Assembly (NCBI GenBank): GCA_963835575.1
Contig: CAWIGG010000005.1
Location: 174,206-238,205, forward strand
DNA length: 64,000 nt
Direction: 5' to 3'
Source of the DNA: an uncultured Spirochaetota bacterium
Lineage (GTDB): Bacteria > Spirochaetota > Brevinematia > Brevinematales > JAOACQ01
Within the stretch, counting starts at the first letter, position 1, and every line of letters begins with the position of its first letter. The notes under the pieces were generated by a model. It had not been told where the DNA came from. It ran no database searches and saw only the letters and a program-made list of their open reading frames with translations. The position numbers were made by a program, and so were the translations under genes. This document shows positions 1 to 64,000 of the stretch, piece by piece.

Positions 1-265
1 AAAAAAATATGAACCATATCACGGATATGCCGATCAAATAGGAAAATGATAACTGGAGCCTTTGCCAGAACATACCTTCCGTAATCGAATGAGAGCTGGA
101 AAGACCGCATGAAAATACGGCGTATAAACCGACAGTTAATGACAGAAAAGCAAACGCCAGATTCACTTTTTCTTTTGTCTGCCGCAAAAAAAGCGCAAGA
201 TGATACAAACAGACACAGAAACAAATGACAGCTATGATTAATGGGGGTAATGACGTTAAAGCCAT
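1..265 (-). CDS. Partial multi-pass membrane protein (N-terminus only, continues past window start); 7TM-sensor-like
   Basis: Not in the ORF track because it is truncated. ATG at 265-263 with AAAGGA just upstream. About 88 stop-free codons reach the window edge: MALTSLPPLIIAVICFCVCLYHLALFLRQTKEKVNLAFAFLSLTVGLYAVF..., which reads as consecutive hydrophobic helices. Confidence 0.45.
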   Translation of the reverse strand, partial: MALTSLPPLIIAVICFCVCLYHLALFLRQTKEKVNLAFAFLSLTVGLYAVFSCGLSSSHSITEGMFWQRLQLSFSYLIGISVIWFIFF

Positions 266-614
266 AAAATCCTTTTACTTGAAAATGAATATATTATAAA
301 CATTGTTTCAATAAAAAGTCAACGGCGATTTTGTTATGGATATATGAAAATTAAAAGACTGCGGGAGGAAAGATCTGGCAATGATATCCGCCCGATAAAA
401 CAGCTTATTAAATTGTATAAAAAACAAGGTTTATCCGATTTGACACCCCCTTAATATTTTTAATAAAATCCTTTATTATGAAACCCTCAATTTCCCAATA
501 TTCAATATTTCTTTTTTTTTCAAAACTTCCATAGACATTTATTTTAAATCATTGTAGAATAAACCATATTAAAATTGAGTGATTTATTTTTTATTTATCT
601 ATAGCATATTTAAT

Positions 615-657
615 GGCAGATTTCCACTCCGCGCGAAGCTCGGGGTGGAAATCTGCC
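615..657. repeat. Hairpin repeat GGCAGATTTCCAC...GTGGAAATCTGCC
   Basis: It has 13-bp perfect arms around a 17-nt loop. It is related to the hairpin at 24030-24092. Confidence 0.65.
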
Positions 658-733
658 TATTATTAAGCTTTTGATAAAGTAATCACTCAGTTTAGGATTT
701 ATTTGAACCAATTCAGATTTTCAGGATGGAATA

Positions 734-1915
734 ATGAATACAGTAATTTCCAGTTTTATGAAATCTCCAGTTGTTACTGTACAGCCTGATATCAAACTAA
801 TCGATGTTGTCAAGCTGATGCGCTTAAAATCCGTTGGTTCAGTCCTTATCACACAAGAAAATAAACTGATCGGTATTTTTACTGATAAAGATGTCATTAA
901 ACACTTAAGCCGGCCTGAGAATAAAAACCTCATTAAACCCATTATTCATTTCATGACCCCAAATCCTGTCAGCATACAAGCTCTAGATACTACCGGCTTA
1001 GCCTATAATCTTATGAAACAGCATAATATCAGGCATTTGCCTGTTTTTGAAGGCGATACCCTGACCGGGATTATATCCATGCGGGACTTGATTGATCAAA
1101 TACAACAACCAAATAAGGCTGATGCAGATCATACAGTAAAAACCGAGGCCGTCTTAACTCAAAAGGCCAGGGAACTCACAGGTTTTCAAATACGAAACAT
1201 CTCATTTCTGGCTCATTTATATATGCATGATGCTGTTGATGACGAAATTGTAGAAAACCTCCGCGAATCCGAACTGGAATATTTTGCCCTCATTGAAAAA
1301 TGCCGTTATCTGGAACAGCGTGTGAATATTGATGAAAAAACCGGGCTCCTTAAATACAAAAGCGATTACCTGCTCGCTATTCTGAAAACAGCCACCCGGG
1401 TATTATCCGGGTTCATTGAAATATATCCTATCGGTTTTATCCGTTTTGATATTGATGATTTCTCTGTTTTCAATAACCGGTATGGTCATGATGTCGGCGA
1501 CAAGGTCCTTGTTCAGTTTTCACAGTTATTAAAAGATAATTCACGCCCAACAGATTATATCATCCGTTTTGGAGGCGAGGAATTTGATATCATCCTGCCG
1601 AACACAAAAAAAGAAGGCATGATCGGTTTGCTTGAAAAACTCTATCTTGCCATGGAAAATCTTAAAATCACTATAGACGGCAATCCCATCCGTATTACCG
1701 TCAGTGCCGGCGCCACAAACCTGGTTTACAGCCTTAAGAACCGTATTATTGATGATAGTTCCATTCAGACTATGTTTGAGAAGCTTCAGAATGAGGCCGA
1801 CAATGCGCTGTATGATTCAAAATGCAGCGGGAAGAACAGATTCAGTCTCTATGATGCCGATAAAAACAGTCTTTATCCCGAAATCCGCGCGCGGTACGCA
1901 TCGTCCAAAAAATAA
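734..1915 (+). CDS. Diguanylate cyclase with tandem CBS domains (CBS-CBS-GGDEF)
   Basis: Two CBS-like segments are present (VVTVQPD...IGIFTDKDVIK and PVSIQALD...GIISMRDLI). The C-terminal GGDEF domain has an RFGGEEF active-site motif and RPTD (RxxD I-site) five residues upstream. Confidence 0.85.
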   Translation: MNTVISSFMKSPVVTVQPDIKLIDVVKLMRLKSVGSVLITQENKLIGIFTDKDVIKHLSRPENKNLIKPIIHFMTPNPVSIQALDTTGLAYNLMKQHNIRHLPVFEGDTLTGIISMRDLIDQIQQPNKADADHTVKTEAVLTQKARELTGFQIRNISFLAHLYMHDAVDDEIVENLRESELEYFALIEKCRYLEQRVNIDEKTGLLKYKSDYLLAILKTATRVLSGFIEIYPIGFIRFDIDDFSVFNNRYGHDVGDKVLVQFSQLLKDNSRPTDYIIRFGGEEFDIILPNTKKEGMIGLLEKLYLAMENLKITIDGNPIRITVSAGATNLVYSLKNRIIDDSSIQTMFEKLQNEADNALYDSKCSGKNRFSLYDADKNSLYPEIRARYASSKK

Positions 1916-2054
1916 ATGGAATAAAATCTTTCTTGATATTCGAATAAACTCCTTACTTTCTGCGTGTAGAATCAGTTGGAATATAAAATCAGATAAATAA
2001 AATAACCTGATGAAGGGTAGTTCTAAATCTTGTGGTGGTGGTGGGTTTACAGAC

Positions 2055-2271
2055 TGTGTGAAAAGACAAAATTTCACCACGAAGACCACGAAGAAAATAA
2101 ATGGGTTAGTTAAAATTTGTTATTGATTGTTCATTATTTAACGGTAATAAAGAAAATAAACAATAATTAAACAAGAAAGTTAATCAATTATTAAAAAAAC
2201 TTCGTGTTTTTCGTGAACACTTCGATAAACTCAGTGCAGGCTTCGTGGTTAATAAAAAAAGTTTTCACACA
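2055..2271. repeat. MITE-like element with modular terminal inverted repeats (TGTGTGAAAA ... CCACGAAG)
   Basis: The left end is tgtgtgaaaagacaaaatttcaccacgaag. The reverse complement of the right end is tgtgtgaaaactttttttattaaccacgaag. The interior is AT-rich and non-coding. Confidence 0.5.
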
Positions 2272-2330
2272 ATCTTTTATCGCACCAACATTCAGGTTTT
2301 TGGGACTGCTTTAAGTTATATCAAAGAAAA

Positions 2331-2354
2331 AGGGCTGTCCTTCCGGACAGCCCT
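2331..2354 (-). terminator. Rho-independent terminator downstream of the helicase gene
   Basis: AGGGCTGTCC-ttcc-GGACAGCCCT is a perfect 10-bp GC-rich stem. It is flanked by T/A runs on both strands. Confidence 0.7.
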
Positions 2355-2378
2355 TTATTATTTTTTAACCGGATTTCT

Positions 2379-3626
2379 TTAATATGATGCCCTGTTTTTA
2401 TTATTCACTCTTCTGAAATATCCTATTGAATTTCCATTCCTATGGCCAGATGATTGAGGAATTGGACTACTTTGCTGAAGAGCAGGATTGCCTGCCGCGA
2501 ACGGGTGGTCCTGAACAACCGCTATATTTCTCGAAATCAATCTGTTGATATCCCTCAGATACGTCTTTTCGTCAGAGTCGCAAAATGAAAGCGCAATACC
2601 GCTCGAGCCAGCTCTCCCGGTGCGTCCGATCCGGTGCACATAGGTTTCGGGTATGTTCGGAAGTTCGTAATTGACAACATGAGAAAGAGACTCAACATCA
2701 ATTCCCCTGGCCGCGATGTCGGTCGCCACAAGCACTCTTATCTGCTTCATTTTAAAATTACGAAGGGCATTCTGCCTGGCTGCCTGGGATTTATTGCCAT
2801 GGATCGCCTCCGCACGTATGCCGGCCTGAATAATTTCCCTGACGACTTTATCGGCCCCATGCTTGGTCCGGGTAAAGACAAGCGCCGATTCAATGCTTTT
2901 GTCTTTTAATAGATGAATGAGAAGAGATTTCTTATGCTGTTTCTCGACAAAATAAACAGACTGATTGATCGCGTCCACAGTGGGAGAAGCCGGGCTTATA
3001 TCCACTCTTGAAGGATTGACCATCAAATTCCGCGCCAGCTTTGAAACTTCCTCCGGCATTGTTGCGGAAAAGAGCAGGGTCTGCTTCTTTGCGGGAAGTT
3101 TCGCGATGATCTTCCTGATATCCTGGATAAAGCCCATATCAAGCATACGGTCCGCTTCATCAAGCACAAAGAATTTTATATTCGCCAGATTGATATGTCC
3201 CTGGTTCATCAGGTCCAGCAGCCTTCCTGGCGTCGCGATCAATATATCCACCCCGGCCCTTAAGGCGTTGACCTGGGAAAATTGTGAAACCCCGCCATAG
3301 ACCGTTGTATGCCTGAGGCCTGTATATTTTCCATAAGCCGTAAAGCTTTCCCCGATCTGGACGGCAAGCTCCCTTGTCGGGCAGAGCAGAAGCGCCTGAA
3401 TAGCTTTAGGTCTTTTTACGCCGCTTTGCTCCGTATAGAGCATCTGCAATATCGGTATGGCAAAAGCGGCTGTTTTACCAGTGCCTGTTTGAGCGCATCC
3501 GATCAAATCCTTTTTGTTCAGAATAACCGGAATGGCCTGTTCCTGGATTGGGGTCGGCTTTGTATAACCTTCGTTTTTCAAAGCCTTCGAAATTGGTTCG
3601 ATCAATTTCAAGTTTTCAAATGACAT
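2379..3626 (-). CDS. rhlE: DEAD-box ATP-dependent RNA helicase (RhlE-like)
   Basis: Motifs AQTGTGKT (Walker A), VLDEADRMLDMGF (DEAD), LFSAT and HRIGRTGRAG are all present. The protein has a basic C-terminal tail. Confidence 0.9.
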   Translation of the reverse strand: MSFENLKLIEPISKALKNEGYTKPTPIQEQAIPVILNKKDLIGCAQTGTGKTAAFAIPILQMLYTEQSGVKRPKAIQALLLCPTRELAVQIGESFTAYGKYTGLRHTTVYGGVSQFSQVNALRAGVDILIATPGRLLDLMNQGHINLANIKFFVLDEADRMLDMGFIQDIRKIIAKLPAKKQTLLFSATMPEEVSKLARNLMVNPSRVDISPASPTVDAINQSVYFVEKQHKKSLLIHLLKDKSIESALVFTRTKHGADKVVREIIQAGIRAEAIHGNKSQAARQNALRNFKMKQIRVLVATDIAARGIDVESLSHVVNYELPNIPETYVHRIGRTGRAGSSGIALSFCDSDEKTYLRDINRLISRNIAVVQDHPFAAGNPALQQSSPIPQSSGHRNGNSIGYFRRVNNKNRASY

Positions 3627-4102
3627 TTTTTTTATCTCCTTTAAAAATGCGAGTCCAATGATTTTCTTTTCATTTTCATAATTACATAATTATAAAAAAA
3701 CTATGGACAACAGTCAGTTCATAACATACCGTCTGATAATTGTGAGGTTTAATTCTCCCGAAATCAGGAACCGGAAGGGTTTGCTTTTACTGACAAGAAA
3801 TCTGATAGAAAGATTTATCATCCAACTCTGCGGTATTATAACCGGTAATTTAATTACTGTCAAAGAAATGGCAAGTCGATCAAACTATTATTCCCGGCTT
3901 TACCGGTAAAATAATGATTATTTCTCATCACAACTTAAAATTCCGGGATACCGACGGGGCAAAAAATTTAACACCGTCAATAAAAATAGTTTTTTGATGC
4001 TGTATAAAATAATTAATTCTATATTGCTATAATATGGTCCATTCACTAAAATAGCTATGTGAAGTTTTTCAACGATTAATTTATATTTTCCGGGAGTCAT
4101 AT

Positions 4103-4996
4103 ATGTATGATGATTTTTATTTTGAGGTGGAAAAAGAATTTTACCTGGAAGCGGTGGCTCATCTTCAAAAAATGTATATCGCGGACAAGAAGTTTATCAT
4201 AGACCCAAAATACCCGTTCCCGGCCAGAAGCTATAACTTCGAAGAGCTGGAGCGTCTGCAGAAAATATTATTCCCCCTGTACTGGAATAACAAGGATTTC
4301 TGCACTTACAAGCAGAAGCTCTATGACGAACTGCTGGATTTCGCCAGCTATCTGTTTTACGCGATCCTCTCCTATGATGAACTGAGCGGCGACGCAATCA
4401 GCAGCGCTGTTAATGTAAGCATAAAAACCCTGCCTGTGCTGGGGAAAAAATTGAGAATGGATGTGGAGGCGGCCTATCTGGGCGACCCGGCCGCGACAAA
4501 AAATTACAGCCAGATCATCCGGACATATCCCGGGTTCAAAGCGGTTATGATCCAGAGGTTCGCCCATATTCTCTATTTAAACGGCGCCGTATCCTATGCC
4601 AGGGAACTGACAGAAACCGTCAATTTATTAACCGGTATCGACATTCATCCGGGAGCGAAAATCGGGGACTACTTTTTTATAGATCATGGAAACGGCGTTG
4701 TTATCAGCGAGACTGTCGAGATCGGCAAATGGGTCAGAATTTACCAGGGCGTCACGCTGGGAGCTCTCATTCTTGAAAAGGACAATAAAGGCAAATTAAA
4801 AAGGGGATACAAGCGGCATCCCACTCTTAAGGACGACGTTGTCGTCAATAACGGCGCAAAGATATTGGGACCTGTCACCATCGGAAGCAATACGGAAATA
4901 GGCCCGAACTGCTGGATTGACAGGGATATTCCTAAAGATTCCAGGACCTATCTGGATAACAAGTTTATCCTGCAGTACAAAATAATCAAGCCTTAA
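4103..4996 (+). CDS. cysE: Serine O-acetyltransferase (long-form, hexapeptide-repeat)
   Basis: The core GIDIHPGAKIGDYFFIDHGNGVVISETVEIGKWVRIYQGVTLGA is typical of the SAT left-handed beta-helix. Confidence 0.75.
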   Translation: MYDDFYFEVEKEFYLEAVAHLQKMYIADKKFIIDPKYPFPARSYNFEELERLQKILFPLYWNNKDFCTYKQKLYDELLDFASYLFYAILSYDELSGDAISSAVNVSIKTLPVLGKKLRMDVEAAYLGDPAATKNYSQIIRTYPGFKAVMIQRFAHILYLNGAVSYARELTETVNLLTGIDIHPGAKIGDYFFIDHGNGVVISETVEIGKWVRIYQGVTLGALILEKDNKGKLKRGYKRHPTLKDDVVVNNGAKILGPVTIGSNTEIGPNCWIDRDIPKDSRTYLDNKFILQYKIIKP

Positions 4997-5244
4997 AACC
5001 TTTAGGACAGTGCTTTTTTAAGTTGTAATACTAATTTCACATCTTTTTTTTTTAAAATTCAAATTTTTCTGAAAGAAAATCTTTATGCAATTTGTAGCTT
5101 TTATATTAAAAAAAAGCGATAATATTAGGGGTTGTTTTAATTGAAGCGAATAAAACAGCCGATTTATTATAAAAATATATTCATGGTTTAAAAAAGATTC
5201 AAATTCTTTTCTAATCCTTTGAGTAGGAAATAGGAGTATTACGT

Positions 5245-5529
5245 ATGTACCAGGACAAAAACTTGAAATGCCGCGATTGCGGAGCTGATTTTGTTTTCAG
5301 CGCTTCAGAACAGGAGTTCTATGCCCAGAAAGGCTTCCAGAATGAACCCGTCCGCTGTCCGGATTGCCGGAGAGCCAAAAAATCACAAAGCCAGGGCGGT
5401 TATGGAAGACAGGAAAGGCAGATGTATGATGTAACATGTTCTTCCTGCGGCCAGCCCGCACAGGTCCCGTTCAAACCCACGAACGACAAGCCTGTTTATT
5501 GCAGAGAGTGCTATTCTAAAAACCGCTAA
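5245..5529 (+). CDS. Small zinc-ribbon protein (paired CxxC motifs)
   Basis: The cysteine pairs are CRDCG...CPDCR and CSSCG...CRECY. The FVFSASEQEFYAQKGF motif is typical of a widespread small zinc-ribbon family. A strong SD (AGGAG) precedes the ATG. Confidence 0.7.
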   Translation: MYQDKNLKCRDCGADFVFSASEQEFYAQKGFQNEPVRCPDCRRAKKSQSQGGYGRQERQMYDVTCSSCGQPAQVPFKPTNDKPVYCRECYSKNR

Positions 5530-5963
5530 TTATTTTTAATAAAATAATACGACGTTTTTGAAAAACTATCCGCACGTGCCGCAGGCTTTTTTGCCAGCGG
5601 CTGTGCTGTGATAGTATTTTTTCTGCAATTTAAAGCAATATATTTGTTTCCCTCAATGTTTAATTTAATTGCCGCCGGAATGCGTTGAAGACAGTTTATT
5701 CGTGTTTATATTTTAAAGCATAAGCATTGTTTTTAAAGACCATCCCTGTCAATTATTTTTTTACAATGAAACTTAAAGAAAACAGAAAGTGATATATCAA
5801 AACCGATAGAAAACCCCTCGTAAATAAAATTCCATTCAATCTAAATCAAAAAGCTAAAAATATCTAATTCTTTTATCAGCAGCAAATTATATTTTTGTTT
5901 TTATACCTGGTACACTATTTGCTTATAATAACCATGAATTTTAATTTAACAGGAGATTCAATT

Positions 5964-6629
5964 ATGAAAGGCAAATGGTTTTTAGCCCTAATGCCAGTTT
6001 TACTTCTTCAGAGCTGTGTTCTGCTTCTTAAAGACAATATATCCGGTTCCGGCAGAGTTACCACCGAATCCCGGGCTGTCAGCGGAATAAACGGGATGGA
6101 ACTGAACGCTATAGGCGAAGCACAGGTCGTTGTCGGCAGCGCTGAAGCTTTAGTTGTCGAGGCTGAAGACAATCTTATGCAATATATTACAACTGAAGTC
6201 GTAAACGGCAGACTAAAATTAGATATCAGCCGGAATGTTACTATCAGCCCGACCAGACCGATCCGCTATACAATTATTGTAAAAGATATTAATGACGCCG
6301 TAATTAACGGTTCCGGTGATATCAGTATTTCCGGTATCAGTGAAAACAGCATGAACTTGAACATAAACGGTTCGGGTTCTATTAATGCTTCAGGGGATTG
6401 TGTCTATCTCAATACTGATATAGCAGGGTCAGGTTCCATTAACGCTTCCGACCTGATGGCAAATATAGTGAATACCGATATCAGCGGATCAGGAAGCGCC
6501 ACGGTGTGGGCATCAGACAACTTAAACGCCTTAATTTCCGGGAGCGGTAATATTAATTACTATGGAAATCCCAATGTTACCAAGAACATCACAGGTTCAG
6601 GATCGGTCCATTTTCTTGGATATAAATAA
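5964..6629 (+). CDS. Lipoprotein with GIN/DUF2807-type beta-helical repeats
   Basis: I re-called the start at ATG 5964, which has AGGAG 7 nt upstream. The signal and lipobox read MKGKWFLALMPVLLLQSC. GSG(S/D)I repeats occur (INGSGDISISG, INGSGSINASG, IAGSGSINAS, ISGSGSATV, ISGSGNINYYG). Confidence 0.7.
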   Translation: MKGKWFLALMPVLLLQSCVLLLKDNISGSGRVTTESRAVSGINGMELNAIGEAQVVVGSAEALVVEAEDNLMQYITTEVVNGRLKLDISRNVTISPTRPIRYTIIVKDINDAVINGSGDISISGISENSMNLNINGSGSINASGDCVYLNTDIAGSGSINASDLMANIVNTDISGSGSATVWASDNLNALISGSGNINYYGNPNVTKNITGSGSVHFLGYK

Positions 6630-6655
6630 AACCTTAAACTCTCTCTCAACCTCAA

Positions 6656-6695
6656 AGCCCGGCGGCTTCATTCTGCCGGGCTTTATTTATTTTCT
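6656..6695. terminator. Bidirectional terminator between convergent genes
   Basis: The hairpin is AGCCCGGC-ggcttcattct-GCCGGGCT followed by TTTATTTATTTT. It lies between the stop codons at 6629 (+) and 6753 (-). Confidence 0.65.
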
Positions 6696-6752
6696 TAATT
6701 AAAGAAAAAAACATATACTGAAAAAAATATTTTTTATATAAATAAAGAATAA

Positions 6753-8441
6753 TCAGGCGATCGGGCCATATTGAATGACATTTTCTTCCGGCGATTCGAA
6801 AAATCTGGCGTTCGTTATTTCCTTTTCAATTTCCAGTTTGCTTTTCTTAATATTCAGTACCGTTCCAGGATAGATCTTATCCTTAATGATAATAACAGGT
6901 TCCTCTTCGAGTATCAGCTTCTGCTCAATTTTAGAAACCTGTTCCATCAACTCTTTAACTTTTTTATTAATATTCGATTCCTCAGAGAGCAATTCCAAAC
7001 AAAGGATTTTTTTAACTTCGGGCAGGCTTTCGACATATTTTTTCGGATCTTCAAATAACTGCGACCCGAAAGTGGCCGTCAGCTTAGTCATCACCGTTTG
7101 GAGCAGGTCCTTCTGGCGGTTCATGACACTCCTGACAGATTCAAGCTCGCGCTCCAGCTCAAGGTTTCTGCCGACGGTAAGTACTGTGTTTGAAACAGTT
7201 TCCGAGCCTGCTGAATTAACCTCAATTTTATAAAGCGCGATGGTCTCGCCGCCCAGGATCCTGCCATGAGCGCTTGAGACAATTACTTTCTTATTTGAAA
7301 AGACCTTGCTGTTGATAATGGAATCCTCAGCCATTATTTCACCGCCGGCTTCCACATGTGCATTCTGGATAAATTTCGCGCTGACGCTGCCGGCCGCCTT
7401 GATGATTTCGGGACCTTTACCGGAAATACCCATTTTCACCGTTATATTCCCGCCTGCTTCAATAGCCGCTTCATCCACGCTTTGTTCTATAAGAATATCG
7501 CCCCTCGATTTTACTGAAAAACTGGGGTGTACGCTGCCTTTTATAATAACCGACCCGTTATAATCTATATTTCCCCTCTCGTAATTCACATCACCGCTGA
7601 TCGTTAATACTGCTTTGACCGATACCCTTTTTTTGTCGATTTCCAGATAGCCGTCAATAGCCGAAACATATATTTCCGGGTTATTTACCGAAGGGCTAAT
7701 ATTATCTCCCGCTTCATAACCTTCTACCATTTCGTTAACCGCAGCGACTTTATTTCCGAAGATATCTGTCCCGTCCGAAGGCTGCACTTCCATATGCCTC
7801 TGTAATACTTCTTCCCCTTGAGAAACCTGGATAATAGAACCCTGATCTTTAAAATCTATTTTTCCGTCAAGCTGCAGTTTTCCCGCTTTTCTGGTCGTAT
7901 CGATCAATAATGTATAATACTCCGGCTTTCCATTGACGGGTTCCTGCATTGACTGCGCTATTTTTACTTTAGTTATTTGCCGAACGGCGGGATCGATTTT
8001 TAAAATCTCCGCCTTGATAATTTCAGGATCAACCGGGGCAGTGATTTTATTTTCTGAAATCACCGCGCCGATATCATCGTAATCGGAAAGCTTGCCGTTA
8101 TTTGCAGGATGGATAAGATAATACGCTTTTGTTTTATCTTTTGTTATCTGGAATGGGATAATAAGATGCAGTCCTTTAATGCTGTCATTAACGATAAATC
8201 CATACTGCTTTGCCCTGTAATTTTTAGCTGTTTCATCAAAGTGAATGCCGGCCCCAGTTTTCAGCTGGAAAAACGGGACGATAGAATGATAAGGATATGC
8301 CGGGTCTGCAAACCTTTCCGCATCCTCCGGACTATTTGCTTCCGCTAATTCGGCTATCAAGTCATCCTCCGCCACAAAATTGTGATGGCCTGAAAGGACC
8401 GTATGGGTTTCACCCGCTTCATTCCGGTCTTCGACAAACAT
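6753..8441 (-). CDS. FapA/DUF342 family protein
   Basis: The protein is 562 aa. Its central region is a beta-helix-like repeat (GNITVKMGISGKG...AGGEIMAEDSIINSKVFSNKKVIVSS...GRILGGETIALYKIEVNSAGSE). A coiled-coil tail follows, as in DUF342 proteins. Confidence 0.7.
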   Translation of the reverse strand: MFVEDRNEAGETHTVLSGHHNFVAEDDLIAELAEANSPEDAERFADPAYPYHSIVPFFQLKTGAGIHFDETAKNYRAKQYGFIVNDSIKGLHLIIPFQITKDKTKAYYLIHPANNGKLSDYDDIGAVISENKITAPVDPEIIKAEILKIDPAVRQITKVKIAQSMQEPVNGKPEYYTLLIDTTRKAGKLQLDGKIDFKDQGSIIQVSQGEEVLQRHMEVQPSDGTDIFGNKVAAVNEMVEGYEAGDNISPSVNNPEIYVSAIDGYLEIDKKRVSVKAVLTISGDVNYERGNIDYNGSVIIKGSVHPSFSVKSRGDILIEQSVDEAAIEAGGNITVKMGISGKGPEIIKAAGSVSAKFIQNAHVEAGGEIMAEDSIINSKVFSNKKVIVSSAHGRILGGETIALYKIEVNSAGSETVSNTVLTVGRNLELERELESVRSVMNRQKDLLQTVMTKLTATFGSQLFEDPKKYVESLPEVKKILCLELLSEESNINKKVKELMEQVSKIEQKLILEEEPVIIIKDKIYPGTVLNIKKSKLEIEKEITNARFFESPEENVIQYGPIA

Positions 8442-8694
8442 GCGGCTGATACTTCTGTCAATATAAAAAATAAGCAGTTTTATTTTATTACCCTCAATAG
8501 CTTATATATAATCATCGGTATTTAATATCTGCTTCTTACCACCAAATAATATCTTATATGGATTGAGTAGAATTATCAATAGTTATTTCTAATAATGATA
8601 TCTAAAACTTTGAAATCCTTTTTATTGCCTGAAATGTGGCAAAAAACAGCAAATTCAATTAAGATAAATATTGTTTTAAAAAGGAGGATTAATT

Positions 8695-9108
8695 ATGGCG
8701 GTCACAGGGTTCGCTCATTTATGCATTCATACAAAAGACCTTGAGGAATGCGGGAAATTTTACTGTGATATACTGGGGTTCAAAAAGGTATTTAATTTCA
8801 CGAAAAACGGAAAATTAACCGGTTTTTATGTCCGGATCAGTAAAAATACATTCATGGAATTCTTCCAGGACGATCATGACTATAAAGAGAAATCATCTAT
8901 AGCGCATTTCTGCCTGGAAACGGATAATATCGGGAAAATGAAAAAGCATCTGGCGGAGCATTCGGTTCAAACGACTGAAATAAAACTCGGCGTCGATAAC
9001 ACCTATCAATTCTGGTTCAAGGACCCGAACGGCCTCGATATCGAGTTCCATCAATACACAGGCAAAAGTTCACAGAGAACAAAAAAGGATGTGGAAATAG
9101 ACTGGTAG
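8695..9108 (+). CDS. VOC (glyoxalase/bleomycin-resistance/dioxygenase) family protein
   Basis: The protein is 137 aa and shows the FAHLCIHTKDLEECGKFYCDILGFK beta-alpha-beta-beta-beta module pattern. AGGAGG precedes the ATG. Confidence 0.7.
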   Translation: MAVTGFAHLCIHTKDLEECGKFYCDILGFKKVFNFTKNGKLTGFYVRISKNTFMEFFQDDHDYKEKSSIAHFCLETDNIGKMKKHLAEHSVQTTEIKLGVDNTYQFWFKDPNGLDIEFHQYTGKSSQRTKKDVEIDW

Positions 9109-9117
9109 AATTTCATA

Positions 9118-9903
9118 CTAAGTCTGATCGGCAAAACGCCACCAGGCAAATGTGCCGGCCAGCCCCAGAACGCTAGTCAAAATCAGTATCATATAGTTTA
9201 TGAGAGTGAGTGATTCCGCGCTTTCGGACCCCGCCGCGCCGCTGTAAAGCATCGGTATTGCCCATGGAACATATTGCGAAAAACCCAGCGCGCCGGCAAA
9301 TTGCGCCAGCGCCATTGTGAGAACCACATAAGCCATGGGAGGCAGATATCCCCGGCCGGAACTCGCAAAAAACGCTACCGGCGTACAGAGTATTATTGTA
9401 AGTAAAGAAGCTATGGAATATAAATACGCGTTATGAAAAGCCAGTGCGGCTGACCATCCCGGAATATCGATTATCAATCCGACCAACAGACTTATTATCA
9501 ATAAAATAACTGAAAGCAGGGCGCACCAGACTGCCGCAACAATAAATTTTGAAAAAACGATGGCCGATCGCGAGACCGGCAGCGAAAGGAGGTCTTTGAC
9601 GGTACGGTCGGAATATTCCCGCCCGAAAGCCCAAGAAAACACAAAACCGTACCCGATCAATCCCAGCGCGGACGCCGCCATATTGAGTATCCCGAAATAA
9701 TTCGGCCAGTCGGCCTTTCCCAGCAAACGCGCTTTGGTACCCAAGAGTCCTAATTTATATGCAAGTTCCGGATTTTTTGAAACCCATAACAAAAAACCCA
9801 TCATAACCGCTATGACAGAATAAGCCAGCAGGGTTGCCGGAAACATTTTGGATTTGATTATTTTCATGCTTTCAGCCCGGAGGGCCGCAGACATGCTTTT
9901 CAT
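9118..9903 (-). CDS. ABC-2 type exporter permease
   Basis: This is a 261-aa polytopic membrane protein. Its start overlaps the stop of the upstream ATPase by 4 bp, indicating translational coupling. Confidence 0.7.
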   Translation of the reverse strand: MKSMSAALRAESMKIIKSKMFPATLLAYSVIAVMMGFLLWVSKNPELAYKLGLLGTKARLLGKADWPNYFGILNMAASALGLIGYGFVFSWAFGREYSDRTVKDLLSLPVSRSAIVFSKFIVAAVWCALLSVILLIISLLVGLIIDIPGWSAALAFHNAYLYSIASLLTIILCTPVAFFASSGRGYLPPMAYVVLTMALAQFAGALGFSQYVPWAIPMLYSGAAGSESAESLTLINYMILILTSVLGLAGTFAWWRFADQT

Positions 9904-10823
9904 TGTACGCCTCCATTCACGCCGATTATTCTTAAAAAATAACTCTCCAGGTCTTCTTCCTCGACGTTTAAAAGCGACGGCGGCAGTCCGGAATGGACTA
10001 AGAAAGCCGCTATTTCCTCGGGATGGTTGAGGGCTTTTTCTCCTGTTATTTCCAGGATGCCTTCATTGGTCTGGTTAACTGAATATCCCTCATTTTTCAA
10101 TTTAATTCCGGCGGCTGTATTATCAATTGTTTTAATAAGAAGACGCCTCCGGCGGAGTTTGTCCAGACTGTCAGCGTCCGCTTCCTGCAAAAGCCTGCCT
10201 TTATGAATAATACCGATGCGGGTGGCAAACCTGGAGATCTCGCCCAGGATATGGCTGGAAATAAATATGGTGACCCCCTGGTTAAAAGCAAGGTCCTTGA
10301 GCATTTCCCGTATCTCGACAATTCCGGCGGGATCGAGCCCGTTGGAAGGCTCATCCAGGATCAGTATTTCAGGCTTGTGAATCAGGGCCCTGGCCAGCCC
10401 GAGCCTCTGGGCGTTGCCCAGGGAAAGATTCCTTGCCTTTATTTCAGAATATTCTCCCAGCTTCATTCTTTCAATGATTGAATCAATGGAATGTTTATCT
10501 TTTATTAAACGGAGCCTGCGGGTTATTTCCAGGTTCTCCCGGACGGTCAGGTCGGGATACGAATAGGGTATTTCCACAAGAAAGCCGACGCTGTTCCATA
10601 ACCCGAAATTCCCTCCGCGGACACGCCTGTTGCATAAAAAAGATGCGCCCGATGACGGACGGACCATGCCTAGGAGCATCCGGATGGTTGTAGTCTTTCC
10701 CGCGCCGTTCAAGCCGAGGAAACCGTAAATCTCGCCTTTTCCGACACGGAGTGATATGCCGTCCGCCGCATGGACCTTTCCGTAGTATTTTGAAAGATTT
10801 TCAGTCCTGATGATTTCATCCAT
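9900..10823 (-). CDS. ABC transporter ATP-binding protein (ABC-2/bacitracin-type exporter)
   Basis: Motifs are Walker A GLNGAGKTT, signature LSLGNAQRL and Walker B ILILDEPSNGLD. The start was moved to MDEIIRTENL (GTGAGG SD); the track start at 10835 is 4 codons upstream. Confidence 0.85.
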   Translation of the reverse strand: MDEIIRTENLSKYYGKVHAADGISLRVGKGEIYGFLGLNGAGKTTTIRMLLGMVRPSSGASFLCNRRVRGGNFGLWNSVGFLVEIPYSYPDLTVRENLEITRRLRLIKDKHSIDSIIERMKLGEYSEIKARNLSLGNAQRLGLARALIHKPEILILDEPSNGLDPAGIVEIREMLKDLAFNQGVTIFISSHILGEISRFATRIGIIHKGRLLQEADADSLDKLRRRRLLIKTIDNTAAGIKLKNEGYSVNQTNEGILEITGEKALNHPEEIAAFLVHSGLPPSLLNVEEEDLESYFLRIIGVNGGVQ

Positions 10824-11044
10824 AAAGAACCTCACTGTTTTTTTAAACCTAAGAAAATTCCGGGAAAAAAAACATATTAAACCTCTTTTTTTACCTATTA
10901 ATTATTTTCCCTCTCTCTCCATACCGGAACTGATTCGAAGTACACATTTGAAGATATGCAAGTGATGGAAATTCCTCAAAGCGGCGGGAAATCGTGTAAT
11001 GGCTGCCCAATCAATGTGTGATTTCCAGTTCTCAGGGAATTTAA

Positions 11045-12256
11045 TTATAATTGCCGGAGCGCTTCAGCAGGAGACATTTTTCTCGCGCGTCTTGCCGGTA
11101 TACATGCAGATATGGCTGAAACAATAATGGCCATTATAATGGCGATAAATAAAACCTGAATATCCGCAGAAGGATAAATGATCATATTTATCGGTATTTC
11201 TCTATTCTTCACCATACTGCTGAAATTAAGCCCTTTTACGGATGAATAAATGGTTAACAAATAACCCAGCAGGCTGCCGGATATACCGCCAAAACATCCG
11301 ATAAAAATTCCTTCCAGTGTGAAATTAAAGAAAATGTCGCGGTCGGTCATTCCCAGCGCTTTCAAAGTACCGATTTCCTTCATTCTTTCATAAACACTCA
11401 TAACCATAGTATTAACAATTACAAACGAAGCAAGCAGAAGGATTAACAGGAACAGGATATAAAAGGCATATAGAGTTTTCAACATGATATTGTAAAGTCC
11501 GCCGGTCTGTTGATCGGGGTCCTGTATAACCATTCCGGCAGGCAGCATTTTCCGGATTTCATTCTGCACCCTGGAAAGGTCAGCTTTCTTGCCGGTAAAG
11601 ATAGTGAGCTCTGTTATTCCATTTTGCATCTTGAGAAGTTTGCGCGCATTCTGAAGGTCTATAAAGAGAGTCCGTTTATCGATCATGCTGATACCAAAGC
11701 TGATAATTCCCTTTATTTTGAGCTTAATTCCGTTAAGTCCTCTTTCGGCGGTCGATGTAACCAATAAAATATCGTCGCCGATTTTAATCTTCATTTTTTC
11801 AGCCAGGCCCTCGCAGATATAAAGCCCTTCATCATCCAGTTTTCCCTGAGTTAATTTGTTTTCCAGATCAAAATATTTACTCCTGAGGTCCGCCCCCACT
11901 CCCAATGCCGGCTGCGTATTTTCTCCTTTTCCCAGAACGATGGCAAACCGGACCCGTTCTTCTACTAATAAGACACCCTTAATTTTACTGATTTTTACGG
12001 CTAAATCACCCGAATTGGGGATATAATCATCCACCGGCAGATAGCGTTCATATCTGACATAATCGGCAGTAGTCACCTTAAAATTCCCGGTCGTGTAATT
12101 AATAGTATTCCTCAAGACTCCGTTTACAGTACCGTTAAAAAAACCAATTCCAAATGTTACGGCAATCGTCGCAATGAAAACGGACAATGCCGTCAGCAGC
12201 GACCTTTTTTTATTCCGTAAGACATTCCTGACAGCGAATTTAATTAATGTAAACAC
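11045..12256 (-). CDS. FtsX/MacB-LolCE-type ABC permease, type-2 member of unit 3
   Basis: It is homologous over its full length to 13759-14961 and 16497-17708. The start is re-called at GTG 12256 (AAGGGGGA SD), 10 bp after the upstream stop. The track N-terminal extension overlaps the previous gene. A C-terminal FtsX 3-TM block is present, with the GTLKALGMTDRDI motif. Confidence 0.8.
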   Translation of the reverse strand: MFTLIKFAVRNVLRNKKRSLLTALSVFIATIAVTFGIGFFNGTVNGVLRNTINYTTGNFKVTTADYVRYERYLPVDDYIPNSGDLAVKISKIKGVLLVEERVRFAIVLGKGENTQPALGVGADLRSKYFDLENKLTQGKLDDEGLYICEGLAEKMKIKIGDDILLVTSTAERGLNGIKLKIKGIISFGISMIDKRTLFIDLQNARKLLKMQNGITELTIFTGKKADLSRVQNEIRKMLPAGMVIQDPDQQTGGLYNIMLKTLYAFYILFLLILLLASFVIVNTMVMSVYERMKEIGTLKALGMTDRDIFFNFTLEGIFIGCFGGISGSLLGYLLTIYSSVKGLNFSSMVKNREIPINMIIYPSADIQVLFIAIIMAIIVSAISACIPARRARKMSPAEALRQL

Positions 12257-12266
12257 ATCTTCCCCC

Positions 12267-13487
12267 TTATTGGACTTTTTTAAGGCAATCGGCGATTTCC
12301 AGCCTTGTCGCTTTTCTGGCGGGATAGTAGCTGGCAAGCGCGCTGAAAATAACTCCTACAATAAAGGGTCCCGCGATGGTCCCCGGGTCTAATTTAAATT
12401 TGACGATCCCCAGGACATTAAATCCGCTAATATTAGTGGTGCCGAAAATTGAAGTAATATCCAATCCTACTAAAGCCGGATAAAGGCATATAATAATACC
12501 GCACAGGATCCCGAATAAACTTCCAAAAAAGCCTATCATAAATCCCTCTAAAACAAAAAGGGTCTGGACTTCCCCATCGGTCATACCGAGGGCTTTCATA
12601 GTGCCGATTTCACGCTGCTTCTGATAAACCGATATGAGCATCGTGTTAATAATACCGATCAGTCCGATAATTGCTATGAAGAACAGAAAAATACTAAAAA
12701 TCTTTTCTCTGCTTTGCGTCTGGACAACCGTGTCCTCGCCCATCTTGATCCAATCATAGATATTATATCCCGGCAGCGACATTTTTAAATCGGGTTCAAA
12801 CCGGGCGTATTTGTGATAGTCTATTGTCTTAATCGCTATTTCCGAAACGCTATCGCTGTTCAAAAACATTAAAGCTTCATTCAGATTGATAAAAACTGCC
12901 GAATTATCCACCTGCGGATCCGGAGAGCTTATCAGACCGGTAATTTCAAGATCTATGGAGTCGATCGTATTCTGGCTGTTATGGAAAGTGATATAGACGG
13001 TATCTCCGACAGCAATGTTTAAGTTACTGGCCAGTATTTTCCCGATAACTGCGCCTCCGGGCCGAAGATTCCCTTCATAGATAAAATTAGTAAGCGAGAA
13101 AACCGAATTATCGGTTATCAGGTTGATTCCGGTAGCAATGATTGGAGCAGATACTCTTCCATTATCCAGGTCCGCTGTAAACTGGACCCTTTCGGTATAG
13201 GACTTGATGTAGGATTTGGTTCTGAGGACAGCCTCTACGGAACGGTAGTTGCTAATAAAATTACTGAGATCATAAGGGCTGTCTTCATCGAATGTCATAC
13301 TGCGGATCTTAAAATCCCCGGATTCAAACTGAATCTGGTTTTCAAAAGCCTGTGTGCTGAGGCCCTTTATAAATCCCATCATCAGGATATAAAGAGCAAT
13401 ACCGGCTGATAAAATAATGAATGTCAATAGAGTCCTGCGCTTATACCGCAGGATATTTTTAAGCGCCATTGAAAAAATGAATTTCAT
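12267..13487 (-). CDS. FtsX/MacB-LolCE-type ABC permease, type-1 member of unit 3
   Basis: The N-terminus is MKFIFSMALKNILRYKRRTLLTF. A large periplasmic domain lies between TM1 and TM2. The motif GTMKALGMTDGEV is present. It is a paralogue of 14972-16201 and 17719-18942. Confidence 0.85.
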   Translation of the reverse strand: MKFIFSMALKNILRYKRRTLLTFIILSAGIALYILMMGFIKGLSTQAFENQIQFESGDFKIRSMTFDEDSPYDLSNFISNYRSVEAVLRTKSYIKSYTERVQFTADLDNGRVSAPIIATGINLITDNSVFSLTNFIYEGNLRPGGAVIGKILASNLNIAVGDTVYITFHNSQNTIDSIDLEITGLISSPDPQVDNSAVFINLNEALMFLNSDSVSEIAIKTIDYHKYARFEPDLKMSLPGYNIYDWIKMGEDTVVQTQSREKIFSIFLFFIAIIGLIGIINTMLISVYQKQREIGTMKALGMTDGEVQTLFVLEGFMIGFFGSLFGILCGIIICLYPALVGLDITSIFGTTNISGFNVLGIVKFKLDPGTIAGPFIVGVIFSALASYYPARKATRLEIADCLKKVQ

Positions 13488-13758
13488 AGGAACTCCATGT
13501 ATTACAATTTATATATTGCTCGCGTTTGGTTCAAAAGCTGTCATTGCGAGTACCTGGTTTTTTCTTAGCAATTGACTATCGCACGAAGCAATCTGTCGAT
13601 AAAAAAAGCTAAGTTAACGTGCAGATAGATTGCTTCGCTTTAAAATATTCGGCAGAATATAAAGTCGGATGCTCGCAATGACGGTCTTTGTATTTAAATT
13701 CTTAAATTTTCAATAAACCTTGTTTAAACAATCTATTCAATCTGCCGTTAACACAACC
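13488..13758 (-). repeat. Conserved structured spacer 2 between permease units (nested inverted repeats plus a promoter-like motif)
   Basis: The outer stem pairs GTCATTGCGAG (13540-13550) with CTCGCAATGAC (13672-13682). The inner stem pairs CGAAGCAATCTGTC (13584-13597) with GATAGATTGCTTCG (13624-13637). On the minus strand there is TTGAAC-N17-TAAATT (13534-13506). The spacer is homologous end to end with 16202-16496. Confidence 0.8.
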
Positions 13759-14961
13759 TCACAGCTTCCTTAATGCCTCAGCCGGCATCAGCTTTCCGGC
13801 ATGCCGCGCGGGGTAGATCGTGGAAAGCGCCGGCACCAGAATGCTCAGAAAAATTGTTATCATAAGAACGTCCCAGCCCATCTGCGGACGGATGATATAC
13901 TCCATCGGCAGTGCAATTCCCTGCATCGCGAAGTCAAAATTAAAACCCACTTTGTTGAATATAAAATTAAATAAAAATCCGAGTAATCCTCCCAATATGC
14001 CGCCCATCGCGCCGATGATCCCTCCTTCCAGAATAAAATTAAGGAAAATCTCCCTGTCTGTCATTCCCATGGCCTTAAGAGTGCCGATCTCACGGGTCCT
14101 TTCAAAAATAGCCATCATCATCGTGTTGATCACGACAAACGATGCCAGAAATACGATGAGAGCGTAAATAAAATAGAAGATCCATTTGCCGGTATCCATA
14201 AAATCATAGAGATTCCCGAGCTGATCGCGGACATCCTGCACAGCCAGGCCTTCAGGGAGCATCTTTTTTATCAAATTTTTCACATTCCGGTCATTTCCCG
14301 CGTAAACAAGAAGTTCCGTAGTCCCTTTCTTTATTTTTAAAAGCTTCCTGGCATCATCAAGGCCGATAAAGAAAAACTGATCGTCGAACATTTCCATATT
14401 ATACTGAAAAATTCCCATGACCGGCAGTTTGATCCCGTTCAGCCCGCCCTCGGAAGTTTTTGTCGCCAGCAGAAGATTTTCGCCGAGTTTAACGCCCAGT
14501 TTCGCCGCCAGTTTCGTACCTATATAAATTCCGCTTTTCTCTATAGAACCCTCTTTTATTTTATCCTTCAGTTTCAACACGCTGTCTTTTAAATCTATCC
14601 CCATACCGAAAGCCGCAAAGGTTTTATCGCTATTTGCCAGCATAATACCGAACTTTATTCTTTCCTCAACCGATGATACTCCCGGTATTATTTTTATCTG
14701 CCCGGAAAGTCCCGACGAATTTTCGACTATTTCATCCACAGGTATGAATTTTTCCCTTTTGATAAAACCTTCGGTAATAATACGCATGTCGCCTGTTTGA
14801 TATCTTTTATAGTTGTCCAGCAGCATATCGATCATCCCGTTCATCCAGCCCATGGCCACGGCAACAATAAACGCGGCGGTAAAAACGGCGCTTGCCGTCA
14901 GGATGGTCCGTTTTCTGTTTTTTAACACATTGCGGAAAGCGAATTTTAAAATCATAAACAT
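13759..14961 (-). CDS. FtsX/MacB-LolCE-type ABC permease, type-2 member of unit 2
   Basis: The N-terminus is MFMILKFAFRNVLKNRKRTILTA, and GTLKAMGMTDREI is present. There is a 10-bp gap after the upstream gene's stop. Confidence 0.85.
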   Translation of the reverse strand: MFMILKFAFRNVLKNRKRTILTASAVFTAAFIVAVAMGWMNGMIDMLLDNYKRYQTGDMRIITEGFIKREKFIPVDEIVENSSGLSGQIKIIPGVSSVEERIKFGIMLANSDKTFAAFGMGIDLKDSVLKLKDKIKEGSIEKSGIYIGTKLAAKLGVKLGENLLLATKTSEGGLNGIKLPVMGIFQYNMEMFDDQFFFIGLDDARKLLKIKKGTTELLVYAGNDRNVKNLIKKMLPEGLAVQDVRDQLGNLYDFMDTGKWIFYFIYALIVFLASFVVINTMMMAIFERTREIGTLKAMGMTDREIFLNFILEGGIIGAMGGILGGLLGFLFNFIFNKVGFNFDFAMQGIALPMEYIIRPQMGWDVLMITIFLSILVPALSTIYPARHAGKLMPAEALRKL

Positions 14962-14971
14962 GACAGTACTC

Positions 14972-16201
14972 CTATTGAATTGTACGCAGGCATTCGGCCG
15001 CCTGCATCCGGGTTGTCTTTTTCGCCGGATAGTAACTGGCCAGGGTGCTGGCTATGACCGATAAAATGAAAGCGTAAATGAATGAAGGGATGTCCCATAC
15101 GGCCCGGATTGTGCCCGCCAGCCGCAAGGAAGCCATCATATTCTCGTTATTCTTCCCCACCATATCGGAAATACTATATCCGACGGCAACGAAATACCAG
15201 GTGACAAGCCCCCCCAGGATCAATCCCAGAATGCCTCCCAAAATGCCGATGATCAGCCCTTCCATGACAAACATGCCCTGCACTTCACTATCCGTCATGC
15301 CCATCGCCTTGAGCGTGCCGATCTCCCTTGTTTTTTCAAAGACCGACATCAGCATGGTGTTGACGATCCCGACAATGGCTATGATCGCTATGAATATGAC
15401 AAAGATATAGGTTGTAATCTCATCCTGCATCGCGGCCCCCTCGATAGCCTCTGTCAATTCCCTCCAGACGGCGATCTGGTTCTGAGGAAGGTCTTTTTTC
15501 AAGTCGGCGCGGTATTTTTTATCATTATTTAAGTCTTCGGTAATAACTGTTATGGCCGTAACCCAGCCGGTATTGAGATATTTCTTGGCGTCCGGGAGCA
15601 TGATATAACCCATGGAATTATTGACCATCGGATCGGTGGATTCGATGAGGCCTGTGACCTCAAATTCAACCGAATCTATCGTTCCCTGCCCGTTGCGGAA
15701 TGTGAAATAGACATAATCGTTTAGCGAGAGCCCAAGGTCATCGGCCAGGGCTTTTCCCAGCATAACGCCGCCTTCTTCCAGCTTTCCTTTGTAAATATAA
15801 TTGGTCAATGAAAAAACCTCAGGGTCGCTTTTCAGATCAATCCCGGTCAGAATGCATGGCATTGAATCCCGGCCGTTATCGGCGTCAACCTGGAATTGTA
15901 TCCTTTCGGTGTAAGCCTTTACGTATTTTTTTGTTTTTAAAACAGCCTCAACTTCCGCCGCGTTCTGCATAAAATTGGACACCGAATAGGGATCATCCTT
16001 GTCGAAATTGATGCTGCGGATCCTCAAATGCCCGGTGTCGAATTTGATATAATTATCGATGGACTGCTTTTTATATCCATGGACTATCCCGACCATCAGG
16101 ATATACAATGCGATGCCGACGGATAAAATGAAAAACGTCAATAGCGTCCTTCGCTTATACCTCAGGAGGTTTTTAAGCGCGAACGAAAAAATGAATTTCA
16201 T
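14972..16201 (-). CDS. FtsX/MacB-LolCE-type ABC permease, type-1 member of unit 2
   Basis: The N-terminus is MKFIFSFALKNLLRYKRRTLLTF, and GTLKAMGMTDSEV is present. AAGGAG SD precedes the ATG. Confidence 0.85.
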   Translation of the reverse strand: MKFIFSFALKNLLRYKRRTLLTFFILSVGIALYILMVGIVHGYKKQSIDNYIKFDTGHLRIRSINFDKDDPYSVSNFMQNAAEVEAVLKTKKYVKAYTERIQFQVDADNGRDSMPCILTGIDLKSDPEVFSLTNYIYKGKLEEGGVMLGKALADDLGLSLNDYVYFTFRNGQGTIDSVEFEVTGLIESTDPMVNNSMGYIMLPDAKKYLNTGWVTAITVITEDLNNDKKYRADLKKDLPQNQIAVWRELTEAIEGAAMQDEITTYIFVIFIAIIAIVGIVNTMLMSVFEKTREIGTLKAMGMTDSEVQGMFVMEGLIIGILGGILGLILGGLVTWYFVAVGYSISDMVGKNNENMMASLRLAGTIRAVWDIPSFIYAFILSVIASTLASYYPAKKTTRMQAAECLRTIQ

Positions 16202-16496
16202 AAGTACTCCTTGTCTTCTATATTATATAAAGTTAATGTTTGATTCAAAAAGCTGTCATTGCGAGCGCCCGGTTTTTTCTTAGCCATTGACTATCGCGCG
16301 AAGCAATCTGTCGGTAAAAAAAGATAACTTAACGTGCAGACAGATTGCTTCGCATTAAAATACTCGGCAGAGTATAAAGTCAGAAGCTCGCAATAGCCTG
16401 CCCTAAGCTTGCGAAGGGACGGACTTTGTGTTTAAATTCCTGGTTTTTCTGTAAGCCCTATTTAAACAATCTATTCAATTCACCGTTACCATATCC
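16202..16496 (-). repeat. Conserved structured spacer 1 between permease units
   Basis: The outer stem pairs GTCATTGCGAGC (16255-16266) with GCTCGCAAT (16386-16394). The inner stem is a perfect 14 bp, CGAAGCAATCTGTC (16299-16312) with GACAGATTGCTTCG (16339-16352). On the minus strand there is TTGAAT-N17-TAATAT (16248-16220). It carries an extra ~28-bp insertion relative to spacer 2. Confidence 0.8.
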
Positions 16497-17708
16497 CTAC
16501 AGCTTCCTCAATGCCTCCGCCGGCATAAGCTTCCCGGCGCTCCTGGCTGGGATCATGGCCGCCAGGCTTGATATAATAACAGCCGCCAAGATTGCAATAA
16601 TCAATACGTCAATTCCTATATACGGGCGGACCACAAAGTTAAAGGGAAGGTCCATATTCTTTGCCTGCTCGAAACTCAAACCGGTGACGCTTAAACTCAG
16701 CACGATCAGGTAGCCCAGAACCCCTCCGGGCAAAGCGCCTATCGTCCCAATGATGGCCCCTTCGAGGGTGAAGCTGTTAAATATATCCCTGTCGGTCATT
16801 CCCATCGCTTTCAGGGTGCCGATCTCGCGCATTCTCTCGAACACGGCCTGCATCATAGTGCTTATGATCACGAAGGAAGCGAGCAGAATAACCATCAGGT
16901 CGAAGAAATAATAAATATATCTTGCCGTTTGAAGCAGGTCGTACAAACCGCCAACCTGTTCCTCGATATTTCTGACTGTATCCGGTTCCGGCAGGATGGC
17001 AGATATCTTTCCCTGGACCTCCGGTATGGAATAGTCTCTCTTCGTAAAGACAAGGACCTCGGTGTCCAGGTCCTGCATTTTTAATAACTTCCTCGCGTTT
17101 GCCATGTCCAGGTAGAAGAATTTACTGTCGAACATCCCCACGCCGAAACTCAATAATCCCTTTACGCGTACCTTGATACCGTTCAGTCCCCCGTATGTCG
17201 TTTTCGTGGCCAGCAGGATTTGATCCCCCGCCTTCAGATTGAGTTTGCCCGCGAGGGTATAACCTAAATAAAGCCCTTCCTTTTCAAGCGAACCCGGTTT
17301 TATTATTTTGTTTGAGAGATCGAGCCTCGGGCTGTTCAAATCGGCACCGATACCGAACGCCGGGACCGTATTCTGGTCGTTTCCCAGGAGAATGCCGAAC
17401 CTTATTCTTTCCTCAACCGTGTCCACCCCGGGGATCTTTTTGATCTTATCCGCCAGTTGATCCGCGCCGGTCATCGTTTCATCGACCGGCAGGAATTTTT
17501 CATATTTGACATAGTCCTTTGTAGTGACTTTAAGATTCCCTGTCTGATAATCAACATAATTGCTGTCGAAATTATCCAGAAAACCGTTCAATATCCCGAT
17601 CATCAGCGCTATGACTATGGCCCCGGTAAAAATCGAAGCGGCGGTCAATAGAGATCTTCTGCTGTTCCTGAAAACATTTTTAAAAGCGAATTTGAAATTG
17701 GAACCCAT
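16497..17708 (-). CDS. FtsX/MacB-LolCE-type ABC permease, type-2 member of unit 1
   Basis: The start is re-called at MGSNFKFAFKNVFRNSRRSLL (ATG 17708), 10 bp after the upstream stop. The track extension (MPVITRPIRP...) overlaps the previous gene. GTLKAMGMTDRDI is present. Confidence 0.8.
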   Translation of the reverse strand: MGSNFKFAFKNVFRNSRRSLLTAASIFTGAIVIALMIGILNGFLDNFDSNYVDYQTGNLKVTTKDYVKYEKFLPVDETMTGADQLADKIKKIPGVDTVEERIRFGILLGNDQNTVPAFGIGADLNSPRLDLSNKIIKPGSLEKEGLYLGYTLAGKLNLKAGDQILLATKTTYGGLNGIKVRVKGLLSFGVGMFDSKFFYLDMANARKLLKMQDLDTEVLVFTKRDYSIPEVQGKISAILPEPDTVRNIEEQVGGLYDLLQTARYIYYFFDLMVILLASFVIISTMMQAVFERMREIGTLKAMGMTDRDIFNSFTLEGAIIGTIGALPGGVLGYLIVLSLSVTGLSFEQAKNMDLPFNFVVRPYIGIDVLIIAILAAVIISSLAAMIPARSAGKLMPAEALRKL

Positions 17709-17718
17709 ATCATCCTCC

Positions 17719-18942
17719 TTACTGGATAGTCCTGAGGCATTCCGCCGGCTGGAGCTTCGCGGTCTTATTGGCCGGGTAATAACTGGCAATAACGCTGACG
17801 ATCAGGCTGACTATGACGGCCCTGAAAATGGCGCCGGTATCCCAGCCTGCCTTGACAACGCCCATGACCTTGTATCCTAAGTCCAAATTGGACGAACCTA
17901 TTAAGGCAGTTATATCCATTCCGTAAACCGCAAAATAAAGATTGAGCAGAATGCCAGCGGCCAGCCCAATGAGGTTCCCCAGGACCCCGATCAAAAGGCC
18001 TTCGAAGACGAATACGGTCTTTATTTCGCCGTCGGTCATTCCCAGCGCCTTCATGGTCCCGATTTCTCTTTTCTTCTCGAATACCGACATCAGCATTGTG
18101 TTGATGATGCCGATAACCGCTATGATGGCTATGAAAAACAGGAGAAACCCGATGGCCTTCGCTTTTGCCTGGCCGATAGCCAGGAAATCCTGGCCGAGCC
18201 TCTCCCAGTCATATACTTTCATGCCCGGGAAGCTTTTGACAAGATCGGGCTCATATTTTTTGAATTCCCTGTAATCCTCCGTTTTCAATACCAGTTCCGT
18301 GACCCTGTCGGTGTTGAGAATACGCTGGGCGTCGGTTATATTTATATATATGCTGGAATTATTGACCTGAGGGTCAGGCGAATTTATGATGCCGGCGACA
18401 TTGAGCTCAACAGAGTCGTACGTGCCCTGCGCGTTCCGGAAGGTAACGAATACCTGGTCCCCTATCGTTACATTCATGTCTTTCGCCAGGTTCTGTCCCA
18501 GGACCGCCCCATCCTTTTCAAGCCCGCCTTTAATTATGAAGTTTGTAGTTGTGAATACGGAATCCTCCCGTTCGGGATTTATCGCAATAACGATGATGGG
18601 GGAAGTTGACTTGCCGTTATCAAGGTCGGCGGTAAAACTCAGGCGTTCAGTGTAGCTTTTTACATAAGGTTTCGTTTTCAATATATTTTCAGCCGCCATG
18701 TAGTTTTTTATAAAATTGCTGATTTCAAGGGGACTGTCTTCGTCAAAAACACCGCTCCTGATCTTGAAATCCCCCGTCTCGAACTGGATCTGGTTCTCAA
18801 ACGATTTATCATCGAACCCCTTTAAAAGGCCGGCCATGACGATGAAGATCATAATGCCGAACAACAGGACCAGGGCTGTCAGCGCCGTTCTTCTTTTATA
18901 TCGTATAACGTTTTTAAACGCGATCGAAAAAAGATACTTCAT
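17719..18942 (-). CDS. FtsX/MacB-LolCE-type ABC permease, type-1 member of unit 1
   Basis: The N-terminus is MKYLFSIAFKNVIRYKRRTALTA, and GTMKALGMTDGEI is present. The gene starts 13 bp after the ATPase stop. Confidence 0.85.
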   Translation of the reverse strand: MKYLFSIAFKNVIRYKRRTALTALVLLFGIMIFIVMAGLLKGFDDKSFENQIQFETGDFKIRSGVFDEDSPLEISNFIKNYMAAENILKTKPYVKSYTERLSFTADLDNGKSTSPIIVIAINPEREDSVFTTTNFIIKGGLEKDGAVLGQNLAKDMNVTIGDQVFVTFRNAQGTYDSVELNVAGIINSPDPQVNNSSIYINITDAQRILNTDRVTELVLKTEDYREFKKYEPDLVKSFPGMKVYDWERLGQDFLAIGQAKAKAIGFLLFFIAIIAVIGIINTMLMSVFEKKREIGTMKALGMTDGEIKTVFVFEGLLIGVLGNLIGLAAGILLNLYFAVYGMDITALIGSSNLDLGYKVMGVVKAGWDTGAIFRAVIVSLIVSVIASYYPANKTAKLQPAECLRTIQ

Positions 18943-18955
18943 GGAAGACCTCCTT

Positions 18956-19648
18956 CTATTCGCCTTTACCCTTCACATCGCTTTCAATATGCCCGTCGCG
19001 GATATTGATCAGGCGCCTGGCATGCTTCATGATCATCTGATCATGCGTGGAAAAGACAAAGGTGACGGCTTCCTTGCCGTTCATCTCCTGCATCAGATGA
19101 ACAATGGCTTCCCCGTTGACCGTGTCCAGGTTCGCCGTCGGCTCGTCCGCCAGGATCATCTTGGGTTTTTTCACGAGCGCCCGCGCGATCGAGACCCGCT
19201 GCTGCTGTCCGCCGGAAAGCTCAAGAGGCTTCCGGTTATCGAGGCCTGTCAGGCCGACTTCGTCCAGGACTTCCATCACTCTTTTTTTTATTTCGGCATC
19301 GCTGTATTTTTTCAAAAGCTTCAGCGGCAGTTCGATATTCTCATAGGCCGTCAGGACCGGAATAAGGTTATAAGTCTGAAAAATGAACCCGAAATATTCC
19401 CTCCGGAGATGCGCCAGCTCATCGGAAGTTTTGCCCATCAGGCTCACATTATCCAGGAGCACCTCACCTCCGTCGGCCCTATCGATGCAGCCGATGATAT
19501 TCAGCAGCGTAGTCTTGCCGGAGCCGGACGGCCCGCAGATAGCGGTGAACTCGCCCTTGCCGATCTCCACATTTATATCGTGTAAAGCTTGAAAATCGAC
19601 CTTGCCGGTATGGTAGACCTTGTTCAGTTTTTTAACCTCTAAAAGCAT
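18956..19648 (-). CDS. ABC transporter ATP-binding protein, LolD/MacB-NBD type
   Basis: Motifs are Walker [11 protein letters not shown]-loop, [15 protein letters not shown], Walker [12 protein letters not shown] and H-loop STHD. The start is set at [12 protein letters not shown] because GAGGAGG lies 5 nt upstream; the track start at 19663 sits inside that SD. Confidence 0.9.
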
Positions 19649-19722
19649 AAATGACCTCCTCATTTAACTTTATTGTTTCATGCAAAGACTTGGCAGTCTT
19701 TGCGTATTCACATGCATTTTAT

Positions 19723-20830
19723 TTACAATTTCGCTTCCAGCCTTAAATCGACTGCGTATTCCCCAAGAGTGTCGCGCGAAAACTCCTGGCTCTCCTTTCC
19801 CGTAATAAACATAAAAAGAAAAGTCAAATCCAAACCGTCAGACAGCGTATATGTAACAGACGGCATAATAAGACTGCTCAGATCAATCAGATTCCAGAAG
19901 ATGTTCAGCTGGAAATTGAGAAATTCATCATATGTATACATGATATTTCCGTACAGATAATGTTTGGCTGAAAAATAAACATCCTCCTGATTCATGGACT
20001 TGTAATCATTGGTTTTTTCCGCGCCTCTTTCATCATAATAATAAGTCAGCGCCGTTATCAATTTTCCGTCCAGAAAGTTATAGTCTATTCCGATGCTCGC
20101 TTCATTAAAACGATTTGTGAAATAATCATCAAAGTGATAGGCATAGGACACATTGACGCCGACTTCCATATCCCCTTTGAGATAGAAGCCGATAACATTC
20201 GTGTTTAATCCTTTGCGGTTATAAACAATGCCTTCGTCAAAGTGCATCCAGTTTCCGAAAAGGCTTCCGCCGACGGCGCTATTAGTCAAACCTCCCTGAG
20301 GAGCGGTATAAATTTTTAATCCCGACAGGTCATTGATACTAGCCTCATAGAGTACGGCAAGCATTCCTTCCTTGTCATATGACAGATCGTTAAAATTGAT
20401 CGACTTTGACATCTCAAAAGGATTAAAAATCCCGAAATTCCCGAAGTTCACGTATGTCTTGCCGACTGTCCAGATCCCGATATGCGAAATCATATCGTAT
20501 AAATGCCCTGAGAAGATCCAGCCCGTAGTTCAGCGGTATATTTGAGGGAATTCCCGCATTTGTCCCGGGAGACCCCGCGCCAGCATTGGCAAGACCGGCC
20601 GCTATATCACCATAATAAGCGTATATCCTCAAATCCGCGTAAAACCGCCAATCATCCGTTTTCCGGGAAAAGACAAGCTTATTCTCCAGGATATCGGAAA
20701 AGGAATACGCATTGGTTGTTTTTAATACAATCGCGTCATTCCTGATCCCGCCTGAAAGATCAATTGTCCCATATAAACCCGGCGCGGCAGCGGCAAACAC
20801 CAGGATCATGATTAATATTTTCAGCTTCAT
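19723..20830 (-). pseudogene. Signal-peptide beta-barrel-like outer-membrane protein, split by an apparent 1-nt frameshift near 20490-20500
   Basis: ORF 20830-20423 carries the signal MKLKILIMILVFAAAAPGLYG and ends ...LDLLRAFIRYD in sensible sequence. ORF 20493-19723 continues ...ISHIGIWTVGKTYVNFGNFGIFNPFE in the +1 frame and has no signal of its own. It shows alternating aromatic/hydrophilic strands and ends in a terminal ...RLEAKL. Confidence 0.55.
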
Positions 20831-20856
20831 ATTAAACTCCTGTTTTTAAATATCCC

Positions 20857-21591
20857 TTATTTTTTCAAATTCTGCCTGGTAAATACGCCCTTTGAAATCG
20901 GTATGTCAAACTCAAGGTTGGACAATTCCACAGTTGTGACTGAATTTTCCCTTTTCATATCCCTGATGGTCATTTTTGTCGGATAGTACCGCCCCTTGAA
21001 AGTCTGTATCTCACTCTGGGCGAATTTCTTTAACAGCCTTCCGCTTTTCGCGTAAAGGTCCCTTTCAACCGCCACCATTCTTTCCTCATCCACCAGTATT
21101 CTTTCCTTAAAATAAGTCACATCTTCAACTTTGGCGATCAATTCAATATCATAGCACTTGATCCCGTCCACATTTGTTTCCGCTATGATTGTGGATTTAT
21201 ATTTAGACTGGTAATCCTCGTCCCGCATCATATCCTCATAAGAAATATCGCTTCCCATCATTCCCTGCCGGAGCATATGCCCCGATATTTTCATAACATC
21301 ATCCGCGTCGGGCAGATAAATCCACAGCTCATTATCCAGTTTTAGATACTTAACACCCTTATCCTCAGGGTTTGTAAATTCCACAAAAAATTTATTTCCC
21401 GCTTTCATCCCATACATGATCATTTTCTTTGTCATTTTTTTCCCGTCCCTGTCGATGGTCATCATGGCCGTTGTTTTCTGCGTATCAAACACCTGATTTT
21501 TATCCACCATTTTAATAATCTCATCCGCCGTCAGTGAAAAAGCTAATACAGGCAGTAAAAAAGCCAGTAAAAGCAACCCTATTTTCCTCAT
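20857..21591 (-). CDS. LolA-like 'outer membrane lipoprotein-sorting' family periplasmic protein
   Basis: The signal peptide is MRKIGLLLLAFLLPVLAFS. Family-typical sequences follow: LTADEIIKMVDKN..., YLKLDNELWIYLPDADDVMKISGHMLRQGMMGSDISYEDM, and GRYYPTKMTIRD near the C-terminus. Confidence 0.75.
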   Translation of the reverse strand: MRKIGLLLLAFLLPVLAFSLTADEIIKMVDKNQVFDTQKTTAMMTIDRDGKKMTKKMIMYGMKAGNKFFVEFTNPEDKGVKYLKLDNELWIYLPDADDVMKISGHMLRQGMMGSDISYEDMMRDEDYQSKYKSTIIAETNVDGIKCYDIELIAKVEDVTYFKERILVDEERMVAVERDLYAKSGRLLKKFAQSEIQTFKGRYYPTKMTIRDMKRENSVTTVELSNLEFDIPISKGVFTRQNLKK

Positions 21592-21600
21592 ATATGCCTC

Positions 21601-21921
21601 CTATTTTTTCAAAGATTTGATGATCTGTTCCATATCATTTAAATATTCCTCAAGCGCCTTGATCCCTTCCTCGTTTTCAGAAACCGTTGTCAGCGGTTTA
21701 TTGTTCTCAAACTTTTTCCTGATGGAAATATAACCCGCTTCCTCCAGATTTTTCAGCTGGATCGAGAGGTTCCCGGAAGTAAACCCGAGAGATTCCTTTA
21801 AATCTGAAAAACTCATCGTTTTTAATGGATGGCTTGCCAGTTTTGTCAGGATCATAAGCCTGGATCGTTCATGAATGATCTTATTATAATCAAAGACTTT
21901 ATTCCCTTCACTCAAGGCCAC
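21601..21921 (-). CDS. Winged-helix transcriptional regulator (small ArsR/MarR-like HTH)
   Basis: The sequence IHERSRLMILTKLASHPLKTMSFSDLKESLGFTSGNLSIQLKNLEEAGYISIRK is a classical wHTH recognition pattern. The protein is 106 aa. Confidence 0.75.
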   Translation of the reverse strand: MALSEGNKVFDYNKIIHERSRLMILTKLASHPLKTMSFSDLKESLGFTSGNLSIQLKNLEEAGYISIRKKFENNKPLTTVSENEEGIKALEEYLNDMEQIIKSLKK

Positions 21922-21924
21922 AAA

Positions 21925-22608
21925 TCACTCCTTTCTGTTTTTTTTTAAAAGAAGTTTGATCTCTACAACCGCCCCGAGAGTAAAAAAGGCCAATCCAACC
22001 GTGCCGCTTGTCCATATCCATACGCTCACCGGGTCTCTACCGAGAAACAAAACCGATAAAACGCCTGGAATAATAGATAATAGACCGCTGAGCGAGAGTT
22101 CAAACAAAGCAAACTGGTTTCCTATAATAACAAATAAAATCCCGACGCCGATCGTTACTACTGGAAAAATAAAATGAGCCTGTCCGCCCAGGATAAAATA
22201 GACAGAAAAACAAATCATGAGCGCGCCTATGACCATATAAGTCATGAGCAGCGGGCGGCCGATCAACTTTATGACCATGTTCACTATCGACGCATCCGGG
22301 TAGAGCTTTTTTAGAAACCCGAGACTACTCGATTTTATCAGCCCTGAAATGATAAAAAGCGCCGCCGCAGTACCGATTAGTATAATCCTGATTTCAGACG
22401 GCATTTTATCAAAAGAGCCGTACATCCGGCTGAAATAATAAATAAGGAATGATAATAGAAGTATACCGATTCCTCCAAACCAGAATAGTATCCTGTATGG
22501 CCGGGTATATATAACCTGCCTGAGTTTATCGCCATTCTGCTCTATGGCGGAACGGATATATTTAATATCCTTAAGTATTACATTAAAATTCTCAGGGATT
22601 GGTTTCAT
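21925..22608 (-). CDS. Polytopic membrane protein (5-6 predicted TM helices), first gene of the operon
   Basis: AGGAGGAA SD lies 2 nt upstream of ATG 22608. Hydrophobic helices run throughout. The gene ends 3 bp before the regulator gene. Confidence 0.6.
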   Translation of the reverse strand: MKPIPENFNVILKDIKYIRSAIEQNGDKLRQVIYTRPYRILFWFGGIGILLLSFLIYYFSRMYGSFDKMPSEIRIILIGTAAALFIISGLIKSSSLGFLKKLYPDASIVNMVIKLIGRPLLMTYMVIGALMICFSVYFILGGQAHFIFPVVTIGVGILFVIIGNQFALFELSLSGLLSIIPGVLSVLFLGRDPVSVWIWTSGTVGLAFFTLGAVVEIKLLLKKNRKE

Positions 22609-22623
22609 ACTTCCTCCTAATTT

Positions 22624-22654
22624 ATAAACAAGTTTATAATATAAACTTGTTTAT
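22624..22654. promoter_or_regulatory. Perfect 31-bp palindrome (candidate operator / leader hairpin)
   Basis: ATAAACAAGTTTATA-A-TATAAACTTGTTTAT has 15-bp perfect arms. It spans from the -10 box to just before the SD of gene 22608. Confidence 0.65.
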
Positions 22655-22681
22655 TATACCAAGTTTTTTTATCCTTGTCAA
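22653..22681 (-). promoter_or_regulatory. Consensus sigma70-type promoter for the transporter operon
   Basis: On the minus strand the sequence reads TTGACA (22681-22676), a 17-nt spacer, then TATAAT (22658-22653). Both hexamers match consensus exactly. Confidence 0.7.
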
Positions 22682-22769
22682 TACTTATTTTAATAATTTT
22701 AATTTAAATATAATAAAACTCATTATTATGCCTTTTTAATTTTATATATAGATTTACAATACCCATCAT

Positions 22770-22785
22770 ATGACCAACCGGTCAT
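22770..22785. promoter_or_regulatory. Palindromic operator ATGACC-N4-GGTCAT, copy 1 (candidate TetR site)
   Basis: ATGACCAACCGGTCAT is a perfect palindrome. Confidence 0.6.
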
Positions 22786-22802
22786 ATATGAATCAAAAAA
22801 TA

Positions 22803-22818
22803 ATGACCAGATGGTCAT
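22803..22818. promoter_or_regulatory. Palindromic operator ATGACC-N4-GGTCAT, copy 2
   Basis: The site is ATGACCAGATGGTCAT, 33 bp centre to centre from copy 1. A TATAAT on the minus strand lies at 22832-22827, just upstream. Confidence 0.6.
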
Positions 22819-22841
22819 TTCATAAAATTATAAATAAATTT

Positions 22842-23264
22842 TTACTGCCTGTCAAGACCTTTTAAAAATTTTTTTCCAACTTTAAAAATATCCGAAAGCC
22901 TCTTCAATGCCTCCTTCTCTTCTTCAAGAACCGTTCCGTCGGCTTTTACCAGATTTACGGCAAAGCCGATTAATCCGTTTTTCTGATCTTTAGACGACTT
23001 TTCATTATAATAAGAAACGGCTCTTTCATATCTTTTTTTCAGCTCTTCTTCTTTGAGGGAAGAAAGCAGGCCTATTTCCAGTGAAAGGCTGGTAAAATCC
23101 GGTTGATAAGAAAAAATTCTCTTTTCAGTTTTCTTTCGCACATCCGTCTCGGCTTGAAGCAAATACTTAACGATTTCCTGAATTTCACTGCTTTCTATCA
23201 CTCCATCTAACGTCATGAGGTAATACAAAATATCAAGGCCTGCATCCACCAGATTCATACGCAT
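22842..23264 (-). CDS. TerB-like domain protein
   Basis: The protein is 140 aa. LYYLMTLDGVIESSEIQEIVKYL and LVKADGTVLEEEKEALKRL resemble the paired helices of TerB/DjlA-N-type domains. Confidence 0.5.
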   Translation of the reverse strand: MRMNLVDAGLDILYYLMTLDGVIESSEIQEIVKYLLQAETDVRKKTEKRIFSYQPDFTSLSLEIGLLSSLKEEELKKRYERAVSYYNEKSSKDQKNGLIGFAVNLVKADGTVLEEEKEALKRLSDIFKVGKKFLKGLDRQ

Positions 23265-23273
23265 TTCCTTTAA

Positions 23274-23894
23274 TTATTTATATATCCCTTCTGAAAGAAC
23301 TTTTAAAGCCTGATCCAGTTTTTCCAGATATTTTTGCTTAAACTTTTCATCATCCGTCTGAATATCATATTCCACCAGCATATCCGTCCTGATGCCGTTT
23401 AAAAGCCACTTTATGATTTCTATTGTTGTTTCCAATCCCCATTTGAGATTTTGAGTATCAATACCGCGGCTGAGGATATGAATAAACGATTCTATATCCC
23501 TTGAAAAAATCAAAACCAGTTTTTCCTGGAAAAGAAGGTTTTTTTGTCCCAACAGACTGAAAAAAAGCTTAAAAAGCTTCGGCTGCTTTGAATAAATATC
23601 AATAGATGTTTCGCCGAATTTTTTTACCCTTTCCAGGACATCCGGTGATAAATCCCTCATCTGCATCTGCAGCTGTTTGAGGATCCCCCCGATGGCGACT
23701 TCCATAACATAAATATAAAGATTTTCTTTTGTTTTGAAATATTGAAAAAGGCTACCTTTTGATATGCCGATTTTTCTAACCATTCTGTTTGTTGATGCAT
23801 TTTCAAAACCGTACTCTGCAAATTCATCGATACATGCATCAATAATAATCTTCTGCTTTTCATCAGGAAGGTTTTTAAAGGCATCCAATTTCAA
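23274..23894 (-). CDS. TetR/AcrR family transcriptional regulator
   Basis: The N-terminal HTH reads FAEYGFENASTNRMVRKIGISKGSLFQYFKTKENLY. The protein is 206 aa. Confidence 0.85.
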   Translation of the reverse strand: MKLDAFKNLPDEKQKIIIDACIDEFAEYGFENASTNRMVRKIGISKGSLFQYFKTKENLYIYVMEVAIGGILKQLQMQMRDLSPDVLERVKKFGETSIDIYSKQPKLFKLFFSLLGQKNLLFQEKLVLIFSRDIESFIHILSRGIDTQNLKWGLETTIEIIKWLLNGIRTDMLVEYDIQTDDEKFKQKYLEKLDQALKVLSEGIYK

Positions 23895-23918
23895 TGTTTT
23901 TACCCCAATAGATTAAAA

Positions 23919-23934
23919 TTGACCAACTGGTCAT
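23919..23934. promoter_or_regulatory. Palindromic operator, copy 3, upstream of the tetR start
   Basis: The site is TTGACCAACTGGTCAT, 25 nt upstream of ATG 23894. Confidence 0.6.
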
Positions 23935-24029
23935 TATTATTGTATAAAAAAAAGCGTCTTTTGTCAATAAAATATTTCATAAAATGAGCGATTTGTTTTT
24001 TATTTATATATAACATATATAAATGCAAC

Positions 24030-24092
24030 TTTCCACCCCGCGCCGGTTCCTGAGTAGCCCGACAGGGCGTATCGAAGGACGCGGGGTGGAAA
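24030..24092. repeat. Hairpin repeat TTTCCACCCCGCG...CGCGGGGTGGAAA carrying the CCTGAGTAGCCCGA.AGGGCGTATCGAAGGA module
   Basis: It has 13-bp perfect arms. The loop module recurs at 63701-63731. Confidence 0.65.
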
Positions 24093-24136
24093 ACTGCCTA
24101 TTTTATAAAAGAATCGCTCAATTTAGATAATATCTT

Positions 24137-24895
24137 TTACTGCTGAGGCATAATAAATGGAATGACAGTATTGCTGGATGTTGTGTTCTTCCCGGCCGTA
24201 TCAGAATAAAAATATATCTTGCCTTTCGCAAAACGGACCCATTCTGAATTTGGATAATCTTTTATCAGCTGTTTGTAATAACCCAGCGCATGCTCGGTAT
24301 CCGACATCTGCTCGCGGCAGCGGGCCAGGCCGACAAGGGCAAGCGGGGCAAAACCTTCATTTGTATATTTCTGTACAATAATAGTATAATCCTCAAAGGC
24401 TTTATCATATTTATTTCCCTGTTCTGAACACTGCGCTCTTCCCAGTAATGCCAGAACCTTATAAAAATCCGAACCGGCTGCCAGGTAAGCGCTGTTGTAA
24501 TAATTCTGGGCTTTCTGGATAGAATCCGCTTTTCCTGTCTGAAAAAAATCATTATAAAATATCCTTCCAAGTAAAAGACGCGCCCTGATGGAAGCCACTG
24601 TTTTAGGATAAAGCTGAACGAGGCTTTCCAGGCTCTGGACCTGTTGATTATATATATTAAGCCGCTCTGTCTCATTTGTCGTAAAAGCAGGATTATTGAT
24701 ATAACTGAGATAGTTCTGAGCCATATCATATTGCTTATTTGCTTTTTCATTATTCGACGAACTGATATAATTCGATACAGTAATAATAACAATAATCAGC
24801 ACAACCGCTCCGAATATTACGCTGAGCGCCATTCTGTATTTAAAAACCAGCTCTACTATCTGATCAAATTGAGTTTTTTGCTTTTGCGGATTCAT
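24137..24895 (-). CDS. Membrane-anchored TPR-repeat protein (YfgM/YbgF-like)
   Basis: A single N-terminal TM helix (ALSVIFGAVVLIIVIITV) is followed by TPR-like repeats. The track start overlaps the rpsA stop by 32 bp; an alternative start is ATG 24832. Confidence 0.6.
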   Translation of the reverse strand: MNPQKQKTQFDQIVELVFKYRMALSVIFGAVVLIIVIITVSNYISSSNNEKANKQYDMAQNYLSYINNPAFTTNETERLNIYNQQVQSLESLVQLYPKTVASIRARLLLGRIFYNDFFQTGKADSIQKAQNYYNSAYLAAGSDFYKVLALLGRAQCSEQGNKYDKAFEDYTIIVQKYTNEGFAPLALVGLARCREQMSDTEHALGYYKQLIKDYPNSEWVRFAKGKIYFYSDTAGKNTTSSNTVIPFIMPQQ

Positions 24896-26582
24896 CAGTA
24901 TTCTCCAATTTTATATTTGCAAACTGTTCCTTTAGTAAAGACCCGATACTCAGAGTATTCGCCTGGGATTTATCGCCTGCTATATACTTTGAAAATTCAA
25001 ATTTTTCCTCATTATAGAGATAATCCTTAATACTGAGCTCAATTTTATTCTTATTAACATCCACATACCTGACCAGCGCCTTGACTTCTTCCCCAACCTT
25101 TAAAACATCCTGGACTTTTTCAACCTTGTCTTTTGATATCTGGGAGATATGGACAAAACCCTCCAGGTTATTTTCCAGTGATAAAACCGCGCCGGTTTCC
25201 TGGATCTGCTTTACAACCGCCGTAACAACAGATCCTTTCGGGTAGTTCATTGAATAAGACTTATAAGGATTATCAGAAAGCTGTTTATAGCCCAGCCTGA
25301 GCTTTTCATTTTCCTTATCCAGCGAAAGAACTATTACCCGGACTTTCTCTCCTTTCCTGAATTTCTTTTTTGGGTCCACACCGCTGTCAAGCCAGTCAAC
25401 ATCTTCACGGCGCATAAGGCCTTCAATGCCATCGTCGAATTTTACAAATAAGCCGAAATCCAGAATCGAAGAAACGACTCCTTCAACTTTGCGCCCGTAG
25501 CTGTAGTTTAATTCGGCCTTTTCCCATGGATTTTCCTGAATATCCCTCAGGGACACATCCATGCGCCTTTTTTCCGGCTCGAAATTTCTGATCTTGACTT
25601 CCACAATTGTTCCATGGCTCAAGAATTTCTTGGCATCATGGATTCTTTCTGTCCAGGACATTTCCGCGACGGACAAAAAGGCCTCCACTCCATCTTCAAT
25701 CTCTATAATAGCGCCGTCTTTTCTATAGCTGACGACTTTGCCTTTAACAACATCACCCGGCGAATATTTTTTCGGCACTGAAAGCCAGGGGTCCTGTGTC
25801 AGCTGTTTTCTCCCGACCTTAATGGAATTTCTCGCCTTTTCCATCCTGGTTATTATGACATCCATCTCATCGCCAAGCTTGACAACTTTACGCATATCAT
25901 CAAGATACTTCCATGAAAAATCGGAAACATGCATAAAAACTCGGATGCCTTCAGCGGTCAGCACAATAAAATCCTCTTCTATCCTGTCCGCCTTGCCATG
26001 AATAACATCACCGACTTTATACTTTTCAAAAAATGTGACATAAAGCTTTTTTATTGTCTTTTGAAGGAATTCCCGGCGGGAAACCGTATAACTGTTCCTT
26101 TTCGCTTCAATTACAGCAAAATCAGTAACCAAGCCTTTTAATGTTTCAAGCTTTTCATCTTTTTTCACATCAATCTGCGACAATGGAAGAAAAGCTTTGA
26201 TCCCAAACCCTAATTCTACTGTAAAACCCTTCGGTACATTATCTTTATATATTGGTTCCTCAATGGTCCCGCTGACAGGCAGACCTGAATTAAGGGCATT
26301 ATTCAAATCCTCAATTTTCCTGATTTTTTCCGCTTCTGTTTTTGAGCCTATATTAACGCCGTCTTTTGCTTCTTTTAAAATAACATCGGTCTCATCGCCG
26401 ATTGAGGGAAGCTGTGAAAACTCGGATAAGGGAACAACACATTCCGATTTGCCTCCCATATCCAGAAACACATCGCCGCTGTTGACAGCGACAACTTTGC
26501 CCTTCCTGACCCGGCTCTGGTATTCTGCTGAAGCCGCAGGCGCATTATCCTGTTTCATCGCCTCAAGAAAAATATCACTCAT
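24864..26582 (-). CDS. rpsA: 30S ribosomal protein S1
   Basis: Six consecutive S1/OB repeats are visible (G.VV.G.V........V.L..G..GF.H.S pattern, for example GSVVTAVVKQIQETGAVLSLENNLEGFVHISQIS). The probable start is MSDIFLEAMK. Confidence 0.85.
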   Translation of the reverse strand: MSDIFLEAMKQDNAPAASAEYQSRVRKGKVVAVNSGDVFLDMGGKSECVVPLSEFSQLPSIGDETDVILKEAKDGVNIGSKTEAEKIRKIEDLNNALNSGLPVSGTIEEPIYKDNVPKGFTVELGFGIKAFLPLSQIDVKKDEKLETLKGLVTDFAVIEAKRNSYTVSRREFLQKTIKKLYVTFFEKYKVGDVIHGKADRIEEDFIVLTAEGIRVFMHVSDFSWKYLDDMRKVVKLGDEMDVIITRMEKARNSIKVGRKQLTQDPWLSVPKKYSPGDVVKGKVVSYRKDGAIIEIEDGVEAFLSVAEMSWTERIHDAKKFLSHGTIVEVKIRNFEPEKRRMDVSLRDIQENPWEKAELNYSYGRKVEGVVSSILDFGLFVKFDDGIEGLMRREDVDWLDSGVDPKKKFRKGEKVRVIVLSLDKENEKLRLGYKQLSDNPYKSYSMNYPKGSVVTAVVKQIQETGAVLSLENNLEGFVHISQISKDKVEKVQDVLKVGEEVKALVRYVDVNKNKIELSIKDYLYNEEKFEFSKYIAGDKSQANTLSIGSLLKEQFANIKLENTDESAKAKNSI

Positions 26583-26700
26583 CACATCTACACCCATATG
26601 AACCTCATCAATAAAAATACAGGTATATATTTTAATTGGTTTATTCTGTTTGTCAATTTTTTAGGCAAGTTTCAATTACCTAAATAATGATCAAACAGCT

Positions 26701-27378
26701 TTATTTCAAGCGAAGATTGTCCATTTCAAATAAATCGGGACGGGAATCATTTTTATTGGCAAATATTTTAGAAATAAATCTTACCGGAATTGAATAGTTT
26801 TTCCCTTCTGAAGAATAATCGTTATATGAAATAATCGTGGAACTCATTATATCTTCTCCCAGCAGGTAATCCAGCCTCTGGATCTGCTTATTATCCATAT
26901 TAACATATAATAAAAGGGTGTTTTCAGCATCTTTAATGCGCAGTTTTAAAATAATAAGATTATTTTCTTTTAATTGATAAGAAATATTATATTTTTTTAA
27001 AAAAGCATCGGTTTCATGTCTTGACAAAAGAATGTCAAACGCGAAAAACTGCCTCGGCAGGTCCTGATAAAGATTCCGGTAAAGGTCGTCAACATTCTGC
27101 ACTATTATAGTGATCCCTTTCTCCTTTGAATAAATAACAGCCGCAGTAACATTTTTATTTTTATCCAGATAAGAATCCCTGGGAATACTGGCAAGCTTTT
27201 TTTCTATTGATCTGCCTTTAAGGTCGGCGCTGAATGAAGGCGGCAGTTTTTCAAGAGAAGCGTTCCTGATATCTTTAAAGTATACTTCAGCCGGCACATC
27301 CTGATTCTGCTGGGAAAAACCTAATACTGCCGGCAAAAGAAACGCAAAAAATAATATGATGGATTTTCTCTTTTCCAT
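26701..27378 (-). CDS. Secreted hypothetical protein
   Basis: The signal peptide is MEKRKSIILFFAFLLPAVLGFS. I recognise no family motif. Confidence 0.5.
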   Translation of the reverse strand: MEKRKSIILFFAFLLPAVLGFSQQNQDVPAEVYFKDIRNASLEKLPPSFSADLKGRSIEKKLASIPRDSYLDKNKNVTAAVIYSKEKGITIIVQNVDDLYRNLYQDLPRQFFAFDILLSRHETDAFLKKYNISYQLKENNLIILKLRIKDAENTLLLYVNMDNKQIQRLDYLLGEDIMSSTIISYNDYSSEGKNYSIPVRFISKIFANKNDSRPDLFEMDNLRLK

Positions 27379-27468
27379 AAAATACTCCTTTATTCTAATA
27401 TTAATTTACATAGTTATCATTTTTTTCAACATTTCATTTCGGGTTCTTATAAAAATTCAATAAGATTT

Positions 27469-28236
27469 TCATAAATAATCAAGGCGTACCGGCACTTTAT
27501 TTCTCTTAAGATGCTCTTTTACCTGATTAATTGTCATCTCCCTGAAATGAAACAGCGAAGCGGCCAGCGCGGCGCTTGCCTTGCCTATAGTAAAAGCCTC
27601 AAGAAAATGCTCTAATGTTCCGGCGCCGCCGGAAGCAATGACCGGAATGGAAACCTTCCCGCTGATAATGGACGTGATTTCATTATCATACCCGTCTTTT
27701 GTCCCGTCCCTGTCCATCGAGGTCAGTAATATTTCCCCTGCTCCCAGCCCGCAGACTTTAACCGCCCATTCTACTCCATCCAGCCCGGTATCAATCCGGC
27801 CTCCATTTATAAAAACATGCCATTTACCTGTTTCCACTTTCTTAACATCAATCGCCACAACGATTGTCGAACTGCCGAAAACCCGGGCGGCTTCTTTTAC
27901 AAAGGCGGGATTCTTAACGGCGGCCGAGTTAATGGACACTTTGTCCGCACCGGTCTGGAGCATGGTGCGGATATCCTTGATTGTCCTGATGCCGCCCCCT
28001 ATTGTAAAGGGAATAAAAATTTCCCGTGCCACCCTTCTGGCGACATCAACCATTGTATCCCGGTTTTCATGGCTTGCCGTAATATCCAGGAAAACAATTT
28101 CATCAGCCCCTTCATCATTATAATAAACCGCGTTTTCCACAGGATCGCCGGCGTCTTTTATATTGACAAAATTTACCCCTTTTACAACCCGGCCTTTGTC
28201 TATATCAAGGCAGGGTATAATCCGTTTAGCAAGCAT
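27469..28236 (-). CDS. hisF: Imidazole glycerol phosphate synthase, cyclase subunit
   Basis: [34 protein letters not shown] and [12 protein letters not shown] motifs are present, as is the C-terminal phosphate-binding ASGGAG. Confidence 0.9.
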
Positions 28237-28249
28237 GAAGCTTCCGTCC

Positions 28250-28768
28250 TTAAATTTTTTCTACAATAAAAAGCGCTTCTCCAGACTGGACAGGGCTTGA
28301 GTTGGTTTTTAATATTTCCACAACTTTACCCTGAATATCGGCTTTAATTTCATTCATGATCTTCATGGCTTCAACTATGCAGACAGTTGTATCCTTCGAA
28401 ACCGTATCCCCGGTTTTAACATAGGGAGGCGATTGAGGCGAAGGCGCTTCATAAAAAGTACCGATAACAGGAGATTTAATCTTAAAGTACTTATTCTCAT
28501 CCTCATAAGCGGCTTTTTGAGACGGTTTCTGTTCTTTTGCCGGAGCCGGCGCTTTCGGCATGATGTCGTCATGCTGTGATGGCTCTGCCGGTTCATACAG
28601 CACCGCTGGCGCGCAGCCTGAAGGCATAACCCGGGCCTTTTTTTTTGATATCCGGAGATAAAGAGAGTCCCCTTCCTCCAATTCTAATTCCTGAATATTT
28701 GAATCTTCCAATAGGCTTTTTACCTGTTTTAAGAATGCAATATCAAACCCGCAAACATTCTTTTCCAT
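28250..28768 (-). CDS. accB: Biotin carboxyl carrier protein
   Basis: The C-terminal biotinyl domain carries the EAMKIMNEI biotinyl-lysine motif. A Pro/Ala-rich linker precedes it. Confidence 0.85.
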
Positions 28769-28820
28769 ACAAAATGTACCTCCGCAATTTTAAATTTTAA
28801 ATGAGGGCATGGCTGAACCA

Positions 28821-30014
28821 TTATTTATCCAATAAAGAGCGAATTCTTTTGACTGCTTCCTCCAACCGGCTGATAGGCTGAGTATAGGAAAGCCGTATAT
28901 ATCCTTCCAGACCAAAGGCGCTGCCTGGAACAACAGAAACATGGGCCTTTTCCAGCAATATGCGGGAAAACTCCGCTGAATTTATCGGTACCGTATCACC
29001 CACTTCTTTAGCCAGGTAATACTGGATATTCGGGAAAATATAAAAAGCGCCGTCAGGGACCTGGCATCTGACACCATGAATGGCATTCAAAGCATTGGCT
29101 ATATAATCCCTTCTTTCTTTAAATTCAGACACCATTTTTTCCACATAACTTTTAGAATTCTTTAAGCATGCTATACATGCCATCTGGGCTATGGTATTGG
29201 GATTGGATGTTGAGTGGCTCTGGATTTCATCAAATTTTTTAACTATTCCTTCCCGTGCGGCGGCATAACCGACCCGCCAGCCGGGCATGGAATAAGCCTT
29301 TGAAAAACCGTTTATCGTTATTGTATTTTCGAAAATGGCCGGGGATAATGAAGCGATGGAAGTATGTGCTCCTGTATAATTAAAATACTCGTAGATTTCA
29401 TCCGCTATTATAAAAATATCTTTTTTTAAGGCCAGATCCCCGATAAATTGAAGCTCTTCAGGTGTATAACATACTCCCGTCGGGTTAGAAGGATAATTCA
29501 GTATCAAGCCTTTAACCCTGGCGGTGATATGCTTTTCCAGTCCATCCAGATCAATTTTAAAACCATCGTCTTCTGTTGCCGGTACCGCTCTCGGCACACC
29601 GCCGGCAAGCCTTATCTGCTCCACATAGCTTACCCAGTAGGGAACAGGCACCAATACCTCATCTCCTTCATCCACAAGCGCCTGCATTGCCAGATACAAG
29701 GCGAATTTAGCGCCCGGCGTCACGATAATATTCTTCGTTTCCAGCGATATATTGTTTTCTTCCTTTAATTTGCCGACAATCAGCTGCTTTAATTCAATTA
29801 ATCCGGAATTTTCCGTGTAATGAGCGTTGCCTTCCTGAACCGCTGCCATTGAAGCTTCCTTGGCCTCAAAGGGCGGTTCCCAATCAGGTTCTCCCGCGGC
29901 AAGAGAAATCACATCAATCCCGTTTTTCTTCATTTCTTTAGCTTTGGAGGCTATTGAAAGAGTCGCCGAAGCTTCCAGCTGCCTGACCCGTCTGGAAAAT
30001 TCTATCATATTCAA
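28821..30014 (-). CDS. Class I/II PLP-dependent aminotransferase (aspartate aminotransferase-like)
   Basis: The PLP-lysine motif NGFSKAYSMPGWRVGY is present, along with the NYPSNPTG motif. The protein is 397 aa. Confidence 0.85.
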   Translation of the reverse strand: MNMIEFSRRVRQLEASATLSIASKAKEMKKNGIDVISLAAGEPDWEPPFEAKEASMAAVQEGNAHYTENSGLIELKQLIVGKLKEENNISLETKNIIVTPGAKFALYLAMQALVDEGDEVLVPVPYWVSYVEQIRLAGGVPRAVPATEDDGFKIDLDGLEKHITARVKGLILNYPSNPTGVCYTPEELQFIGDLALKKDIFIIADEIYEYFNYTGAHTSIASLSPAIFENTITINGFSKAYSMPGWRVGYAAAREGIVKKFDEIQSHSTSNPNTIAQMACIACLKNSKSYVEKMVSEFKERRDYIANALNAIHGVRCQVPDGAFYIFPNIQYYLAKEVGDTVPINSAEFSRILLEKAHVSVVPGSAFGLEGYIRLSYTQPISRLEEAVKRIRSLLDK

Positions 30015-30209
30015 TCCTCTTGATCATAATCCCGATTCGAATCATTTTAAAGGCAAGAAGAACCGATGTCAAAACTTTATTGAAAATATTTACCCGCTGG
30101 AAACGCGCTCAAATCCCCGGACGGTGTTCCGGGCTCACCGGGGTATAATACCGTTATAACAGAATAATATCAATGGGAAGCAAGTCCCTGTCAGGAATAA
30201 ACAATCCGT

Positions 30210-32618
30210 TCAGTTTTTTATTTTGATAGGGCCAGCCAGCCTTTTAAAAGCTTTTTCCTTATAAAGCTCCTGATCTGCCTGCGAAAGCAGCTCGTCAAAA
30301 GACCTGGGATCCGAATAGTTAAAATAGGCGCAACCCATGCTGAGCGAGAGTTGATAATGTTTATGAGGGGAAGCGTTATATTTGGCGAGATTTTCATAAA
30401 TACGGGATTTGAAAGTATCTTTATCTTCGAGAGTGGAATCCAGAACCAGTATAACAAATTCATCGCCTCCCAGCCGCCCTATAATATCGCCGTCACGGAA
30501 TGATTTCTGAAGAATACCCGCTACTTTCCTGATGGCAAAATCACCTTCCTTATGTCCAAAATTATCATTAATTAATTTAAGTTTGTCCATATCGCAGAAT
30601 ACCAGCAGGAAATTCTTCTTCGATCTGATCGCATATTTATAATGCTGTTCGCTCAGTAAAATAAAGCCTCTTCTATTATAAAGACCTGTCAGTTCATCAT
30701 GCAGGCTCTGCTTATGCAGTTTGGAGTTTGTCCTGTTTAACTGCGACAGAACCCTTTTAAGCCGTTCCTCAATTTTTTTTCTTTCTGTAATTTCACCTTT
30801 CAGGTTTTTGTTTGCCAGAGTCAAATCGGCCGTTCTGGCTTTAACTTCTTCCTCAAGGGTCTGGGCCTGCATTTTTATCTGCTCAATAAGCATCGCGCCC
30901 TTTAAAGCGACGCTGAGTTTATGCCTGAGTATTTCATATGTTTTGGCCTCTCCCGCGCCTAATGAAAAAAGAACAAGCCCAATTTGATCATACCCCTGAA
31001 AAAGACTTTCGACTAAAAAACTATATCGTGTCTTTTGCGGCATGAATTCCGGATGGATCAGGTTTTTAGTCGGGAATCTTTTACCTTTCTTATCAAGCCA
31101 GAGCAGCTTTTCATTATTATAAGCTAAAAGCATTCTTGAATAAGTCAGCGGTTTTTTATTATTTTCATAAATTGACAGGAAGCATGAGCGGATCCCGATT
31201 GACGGAAATTCATTAAAAGCGACTTTCAATTCGTCTTCTATTTTAAGAGATGTGATCAGCCGTTCTCCGATATCATTCATGTCTTCCAGCCTGTAATCAA
31301 AAAGGGCCTGATTGAATGCCTCGCTTCTTTCAGCGGCTTCAACAAGCATAACTTCCGCCTGCTTGAACAAAGCATTCAGATAGTTCAACATTTTCGCGTC
31401 CGGATGACCGGAAAAAATATGCATCCGCATAGCATGAAGCATTTCTCCAAGGAGCGTTAAATTGATATTTTCAGCGACCGCCTGAAATATAATTTTATTC
31501 CATTTTTGAATGAAGGAGAATTGGGATTTGCCGTTTAGATCTTCCGCAAGAGTCTTCAATAGAGTATTGACCCACTTTATAAACAATTTTTCACTTTTAT
31601 CGTCAATTGCCTTGTTATGAAGAATATCCAGCAGAATAGACTCCTTATACCGGGACGCAATATAATCAAAATAGTTTTTGGGGAGAACCGGCTTTTCACG
31701 CGCAACAGCGGCCGCATCCGCCCGGGTCATAAAACAACCGCATGAATTTCGGATGACAAGTTTCGTGGAGATATAGGTCACCGGCGGAATATCTTCCCCA
31801 TTAATATATTTGGCAAACACCTCGGCTGTTTTCTGCCCGTATAGATAAAAAGGCTGGTTAACCGTTGTTATCTTCAGATACTGGCTGATTTCAGCATCAT
31901 CAAAGCCGACCACGGGAATATCCTCGGGAACATTTATTTTCCGCTCTTTAAGTTCCTCAAGCACGCCAAGAGCCATTGTGTCATTTGATGAAACAATCAC
32001 GTCAAATTTGACTTTTCTTTTATCCAGAAGGGTCTCCACAGCTTTTTTCCCGGAAGAAATGAGAAAATCCCCATGAATAATCAAATCATTTTTCAGAGGT
32101 ATATGATGCTTTCCCAGCACCTTCTGGTATGCTTTAAAACGCGCTTCCGCCTCATGATTACCCCTGGGCCCGCTGATAAAAGCGATTTTTTTATAACCAT
32201 GAACATGGATCAGATGTTCCAGCAGCTCGCTCATCCCTTTCTCATTATCAATAGTCAGGCAGGGATAATTGTCGATCTTTTCGCCGACCGTGACCACCGG
32301 CAGATTGTTATATTTTTTCAAATAATTTTTCAGCCGGTCAATCCCCACCAGATTGGCAATCGAAGGCGCCATGACAATAAGCCCGTCCACATTGCCCGGA
32401 TCAACAGCGTCGAACAGAATATTCCGGCATTTTTCCCATTCCAGCTGAGAATCCAGTCTGCCTGTAACAAAACAAAGAAGATTATAATCATTCTTCCCGG
32501 CATAATCCGCGATCCCTTCCATCATATTGACATGATAGGAAGTCCCCAGCCAATCCATGAGAAGCCCTATTGTTTTACGCTTTGAAAGAGATTTGCCTGA
32601 TTTACCGTCCCTGTTCAT
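30210..32618 (-). CDS. Cytoplasmic sugar-binding (LacI/PBP type-I ligand domain) - helical linker - GGDEF diguanylate cyclase
   Basis: The N-terminal ~300 aa resembles a LacI-family ligand domain (TIGLLMDWLGTSYH..., IPVVGFDD) and has no HTH and no TM helix. The middle region is helical/coiled-coil. The C-terminal GGDEF domain has RLGGDEF, with RDGD (RxxD) five residues upstream. Confidence 0.75.
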   Translation of the reverse strand: MNRDGKSGKSLSKRKTIGLLMDWLGTSYHVNMMEGIADYAGKNDYNLLCFVTGRLDSQLEWEKCRNILFDAVDPGNVDGLIVMAPSIANLVGIDRLKNYLKKYNNLPVVTVGEKIDNYPCLTIDNEKGMSELLEHLIHVHGYKKIAFISGPRGNHEAEARFKAYQKVLGKHHIPLKNDLIIHGDFLISSGKKAVETLLDKRKVKFDVIVSSNDTMALGVLEELKERKINVPEDIPVVGFDDAEISQYLKITTVNQPFYLYGQKTAEVFAKYINGEDIPPVTYISTKLVIRNSCGCFMTRADAAAVAREKPVLPKNYFDYIASRYKESILLDILHNKAIDDKSEKLFIKWVNTLLKTLAEDLNGKSQFSFIQKWNKIIFQAVAENINLTLLGEMLHAMRMHIFSGHPDAKMLNYLNALFKQAEVMLVEAAERSEAFNQALFDYRLEDMNDIGERLITSLKIEDELKVAFNEFPSIGIRSCFLSIYENNKKPLTYSRMLLAYNNEKLLWLDKKGKRFPTKNLIHPEFMPQKTRYSFLVESLFQGYDQIGLVLFSLGAGEAKTYEILRHKLSVALKGAMLIEQIKMQAQTLEEEVKARTADLTLANKNLKGEITERKKIEERLKRVLSQLNRTNSKLHKQSLHDELTGLYNRRGFILLSEQHYKYAIRSKKNFLLVFCDMDKLKLINDNFGHKEGDFAIRKVAGILQKSFRDGDIIGRLGGDEFVILVLDSTLEDKDTFKSRIYENLAKYNASPHKHYQLSLSMGCAYFNYSDPRSFDELLSQADQELYKEKAFKRLAGPIKIKN

Positions 32619-32903
32619 TTCCCCATCACCTTCCTTTTAGCCTTCTATAATATATCTGTCTTATCAATACTTTTCAAATTTTTCATATATTGTCTTATAG
32701 AAAAATTCATATGCCCTCCTGCAATTATTATTAAGAAATGAAAACAAACCTGAATATAACCGTTTTTATCGCAAAAGTTCAGGATGAATTGGACTTAATA
32801 ATTAACCTGATATATAGAATAATCGATCGGCCGGGAACATACTCTCAGGAAAAAAATCTCAGGAAAAAAATACTTGACCGTACAAAAAGATGTCATTATA
32901 ATA

Positions 32904-32938
32904 GGGCAGTTCTAAAAATGTGACTTTTTAGAACTGCC
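32904..32938. repeat. Palindromic mini-element, copy 1 (GGCAGTTCTAAAAA-N6-TTTTTAGAACTGCC)
   Basis: It is a perfect 14-bp inverted repeat. The arm resembles the terminal IR of the IS at 36301. Confidence 0.7.
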
Positions 32939-33027
32939 AATATTGTTCCGAACCATGCAGCCGCTAAGTTTGCTTCGCAAACTCCTCGCGGCAGCAGTTT
33001 TTTATTAACCAAAAGTTTTTATAATTA

Positions 33028-33062
33028 GGCAGTTCCAAAAACTTCAGGTTTTTGGAACTGCC
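33028..33062. repeat. Palindromic mini-element, copy 2 (GGCAGTTCCAAAAAC-ttcag-GTTTTTGGAACTGCC)
   Basis: It is a perfect 15-bp inverted repeat flanked by TTA / TAA. It lies 35 nt upstream of ATG 33098. Confidence 0.7.
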
Positions 33063-33097
33063 TAATTAAAACCGCTTTGTTTACAGGATGGATTATC

Positions 33098-36076
33098 ATG
33101 AAAAAGGAAATTCTCACCGCCCGTTCTTTTAAAATCAGCCCTGAAGATATTTTAAGGGAACTATTTAAGAAATTAATACAACCGGGCCATCTTGCTGATG
33201 CCGTATTTACGAACAGCCGTTTTAAAAATGTCATAGGCATTGCCCCTCTGCCTGTCAAAGCGCCATTTCTGATTATTCTTCTTAAAAATACTTCCATAAC
33301 GGATTTTATCTATAAAAATATATCAGATTTTAAATCCTTATTATTTTTACTCTCAGAAAGCCTTAAAAATATTCAGTGTTTCTGCCGCGAAGGTAAAATA
33401 GTCAAGGAACTTGATATCCCGCTTAAAATAAAAAAATCGGTTATTGCCGAGATTACGCAGGCGCTTCAGAATGCCGGCAGTCTTAATCAGAACGGGGCTC
33501 ATGAAATCGATTTAAAATTACAGTCTCCCGGCCCTCATTTTTCCGTAAACCTCTTGATCGGCAACCGGACCGGCTTCCCAAACGCGCTTCAAACAACCCC
33601 TAAAAGCGTAGTGGATAAATTCGGGCGCGGCAGTTTCCGTTCGCATGCCGCCGTCCAGATCCTCGCCACGCGTTATGATATGCGGCAGGAAGAAAACGGA
33701 TTCCCTGCAAACCGGCAGTTTTATATTCTGGAAAATTCAAAAAAAATATTTTATTCGGCGAATATCCAGGATGAGAATTTCGAATCGGGCACCTGCATTC
33801 ATTCTCAGAATTACACTCAGATCAAATACCGGACCCGCTGCGCCCTTGATATAGAGAGGACCATCTTTCTGCTGCCTCAGTACAACGGGCTCCCGATGGC
33901 GACAGAGGTCCAGGAGATAGAAATTAAAAACATGAGCCGGAAAATCAGACGCCTTAAAATTATTACCACTGGCATGTTCGGTTCTGCAAAACCTGTCGCC
34001 TTACAGGAAGATGTGCTCTACAGCAATATTATTGTTCAATCCAAAATCCTCAGGGGCGACGACGGTTCCATTCTTGCCGTCGGAGATGACTATTATCCTG
34101 AAGAAGACCGGAGCGATCTCCGTTTCCACACAATGATCATCCATAACGGAAAATCCACCCATCTGGCCAGGGAATTCTGTACTGATTATAATGAATTTGT
34201 CGGGAACGGCACTCTTGAAAATCCCGAAGGCGCTTTAATACTCAGCAACAGACTTTCCCGGAAAGGCCCCCCCTTCTTTGCCCTTGCCGGCGAAATTAAA
34301 ATTAAACCCGGCGAAAAGGCCAGGATCGACACGTTTACCGGAATGGTTTCTGAAAAAGCGAACCCCAATTTCTATGCTTCTTCTTATAAGGAAGAAATAT
34401 CCCGCCTGATCAATTATTTTTCCAGAAATGATTCACTGGCAAAAGCTTTTCAGGATATAAAAAGATTCCAGTCCAGATACTGCGGTTTCCTACAGGTTTC
34501 CTCCTCAAACGCATTATTTAACTCTTTTTTCAATAAAAATCTTCCTTTTCAGGTTTTCTACCAGACTTTTACTTCACGCTCCTTCTGTCAAACCCAGAAA
34601 GGGTACAGGGAAATCGGGTTCCGTGAAATCCAGGATATTTTCGCTTCCATGTATTATTTTGTAAGTATGGGAATGGAGAATGTCGTCAGGGATTTATTAT
34701 CAGAATGGGCGGCTAATATCTTTGAGTTCGGTTATGCCTATCACAATTTCTTCTGGAAGGGAAAAGAACCCGGTAAATGGTCTGACGATGCCCTCTGGTT
34801 TATCCAGGCTGTTTACCGCTATGTTATTCTGACCGGCGATTTAGGCTTCCTGAATACTGAATGCCCTGTTGCCGGGACTGTGCCGGTGCAGAAACGATCG
34901 ATATATAAAACAATCCAGGCTGTTATTCATTATTCCGGCGTCGTATCAACCGGCAAGCACGGCCTGCCGCTTCTCGACAGCGCCGACTGGAACGATACGC
35001 TTAAACTGGACGAGGATTATATAAACGGGCCTGAAAAAGAAATAATCTATCAGGAACAAATAAAAAAAGACGGGAATAATAAAGCGCCGTTTAAGAGCAA
35101 TTATTCCGAAAGCGTTATGAACGCCTTTCTCCTCAAAGTGGCTGTTGATGAAATGCTCCTTCTTTCAAAAAGGAAAAAAGATACCGCCTATCATGAATAT
35201 CTGAAGAATTTTTCAGATAAATTAAAAGGAAACATCCAGAAGCATGCCTGGAAAGGGGATTTTTTTGCTCGGGTGCTTTTTAACCGTTATCCGGACGGAG
35301 AGTATGCCTACCTGGGAGCTGAAGGGGACGGTTTATCTGCAGACCCTCATTTAAAAGGCGTTTATCTCATCAATTCCTTCAGCTGGGCCATTCTCAGCGG
35401 CACAGCCACAGAGGAACAGGTCCGCATCATGCTGCCGGTTTTTGAAAAAGCGCTTAAAACACCTTACGGCCTGAAGCTCATGACCCCAGCCGCGCTGGAC
35501 AAGGTTTCAAAAAGCACAGCTGCGGGACATTATTTCCCCGGCGACCGCGAAAACGGCGGAGTATTCAAGCACGCTTCCATGATGGCAGCGGCAGCGCTCT
35601 TAAAAGCAGCTAAGGAGTCCCTTGATAAGGCCCTGGCCGTAAAACTCAGCTCTCTTGCATACTGGATGATAGACCTGGTCATGCCTTATAAAACCCTGGA
35701 AAATCCATACCAGTTCGGCGGTAATCCCCGCTTCTGCACACAGTATACCAACAGCGAAACAGGTGAAAATATCGGACCGCTCTTGAGCGGGACAGCGACA
35801 TGGCTTAGCCTGGCCCTTTTTTCCGCCTTCGGTCTGGAATACACATCACAGGGTATAGATTTCAATCCCATACTCAGGGAAGATGATGAGATACTTTCTT
35901 ATAATTTAAAAACCGGCAAATCACAGTATAAATTTATAATAAAAAAACCGAAAGGTTTTTACCGTACTCTGGACAATACCTTCATCATTAAACTGGACAG
36001 AATAAAAAAAGAAAAGAATATCATTCCCCTCTTTAATGACGGGAAAAAACACATTGTCGAATTAGTATTTAATTAA
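33098..36076 (+). CDS. GH94-type glycan phosphorylase, long form (cellodextrin-phosphorylase-like)
   Basis: It shares catalytic-region motifs with the GH94 gene at 39881: LLDSADWNDTL against GRADWNDCL, and DRENGGVFKHASMM against [14 protein letters not shown]. About 190 N-terminal residues have no counterpart there. The start is set at MKKEIL. Confidence 0.7.
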   Translation: MKKEILTARSFKISPEDILRELFKKLIQPGHLADAVFTNSRFKNVIGIAPLPVKAPFLIILLKNTSITDFIYKNISDFKSLLFLLSESLKNIQCFCREGKIVKELDIPLKIKKSVIAEITQALQNAGSLNQNGAHEIDLKLQSPGPHFSVNLLIGNRTGFPNALQTTPKSVVDKFGRGSFRSHAAVQILATRYDMRQEENGFPANRQFYILENSKKIFYSANIQDENFESGTCIHSQNYTQIKYRTRCALDIERTIFLLPQYNGLPMATEVQEIEIKNMSRKIRRLKIITTGMFGSAKPVALQEDVLYSNIIVQSKILRGDDGSILAVGDDYYPEEDRSDLRFHTMIIHNGKSTHLAREFCTDYNEFVGNGTLENPEGALILSNRLSRKGPPFFALAGEIKIKPGEKARIDTFTGMVSEKANPNFYASSYKEEISRLINYFSRNDSLAKAFQDIKRFQSRYCGFLQVSSSNALFNSFFNKNLPFQVFYQTFTSRSFCQTQKGYREIGFREIQDIFASMYYFVSMGMENVVRDLLSEWAANIFEFGYAYHNFFWKGKEPGKWSDDALWFIQAVYRYVILTGDLGFLNTECPVAGTVPVQKRSIYKTIQAVIHYSGVVSTGKHGLPLLDSADWNDTLKLDEDYINGPEKEIIYQEQIKKDGNNKAPFKSNYSESVMNAFLLKVAVDEMLLLSKRKKDTAYHEYLKNFSDKLKGNIQKHAWKGDFFARVLFNRYPDGEYAYLGAEGDGLSADPHLKGVYLINSFSWAILSGTATEEQVRIMLPVFEKALKTPYGLKLMTPAALDKVSKSTAAGHYFPGDRENGGVFKHASMMAAAALLKAAKESLDKALAVKLSSLAYWMIDLVMPYKTLENPYQFGGNPRFCTQYTNSETGENIGPLLSGTATWLSLALFSAFGLEYTSQGIDFNPILREDDEILSYNLKTGKSQYKFIIKKPKGFYRTLDNTFIIKLDRIKKEKNIIPLFNDGKKHIVELVFN

Positions 36077-36112
36077 GGGCAGTTCCAAAAACTAATGATT
36101 TTTAGAACTGCC
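36077..36112. repeat. Palindromic mini-element, copy 3
   Basis: GGGCAGTTCCAAAAAC-taatga-TTTTTAGAACTGCC lies immediately after the stop codon and is flanked by TTAA / TTTAA. It may double as a terminator. Confidence 0.7.
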
Positions 36113-36300
36113 TTTAAGAGTATTTTTATTCCAAGCCAGTTTGTCAGATTCTGCCTGAGAAGCGGACAAACTGCCAAGGGATTGAATAGATATAAGTGAT
36201 TTTATCAATTTTTTAAAACCACCGGTCAGGAGACATGAAATGCCGAAACATGATGTTTATGCCTATGGTATGATTGCAGCCAGCGCTCTCTATATATTAA

Positions 36301-37584
36301 GGGCGGTTTGAAAAACCCACGTATCATATACAAATAGTATATAAAAACATATAATCATAGTCAAAGAAAACAGAGGTAAGGCTATGACAAAAATTAAGCG
36401 GAAAGACCGTAACTTGTTTGAATATCAGGAGCGGATGGAAAAGCTAAGCGGCGTAAAAACACCGCTGGATAAGCTTAACAGGGTTGTAGACTTTGAGATG
36501 TTCCGGCCGCTGTTAACAGAGATTTTGGCGCCGAAAGAGCAGAAGGCGCCGGGCGGAGCGCCACATTATGACTATGTTTTCATGTTCAAGATACTGATAT
36601 TCCAGAGGTATTACAATCTTTCCGATGAGCAAGCGGAATTTCAGATCAATGACAGGTTATCCGTTCAGCGATATCTTGGGATAACACTTTCGGACAAAGT
36701 TCCGGACTACAGTAAAATCTGGGAATTCAAGGAAAAACTGACGAAAGCGAAAGCAATAGAGAAACTTTTTAAAATATTCGATGAGAATCTTGAGAATAAA
36801 GGTGTGATAGGGAAAGCGGGCGTTATGGTAGACGCAAGTTTTGTGGATGTTCCCCGGCAGAGGAACAGCCGCGAAGAAAACAAGAAAATAAAAGAAGGCG
36901 AGGTTCCGGAAGATTGGAAAGATAATACGCATAAGCTTTCCCATAAAGACACGGATGCGCGCTGGATGACCAAGAATAAAGAGAGGCATTACGGATACAA
37001 AAACCATACAAAGGTTGATGTGAAGTCAAAACTTATTCGTTCTTATGTCACGACAGATGCGAGCGTTCACGATTCACAGGTAGTTGAACCTCTATTGAAT
37101 GAGAAAGACAAAGGGAAGCCGTTTTACGCGGACAGCGCATATGTTGGCCCAACGGTAGCAGGAATATTAGAAAAATTTGAGATGAAAAACCGGATTCACG
37201 AAAAAGGATACAGAAATAAGCCATTGACGGAGAAGCAGAAAGAAAAAAATAGAAGAAAGAGCCGCATCCGAGTTCGTGTTGAGCATGTTTTTGGTTTTGT
37301 TGAAAATAGTATGAACGGCAGTACAATACGATCGATAGGAAAAGAAAGGGCAGAGAGCCAAATCGGGCTGATGAATCTGGTTTATAATTTAGCACGGTAT
37401 GTTGTGGTAAAAGGTCGAATTGCGTCTTGTGCGGCTTAAAATACAGAAGATATGGATAATATTGCCCGTGTTTGGCTGAATTTTGGTAATAGAAACAGTT
37501 TTTAACCTGTTGGCAGAAATATTTTGAAAATATTTTCTATTATCAGGGAAGTGTTGATAAATTAGGCGGTTTTTAAAACCGCCC
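36301..37584 (+). mobile_element. Intact IS5-family insertion sequence (1284 bp)
   Basis: The terminal IRs are GGGCGGTTTGAAAAACC and the reverse complement of GGTTTTTAAAACCGCCC. A 4-bp TTAA direct duplication sits at both ends. A single transposase ORF is present. Confidence 0.9.
36384..37439 (+). CDS. IS5-family DDE transposase
   Basis: The 351-aa protein has an N-terminal YDYVFMFKILIFQRYYNLSDEQAEFQINDRLSVQRYLG module and a central DASFVDVPRQRN. The C-terminal VEHVFGFVENSMNG...LMNLVYNL pattern is typical of IS5 transposases. Confidence 0.9.
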   Translation: MTKIKRKDRNLFEYQERMEKLSGVKTPLDKLNRVVDFEMFRPLLTEILAPKEQKAPGGAPHYDYVFMFKILIFQRYYNLSDEQAEFQINDRLSVQRYLGITLSDKVPDYSKIWEFKEKLTKAKAIEKLFKIFDENLENKGVIGKAGVMVDASFVDVPRQRNSREENKKIKEGEVPEDWKDNTHKLSHKDTDARWMTKNKERHYGYKNHTKVDVKSKLIRSYVTTDASVHDSQVVEPLLNEKDKGKPFYADSAYVGPTVAGILEKFEMKNRIHEKGYRNKPLTEKQKEKNRRKSRIRVRVEHVFGFVENSMNGSTIRSIGKERAESQIGLMNLVYNLARYVVVKGRIASCAA

Positions 37585-38453
37585 TTAAAGGACAAATATC
37601 CTGCGCGCGACACTTATGCAGAGATAAAAAAACAATATAAAATGACCGGCGGCGAAGCGGCCAATTCATCCATAGTCCTGTCCAAACTTGGTGCGAAAAT
37701 CAAGATTGACGGCAACTGGCTCGGCCGGGATGAGAACGGGGCAATGACAAGGGCTTTCCTTAAGAGTTATAAAATAGATTGTTCCCGCCTTAAATTAAAG
37801 AAGGGGTATCATGGCGTGAATGAAAATGTCTTTACCGATGGGGAAAGCAGGACAAACTTCGGGACATATCAGCATCTTCTCTTTACCGAAAAACAGTGGA
37901 ATACGCCAAGAAAAGAAGACATCGCTTCAGTAAAGATCGCCTGCATCGATTCTTTTTTCAGCGAAGAATCTCAAACCGCGGCGCGGTATTGCCGGGAACT
38001 GGGCGTACCGTATGTCACCGTCGACGTGAAGTATGACGACCCCATAAGCATGAACGCCGATGCTGTCATTATAGCGGGTGAATTCAGAAAAGAAAAATAT
38101 AGAGATTATAAAATAGAAGATTTGTTCAAGGAATATCATGAAAGGACAAAAGGCCTGGTCATTTTTACTTGCGGCGCGGACGATATTATTTACGCGGAAA
38201 AAAGCGGCCCTGTCAGAACATTCAAACCTTACACAATCCAGCCGCTTGACGCGACAGGCGCAGGGGATTCCTTCCGTTCAGGCATTATTTACAGTTTATT
38301 AAAAAAATGGCCGATGGAAAAATCAATCCATTTTGCCTCCGCCCTCGCGGCTTTGATATGTCTATCCTTTCCCGGAGTTATAAATGCTCCTTCATTAGAG
38401 AACGTATTGGATTTTATCCGGCAGAATAAAAGAGAATTTTAAAAGGAGACTAT

Positions 38454-39800
38454 ATGGACCACTTTACTTTCCCGAAGGATTTTAAATGGGGTGCGGCAAC
38501 GGCATCCTATCAGATCGAAGGAGCTTATAATGAAGACGGCAGAGGACTGAGCGTCTGGGATACATTCGCACGGCGGCCCGGCAAGATTTTTAATAATGAT
38601 AACGGCGACAGGGCATGCGATCATTACCATCTTTATAAGGAAGATGTTAAGCTGATGAAGGAACTGGGACTGAACGCCTACCGCTTTTCCATTGCCTGGC
38701 CCAGAATTCTCCCCTCCGGCGAAGGAAAGATCAATAATAAAGGCATTGATTTTTATAATAAGCTTGTGGATGAACTCCTGAAGGCCGGCATAGAGCCCTA
38801 TATCACTCTTTATCACTGGGATATGCCTCAGGCGCTGGAAGATAAATACGGAGGCTGGAGAAATAAATCGGTGCCTAAAATCTTTGCTGATTATGCGGGG
38901 CTGATGGTCCGGGAATTATCCGACAGGGTCAAATACTGGACGACAATGAACGAGATTGTCTGTTTTACTAAATTAGCGCATGCCGAGGACAGACACGCGC
39001 CCGGAAAGATTGAAAAACCGCAGATTGTCAATCAAACAATCCATAATGCGTTATTGGGGCACGGCCTCGCTGTGCAGGCCATACGGTCAAACGCGAAAAA
39101 AGCCGTTCAGGCCGGATTAGTGGAAGTACCGTATAATGTATGGCCTATTTTTGATGATAAAGAACATATTAAAGCCGCATCAAAGGCCTGGAAGGAAAAA
39201 AACCAGCAGATCCTTTTCCCGATTATGACCGGGCAATACAGCAGGGATTTTATTGAATATTTAGGCAATGATATGCCGCAATATACGGATGAGGAAATGA
39301 AAATCATCTCTCAAAAATTGGATTTCATGGGATATAATGTCTATTTCGGCGATCCGGTCCGGGCTAGTGATAATGCAAGCGGTTATGAAATAGTACCCCT
39401 TCCCCACAGCTATCCAAGAACCGAAATGACCTGGGGAACTTCTCCTAAAGCTCTCTATTACACACTCAAACATTCCCAGGAACATTTTTCCCCTCTTCCA
39501 CTTTATATAACAGAAAATGGAATGGCCTGCCAGGATATTGAAACCGCCAAGGGAGAAGTCCTGGATATCGACAGGATGGAATACCTCAGGCAGCACCTTG
39601 AAATGTGCTCAAAGGCCGTATTGGACGGAATCAATTTAAAAGGATATTTCCTCTGGAGCCTTATGGACAATTTCGAGTGGTCATGGGGTTTTTCCAAACG
39701 CTTCGGCATAGTCCGTACTAACTACGCTAACATGGAAAGAACAGTCAAGCTGAGCGGAAAATATTATTCCGCTGTTATTAAAGCCGGAAAAGTATTATAA
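38454..39800 (+). CDS. bglB: GH1 beta-glucosidase
   Basis: The N-terminus is FPKDFKWGAATASYQIEGA. The acid/base region is WTTMNEI, the nucleophile motif is YITENGMA, and a C-terminal DNFEW is present. Confidence 0.9.
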   Translation: MDHFTFPKDFKWGAATASYQIEGAYNEDGRGLSVWDTFARRPGKIFNNDNGDRACDHYHLYKEDVKLMKELGLNAYRFSIAWPRILPSGEGKINNKGIDFYNKLVDELLKAGIEPYITLYHWDMPQALEDKYGGWRNKSVPKIFADYAGLMVRELSDRVKYWTTMNEIVCFTKLAHAEDRHAPGKIEKPQIVNQTIHNALLGHGLAVQAIRSNAKKAVQAGLVEVPYNVWPIFDDKEHIKAASKAWKEKNQQILFPIMTGQYSRDFIEYLGNDMPQYTDEEMKIISQKLDFMGYNVYFGDPVRASDNASGYEIVPLPHSYPRTEMTWGTSPKALYYTLKHSQEHFSPLPLYITENGMACQDIETAKGEVLDIDRMEYLRQHLEMCSKAVLDGINLKGYFLWSLMDNFEWSWGFSKRFGIVRTNYANMERTVKLSGKYYSAVIKAGKVL

Positions 39801-39880
39801 TTTCGGCTGAATATTTTGATTATTACCGGTTTTTCTATTAAAATATTTATCTTTTATTATTAATAACGGGAGGATGGTAT

Positions 39881-42319
39881 ATGAAATTCGGCCATTTTGA
39901 TGACGTTAATAAAGAATATGTCATTACAACGCCTCAAACCCCATATCCATGGATAAACTATCTGGGAACACAGGATTTCTTTTCATTGATTTCGAATACA
40001 TCCGGCGGATATTGCTTTTATAAAGATGCGCGTCTCCGGAGGATTACCCGCTTCCGCTACAACAATGTACCGATCGATAACGGCGGGCGATATTTTTATA
40101 TTTACGATAACGGCGATTTCTGGTCTCCCGGATGGAAGCCGGTCAAAAAAGAGCTCTCATCATATGAATGCCGCCATGGCCTCGGCTATACAGAGATCAG
40201 CGGAGAAAGAAACGGCATAAAAGCTGAAACCCTCTTCTTTGTTCCCCTTCACACCAACTGCGAAGTCCACAAGGTTAAAATCAAAAATACTGGAAAAGCC
40301 GATAAAAAGGTCACACTTTTCTCATTTATTGAATTCTGTCTCTGGAACGCATGGGACAATATGACTAATTTCCAGAGAAATTTCAATACCGGCGAAGTGG
40401 AAATCGAAAAATCGGTCATCTATCATAAAACCGAGTATAGAGAAAGACGGAACCATTATTCATTCTATTCCGTCAACGCTGAAATTGACGGCTATGACAC
40501 CGACAGGGACAGTTTTATCGGCCTCTACAACGGGTCTGAAAACCCTCAGGCCGTCATACAGGGCAAGTCGAATAATTCCGTCGCTGACGGATGGTCTCCC
40601 ATTGCTTCCCACAGCATTAATCTGAAGTTAAAGGCGGGCGAGGAAAAAGAATTTGTTTTTGTTCTGGGTTATATAGAAAATCCCGACGCTGAAAAATGGC
40701 AGTCAAAAGGCGTCGTCAATAAAAAGAAGGCCTATGAAATGATCAATCAATTTAAAAGCGGTAAAGATGTCGAAAAAGCTTTTCAGGATTTAAAATCATA
40801 CTGGAACGGCCTTTTATCACGGTATGAGATCCGTCATAAAGACGAGAAACTCAGCCGCATGGTCAATATCTGGAACCAGTACCAGTGCATGGTCACATTC
40901 AATATGTCGCGGAGCGCTTCTTATTTTGAATCCGGCATCGGCCGCGGCATGGGCTTCCGCGATTCAAACCAGGACCTTCTCGGCTTTATGCACCAGATCC
41001 CTGAAAGGGCAAAAGAAAGGATTCTGGACCTGGCCGCGACCCAGCTGCCCGACGGCGGAGCGTACCACCAGTATCAGCCTCTTACAAAAAAAGGCAATAA
41101 TGAGGTCGGCGGCAATTTTAACGACGACCCTCTGTGGATCATACTTTCAACAGGGGCTTATATAAAAGAAACCGGCGATTGGTCAATATTGAAGGAGTCC
41201 GTGCCTTTTGATAATAATGAAAAGGATAAAGCCAGCCTCTTTGAGCATCTCAAGCGCTCGTTTTACCATGTAGTCGACAACCTTGGACCGCATGGGCTTC
41301 CGCTCATCGGCAGGGCCGACTGGAACGACTGCCTCAATCTGAACTGCTTCTCTTCCACGCCCGACGAGCCTTTCCAGACAACAACCGGTAAAGACGGCAA
41401 AGTGGCGGAATCCGTATTCATCGCCGGCCTGCTTATCTTCAGCGCTCCTGATTATCTCGCGATGTGCGAATATCTGGGCGAAAAAGAAGAGACAAAAAAG
41501 GCGAACGAGTGGGTCAAAAAAATGGATGATACGATTATGAAGCACGGTTGGGACGGCGAATGGTTCCTCCGCGCTTATGATGATTTCAGCAAAAAAATCG
41601 GCAGTAAGGAAAATGAAGAAGGTAAGATTTTTATCGAAACACAGGGAATCTGTACGATTGCCGGTATCGGCCTGGATAACGGCTACGCGGAGAAAGCCCT
41701 CGATGCATGCAGGAAATACCTGGACACAAAATACGGCCTTGTCCTCAATAACCCGGCTTTTACAAAGTATTATATCAATCTGGGCGAGATTTCGACATAT
41801 CCGCCCGGCTATAAGGAAAACGGCGGAGTTTTCTGCCATAGTAACGCCTGGATCATCGCCGGTGAAACAGTGCTCGGCAGGGGCGACAGGGCCTTTGAAT
41901 ACTACGCCAAGATTGCCCCCGCTTATACGGAAGAATTCAGCGAAATACATAAACTGGAGCCCTATGTTTACGCCCAGATGATAGCCGGAAAAGAAGCCAA
42001 ACGGCCCGGCGAGGCGAAGAACTCATGGCTTACCGGGACCGCCGGATGGCAGTTCGCTGTCATTTCCCAGTGGATCCTCGGAATCCAGCCTGATTATACC
42101 GGCCTGAAAATCAATCCATGCATTCCTTCAAGCTGGGAAGGCTACACCATAGTCCGCCATTACAGAGGCTCAAACTATAAAATCGACATCAAAAACCCTT
42201 CCTATGTCTCGAAAGGCGTGAAATCGATAACTATCGACGGAAATAAAATAGAGGGTTTGGTCCTCCCTGTTTTCGGCGACGGTAAAACCCATAATGTCGA
42301 GGTTGTATTGGGCAAATAA
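39881..42319 (+). CDS. GH94 cellobiose (or chitobiose/laminaribiose) phosphorylase
   Basis: The protein is 812 aa. It starts [29 protein letters not shown], has RADWNDCLN (catalytic Asp region) and [14 protein letters not shown] (phosphate site). Confidence 0.85.
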
Positions 42320-42484
42320 ATGAGTTATAATATAAAAAAAGAATTTTTAAAATAGAGTTAAATCTAAAAATATAAACATTTTATCAAAAAAAATTAAAAA
42401 GAATGAACACTTCGTCCGATAATTCAATTGATTTATGCAGAATTAGATTCCCCTCCCAATTCTGCAAACTCACTGTGTGAGTGA

Positions 42485-42515
42485 AGCGAGGATTTATAAT
42501 CCTCGCTTTTTTTTT
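42485..42515 (+). terminator. Rho-independent terminator that forms the group II intron target
   Basis: AGCGAGGAT-ttata-ATCCTCGCT is followed by a 9-T run. The intron 5' end lies 2 nt after the T run. Confidence 0.75.
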
Positions 42516-42516
42516 A

Positions 42517-44438
42517 GTGCGCCCGGCAGGGCGCACGTTCTTGGAGGTTAAAGTCCTCTATGCACCCGGTAAGGGGAATCCCTCACCAGTTTGTGAACTT
42601 CTCCGGGCAGCCGGACAAACTGGTGAGGGACAGACGGCAAGGGTGTCCGCCGTGAGGCGGAATCTGAAGGAAGCCGGAGGCAAAACGCTGGCCTGACGAA
42701 CAGAAACCGCAAATAAGGCGTTTATGTTGGATAAGACGGCCAATATCGTTAAAGTCCGATACTTACACGGAAAACGTAGGCGTAAATGCGGCAGGTATAA
42801 GCGGGAAGGAACGAGCGTATTACCCGGGGAGATCTGGAAATCCGCTACATATTAGCTATTGTCATTGAAAGGTGATGAGAGGGATTTTCAGAAGTCGGCA
42901 GAAGCCATAGTAGCTTCTTGACCGGAAGTGAAGGGCAGAACCAAAATGTAGGAGTACCGCTATGAATCCTGATACGGTAATTTGCGCAGAAGCGAATGAA
43001 GACCATTTGGCTTTGACAGAAAATAGGGACGGAATCCCGAAGAAGAGTCAAAGTGCGTGTATCCGTACAGAGAGGCAAAGAAGGAGTACACCGGATGAAA
43101 ACAATCTAATCGAGCATCTGGTCAAACGCGAGAACATGCTGGAAGCCTATCACAGAGTGGTAAGCAGCAAAGGCTCGGCGGGAATTGACGGAGTAACGGT
43201 CGAAAGAATGAAAGATGACGTTAATAACCGGTGGGCTGAAATCAAAGTCAAATTGCTGGAAGGAAGATACAAACCGAAGGCGGTAAAAGGAGTGCAAATT
43301 CCGCAAACGAATGGCGGGGTTCGTCAATTGGGAATCCCGACGGTAATGGATCGACTGATACAGCAAGCATTTTATCAGGTGCTGAGTCCAATCTTCGAAC
43401 CGGGATTTTCGGAATTGAGTTATGGCTTTCGTCCCGGAAAAAGGGCACAACAAGCCATAGCGAAGTCAAGAGAATATCAGGAGACCGGGAAACGATGGGT
43501 TGTAGATATGGATTTAGCGAAATTTTTCGATGAAGTTGACCACGATATCCTAATAGCGAGGATAAAGCGAAAAGTCAGGGATAAGAAAATCCTGAAACTG
43601 ATTGCCTCGTTTCTCAAAGCCGGAATGATGACGGATAATAAAATCACGGCGAGGAAAAAGGGAACACCACAAGGTGGAAATCTGTCTCCATTATTAGCGA
43701 ATATTATACTGGATGACCTTGACAAGGAATTAGAACAAAGAGGACATAGCTTTTGCCGGTATGCTGATGACTGCAATATATACGTTAAAAGCAGGAAAGC
43801 CGGAGAAAGAGTGATGGACTCGATATCCAGATTTGTTGAGGAAAAGTTGAAGCTGAAAGTGAATCGTGATAAAAGCGCCGCAGCAAGGCCGTGGGAAAGA
43901 AAATTTCTCGGTTACTCATTTACAAGTGAGAAGAAAACAAGGATTCGGGTAGCAATGGAATCGAAAGAAAAACTCAAGAAGAATCTGAAAGAAGTGTTCA
44001 GGAAAGTACAGGGACGAAATCTGAAAGAATTCATCAGGAAAGAATTAAACCCAAAAATTCGCGGATGGATAAATTATTTTATCATTGCGAATGTAAAAGA
44101 TTTTACTGACGATATGGATGGATTCGAAGGAAACTACGATGTGCGCTATGGAAACAATGGAAAAGACCCTGGACAAGAAGAAAGCGGCTGATTGAAGCTG
44201 GGCTAAAAGAAGAGCAAGCAGTGGCAAGTACTTTCAACCAGAGAGGCTCGTGGTGGAATTCCGGGGCAAAACATATGAATCTTGTCTTTCCGAAGAAATA
44301 CTTTGATAGTATGGGTCTTGTATCAATGCTGGATACGATTTGTAATTATCAGAAATTAAATTTTGGAACCGCCGTATACGGAACCGTACGTACGGTGGTG
44401 TGAGAGGTCGGCGGGTGTGAACCCGCCTCCTACTCGAT
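42517..44438 (+). mobile_element. Bacterial group II intron (class-C-like), ~1.9 kb
   Basis: The 5' end is GTGCG (42517-42521). An RT/maturase ORF lies in domain IV. A domain V-like hairpin (CCGCCGTATACGGAACCGTACGTACGGTGG) is at ~44368-44398. A domain VI helix GAGAGG..GGCGGG-tgtgaa-CCCGCC.CCT[A]CTC has a bulged A 7 nt before the proposed 3' end ...GAT (44438). Confidence 0.8.
42962..44403 (+). pseudogene. Group II intron reverse transcriptase/maturase, frameshifted near 44114-44122
   Basis: RT motifs are GIDGVTV, RQLGIPTVMDRLIQQA, SYGFRPGKRAQQA, DLAKFFDEVDHD and YADDCNIYV. The maturase motif is IRGWINYF. The open frame ends in nonsense (FEGNYDVRYG...). The expected continuation WIRRKLRCALWKQWKRPWTRRKRL...GTAVYGTVRTVV* lies in the +2 frame and runs to TGA 44401-44403. 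Confidence 0.85.
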
Positions 44439-44504
44439 TCGAACGAGCGAGTGAAATGACCCAGCGCCATTGGAATGGCGCTGGTCATTTCCGAGCGAGT
44501 AATA

Positions 44505-44600
44505 CCAAGCTGCAATCAATATTAGAGCAACTTTGTTGTGCGGAACTCAGCTATGCTGAGGAGAGAGCACAACAATTAGTTGCTCTTTGATTGCAGCTTG
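44505..44600. other. 96-nt imperfect long hairpin of unknown function
   Basis: ACCAAGCTGCAATCAA pairs with TTGATTGCAGCTTGGT (16 bp perfect). AGAGCAAC pairs with GTTGCTCT. TTGTTGTGC pairs with GCACAACAA. The apical mini-hairpin is CTCAGC-tat-GCTGAG. Confidence 0.6.
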
Positions 44601-44714
44601 GTAGAAGACAACAAAGTTGTTTAATACTACCAAGTCTTGCCCCTGATCAGCTCTGGAGCGGAACTCACAGAGTTCTGGAGCTTGCTCCCCATTCAACTTT
44701 ATTGCCCTGATTTT

Positions 44715-44743
44715 TTGACAATTAGCATTTTCATAGATAAAAT
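44715..44743 (+). promoter_or_regulatory. Sigma70-type promoter for rpmF-plsX
   Basis: TTGACA (44715-44720), a 17-nt spacer, then TAAAAT (44738-44743). It lies ~40 nt upstream of the rpmF ATG. Confidence 0.6.
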
Positions 44744-44781
44744 GTATGTTATCAACGATTATTATAAGAGGAGATGAAATC

Positions 44782-44979
44782 ATGCCCGTTCCAAAGCATA
44801 AAACAGCCAAATGCAAAAGCAGAATGAGAAAAGCAAACGGCTATTATAAAACTTCAAGCCCCGCGATGTCGGTTTGTCCCAACTGCGGGGCCAAGAAACT
44901 GCCCCACAGGGTCTGCGATTCATGCGGTTTTTATAAAGGCAGGCAGATCATTACCAAAGTCGTTAAAGAAGAGAAATAA
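44782..44979 (+). CDS. rpmF: 50S ribosomal protein L32 (zinc-ribbon form)
   Basis: The start is at MPVPKHKTAKCKSRMRKA (GAGGAG SD). The cysteine pairs are CPNCG...CDSCG. Confidence 0.9.
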   Translation: MPVPKHKTAKCKSRMRKANGYYKTSSPAMSVCPNCGAKKLPHRVCDSCGFYKGRQIITKVVKEEK

Positions 44980-44993
44980 CCTTGGAGAATCTC

Positions 44994-46025
44994 ATGAAGA
45001 TAGGCGTTGATATTATCAGCGGCGAATCGGATATAAAAGATTTGATCCAGGGATGTATTGACGCTGTGAATGACGATCCTACCATTGAGGTGGTCATGAT
45101 CGGCAGGGGTGATGTCTACAAGCCGATCCTGCACAGCAAGGCCAATTTATTAAATAAAAACATCAAGCGCATCAGCATCATTGAAGCATCTGAAGTCATT
45201 ACAATGGATGACGATCCCCTTGCCGTGATCAAACAGAAAAAAGATTCCAGCATAGTCAAAGGTCTGCAGGCCCATAAAAAAGGCGAAATCCAGGCTTTCT
45301 TTTCTCCCGGCAATACGGGAGCTGTGGTTGTCGCGTCCGCCCTAATTCTTGGAAGGGTTATGGGCATCAAAAAACCGGCCCTGATCCAGATCATGCCTAC
45401 TATGGTAGGTAAAAACAATATTCTTCTGGATGTCGGAGCCAGCGCCGAATGTGAAGCGGAAGATCTTGTCAAATTCGCCGTTATGGGCAGGATTTTCGCG
45501 GAGGAAATTCTCCGCATCCCCAATCCGAAAGTCGGCCTTCTCAATATCGGCGAAGAATCCCACAAAGGGACATCCGCCGCCCGGGAAGCTTTCAAAAGTC
45601 TCTCAAATGCCAACGTCAATTTCAAAGGCAATGTGGAAGGATACCAGATCTTTTCCGATGAAGTGGATGTCATCGTCTGCGACGGATATATCGGCAATAT
45701 CACTTTAAAAACGGTTGAAGGCGCCGCGAATACCTTTACCAGCCTTTTAAAAAAGGCGATTTTCAAGCATATTCCGGCTATTCTGACCCTGCCCTTTTAC
45801 AGCGGCGCGTTGAAGGAATTAAAAAGAGCGGCCGACGCGGAACAATACGGCGGGGCGCCTCTTCTCGGCGTCAACGGCAACGTTCTGATCGGTCATGGAA
45901 AATCAGGCAGGACCGCCATTAAATTCGGCATTAAGGCCGCGGCTGACGCTGTCCGGCACGATGTGCTTGGTAAGCTGAACAAGCGGCTTGAAGAAATGCA
46001 TCTTAACGACAGGGAAAACAGCTGA
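44994..46025 (+). CDS. plsX: Phosphate acyltransferase PlsX
   Basis: The protein starts MKIGVDIISGE and carries SPGNTGA, LLDVGA, NIGEE and CDGYIGNITLK motifs. It sits directly after rpmF, as in the canonical operon. Confidence 0.9.
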   Translation: MKIGVDIISGESDIKDLIQGCIDAVNDDPTIEVVMIGRGDVYKPILHSKANLLNKNIKRISIIEASEVITMDDDPLAVIKQKKDSSIVKGLQAHKKGEIQAFFSPGNTGAVVVASALILGRVMGIKKPALIQIMPTMVGKNNILLDVGASAECEAEDLVKFAVMGRIFAEEILRIPNPKVGLLNIGEESHKGTSAAREAFKSLSNANVNFKGNVEGYQIFSDEVDVIVCDGYIGNITLKTVEGAANTFTSLLKKAIFKHIPAILTLPFYSGALKELKRAADAEQYGGAPLLGVNGNVLIGHGKSGRTAIKFGIKAAADAVRHDVLGKLNKRLEEMHLNDRENS

Positions 46026-46136
46026 AAAATTAACCGAACATATTTTATTATCAAACTTTTATAAAGCCTCTTTAAAACCGGTTAGAGAGGAAGTAAGAAT
46101 TTAATAAAGTAAACAACATTAAACTGGAGGTTTATA

Positions 46137-46883
46137 ATGGGCAGGCTCGCAAATAAGAATGCCATCGTTACAGGATCAGCCAGAGGCATCGGTAAATCCA
46201 TAGCTCTGAAACTCGCGGAAGAAGGGGCTAATGTCGTCATCGTCGATGTCATACAGGACGCCGCGGAGGAAACCGCCAAGGAAATACAGGCACTGGGCAG
46301 AAAAAGTTTCGCCATGAAAGTGGATGTCACAAATTATAAAGAAGTCGAGGAAATGATCAATAAAACTAAAACAGATTTGGGCACACTGGATATTCTGGTC
46401 AATAACGCCGGGATAACCCGGGACAATCTGATACTGCGGATGACGCCCGATGATTTCGACCTGGTATTAAACATCAATCTCAAAGGCGTATTTAACGGCA
46501 TTAAAGCCGCTTTTCCCGTTATGATGAAACAGAGAAGCGGTAAAATCGTTAATATCGCGTCAATTATAGGAATGATCGGCAACGCGGGACAGGCCAACTA
46601 TTCCGCCAGCAAAGGAGGCGTCATCGCCCTGACAAAATCAGCCGCCAGGGAACTGGCCGCCAGAGGGGTCTGTGTCAATGCCGTCGCGCCCGGTTTTATC
46701 CAGACTGCCATGACCGATAAGCTGCAGGAATCAGATAAAGAGAAAATTCTCGTTCAGGTGCCGATGGGAAGAATGGGCCAGCCGGAAGATGTGGCAAAAG
46801 CCGTTTTATTTTTAGCCTCTCCGGATTCCGACTATATCACCGGGCAGGTCGTCGTCGTTGACGGCGGCATGGTGATGTCCTAA
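46137..46883 (+). CDS. fabG: 3-oxoacyl-ACP reductase
   Basis: Motifs are TGSARGIGKSIA, NNAGITRDN and YSASKGG (the catalytic Y-x3-K), and the C-terminus reads ITGQVVVVDGGMVM. Confidence 0.9.
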   Translation: MGRLANKNAIVTGSARGIGKSIALKLAEEGANVVIVDVIQDAAEETAKEIQALGRKSFAMKVDVTNYKEVEEMINKTKTDLGTLDILVNNAGITRDNLILRMTPDDFDLVLNINLKGVFNGIKAAFPVMMKQRSGKIVNIASIIGMIGNAGQANYSASKGGVIALTKSAARELAARGVCVNAVAPGFIQTAMTDKLQESDKEKILVQVPMGRMGQPEDVAKAVLFLASPDSDYITGQVVVVDGGMVMS

Positions 46884-46898
46884 ATATTGGAGGATTTA

Positions 46899-48149
46899 AT
46901 GAGTAGTAGAAGAGTTGTTGTCACCGGAATGGGTACCATCAATGCCCTCGGATTAAATGTCAAAGAATACTGGGAAGGATTAAAAGCCGGAAAAAGCGGC
47001 ACGACAAGAGTGACAAACATAGATTTAAAGGATTCGCCCAGCCTTGTCGCCGGCGAAGTTAAAAATGATAAATTCAATCCGGAAAATTACATGGATAGAA
47101 AGCTGACGAAAAGAATGGACCGCTTCTGCCAGTTCGCTTTTACCGCGGCGAAAGAAGCCGTCAATGACAGCGGCATTCTCAATGCTGATATAGATAAAAC
47201 AAGGGTAGGCGTCATCATCGGCTCGGGCATCGGCGGCATCCAGACATTTTATGATAATTCGGTCAAGCTTTATACATCAGGCCATAACCGTGTTTCGCCT
47301 CTGCTCATTCCGATGCTCATCAGCGATATCGCTTCCGGATACGTGTCCATCGAATATGGTTTTATGGGACCCAACTATTGCGTCTCATCGGCCTGCGCCT
47401 CGGCCGGCCACAGCATTACGGCTTCTTTTAACCATATTTTAATGGATGACGCCGACATAATGGTTTCCGGCGGCGCGGAAGCGGCAATCACCAATGTCGG
47501 CTTTGCCGGATTTACTCAGGCCAAGACGCTCTCGACACATTATAACGACAGGCCTGAAAAGTCTTCGCGCCCCTTTGATAAGGACCGCGACGGATTTGTC
47601 ATGGGCGAGGGATCGGGAATTCTTATCCTGGAAGAGCTCGAACACGCGAAAAAGCGCGGAGCGAAGATATACGCCGAGCTTTTATCTTACGGAGTCAGCG
47701 GCGACGCTTATCATATTACGGCGCCTACTCCCGACGGGAGCGGCGGCGCGCTGGCGGCTAAAAACGCCCTCAGGAAAGCAGGAATCCGCCCCGAAGATGT
47801 TCAGCTGGTAAACGCGCATGGCACCTCGACAGACCTGGGCGATCCGGCTGAAACTAAAGGCATCAAGCAGGTTTTCGGCGAGCATGCCTTCAAGCTCAAG
47901 GTCAACTCGACAAAGTCGATGATAGGGCATTGCCTGGGAGCGGCGGCGGCCGTGGAATCCATCGCCGTCATTAAAATGATTCAAGATAGTATAGTACATC
48001 CGACGATAAATCTGGATAATCCCGATCCGGAATGCGACCTGGATTATGTTCCCAATAAAGCTGTGCCGTGCGATATTACACACGGCGTCAGTAATTCATT
48101 TGGATTCGGTGGTCATAATGTTACATTGGTTTTCAAAAAATACCAATAA
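46899..48149 (+). CDS. fabF: 3-oxoacyl-ACP synthase II
   Basis: The start is MSSRRVVVTGMG (GGAGG SD). The active-site Cys is in SSACASAGHSI, and the His residues are in NAHGTSTDLGD and GHCLGAAAAVE. Confidence 0.9.
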   Translation: MSSRRVVVTGMGTINALGLNVKEYWEGLKAGKSGTTRVTNIDLKDSPSLVAGEVKNDKFNPENYMDRKLTKRMDRFCQFAFTAAKEAVNDSGILNADIDKTRVGVIIGSGIGGIQTFYDNSVKLYTSGHNRVSPLLIPMLISDIASGYVSIEYGFMGPNYCVSSACASAGHSITASFNHILMDDADIMVSGGAEAAITNVGFAGFTQAKTLSTHYNDRPEKSSRPFDKDRDGFVMGEGSGILILEELEHAKKRGAKIYAELLSYGVSGDAYHITAPTPDGSGGALAAKNALRKAGIRPEDVQLVNAHGTSTDLGDPAETKGIKQVFGEHAFKLKVNSTKSMIGHCLGAAAAVESIAVIKMIQDSIVHPTINLDNPDPECDLDYVPNKAVPCDITHGVSNSFGFGGHNVTLVFKKYQ

Positions 48150-48186
48150 GCAAAAAGGACGCAAGAACAAAATAAGCAAAATAAGG

Positions 48187-48879
48187 ATGGGGCAATTAAA
48201 AAAAATATCCGGCAGGCTTTCAATTAATATTAAAGACTATCACCTGCTGGATAAAGCCTTCACGCATTCTTCATGTATTGACAAATCAGGCGGATATAAT
48301 GAACCCTATGAAAGACTGGAATTTCTGGGTGATTCCATCCTCAATGCGTCTATAGCCTATCTGCTGTATATTAATAATCCCCATCTTTCCGAAGGCGGGC
48401 TCTCCGCTCTCCGTTCCAGCCTGGTTGATGAAAAAACCCTGTCGGAAATTGCTTTTCAGCTTAAGCTCCTTGATTATATCAATCTAGGGAAAGGTGAAAC
48501 GCTTTCCGATCCCCGCGCCAGACAAAAAGTCGCTGCGGATATCACCGAATCGATCATCGGCGTCATATTTCTGGAAAGCGGCTTTGAGAAAGCCCTGGCA
48601 TTTGTGAAAAGCATACTTGATCCCGAAATTAAAAAAAGAATTAAGACCGGCACCCGCGATTATAAGACACAGCTCCAGAAATGGTCCGTTTCAAAATTCA
48701 AGGAATATCCCGTTTACAGGATCATCAGGGAAACAGGGCCGGACCATAATAAAATATTCGAGATCCAGGTAACTGTCCATGGCGAATTTACGGCGAACGC
48801 GAAAGGAAGGACAAAGAAGGAAGCGGAGCAGAAGGCCGCGGAACAGGTGATAAAATCAATTAAAATCGAAAATAAATAA
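48187..48879 (+). CDS. rnc: Ribonuclease III
   Basis: The start is re-called at MGQLKKISG. The signature ERLEFLGDS is present, and the C-terminal dsRBD contains GPDHNKIF and AEQKAAEQ. Confidence 0.9.
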   Translation: MGQLKKISGRLSINIKDYHLLDKAFTHSSCIDKSGGYNEPYERLEFLGDSILNASIAYLLYINNPHLSEGGLSALRSSLVDEKTLSEIAFQLKLLDYINLGKGETLSDPRARQKVAADITESIIGVIFLESGFEKALAFVKSILDPEIKKRIKTGTRDYKTQLQKWSVSKFKEYPVYRIIRETGPDHNKIFEIQVTVHGEFTANAKGRTKKEAEQKAAEQVIKSIKIENK

Positions 48880-48900
48880 TGATTAAGAAGGGATGGTTTT

Positions 48901-49788
48901 ATGATGAGAAGTATGACAGGCTTCGGAAGCGAATTTAAAAGCACAGACCAATATGATATTACCGTGGAACTGAAAAGCCTGAACTCGCGCTATTTTGATT
49001 TCAAGCTCAAGACCAGCGCTTCGATCGACGAATGGGAAAATGATATAAAAAACGCCGTTAATGAAAAATTAAAACGGGGAAAAATCGACCTCTATATTAA
49101 AATAGTGGAAAAGGAAGCGAAAAATTACAATATCGTTGTCAACTATGAACTGGCTAATAAATATGAAGATGCCCTCTCAAGCCTTTCCAAACAGCTGAAA
49201 GTCGTTCCGGAACTGACAATGCGCGACTTTGTGACGCTGGGCAATATTCTTCAGATTGAAAGGACCGGCGGTTATGAGGACCTGTACGACATCCTGATGG
49301 GAATGATCGTTTCCGTCATAAAAAAAGTTCTGGATATGATGAACCAGGAGGGAGAAAAAACAAAGGAAGATATTGAGACTTCCCTTTCAATAATGGAAAA
49401 AAGCGTGACTACGATTGAAATCGTTTATCCTCTTAATCTTGAAAAATATAAACAGGCTTTGAAAGAACGCATAATGGAGTTTCTGTCGGAAAGCAGGGAA
49501 GATCTTTTTACAAACAACCGTCTGCTGATTGAAGCGGAGCTTGTCGCATCCCGCACAGCGATCAATGAAGAGCTCGTCAGGCTGAAAAGCCACCTCATCC
49601 AGTTCAAAAACATCCTGAGCGGAAAATCTCCCGGCGACGGCAAAAAACTTGATTTTATCGGTCAGGAAATGAACCGTGAGGCGAATACCATCGCATCCAA
49701 ATCCTCAGACTATCAGATCATTGAAAACACGATCATTATCAAAGGTGAAATTGAAAAAATCCGGGAACAGCTCAGAAACCTGGAGTAA
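48901..49788 (+). CDS. yicC: YicC-family endoribonuclease/stress protein
   Basis: The N-terminus is M(M)RSMTGFG. The C-terminal motif is LDFIGQEMNREANTIASKS. Confidence 0.85.
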   Translation: MMRSMTGFGSEFKSTDQYDITVELKSLNSRYFDFKLKTSASIDEWENDIKNAVNEKLKRGKIDLYIKIVEKEAKNYNIVVNYELANKYEDALSSLSKQLKVVPELTMRDFVTLGNILQIERTGGYEDLYDILMGMIVSVIKKVLDMMNQEGEKTKEDIETSLSIMEKSVTTIEIVYPLNLEKYKQALKERIMEFLSESREDLFTNNRLLIEAELVASRTAINEELVRLKSHLIQFKNILSGKSPGDGKKLDFIGQEMNREANTIASKSSDYQIIENTIIIKGEIEKIREQLRNLE

Positions 49789-49790
49789 AA

Positions 49791-50354
49791 ATGAAAGAAG
49801 GCAAGATCATCGTCATATCAGGGCCATCCGGCGTCGGCAAGACAAGCCTTTACAAGCGCCTTCTCAGCGACCTGCCGGATAAACTCCAATTTTCAGTATC
49901 AGCGACGACCCGCAGTCCCCGCTCGAACGAAATAGACGGGATCGATTATTTTTTTATTACAGAAGAAGACTTCCAGAAAAAAATAAAAAACAATGAATTT
50001 GTCGAATGGGCGAAAGTTTATAACAATTACTACGGCACCCTTAAATCGGAGATTACCCGGATCACCCGGGATGGCAAAAACTGCCTCCTGGATGTGGATG
50101 TACAGGGCGGAATGAATATAAAAGAATCACTGCCGGAAAGCACCCTTATTTTCATTATGCCGCCTTCCCCCGAAGAGCTTAAAAACAGGATTACCGGCAG
50201 GCATACCGATGATATAGACACGATCAAGCTGAGGCTTAAAATCGCCGCGAATGAAATGAACTATGCCGATCAATATAAATTCAGGGTCGTAAACGACGAC
50301 ATTGAAAGGGCTTATGCGGAACTGAAAAATCTCGTTTTGAAAAACATCGAGTAA
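49791..50354 (+). CDS. gmk: Guanylate kinase
   Basis: The P-loop is ISGPSGVGKTS. SATTRSPRSNE and YYGT motifs are also present. Confidence 0.9.
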   Translation: MKEGKIIVISGPSGVGKTSLYKRLLSDLPDKLQFSVSATTRSPRSNEIDGIDYFFITEEDFQKKIKNNEFVEWAKVYNNYYGTLKSEITRITRDGKNCLLDVDVQGGMNIKESLPESTLIFIMPPSPEELKNRITGRHTDDIDTIKLRLKIAANEMNYADQYKFRVVNDDIERAYAELKNLVLKNIE

Positions 50355-50377
50355 ACCGAAATCTCCCGCAGGGCCGC

Positions 50378-50660
50378 CAAGGTTTTTACAGGAAGGCACG
50401 AAGACGGGAAGAGTATAGGGCGAAAGTTGATTATATATTGTCACCTTATTATATAAAAAAAGTAATTTCATTATTTAAGAAACCAATAAATGGAATTGGA
50501 AAATAGATGTTTATATAAAAATTCCCAATTGCTTTTTAATGAGTTTACCAATATTATTTCACATTTTATTCGGGTTTTCTTACTTGAAATATTAACTTCC
50601 CTTTTAAAAAGGGGAATTAAACTATTTAAGCATTTCACTGATCTCTTCCCGCCTTCCTGT
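50378..50660. repeat. MITE-like element with ACAGGAAGGC..CGGGAAGAG terminal inverted repeats
   Basis: The left end is acaggaaggc[acgaaga]cgggaagag. The reverse complement of the right end is acaggaaggcgggaagag. The interior is AT-rich. It shares the CACGAAG word with the element at 2055-2271. Confidence 0.5.
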
Positions 50661-50934
50661 GAAATATAAATTTTTTTATAAAAACCTGAGCGGTTTATTC
50701 CACCCTATTCCGACAATTAATTGCAAATTTCCCTATTTAGCTTTAGAATAAAACGCAATATTTTCTTCTGACCCGCTGAGCACATGAGACGCAGAGGCCT
50801 TTTATTTTTCACGCTGAGTCACACACTTTTCCTGATTTTTTTACTTCCCGCCTTTGCACTTATTTATTATATTTAAGCTTGTAATGTTATTTTAATAGAT
50901 ATGAAATTGAAGATTAAAATTGGAGGATATAAAT

Positions 50935-53799
50935 ATGGCAAAATCAAAGACAAAGTACGTTTATTTCTTCGGCGGCGGAAAGGCCGAAGGTGACGGTACG
51001 ATGAAGGAGCTTCTCGGCGGAAAGGGCGCCGGGCTTGCTGAAATGACCGCTATCGGTCTTCCCGTACCAGGCGGATTTACCATCACAACAGAGGTCTGCG
51101 ACCTCTTTTATAAAAACGGCAGAAAATACCCTGACGGCTTAATGGAAGAAGTGGATGGGCATGTGGCCAGGCTGGAAAAGCTCATCGGCAAAAAGCTGGG
51201 CGACCCGAAGGACCCGCTTCTTGTCTCCGTCCGTTCGGGCGCGCCCATTTCCATGCCCGGAATGATGGAAACCATATTGAACCTGGGCCTGAACGACAAA
51301 TCGGTCGAAGGCCTTGCCCAGAAAACCGGGAACAAACGGTTCGCACTCGACGCCTACAGAAGATTTATCATGATGTACGGATCGACGGCCATGGGCATCG
51401 AAAGGGAAAAATTCGACCATGCTTTTGATAAAATCAAGAATGAAAGAACAAGAGGCCGGCTCAATATCCAGTTCGGCAAAAAGGTCAATGACACCGATGT
51501 CAACGCCGCGGAACTGGAAGAGCTCATCAGGAATTTCAAGGAACTCTATAAAAGGGAAATCGGAAAAGATTTTCCGCAGGACCCGAAGGAACAGCTCTGG
51601 GGTTCAGTCAGCGCCGTTTTCGGCAGCTGGATGGCCGATAAGGCCGTGACTTATAGAAGGGTTGAAAAGATCCAGGGCATCGTCGGAACGGCCGTGAATA
51701 TCGTGCAGATGGTCTTCGGGAACATGGGCGATACTTCCGGTACGGGAGTCTGCTTTACACGCGACCCGAATAACGGCGATAACACATTTTACGGCGACTA
51801 CCTGATCAACGCCCAGGGCGAAGATGTCGTGGCCGGCATCAGGACCCCGATTAAATTATCCGATTTCGAAAAGGCCGATCAGAAAGCCTATAAACAGCTG
51901 GTTGAAGTGAGAAAGACCCTCGAGAAGCATTATAAGGACATGCAGGACCTGGAATTCACGGTTGAAGAAGGCACTCTTTACATGCTCCAGTGCCGGACCG
52001 GCAAACGTTCTCCTTTCGCGGCGTTCAAGATCGCCGTGGATATGGTGGACGAAAAGCTTATCTCGAAAGAAGACGCTCTTATGAGAATTAAAGATAAAGA
52101 CATCGAAGGCATTTTTTACCCGATCATCGACCCTTCCCAGAAAGAAGCCCTCAAAGCGAATTTCATTGTATCGGGCATCGACGCCGTACCCGGCGCCGCG
52201 GCCGGAAAGGTCGTCTTTAACGCGAAAGACGCCGAGGACTGGGCCGGAAGGGGCGAGAAAGTGATCCTTGTCAGAAAAGAGACAAGCCCCGAAGACGTCG
52301 GCGGCATGCATGCCGCTGTCGGAATCCTCACCGCCACAGGCGGTAAAACCTCGCACGCCGCTGTTGTCGCGAGAGGCTGGGGGAAATGCTGTATCGTCGG
52401 CTGTGAAAAGCTCGACATCGATTACGGCAGTAAATTATTCAAAGTCGGCGATAAAATCGTCAGGGAAGGCGAAGAGATCACGCTGAACGGCACGACCGGT
52501 GAAGTTTACAAGACCGCTATGAAGCTCATCAAGCCCACGCTGCCGGCTTCCTACAATACAATCATGACCTGGGCGGATGAAACCCGTAAACTCAAGGTCA
52601 GGACGAACGCCGACACGCCTTACGACGCGGCGCACGCCGTGGAACTGGGCGCCGAAGGCATCGGCCTCTGCAGGACGGAGCATATGTTCTTCGACACGGA
52701 GGAAAGACGCGAAGCCATTCAGGAAATGATCGTGGCCGACACCGTGGAAGACAGGAGAAAGGCTCTCTCGAAGCTCCTGCCCTTCCAGAAAGCGGACTTC
52801 AAAGGCATATTCAAGGCGATGGACGGCAAGCCCGTTACCATCCGCTTGATCGACCCGCCCCTTCACGAGTTCGTGCCGCATGACGAGCCCAAGCAGAGGG
52901 AACTCGCGCTGAAGATCGGCGTTCCTTTTGAAAAGGTCAAACATAGAGTTGAACAGCTCCACGAAGCAAACCCGATGCTCGGCCACAGGGGATGCCGTTT
53001 GTGCATCACCTACCCTGAAATCCTGGAGATGCAGGTCACGGCCATCATCGAAGCGGCATGCGAATGCGCCAAAGAAGGTATCGACGTGGAACCGGAAATC
53101 ATGCACCCCCTCGTTATCGATAAAAAAGAACTCAAGATCCTCGAAGTCCAGACAAGGAAGATCGCCGACGCCATCATAGCCCGGAGCGGCAGGCCGGTGA
53201 AATACTTAGTCGGCACGATGATCGAAGTGCCCAGGGCGGCCCTTCTTGCCGACCAGATCGCCGAAGTGGCGGAATTTTTCTCCTTCGGCACCAACGACCT
53301 CACACAGATGACCCTCGGTATGTCTCGGGACGACGCGGGACGCTTCCTGCCGGATTATGTCGACGAAAAGAAGGCCGGCGTCTTCAAGGACGACCCCTTC
53401 CAGTCTCTCGACCAGTCAGGCGTGGGCCTCCTGGTGAAATGGGGCATCGAAAAGGGCCGGAGCACCAGGCCGAACCTCAAGGTCGGCATCTGCGGCGAAC
53501 ACGGCGGCGAGCTCAAGTCCGTCAAGTTCTGCCACAGGGTTGGAATGAACTATGTTTCATGTTCGCCCTTCCGCGTACCGATAGCGAGACTCGCAGCGGC
53601 GCAGGCCGTTATTGAAGACAAGAAGGCTGCAAAGCCCACATCCAAACCGGCGGTTAAGAAAGCACCGGTAAAGAAAGCGGCGGCCAAAAAGCCCGCGGCG
53701 AAGAAGCCGGTTGCGAAAAAAGCGACGGTGAGTAAGGCTGTTAGCAAGAGCGCACCGAAGAAGAAGGCTGCTCCGAAAAAGAAGAGCTCTAGAAAGTAA
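50935..53799 (+). CDS. ppdK: Pyruvate, phosphate dikinase with a C-terminal Lys/Ala/Pro-rich tail
   Basis: The start is MAKSKTKYVYFFGGG (GGAGGA SD). The phospho-His region is GGKTSHAAVVARG and the PEP/pyruvate domain has GLCRTEHMF. The normal family C-terminus is SCSPFRVPIARLAAAQA. A 59-aa extension KKAAKPTSKPAVKKAPVKKAAAKKPAAKKPVAKK... follows (53620-53796). Confidence 0.9.
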   Translation: MAKSKTKYVYFFGGGKAEGDGTMKELLGGKGAGLAEMTAIGLPVPGGFTITTEVCDLFYKNGRKYPDGLMEEVDGHVARLEKLIGKKLGDPKDPLLVSVRSGAPISMPGMMETILNLGLNDKSVEGLAQKTGNKRFALDAYRRFIMMYGSTAMGIEREKFDHAFDKIKNERTRGRLNIQFGKKVNDTDVNAAELEELIRNFKELYKREIGKDFPQDPKEQLWGSVSAVFGSWMADKAVTYRRVEKIQGIVGTAVNIVQMVFGNMGDTSGTGVCFTRDPNNGDNTFYGDYLINAQGEDVVAGIRTPIKLSDFEKADQKAYKQLVEVRKTLEKHYKDMQDLEFTVEEGTLYMLQCRTGKRSPFAAFKIAVDMVDEKLISKEDALMRIKDKDIEGIFYPIIDPSQKEALKANFIVSGIDAVPGAAAGKVVFNAKDAEDWAGRGEKVILVRKETSPEDVGGMHAAVGILTATGGKTSHAAVVARGWGKCCIVGCEKLDIDYGSKLFKVGDKIVREGEEITLNGTTGEVYKTAMKLIKPTLPASYNTIMTWADETRKLKVRTNADTPYDAAHAVELGAEGIGLCRTEHMFFDTEERREAIQEMIVADTVEDRRKALSKLLPFQKADFKGIFKAMDGKPVTIRLIDPPLHEFVPHDEPKQRELALKIGVPFEKVKHRVEQLHEANPMLGHRGCRLCITYPEILEMQVTAIIEAACECAKEGIDVEPEIMHPLVIDKKELKILEVQTRKIADAIIARSGRPVKYLVGTMIEVPRAALLADQIAEVAEFFSFGTNDLTQMTLGMSRDDAGRFLPDYVDEKKAGVFKDDPFQSLDQSGVGLLVKWGIEKGRSTRPNLKVGICGEHGGELKSVKFCHRVGMNYVSCSPFRVPIARLAAAQAVIEDKKAAKPTSKPAVKKAPVKKAAAKKPAAKKPVAKKATVSKAVSKSAPKKKAAPKKKSSRK

Positions 53800-53818
53800 A
53801 CTATAGAATTGATTATAA

Positions 53819-53850
53819 GCCCCGTTTCTGTAAGGGAACGGGGCTTTTTT
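53819..53850 (+). terminator. Rho-independent terminator of ppdK
   Basis: GCCCCGTT-tctgtaaggg-AACGGGGC is followed by TTTTTT. Confidence 0.75.
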
Positions 53851-54055
53851 ATGGCATCTCTTTTTTAATTCATTCGGGGCTTATTGATATCTGACTAACC
53901 TGGTAATTTTACCACAAGGGCACGGAGGGAGTTCTAAAGGTGGGCTACGCCCGGCAGATAAAAGATTTTGATTGAGAATCCTTTCTTGATTTATTAAAAG
54001 CCTTTTGAACGACACCAATTCCACACGATGTTATGATAAAAAGTCAAAAGAAATA

Positions 54056-54084
54056 TTGACGGGTAAGGGAGATGGCATTATACT
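54056..54084 (+). promoter_or_regulatory. Sigma70-type promoter upstream of the orphan ORF
   Basis: TTGACG (54056-54061), a 17-nt spacer, then TATACT (54079-54084). Confidence 0.5.
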
Positions 54085-54120
54085 GCCTGAAATACACAAG
54101 AGGGGGTTAGTGCCGCTGAA

Positions 54121-54690
54121 TTGAGATCAACAAAATATATTATTGAAAGTTTTACTAAAATTTTGAAATATAATCCTCAAATTACTAGTGACTATGATAT
54201 TAAGCATAAATTAGATGTTTCTTTTATTTCAATGGGAGAACCTGTTGGAAATTTTAAATCAGAAAATATAATCATTAATGATGCAAATGAATTAATCGTT
54301 TTTGATGGCAATGATTTTAAATCAAAATTATCTAATATTAGTATTAAGTTTAAAAAAGAAAGTAATTATGATTATGGAATTATATTAAAGATTAATCCAA
54401 AACAATTCCCCAATAGAAATTGGTTTCTTTGTGCTGGTCTAGGAGAATATGGAACCTCTGGAGCAGCATGGTTTCTAAGTAATAAATGGAATCAATTATA
54501 TAAAGAATTTAAAAATACTAATTTTGCTACCATTGTTAAAGTTAAACCAGGGCAAGATGAATCTGCACTCATGGTTTTTGCTACAAATGATAAAAATGAC
54601 TATCGATTAAAAAAACCAGAAGATATAGAAATTATTCTTCCTGATATAGATGTTGAAAATTTAATTCCTAAAATTAAAAAGAAAAAATAA
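54121..54690 (+). CDS. Hypothetical protein encoded in markedly AT-rich DNA (orphan)
   Basis: The ORF is 189 codons with a TTG start in the track; GAGGGGG lies 15 nt upstream, and an internal ATG is an alternative start. I recognise no family. The only conspicuous motif is NWFLCAGLGEYGTSGAAWFLSNKW. Composition is Lys/Asn/Ile-rich. Confidence 0.45.
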   Translation: MRSTKYIIESFTKILKYNPQITSDYDIKHKLDVSFISMGEPVGNFKSENIIINDANELIVFDGNDFKSKLSNISIKFKKESNYDYGIILKINPKQFPNRNWFLCAGLGEYGTSGAAWFLSNKWNQLYKEFKNTNFATIVKVKPGQDESALMVFATNDKNDYRLKKPEDIEIILPDIDVENLIPKIKKKK

Positions 54691-55011
54691 AATTAAGGAA
54701 GATTTCATTAATATTGGCCACCGCATAGCGTTCAATAGCACCTATTACATTGCGGTGCTCGCCGTTAATGACAGATATGGAAAAAACCTTGATTTTTCCA
54801 TTAGTATTCGCCCTGCGTCGGGCAGACTGGAGGAGAAAACTCAGGTCAACCACATATGCTTGTCAAGAACTGTGAGCAGTTCTAAGGCTCTCAAATGTCG
54901 TGTAGCTGCACTGTTAAATGTAATTGGCAAATTTACCTCCCAAAGTGTCCGGCTCATTAGTAATCAAGTTCCCATCATTATTTGCATTCCCGGCAGTAAA
55001 TAAATTATAAT

Positions 55012-56321
55012 TCAAGACCTTTGCACGGTTACTTCATGGAAACATGAGATTAACTTCAATCTATGCCATAATATATAAGTTAAAGAGGTAAAATTATGGC
55101 AATAAAAACAAAGCCGGATAGTTGGGCAGATTACGAGATCAGCTGCCGAAAAGAGAAAAAAGTTACATTTTTAGAACAGATTTTAAGACTGATTAATTGG
55201 ACAAGGATAGAAAGAATTATCAGGAAGAAATACAAAAAGTTCTTCAACGCAGTAGGAAGTCCGGCTTAACCGAGTCTGGCTATGTTCAAAATCCTGTTAT
55301 TACAAACATGGTATGATCTTTCTGATCCGCAGATGGAAGAGGAATTGATTAATAGAATATCTTTTGTCCGCTTTGCGGGCTTATTACTTACGAGCGACGT
55401 GCCTGATCACAGTACCATCTGCCGGTTCAGGAATGAATTGAAGGATTTGGGAGTTTACGAAAAGCTTTTAAATGAAATCAATATACAGTTAGAGGGAAAT
55501 CAAATATTAATCAAGAAAGGCGCAATTGTGGATGCGACAGTGGTGCAATCATCACGCCGTCCGCGCAGGGTTGTGGAAACGGAAAGCATACCGGAAGATC
55601 GCAAAGAGGAAGAAAAGCAGGATGTTTCATATCCGGAAGTCAGCTATTCTGATGATACAGACTCAAAGTGGCTGGTTAAGGGGAAAAAGGTATTTTATGG
55701 ATATAAAGTGCATATGGCGGTAGATGACCGGAATGGTTTTATTCTGGGCGGGCATGTCACAGGAGCGAATGTGTCAGACATGAACGAAATCAAACAGGTT
55801 GTAGAGGAAATCGGATTGAATGAAAAATCATCGGTGGCGGCGGACAAGGGGGAATGCAAGCCAGGATAACCGGGATATGCTTAAAGAGAAGAAGATGAAA
55901 AGCAGAATAATGAGGAAGGCCGCGCGAGGACGGGAATTGACGGAACGGGAAAAAATTTTCAACCGGTTGATTAGCGGATTTCGTTATCTTGCGGAGCAGA
56001 CCATCGGAACACTCAAACATCATTATGGATTTGACCGGATGCGTTATCTGGGATGTGAAAAAGGTGAAATGGAGTTTTATTTAAAAGCGATGGCGTTCAA
56101 CTTAAAGAAAGCCGCAAGAATCTGTTTTGAGGTATAGGGCGAACTGCGTTCAGAATCCCTTTTTCAGCGGGTTAAAGCTGAAAAAAGCCCTAAAGAGGGG
56201 ACCAAAACCCGTAAGGCCGGGGCATTGGCTATAAATGTTATTATTTTGAGTTTAACCCATCCCAAAAATTTTTAATTTATGTCGGATGGCTGGAATTTAT
56301 ATAATTGTGCAAAGGTCTTGA
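55012..56321 (+). mobile_element. Decayed IS5-family insertion sequence (~1.3 kb)
   Basis: A 15-bp perfect terminal IR is present, TCAAGACCTTTGCAC (55012-55026) and its reverse complement (56307-56321). The transposase reading frame is broken twice. Confidence 0.8.
55096..56137 (+). pseudogene. IS5-family transposase with an in-frame TAA and a frameshift
   Basis: The frame from ATG 55096 reads ...FFNAVGSPA-TAA(55267-55269)-PSLAMFKILLLQTWYDLSDPQMEE, where the family normally has Tyr at that position. The frame then changes in the G5 run near 55845-55850, from ...AADKG to NASQDNRDMLKEKKMKSRIMRKA...AMAFNLKKA. Confidence 0.8.
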
Positions 56322-56570
56322 TTTTGATATATCCGTCAAGGAGCTATCTATGAATTTTCTGAACAACTGCTCAATAGAGAAAATCAACGCCGATTCCTTC
56401 AGCATCTCGGACAGCTTTCACCTGTGCCAAGGATTATAAAATTAATATCATAATATTTAAGAAATAGTTATTCTTGTGCCACAGGGAATTTCATTTTTTT
56501 GTCATATCATAAGATAAGCGGCGAATGGTAATATGCCATCCGCCGCTTTTTATTGAATTTTCCCAGGTTT

Positions 56571-58445
56571 TCAATAAGTTGTGCAGGAGCTCCCGTTCAG
56601 GGTGAATACGGCCGGTTTGGAATTCGCGCCGCTGTAGGTCATGTTAAAGCCGAAAGCCTGGGTTCCGCCGTTCGCACCGATGATGTTGTTATAAGATAAA
56701 TTATTTACTGTCACAGTCGCTCCGCTTGATGTCTGTGTGGCGTTCCATATTTGCGTGATCGCCTGATTACCGGCAAAAGTCCAGACCAATGTCCATCCAT
56801 TAACAGCTGTTGCGCTGTTGTTCTTAATGGTCACTGTGCATGTCGCTCCGGCCCCCCAGTCATTATTGACGGTATAGTTTACAGCATAACCGCCGGATAT
56901 GCTGGATGCGGAACTCGAAACGGTGCTGCTGGCAGCGGATGATGCGGTACTTGAAGTCATGCTGGAACTCGCTATGGAAGACACGGCGCTGGAAGAACGG
57001 GAGCTCAGCGCTGATGATGCGATGGAAGCAATGCTGCTGGAGCGGCTGGAGCTCGCCGGGGAGGACGCAATACTCGAGACGGCAGAAGAAACAATGCTCG
57101 ACGACCGGCTGGAGCTTGTCGGCACCGATGAGAGCGTGGATGATGCCATACTGGAATTCCTGCTGGAACTAATGGAGGAGGATGCCGGGCTCGAGGAAGC
57201 GATAGAGCTGCTGGAGGCGCCGCCCGTTCCGGTCACCTTTATCATAACCACTCCATGAGAGGGAACTGAGGCCGAGTAGGAACCGTTGAATGAACCGAGA
57301 TCGGCATGCGCCCAGAGATCACGGACTGACGCGCTGCCGGAAAGCCCGATGTCGGTCCAATTGACCGATATTGCGGCGCTCGAGCTTCCGCGGTTCAATA
57401 AAACCACGGCTTTTTCAGCGCCGTTCATGCTTCCCAGGGGCTTCATCCAGACTTCCAGGTTTCCGTTTGTAATGATCTTATGTCCCTGGATGCCGGCCGT
57501 GTCCTGATCGACGACGACCACTTCATTATTCAGGAGGATATTGGTGATAGTATTGGTCATTGTCCGGATATCGTTGCCGGCGATCAGCGGGGCCGCCATA
57601 ATGGACCAGAGGCTGAACTGGCTTTTGTATTCGTCGTAAGTGCAGCCGGAATTCCCCACTTCCAGCATATCCGGGTCGTTCCAGTGGCCGGGACCGGCAT
57701 TGGAATAGAGCGCCTGATTGACATCGGCGATATTCAGGAAAGAGCCGAAGTTGTCGTTGACATCGCTGGTCGTCCGCCAGAGATTGGCGGCGTCAATCAT
57801 CCAGGGCCCCACATAGTACCAGCAGCAGATGGCGAATACGATGGGGCGGCCGCAATTGGTCAGGCATTGGCTCATCAACTGGTACTGGGTCTGCAAGTCC
57901 AGAGAAGCATTACAGCTGTCTTCCTTCAGGTAATCGACGCCCCAGGAGGCGTATGTCGCAGCATCCTGCGCTTCATGGCCCTGGCTTCCGCTCAGCGGGA
58001 TACCGCCGCATGTCGCCGTGCCGCGGTCGCCGTAAATCCCGAACTTGAGCCCCTTGGAGTGGATGTAATCGCCCAGGGCCTTCATGCCGCTCGGAAAGCG
58101 ATTGGTATCGCCCATCAGATTGCCGTTCGCATCGCGGGCGGGGTTGTTCATCCAGTTATCGTCCAGGATCAGGTAGATATAGCCGGCGTCTCTCATCCCG
58201 GAGCTGACCAGTGCGTCGGCTATCTGCTTGATTTTGGATTCGTCGATAGCGTAGCCGAAGCAATTATAGCTGTTCCATCCCATGGGCGGCGTCAGGGCAA
58301 GCCCGTTTGCCATCCTCGTGCTCATGAAATTACCTTTATCCGGCGCTCCGCCCCCGTTTTCCGTAATGATGCTGCAGCCCAGGGCAAAGAAGAGAAGAAA
58401 GCCGATAGAAGCCGTAAGACCGGAATACTTTAACCATTTTCTCAT
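56571..58445 (-). CDS. Lipoprotein alpha-galactosidase (GH27) - long Ser-rich linker - CBM2 carbohydrate-binding module
   Basis: The lipobox is FFALGCS. GH27 motifs are TPPMGWNSYNCFG, YLILDDNWM and DYLKEDSC. A ~110-aa Ser-rich linker follows. The C-terminal CBM2 pattern runs YAVNYTVNNDWGAGATCTVTIKNNS...NGWTLVWTF...FGFNMTY...FTLNGSSC. Confidence 0.85.
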   Translation of the reverse strand: MRKWLKYSGLTASIGFLLFFALGCSIITENGGGAPDKGNFMSTRMANGLALTPPMGWNSYNCFGYAIDESKIKQIADALVSSGMRDAGYIYLILDDNWMNNPARDANGNLMGDTNRFPSGMKALGDYIHSKGLKFGIYGDRGTATCGGIPLSGSQGHEAQDAATYASWGVDYLKEDSCNASLDLQTQYQLMSQCLTNCGRPIVFAICCWYYVGPWMIDAANLWRTTSDVNDNFGSFLNIADVNQALYSNAGPGHWNDPDMLEVGNSGCTYDEYKSQFSLWSIMAAPLIAGNDIRTMTNTITNILLNNEVVVVDQDTAGIQGHKIITNGNLEVWMKPLGSMNGAEKAVVLLNRGSSSAAISVNWTDIGLSGSASVRDLWAHADLGSFNGSYSASVPSHGVVMIKVTGTGGASSSSIASSSPASSSISSSRNSSMASSTLSSVPTSSSRSSSIVSSAVSSIASSPASSSRSSSIASIASSALSSRSSSAVSSIASSSMTSSTASSAASSTVSSSASSISGGYAVNYTVNNDWGAGATCTVTIKNNSATAVNGWTLVWTFAGNQAITQIWNATQTSSGATVTVNNLSYNNIIGANGGTQAFGFNMTYSGANSKPAVFTLNGSSCTTY

Positions 58446-58635
58446 AATAACAGTTCCTCCTTTTTAAATATCCGCATAAAAAAGTTTTCTATTTATATTA
58501 TAAATCAGCAGGAAATGAGTCATCCCAGACCTGCGGTGCTAATTTAACAGTACCTTGAGTATGGTTTTGTTTTGATAAAATCTGAAGAGAGATTTATTTT
58601 TACATCAAATTTGACAGGCGCATCCAAGTAAGGGA

Positions 58636-59883
58636 TTACTCTACTTCATAGGGCCACCGGTTTATGCCGCCCAGGTCATAGACCCTGGTATATCCCAGTT
58701 TGGCCAATAATTCCGCCGCCCAGCGGCTGCGTACGCCGGTGGCGCAATAGACGATGATTTCCCGGTTCCGGTCGGGCACAAGGCTCTGTATTTTGTCCCG
58801 GATGTCGAATGTCGATAATAAAACGCTTCCCTTGATATGCTTTTCCCTGTACTCTTTTTCCGTGCGGACATCGATCAGGAGAGCGCCTTTTTCCATCTTT
58901 TCCCGAGCGACCTCCGGCGTGACAGAACGGATATCCGGGTTCAGCAAGGCGGTGAAGACAATTCCGTTCATCCCCACAGCCACGATCCGCCTGCCGTCGC
59001 ATGCCGCGGCTTTCAGATCGTCTTCCGACAGGGTTTGAAACTGGATGCATTTCCGGCAATCCGGCAATGTAACGATCGAGCCGTGGCTTCCCGCTGCAAC
59101 AGGCTGGGTCCCGTCCCATGCCGCTGTGTAAAGGCGGATGTTTTTGAAGTTATTTTTGTGGATGTATTCCAGGACCTGTACGGACCAATTGACGGCGTCG
59201 GCCGATTCGATGATTACCGGATAGGAGGGTTCCTTATTTATATAACCGACTATGAGGAATTTATTACTCATCCATTGAACGTCTTCCAATATTAAAGGCC
59301 GCGTATTATTCTGAATGACAGCCTTCGAAGGGGCCCAGTTTATTCCGTCGGAAGAAGTCAAAATTGTGGAATCATCCCCCACGGCCGCAAACACCTTCCC
59401 GTTAAAAGCCGCCGAATTGAGTCCCGCGGCTGTTCCGGATTCTGCCGCCTTCCAGCCCGTTCCATCCGCCGAAAACAGGACCGTTCCCTTTTCCCCGACG
59501 ATGATGGTCCTGCCCTGACCGCCGACAATGTGCCTGAGCGAATAGCGGGTACCGGAAGGGACATCCTTCCACATCATACCGTCGGGAGAGGCCAGGATTA
59601 CTCCATTGCCGCCGACCGCCAGGAACCGGCTTCCATCCCAGGCAACCCCGAAGAGCGGCCGGTCCGTTCCGGAAACACCATTGGTCCATATCAGTCCATC
59701 CCCGGAAGTCTTTACCAGGCCGTTTGCCCCAACCGCAACAAAGGTATTATTTCCGCAGACAATGGCGTATAGATCGCCGCTGCCTTTTACGCTTTGCCAG
59801 AATAAGTCATTGAATCCGAATGCGGGTGCCGCCGAGAGGAAAATTATAATAAATGATAGACAAGGCAATATTTTTTTAAACAT
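58636..59883 (-). CDS. Secreted beta-propeller-repeat protein fused to a C-terminal rhodanese domain
   Basis: The start is set at MFKKILPCL (AGGAAGGA SD). Repeats of the form F.AVG..G.I..S.DG..W recur about 7 times. The C-terminal rhodanese domain has LIDVRT..EY and the active-site loop YCATGVRS. Confidence 0.7.
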   Translation of the reverse strand: MFKKILPCLSFIIIFLSAAPAFGFNDLFWQSVKGSGDLYAIVCGNNTFVAVGANGLVKTSGDGLIWTNGVSGTDRPLFGVAWDGSRFLAVGGNGVILASPDGMMWKDVPSGTRYSLRHIVGGQGRTIIVGEKGTVLFSADGTGWKAAESGTAAGLNSAAFNGKVFAAVGDDSTILTSSDGINWAPSKAVIQNNTRPLILEDVQWMSNKFLIVGYINKEPSYPVIIESADAVNWSVQVLEYIHKNNFKNIRLYTAAWDGTQPVAAGSHGSIVTLPDCRKCIQFQTLSEDDLKAAACDGRRIVAVGMNGIVFTALLNPDIRSVTPEVAREKMEKGALLIDVRTEKEYREKHIKGSVLLSTFDIRDKIQSLVPDRNREIIVYCATGVRSRWAAELLAKLGYTRVYDLGGINRWPYEVE

Positions 59884-59961
59884 AAATCCTTCCTGAAAAA
59901 ATTTGCTCAAGGCTTAGTATAGACAATAAAGTTGTATATTCAATATAGTGAACTGTAAGAA

Positions 59962-61299
59962 TTACAAATTGGATATAATTGTACTGAATATACTGGTGTT
60001 GGTCCAAGGTGCAGCGTCATATCCTGTCCCGGAAGCAGGAATGTGAAGTATGCAGCTGGCGACATTGGAAAAACTGTCAGCTGCAATGACTGCCGGAGCT
60101 GTTATGGCCCTTATATTTAAAGATTTCAGGCTAACACAGTCTTTGAACGCCATGGTATTGATGTTCACGACGTTGCTTGACAGGGTCACATTGGTCAAAC
60201 CGGTACAGCTGTCGAAAAGATTAGCGTCTATAGTTACAACTTTACCGGGAATAACCATGCTTTTCAGGTCCATGCACCAATGGAAAGCATTATCCTGGAT
60301 TGTTGTAACGCTGCCGGGAATAATCAAGTTTGTAAGGCCGCAGGCATAGAAAGCGGAACTTCCGATTGTAGTCAAGCTGTCGGGGAGTGCCAGGCTTTTC
60401 AGAGCGCCGCACGAACCAAAACCGCCCCAGTCAATTCTGGTAATGCTGCCCGGAAGCTTGATGTTCTTTATTCCGGTGCAGAGATAGAATGCACACATGG
60501 AGATATTGGAAATACTGCCCGGTATGATTAAATTTGTCAGTCTTTGGCAGTCATAGAACGCATAAGCTCCGATTGCAAGAAGACCTTCCGGAAAAGCGAC
60601 ATTCAATAAATTTGTGTCATACATGAACGCGCTTCCGCCTATATTTGTGACGTGAGCCGGAATTGCTATGTTCGCGATGCCGACGCAGCAGTAAAACGCG
60701 AGATCGCCGATGGAAACAAGTGCGGATGGCAGCTTCAGGTTCGTTATACAGCAATTGCTGTAAAAAGCGCCGGGGCCTATATTGGTTACGCAGGACGGAA
60801 TGATAATCCCGGCCATCGCGGTCTGGTTGGAAAAACCGCCGTTTGTAACGGATGTTACCGGCAGTCCCAGGTGGGTTGATGGAATCACCGCCATGATTCC
60901 CGACGTGACGGCCGTTCCCTTGTCTACACAGTATTCGGTACCGCCGTTGATCAGCGTGAAATTCAATCCGGCGGTCGCGGGCAGCCAATAAGCGAAAACG
61001 GTTATATCCCCGGTCACAGGGGTACTGGCCATAAATTCCGAGCCGCCTCCGTTGGTTTGGGTAAACCATCCTATAAAAGCGTACTCGTTTCTAGTCGGTT
61101 CAGCCGGCAAAGCGTCAACTGTTGTTGATGGAGATGAGACCGTTTTGCTGGGAACAGGCGACCCGCCCTGGCTGTCAAAGGTCACGGAATAAGTGTATTT
61201 TTTATCTGTATTGCCTGGTCCTGAAGAGCAGGCGTAGAACGAAAGAAGTCCGAGAATGGAAAAGATCATAACAATGCCTTGAGATATCTTCTGAGACAT
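59962..61299 (-). CDS. Surface lipoprotein with a Listeria-Bacteroides-type repeat and BspA-like leucine-rich repeats
   Basis: The start is re-called at MSQKISQGIVMIFSILGLLSFYACSS (GGGAGG SD). The YSVTFDSQGGSPVP...YAFIGWFT repeat is present. About 10 units of ~23 aa follow, of the form IP.SVT.IG..AF..C..L..I. Confidence 0.75.
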   Translation of the reverse strand: MSQKISQGIVMIFSILGLLSFYACSSGPGNTDKKYTYSVTFDSQGGSPVPSKTVSSPSTTVDALPAEPTRNEYAFIGWFTQTNGGGSEFMASTPVTGDITVFAYWLPATAGLNFTLINGGTEYCVDKGTAVTSGIMAVIPSTHLGLPVTSVTNGGFSNQTAMAGIIIPSCVTNIGPGAFYSNCCITNLKLPSALVSIGDLAFYCCVGIANIAIPAHVTNIGGSAFMYDTNLLNVAFPEGLLAIGAYAFYDCQRLTNLIIPGSISNISMCAFYLCTGIKNIKLPGSITRIDWGGFGSCGALKSLALPDSLTTIGSSAFYACGLTNLIIPGSVTTIQDNAFHWCMDLKSMVIPGKVVTIDANLFDSCTGLTNVTLSSNVVNINTMAFKDCVSLKSLNIRAITAPAVIAADSFSNVASCILHIPASGTGYDAAPWTNTSIFSTIISNL

Positions 61300-61689
61300 A
61301 ATAACCTCCCTACTAATAATTCGAGATTTTCCAAACTGCCTGCCGCTTTTGAAAGCCTCTTCACTTCTTTTACAATTATAATAGTACAAAAACATTGTGT
61401 CAATCCAGTTTTGATTGTCGGCTCATCAAAAACTTCCTCCCTTCTTTATTTCTTCATTATCGGGGCATTATTCATCCTTTTTTTTCATAAAATCCAATGT
61501 CCCGGGCACTTCGGCCCTGCTCAGTGTAAACTCCGTCGAGGGGAAAAGGATGCCCTCTGAGGTTTTTTTTAATCGCTTGTCTTTGTAATTCCGATGGGCA
61601 TTCTTCAGGATATTTTGTAAGTTACCTTCTCTAATATATACCTTTCTCAGGTCACTGTCCATAGCTTTATTCGAAAGGCGGCCATCCTT

Positions 61690-63505
61690 GATACCGCTGA
61701 AAAATGCATTAACATACATTGCTGTAATTATATTAATGTGTCATAATATTTAACATAATTAATTGCAGGGTAATAAAATGAGTTTAAAAAGACATAGCCA
61801 GGATGAACTATATTCGGTAACTAATTTGATGTCGGATTTACTTGAAGAAACAAACCCATTAAAGATATTTTCCAGGGAAATATATCCCATATTTCATGAT
61901 GGGGATTTTAAACATTTATACTCCAGGAAAGGACGCAATGGAATATCACCGGCATTTCTATCAATGGTTACCATTCTGCAATATTTTGATTCTCTGTCAG
62001 ACTCAGAAGCAGCGGAAGCTGTGTATTTGCGGCTGGATTGGAAATACGCATTACATTTGCCGATCGAGAAAGTTTTCATTTTTGACTCTAGCACACTCTG
62101 TAATTTCAGAAAGCGTTTTCGGAATAATGGAGAAGAAAATAACGCCTTTAAGAAAATGGTGGAGTTTTGCCGGGAAAAAGGTTTGATTAAAAGTAATTCA
62201 CACCAGCGTATTGACGCGACTCATATTGTAAAACATTTAAACCGGATATCAACGACAGAACTACTCTTCAGAACTGTGCGAGTATTACTGGAAGTATTAG
62301 AAAGAAATAATCCCGTGTGGTATGAAGAAAATATTCCAGCGGATTTGATTGAACGCTACTCAAAGAAATTCAGTTCATTCGGGATGTCAAAGGGGAAGAG
62401 ATCGGACAAGCAGGCGGAGATTGTGGAAGATGGCTATCGAATAACGCGGATGATTGAGGGTTCTAAGATAGAAAATGAAGAAGTCTTGAAACAGCTAAAA
62501 ATAATGAAAACCGTATTTCAGGAAAATGTGATCATTCGAGAAAAAGAAGTAGGTGAAAAAGTGTTTATAGAAGTGGATGAAATAGAAAAGCCGATGCAGA
62601 GCGTAATTGACCCGCGGGATACAACCATTCAATTAGGAAAGAAAGGAAAAACAAGCTGGTCAGGCGAGAAATGCCATATCGTTGAAACAGCAAACAAAGG
62701 CGAGGTGAATTTCATAGTTGATATGATACCACAATCAAACAAGGAAAATGACAATAAAATATTACCGGAATTGGATAGAAGGAATGAAAATTCAAAATTA
62801 AATCCGAAGAAAATCTTTGCGGATAGCAATTATATCAGCAGCAGCGCGATTAAAGAATATGAAGATAAAGACCAGGTACTGATGGGATATATACAAAAAA
62901 CTTCAAACGAAGTTCCGGCAGAATTCAGATTGGATAAATTTTCAATAGATATTCAAAACCGGAAAGCTGTCTGTCCGGCAGGAAAGACGAATGATTCCTG
63001 GAATTTTAGTGAGAAAAGTAATTCGTATCAAGTGTCCTTTCACATGAAACATGCGGAAATTGTATAAATTATGGGTTATGTGTCAGAAGAACAAGTAAAA
63101 AGTGCGGGGGGCGAAAATTATGTATCACAAAAGAATACACAACTTTGTGCAAGCGGAGAGAAGAACAAAAGACCGATAAATTTAAAGAAGAAATGAAAGT
63201 TCGGGCACAAGTTGAATCGACGATAAGCGCACTGGTTCGATTTCATGGTTTAAGAATGATGAAATATAAAGGAGAATCAGGCCGTTCTCAGCAATATTAC
63301 ATGGCAGCCTGTGCTTTAAATTTAAAGAGATTTGTCAAAAAGTTAGTTTTAGAGATGAATTAAGGGAATTATGAAGTAGAATCATCTACTTTTATTTGGA
63401 TTTGGCGTCATTTTTGTTTTTGTGTCTTCAAGTGTTCAATTTTTTAAATCTTGAAGTTATCTAAGGAAATCGGTTTTTGTAAAGGTGCTATTTTTCAGCG
63501 GTATC
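61690..63505 (+). mobile_element. IS1182-like (IS5-superfamily) insertion sequence, 1816 bp
   Basis: The terminal IR is GATACCGCTGAAAAAT (61690-) and its reverse complement (-63505). A 6-bp direct duplication ATCCTT lies at 61684-61689 and 63506-63511. Confidence 0.8.
61778..63363 (+). pseudogene. IS1182-like transposase with one frameshift near 63035-63065
   Basis: The N-terminal module is GRNGISPAFLSMVTILQYFDSLSDSEAAEAVYLRLDWKYALHL. The frame ends ...SFHMKHAEIV*. The expected Cys-rich continuation ETCGNCINYGLC...KRREEQKTDKF...YMAACALNLKRFVKKL is in another frame and runs to 63363. Confidence 0.75.
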
Positions 63506-63693
63506 ATCCTTGGCGGCATGTATCTCTCTTCTATAATATATATAGCAGAATGCCATTGTCGATAGATTCAATCTTTAATAACTATTCTAAAAGCTGGAAA
63601 GGGAAAACCGCAGAGGGTTGCTACGTCTGGTAAACGGCTCTTTTATGATTAATTAGGCTCTTGATTGTATGATTATACTTTTTAGAAGTAGTC

Positions 63694-63737
63694 GGCCGGT
63701 CCCTGAGTAGCCCGAAGGGCGTATCGAAGGACCGGCT
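63694..63737. repeat. Hairpin GGCCGGTCC...GGACCGGC carrying the same CCTGAGTAGCCCGAAGGGCGTATCGAAGGA module
   Basis: The core matches 24049-24079 apart from a 1-nt indel. Different stem sequences enclose it. Confidence 0.65.
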
Positions 63738-63877
63738 GCGGGCAAAACTACGCCCTCTGTGGGATGCCCTGTGTTTCAATCCATAATTTAGGAAGTACCG
63801 CATCCGGAAAAGTTTATTCTATGCCCCGCCGGGGGACAATATTGAAGGAAAAATAAAAAAAAAGTAGATACAAAAGC

Positions 63878-63937
63878 GTCATTGCGAGCGTCATACTTGC
63901 TCCTTTGCCGCTGACTTCAGCGCGAAGCAATCTGTCG
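63878..63937. repeat. Third (partial) copy of the GTCATTGCGAGC / CGCGAAGCAATCTGTCG repeat family
   Basis: It shares both left half-sites with the permease-unit spacers. The DNA between the half-sites differs. The window ends before a right half could appear. Confidence 0.6.
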
Positions 63938-64000
63938 AAAAAATAAAGATGTTTTAATAAAAGAGAAGTACAAAAGCCCGGACACCGAGCGATGCACTGA

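Follow-up and report, generated by a model that had tools for sequence, protein, structure and literature searches.

The locus

The window, by which we mean the whole 64-kb stretch of DNA that was analysed, carries on its minus strand an operon for an ABC ATPase and three MacB/FtsX permease pairs, recognised by Pfam matches and an orthology table. The spacers between the pairs were delimited on the ORF map.

11045..19663, minus strand: host operon, ABC ATPase plus three MacB/FtsX permease pairs
18956-19663, minus strand: ABC ATPase gene, first in the operon
17719-18942 and 16497-17708, minus strand: permease pair A3 and B3, respectively
16202..16496 (295 nt), minus strand: spacer 2, from the B3 stop to the A2 start
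14972-16201 and 13759-14961, minus strand: permease pair A2 and B2
13488..13758 (271 nt), minus strand: spacer 1, from the B2 stop to the A1 start
12267-13487 and 11045-12256, minus strand: permease pair A1 and B1

The three pairs are old paralogs, with a separate set of orthologs for each, and the permeases share 45-53% protein identity and ~55% DNA identity, which agrees with the considerable divergence noted in a preliminary description of this DNA. That description also had the spacers homologous from stop codon to start codon and at least as similar as the flanking coding ends. Both statements hold: an end-to-end alignment gives 225 identities in 271 aligned positions (83%), against 78-80% for the coding ends adjoining the spacers. 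Identity is highest in a 147-nt core (13533-13679 versus 16248-16394), where 133 of 147 positions agree (90.5%); non-core spacer DNA is 67-76% identical, with 82 of 113 positions identical in the flanks of the core.

Anatomy of the palindromic repeat

Each spacer is built round one REP/BIME-like palindromic repeat of ~150-180 nt, located by inverted-repeat and motif searches together with folding.

13533..13690, no strand: palindromic element copy 1, in spacer 1; boxes A 13540-13550, B 13584-13597, B' 13624-13637 and A' 13672-13682; side hairpin 13645-13660
16248..16428, no strand: palindromic element copy 2, in spacer 2; boxes A 16255-16265, B 16298-16312 and B' 16339-16353; A' split into 16387-16394 and 16418-16420
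16395..16417, no strand: 23-nt insert AGCCTGCCCTAAGCTTGCGAAGG, seen as an alignment gap, splitting the right outer arm of copy 2
13726..13745, no strand: two degenerate B-box-like motifs, AAACAATCTAT and TCAATCTGC, in the stop-codon-side flank (inverted-repeat search); also in spacer 2, 16464-16472
63878..63937, plus strand: third copy, a single unit with CGTC head, A box, 34-nt insert and B box, downstream of an insertion sequence (IS)

The repeat is a 'heads-out' dimer. Its unit consists of a [C/T]GTC head, ATTGCGAG (the A box), a variable insert, CGAAGCAATC (the B box) and a short tail; the two A boxes pair with each other to form the outer stem and the two B boxes to form the inner stem. 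The head is TGTC at 13539 and 16254 and CGTC at 63877, and GACG follows 13682. Nested stems had been described for both spacers. In spacer 1 the outer arms are indeed both exact (GTCATTGCGAG at 13540-13550 and CTCGCAATGAC at 13672-13682), but in spacer 2 the insert, itself a small CCCT...AGGG hairpin module, separates CTCGCAAT (16387-16394) from GAC (16418-16420) in the right arm, and the contiguous outer stem is only 9 bp. The 14-bp inner stem is likewise present, though in spacer 1 (13584-13597 with 13624-13637) it contains a single G-T mismatch. About 100 nt of each spacer is left over beyond the palindrome. The degenerate B-box-like motifs give a spacer the appearance of a patchwork of decayed units.

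The third copy, reported before as left half-sites in unrelated intergenic DNA, has both left boxes exact (63878-63888 and 63923-63936), but it is a single unit: no right half appears in the remaining sequence up to 64000, the end of the window. The repeat thus occupies three loci in the 64-kb window, where motif matches number 4 and 6 against 0.75 and 0.42 expected, counts reached in 0 of 100 shuffles.

Folding and expression signals

The isolated element folds far better than shuffled sequence (z = -6.1 to -6.4), and folding is strong for both strands (copy 1, z = -6.4 on the plus strand and -4.2 on the minus strand). Whole spacers fold little better than shuffles (z about -1.7) and the third unit (63878-63937) no better. 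Between the two copies there is one compensatory change, in the side hairpin (ATATTC/GAATAT in copy 2 versus ATACTC/GAGTAT in copy 1). Since the plus strand, which is antisense to the operon, gives more stable folds than the strand of the mRNA (-57.0 versus -45.0 and -65.6 versus -61.4 kcal/mol), selection for mRNA structure is not favoured.

Two -35/-10-like pairs had been taken as a possible internal promoter.

13506..13534, minus strand: promoter-like pair TTGAAC-N17-TAAATT in spacer 1, 8/12 consensus, not significant
16220..16248, minus strand: promoter-like pair TTGAAT-N17-TAATAT in spacer 2, 8/12 consensus, not significant; alternative TTGAAT-N15-TATAAT

The pairs exist, but an equal or better match turns up in 11-19% of shuffles of those 53-nt segments at N17 spacing (28-45% at N16-18), such sites occur once per ~300 nt across the window, and a promoter scan listed neither pair. 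An internal sigma-70 promoter finds no support, the 8/12 boxes being no better than chance.

In coding-strand orientation the outer stem lies between CAAAGAC and AGCUUUU(U)G, the sequence running ...CUCGCAAUGAC AGC UUUU(U)G and matching the A-rich run upstream. The U run after the hairpin is short (4-5) and partly paired. A terminator scan, which takes loops of 3-8 nt only, did not flag the element, and Rfam gave no match to it, whether the gathering threshold was applied or E values up to 10 were allowed.

Insertion in one lineage

The orthologous operons nearest to this one, L175 and L180, have B3 and A2 only 18 and 20 nt apart, respectively, with no spacer; identity to the window is 86% (L175) and 83% (L180) for A3, and 82% for the L175 ATPase. 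Since these operons join the same genes by 18-20 nt, the spacers are lineage-specific insertions, and did not belong to the ancient duplicated unit. Upstream synteny is kept, and on the downstream side it is lost precisely at spacer 1: relatives have an MGS gene after B2 and carry the A1-B1 pair at different loci. The repeat and ~100 nt of partly repeat-derived sequence entered a tight intercistronic junction in this Brevinematales-like lineage only.

Comparison with the empty L175 and L180 junctions revealed no recognisable target-site duplication, and no clean element boundary could be defined there either. The neighbouring IS (61763-63363, DUF772 plus DDE_Tnp_1_6) was not seen to share the boxes of the repeat. 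Two classes of element do not fit these observations: a MITE from a DDE insertion sequence, which should show a target-site duplication and terminal inverted repeats shared with a cognate IS, and a conserved cis-regulatory RNA, which is missing from the orthologous position in L175 and L180 and has no Rfam match.

Copying between the junctions

Sliding-window comparison of the two junctions outlines a pair of tracts.

13368..13803, minus strand: co-converted tract, comprising the start of A1 (~40 codons), spacer 1 and the end of B2 (~15 codons)
16082..16541, minus strand: partner tract, comprising the start of A2 (~40 codons), spacer 2 and the end of B3 (~15 codons)

Identity is 0.70-0.92 in the tracts against a background of ~0.55, and at third codon positions 0.57-0.59 inside against 0.33 outside. 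High identity continues past the spacers, for ~120 nt in the downstream gene and ~45 nt in the upstream one, and falls with distance from the element on both sides, third codon positions included in each case. A1 and A2 of the window both have TLLT, MKFIFS and GIALYILM where their respective orthologs differ. The B2-type C-terminus of one relative (L176) likewise ends AGKLMPAEALRKL, so the protein-level case for conversion of the B2 end is weaker than the DNA-level case.

Because the homology spills into the coding ends, third positions included, we conclude that one junction was copied onto the second, paralogous one, as opposed to two independent insertions; the copied segment comprised the repeat, ~120 nt of the 5' end of the next gene and ~45 nt of the 3' end of the previous gene. 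Copying would have occurred by gene conversion or by double-strand-break repair anchored in the conserved gene ends, probably when, or after, the third permease pair joined the operon. The converted coding ends are about as diverged (third-position identity 0.57-0.59) as the window genes are from their L175 orthologs (0.40-0.57).

Comparing spacer with coding identity, as the preliminary description had advised, sets the palindromic core (90-91%) well above the co-converted coding ends at their third codon positions (57-59%). The core kept 90% identity while neighbouring near-neutral sites dropped to ~57-76%, and as it is better conserved than flanks and third positions alike, it has probably been constrained or repeatedly re-homogenised.

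A cosmopolitan repeat family

The family follows the pattern [C/T]GTCATTGCGAG, variable hairpin, CGAAGCAATC, loop and mirror image, and is cosmopolitan. The motif pair is present in 74 viral contigs and in at least 94 genome stretches, from more than 10 phyla; the earlier suggestion of a dispersed repeat was correct. Of 277 units, 157 have C and 109 have T immediately before the A box, and the fetched loci contain 134 inverted dimers, the two orientations counted separately. Elsewhere the repeat is multi-copy, as in at least nine contigs of one Zixibacteria MAG and with six copies in one Pedobacter locus. Pairing within a unit is only 5 bp (ATTGC/GCAAT), and this stem covaries to ATTCT/AGAAT in a sister family. 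Inserts are 4-57 nt long (~33 nt in the window), and among those that reach 18 nt or more, 40% fold at z < -2. The triplet that follows GAAGCAATC is most commonly TCA (20), CAG (17) or TCC (13) in the unbiased viral set, giving a tail of CTC or CCA once the last C of the box is included; the window has CTG. Though conserved in more than 10 phyla, the motif pair GTCATTGCGAG...GAAGCAATC was found in neither Rfam nor the REP literature searched.

The closest described relatives are the CGTC-tagged REPs, which a survey (Di Nocera, De Gregorio and Rocco 2013, PMC3733652) presents as dimers, mostly intergenic, probably transcribed and with no known transposase, in a superfamily that takes in Neisseria dRS3 and Rickettsia RPE-4/6. 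Our repeat shares with them a [C/T]GTC head unpaired at one unit end, a stem beginning AT, perhaps a short tail of CCA or CTC type after the stem (the superfamily consensus being CCA, and the window having CTG), a preponderance of inverted dimers able to form one large hairpin, and an intergenic distribution over several phyla without an associated transposase. It differs in its 5-bp within-unit stem (8-9 bp in theirs) and in a 'loop' of 4-57 nt, often itself a hairpin (4-5 nt in theirs). The families catalogued in the survey encode VIPAKAGI, VIAGLDPAIH, VIPWLDHGI and other peptides, unlike those of the present family (VIAS, LAMT, ARND and others), which are missing from its list of intragenic CGTC-1 to CGTC-4 units, supplements included. 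The repeat resembles the superfamily and, judged by its encoded peptides, matches none of CGTC-1 to CGTC-4; it may equal the 'Bradyrhizobium CGTC-1 with variable loops' mentioned there (PMC3733652).

Like the REP/BIME elements of Escherichia coli, the element is a palindromic repeat in a transport operon, presumably co-transcribed with it, and its function here is putative. Intercistronic E. coli examples such as malE-malF reportedly block 3'-5' decay and bring about unequal expression of the flanking genes. Those REPs are GTAG-type, tied to RAYT transposases and experimentally shown to function, whereas the present element is ~150 nt long with nested stems. In REPIN-RAYT systems an inverted REP pair is said to be the non-autonomous unit, and long members of our family similarly have a small nuclease gene flanked by inverted units of the same kind. 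The enzyme, however, is a stand-alone GIY-YIG (UPF0213/Slx1-like) nuclease and not a HUH tyrosine transposase. No RAYT-like gene was found among the window genes examined, and REPIN-RAYT membership was rejected on the head (CGTC/TGTC, not GTAG) and on the recurrent GIY-YIG neighbour. The Correia elements (CREE) of Neisseria are MITEs of ~100-155 bp that form hairpins, are co-transcribed, can bring promoter-like boxes and RNase III sites, and show TA target duplications as well as defined inverted repeats at their ends. Ours too is a hairpin-forming repeat inserted beside genes, but neither a target duplication nor a functional promoter was demonstrable here.

Association with a GIY-YIG nuclease

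In longer members of the family (L153, L169, L146) the small GIY-YIG nuclease gene occupies the palindrome's central loop. CGTC-type units lie at most 160 nt from such a gene in 7/7 loci of a protein-selected viral-contig sample. They also lie beside it in 10/10 annotated plasmid or chromid records from Alpha-, Beta- and Gammaproteobacteria, Cyanobacteria and Bacteroidota, most of which have an inverted pair round the gene. In Azospirillum, Sinorhizobium and Neisseria the REP flanking the nuclease gene resembles the type given for that organism in PMC3733652, the type being read from the sequences. Within the 64-kb window a search for the GIY-YIG gene gave no match (best E 1.6).

We suggest tentatively, at slightly less than even odds, that the spacer hairpin is the gene-less form of a widespread two-part system in which CGTC/TGTC-headed REPs, the dRS3 and CGTC-1 to CGTC-3 families included, are substrates of a ~95-aa Slx1-like GIY-YIG nuclease that they flank 'heads-out'. 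The nuclease, observed to be associated with CGTC REPs, may also be their 'missing' mobilising enzyme. It would cut the extruded hairpin or cruciform in a structure-specific manner, and homology-directed repair would then produce homing-like copying with co-conversion of flanks, the pattern seen at both operon junctions. Free-standing GIY-YIG endonucleases (T4 Seg, I-TevI) cause an insertion to be copied into a homologous 'empty' site, with flanking markers co-converted. The co-converted flanks at the two operon junctions resemble this; T4 Seg and I-TevI differ in having DNA-binding domains and long asymmetric sites, whereas the enzymes of the family are minimal domains, and none was found here.

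Alternative explanations

Overall we consider it likely that a REP/BIME-like repeat was inserted in one lineage and that the junction was then copied to the paralogous junction, with a presumed effect on the operon. The element would be transcribed within the operon as a long hairpin with a few U residues after it on the coding strand, and its likeliest effect, as for a REP/BIME or Correia-type element, would be that of a 3'-exonuclease barrier or a leaky terminator uncoupling the three permease pairs. The preliminary description had proposed instead either an ancestral, selected cis-regulatory unit (a processing or attenuation hairpin with an internal promoter) duplicated with the permease pairs, or MITE-like repeats that invaded both junctions or mediated the duplications. 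Its observations are confirmed in part and its interpretation is supported in part. An ancestral unit would account for the stop-to-start homology, the conservation of the core above its flanks and the compensated side hairpin, and the conserved core is what survives of that proposal. We nevertheless think it very improbable: its absence from the orthologous L175 and L180 junctions largely refutes such an origin, the paralogs long predate the spacers (45-53% protein versus 83% spacer identity), Rfam is silent, the promoter boxes are at chance level, and the module turns up in unrelated settings and phyla as well. The second proposal comes nearer: the repeat is dispersed and has inverted ends, a further unit lies in unrelated DNA, and synteny is broken at spacer 1. 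Two independent insertions into preferred sites are nonetheless unlikely, as they would not homogenise flanks, and the shared flanks, extending beyond the palindrome into non-repeat spacer DNA (67-76%) and both coding ends with raised third-position identity, count against them, as do the derived residues common to A1 and A2.

Co-option of the hairpin as a partial bidirectional intrinsic terminator or RNA-stability element, grading the three permease pairs and with its core kept by selection, is a serious possibility but a rather doubtful one. The A-rich and U-rich sequences bordering the coding-strand outer stem fit it, as does a core 90% identical beside third positions diverged to ~57%, and REP/BIME elements are reported in PMC3733652 to lie mostly between co-directional or convergent genes and to be probably transcribed. 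It has to contend with the short, partly paired U run, the negative terminator scan, the better folding of the antisense strand, the insert that breaks the outer stem of copy 2, and covariation that is minimal because there are two copies only. That the similarity arose in assembly or binning, for instance from a repeat that was collapsed or chimeric, is scarcely credible. An independent Logan contig from the same genome does end at 13684, the hairpin edge, but that same contig matches spacer 1 at 100% over 197 nt; 46 of the 271 aligned positions distinguish the two spacers, as does a 23-nt indel, and all reading frames bordering them are intact.

Significance

The spacers are young insertions of a selfish-type palindromic repeat, not conserved regulatory architecture, and they record both gene conversion between paralogous junctions and the presence of a repeat at a point of rearrangement. 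This is of use in understanding how multi-module transporter operons are assembled, and in annotation, because such repeats break assemblies and seed spurious ORFs. The 2013 survey presents CGTC-tagged REPs as repeats without a dedicated transposase (PMC3733652). The small nuclease gene of the longer relatives may be what moves the repeat, and its recurrence between CGTC-type units offers a concrete, testable candidate for the enzyme that CGTC REPs have been missing.

Two spacers in a permease operon

The operon opens with an ABC ATPase gene followed by three MacB/FtsX-type permease pairs in the order A3/B3, A2/B2, A1/B1, and two gaps interrupt its otherwise tight gene array.

18956-19663, minus strand: ABC ATPase gene, first gene of the operon
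16202-16496: spacer 2 (295 nt), B3 stop codon to A2 start codon
13488-13758: spacer 1 (271 nt), B2 stop codon to A1 start codon

The homology of the spacers noticed in the preliminary description is confirmed: from the stop of one gene to the start of the next they align at 83% identity, with a common 147-nt core at 90.5%, whereas the permease paralogs share just 45-53% protein identity and ~55% DNA identity. Downstream of B2 in the window come spacer 1, A1-B1 and then an unrelated ABC-2 transporter. An independent Logan contig of the same genome (L001) stops at 13684, the outer edge of the copy-1 hairpin, where repeats or palindromes may have broken the assembly. Between a LolA-like gene and the ATPase gene, 19723-20830 contains two overlapping ORFs (19723-20493 and 20423-20830); the counterpart at three loci of relatives (L175, L173, L178) is one ORF of 356-365 aa, which suggests a frameshift or sequencing error.

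Palindromic element. Each core carries an element with an outer stem (A/A' boxes) and an inner stem (B/B' boxes). The nested stems reported for both spacers hold in spacer 1, with exact outer arms and one G-T mismatch in the inner stem, but in spacer 2 the right outer arm, CTCGCAAT followed by GAC, is interrupted at that point by a 23-nt insert (16395-16417). The conserved boxes, 47 nt in all, contain just one of the 14 core differences between the copies; two of the 14 compensate each other in a side hairpin. Folded alone, the copy 1 element gives z = -6.4 on the + strand and -4.2 on the - strand, and copy 2 gives -4.0 and -3.4, so that in both copies in the window (n = 2) the antisense strand folds better than the mRNA strand. 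The stop-side flank of either spacer holds degenerate B-like boxes, and the spacers thus resemble small BIME-style mosaics. The copy-2 insert (GCCCTAAGCTTGCGAAGGGAC) is similar to a short hairpin motif, CCCTGAGTAGCCCGAAGGGCG..., at 63700-63735, and related CCTGCC...GGCAGG modules are nested within family members of other genomes (L117, L141, L112); small palindromes of this type appear to insert into one another.

The supposed third copy, at 63878-63937, is there as a single left unit, the window ending 63 nt beyond it. Just upstream, at 61763-63363, lies an IS-type transposase in two ORFs (DUF772 N-terminal, DDE_Tnp_1_6 C-terminal), probably decayed or frameshifted. Elsewhere in the window, Rfam matches to domains D1-D4 and the catalytic core (141.5, 61.6 and 49.3 bits) indicate a group II intron on the + strand at 42646-44438.

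Promoter-like boxes. The proposed -35/-10 pairs exist as strings but find no support as promoters: they match the consensus at just 8/12 positions, were not listed by the promoter scan, and do no better than 11-19% of the sequences obtained by shuffling their own 53-nt segments.

Insertion and copying between junctions

Orthologous junctions. The source organism is closely related to Brevinematales MAGs. The permease triplication is old, since the three A paralogs have separate sets of orthologs. Among orthologous operons L175 and L180 come closest, and their A3 proteins are 86% and 83% identical to that of the window. In L175 the ATPase is 82% identical and the upstream genes follow the window's order gene for gene. 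The B3-to-A2 junction is just 18 nt in L175 and 20 nt in L180, B2 is followed in both by an MGS gene, and the A1-B1 orthologs are found at other loci in relatives (L171, L173). The spacers are therefore lineage-specific insertions, and because the neighbor of B2 differs, being the MGS gene in L175 and L180 and spacer 1 with A1-B1 in the window, spacer 1 sits at a rearrangement junction. The stand-alone occurrence of A1-B1 elsewhere in relatives also implies that the three-module operon arose through rearrangement and not from tandem duplication in place. What precedes that unit (window 11045-13487) in L171 and L173 is an ATPase gene of its own or a gene for an HTH regulator. A search for spacer homologs in ~150 kb of relatives' loci returned only the Logan contig of the source genome itself.

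Conversion. High identity runs past the spacers before dropping to background: it also covers the first ~120 nt of A1 and A2 and the last ~45 nt of B2 and B3. The first 40 codons of A1 and A2 share 0.82 of their amino acids and 0.57 of their third positions, against 0.46 and 0.33 in the rest of the genes; over the last 16 codons of B2 and B3 the values are 0.94 and 0.59, against 0.47 and 0.33. The window's A1 and A2 have MKFIFS, TLLT and GIALYILM in common where their respective orthologs differ, and past residue ~38 each reverts to its own ortholog type. The raised identity of the coding ends and the shared residues show that one junction, with its insertion, was copied onto the other, probably by gene conversion or break repair, and they disfavor a separate insertion at each junction. 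The copying is not recent, as third-position identity of the converted ends (0.57-0.59) is near that between the window and its L175 orthologs (0.40-0.57). Identical positions number 133/147 in the palindromic core and 82/113 in the remaining spacer, so the core has been either constrained or re-homogenized since conversion.

These results bear on both earlier readings. A spacer belonging to the duplicated, selected unit is contradicted as to origin by the old triplication together with the spacer-free junctions of L175 and L180. A MITE-like repeat invading the junctions or mediating the duplications is right as to a dispersed repeat, lineage-specific and located at a rearrangement point, but the junctions were not invaded independently. 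Against the element being a selected mRNA structure count the broken outer stem of copy 2 and the orthologous operons that manage with no spacer; the better folding of the antisense strand, in just two copies, leans the same way. An effect on expression may be inferred by analogy: REP/BIME and Correia elements are reported to act as decay barriers or leaky terminators, and in the mRNA strand the outer stem has CAAAGAC upstream and AGCUUUU(U)G downstream, which makes a decay barrier or a leaky, bidirectional terminator plausible here.

A dispersed repeat family

Distribution. The GTCATTGCGAG...GAAGCAATC pair is present in 74 viral contigs, and a narrower ...CTGTC subfamily in at least 94 stretches of a species-representative genome collection, with listed hosts including Bacteroidota, Ignavibacteria, Zixibacteria, Omnitrophota, Chloroflexi, Nitrospiria, Elusimicrobia, Patescibacteria, Melainabacteria, Clostridia, and Alpha- and Gammaproteobacteria. 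Megablast of the window against the 94 loci of this collection gave no match. A metagenome scan with a subfamily-specific pattern gave 0 matches, and a second scan just two copies, both of high GC and without relation to the subfamily seen in the window. Rfam returned nothing on the elements at the gathering threshold (whole window and 12 repeat-family loci) or at E up to 10 (13400-16600), and full-text searches with the box sequences found unrelated primer matches only. As candidate identities, attC sites, IS200/IS605 ends, small ribozymes and CRISPR repeats were set aside, since the motifs that define them are all absent. The family is cosmopolitan, and its description was not found in the literature searched.

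Architecture. Members share the outer stem A/A' and inner stem B/B', with variable, often hairpin-forming inserts between. Of 277 units (from loci L077-L170 and L003-L076), 266 have C or T just before the A box. Inserts of 18 nt or more fold at z < -2 in 40% of cases, and insert hairpins are more stable on the 5'-CGTC...GAAGCAATC strand (102 versus 57 units, p = 4e-4). Fold polarity is a property of the single unit, not of the whole element or dimer, and fits own-strand recognition of each arm better than one functional transcript. A sister family (L187:870-1000 and 1330-1450; L192) reads TGTCATTCTGAG...GAAGAATCTC, with ATTCT/AGAAT in place of ATTGC/GCAAT, a double compensatory change that supports A-B box pairing within the unit. 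In one phage group (IMG/VR contigs L005, L033 and L048) a conserved ORF of ~180-190 aa terminates within a repeat unit (...GNEIATPSARND*), and ribosome-binding sites directly follow other units; repeats here seem to border phage genes or cut them short.

Among described classes the CGTC-tagged REP superfamily comes closest, with a CGTC/TGTC head, AT-starting stem, short tail and inverted dimers, known from several phyla and apparently lacking a dedicated transposase (PMC3733652). The stems and loops of our family fall outside that superfamily's criteria, and the peptides predicted for our family are not in the CGTC-1 to CGTC-4 lists of PMC3733652, so we file it as a sibling family rather than a member of any of those four. 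In kind, the spacers themselves are unremarkable: REP/BIME-like palindromic repeats sitting inside an operon.

REP-flanked GIY-YIG genes

Clustering of the ORFs close to family members brings out a small GIY-YIG protein (PF01541, E = 1.9e-17) weakly matching PDB 1ZG2, a UPF0213 protein. At three loci its gene occupies precisely the central loop, giving the arrangement A-B, gene, B'-A':

L153:1073-1655
L169:1535-1944
L146:4594-5072

These and the genes at L181-L197 are stand-alone, ~95 aa and UPF0213/Slx1-like. Seven viral-contig loci (L181-L187) were chosen by protein similarity alone, and all seven have [C/T]GTCAT-headed palindromic units within 160 nt of the gene, as an inverted pair around it in the most clearly resolved (L182-L184, L187). 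Units also lie beside the gene in 10/10 annotated records examined (L188-L197: Azospirillum, Neisseria, Novosphingobium, Sinorhizobium, Planktothrix, Spirosoma, Aeromonas, Photobacterium, Rhizobium, Sphingobium), as a heads-out pair around it in most and on one side only in Photobacterium. REP-flanked GIY-YIG genes thus span Alpha-, Beta- and Gammaproteobacteria, Cyanobacteria and Bacteroidota; in Azospirillum lipoferum 4B, gene and units are inserted between sufB and sufC. Further REP-flanked examples include A. lipoferum AZOLI_RS22735 and, on pSymB of S. meliloti, a gene with gltA and lpxB as its neighbors. By our reading of the sequences, the flanking units in Azospirillum, Sinorhizobium and Neisseria would be the REP type catalogued there by the 2013 survey. 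There is no such gene in the window, nor a homolog in ~150 kb of relatives' loci.

The REP/REPIN/RAYT literature found does not mention GIY-YIG, we found no prior report linking the two, and the COG2827/UPF0213/YhbQ literature held nothing relevant on such a link. The accessible portion of a 2006 GIY-YIG phylogenomics paper takes stand-alone bacterial Slx1-like proteins as vertically inherited and is silent on repeats beside their genes.

The history of the spacers is instructive: the insertion is lineage-specific, one paralogous junction was converted from the other, and a rearrangement point coincides with spacer 1. The part worth pursuing is the recurrent link of the repeat family to a minimal GIY-YIG nuclease.
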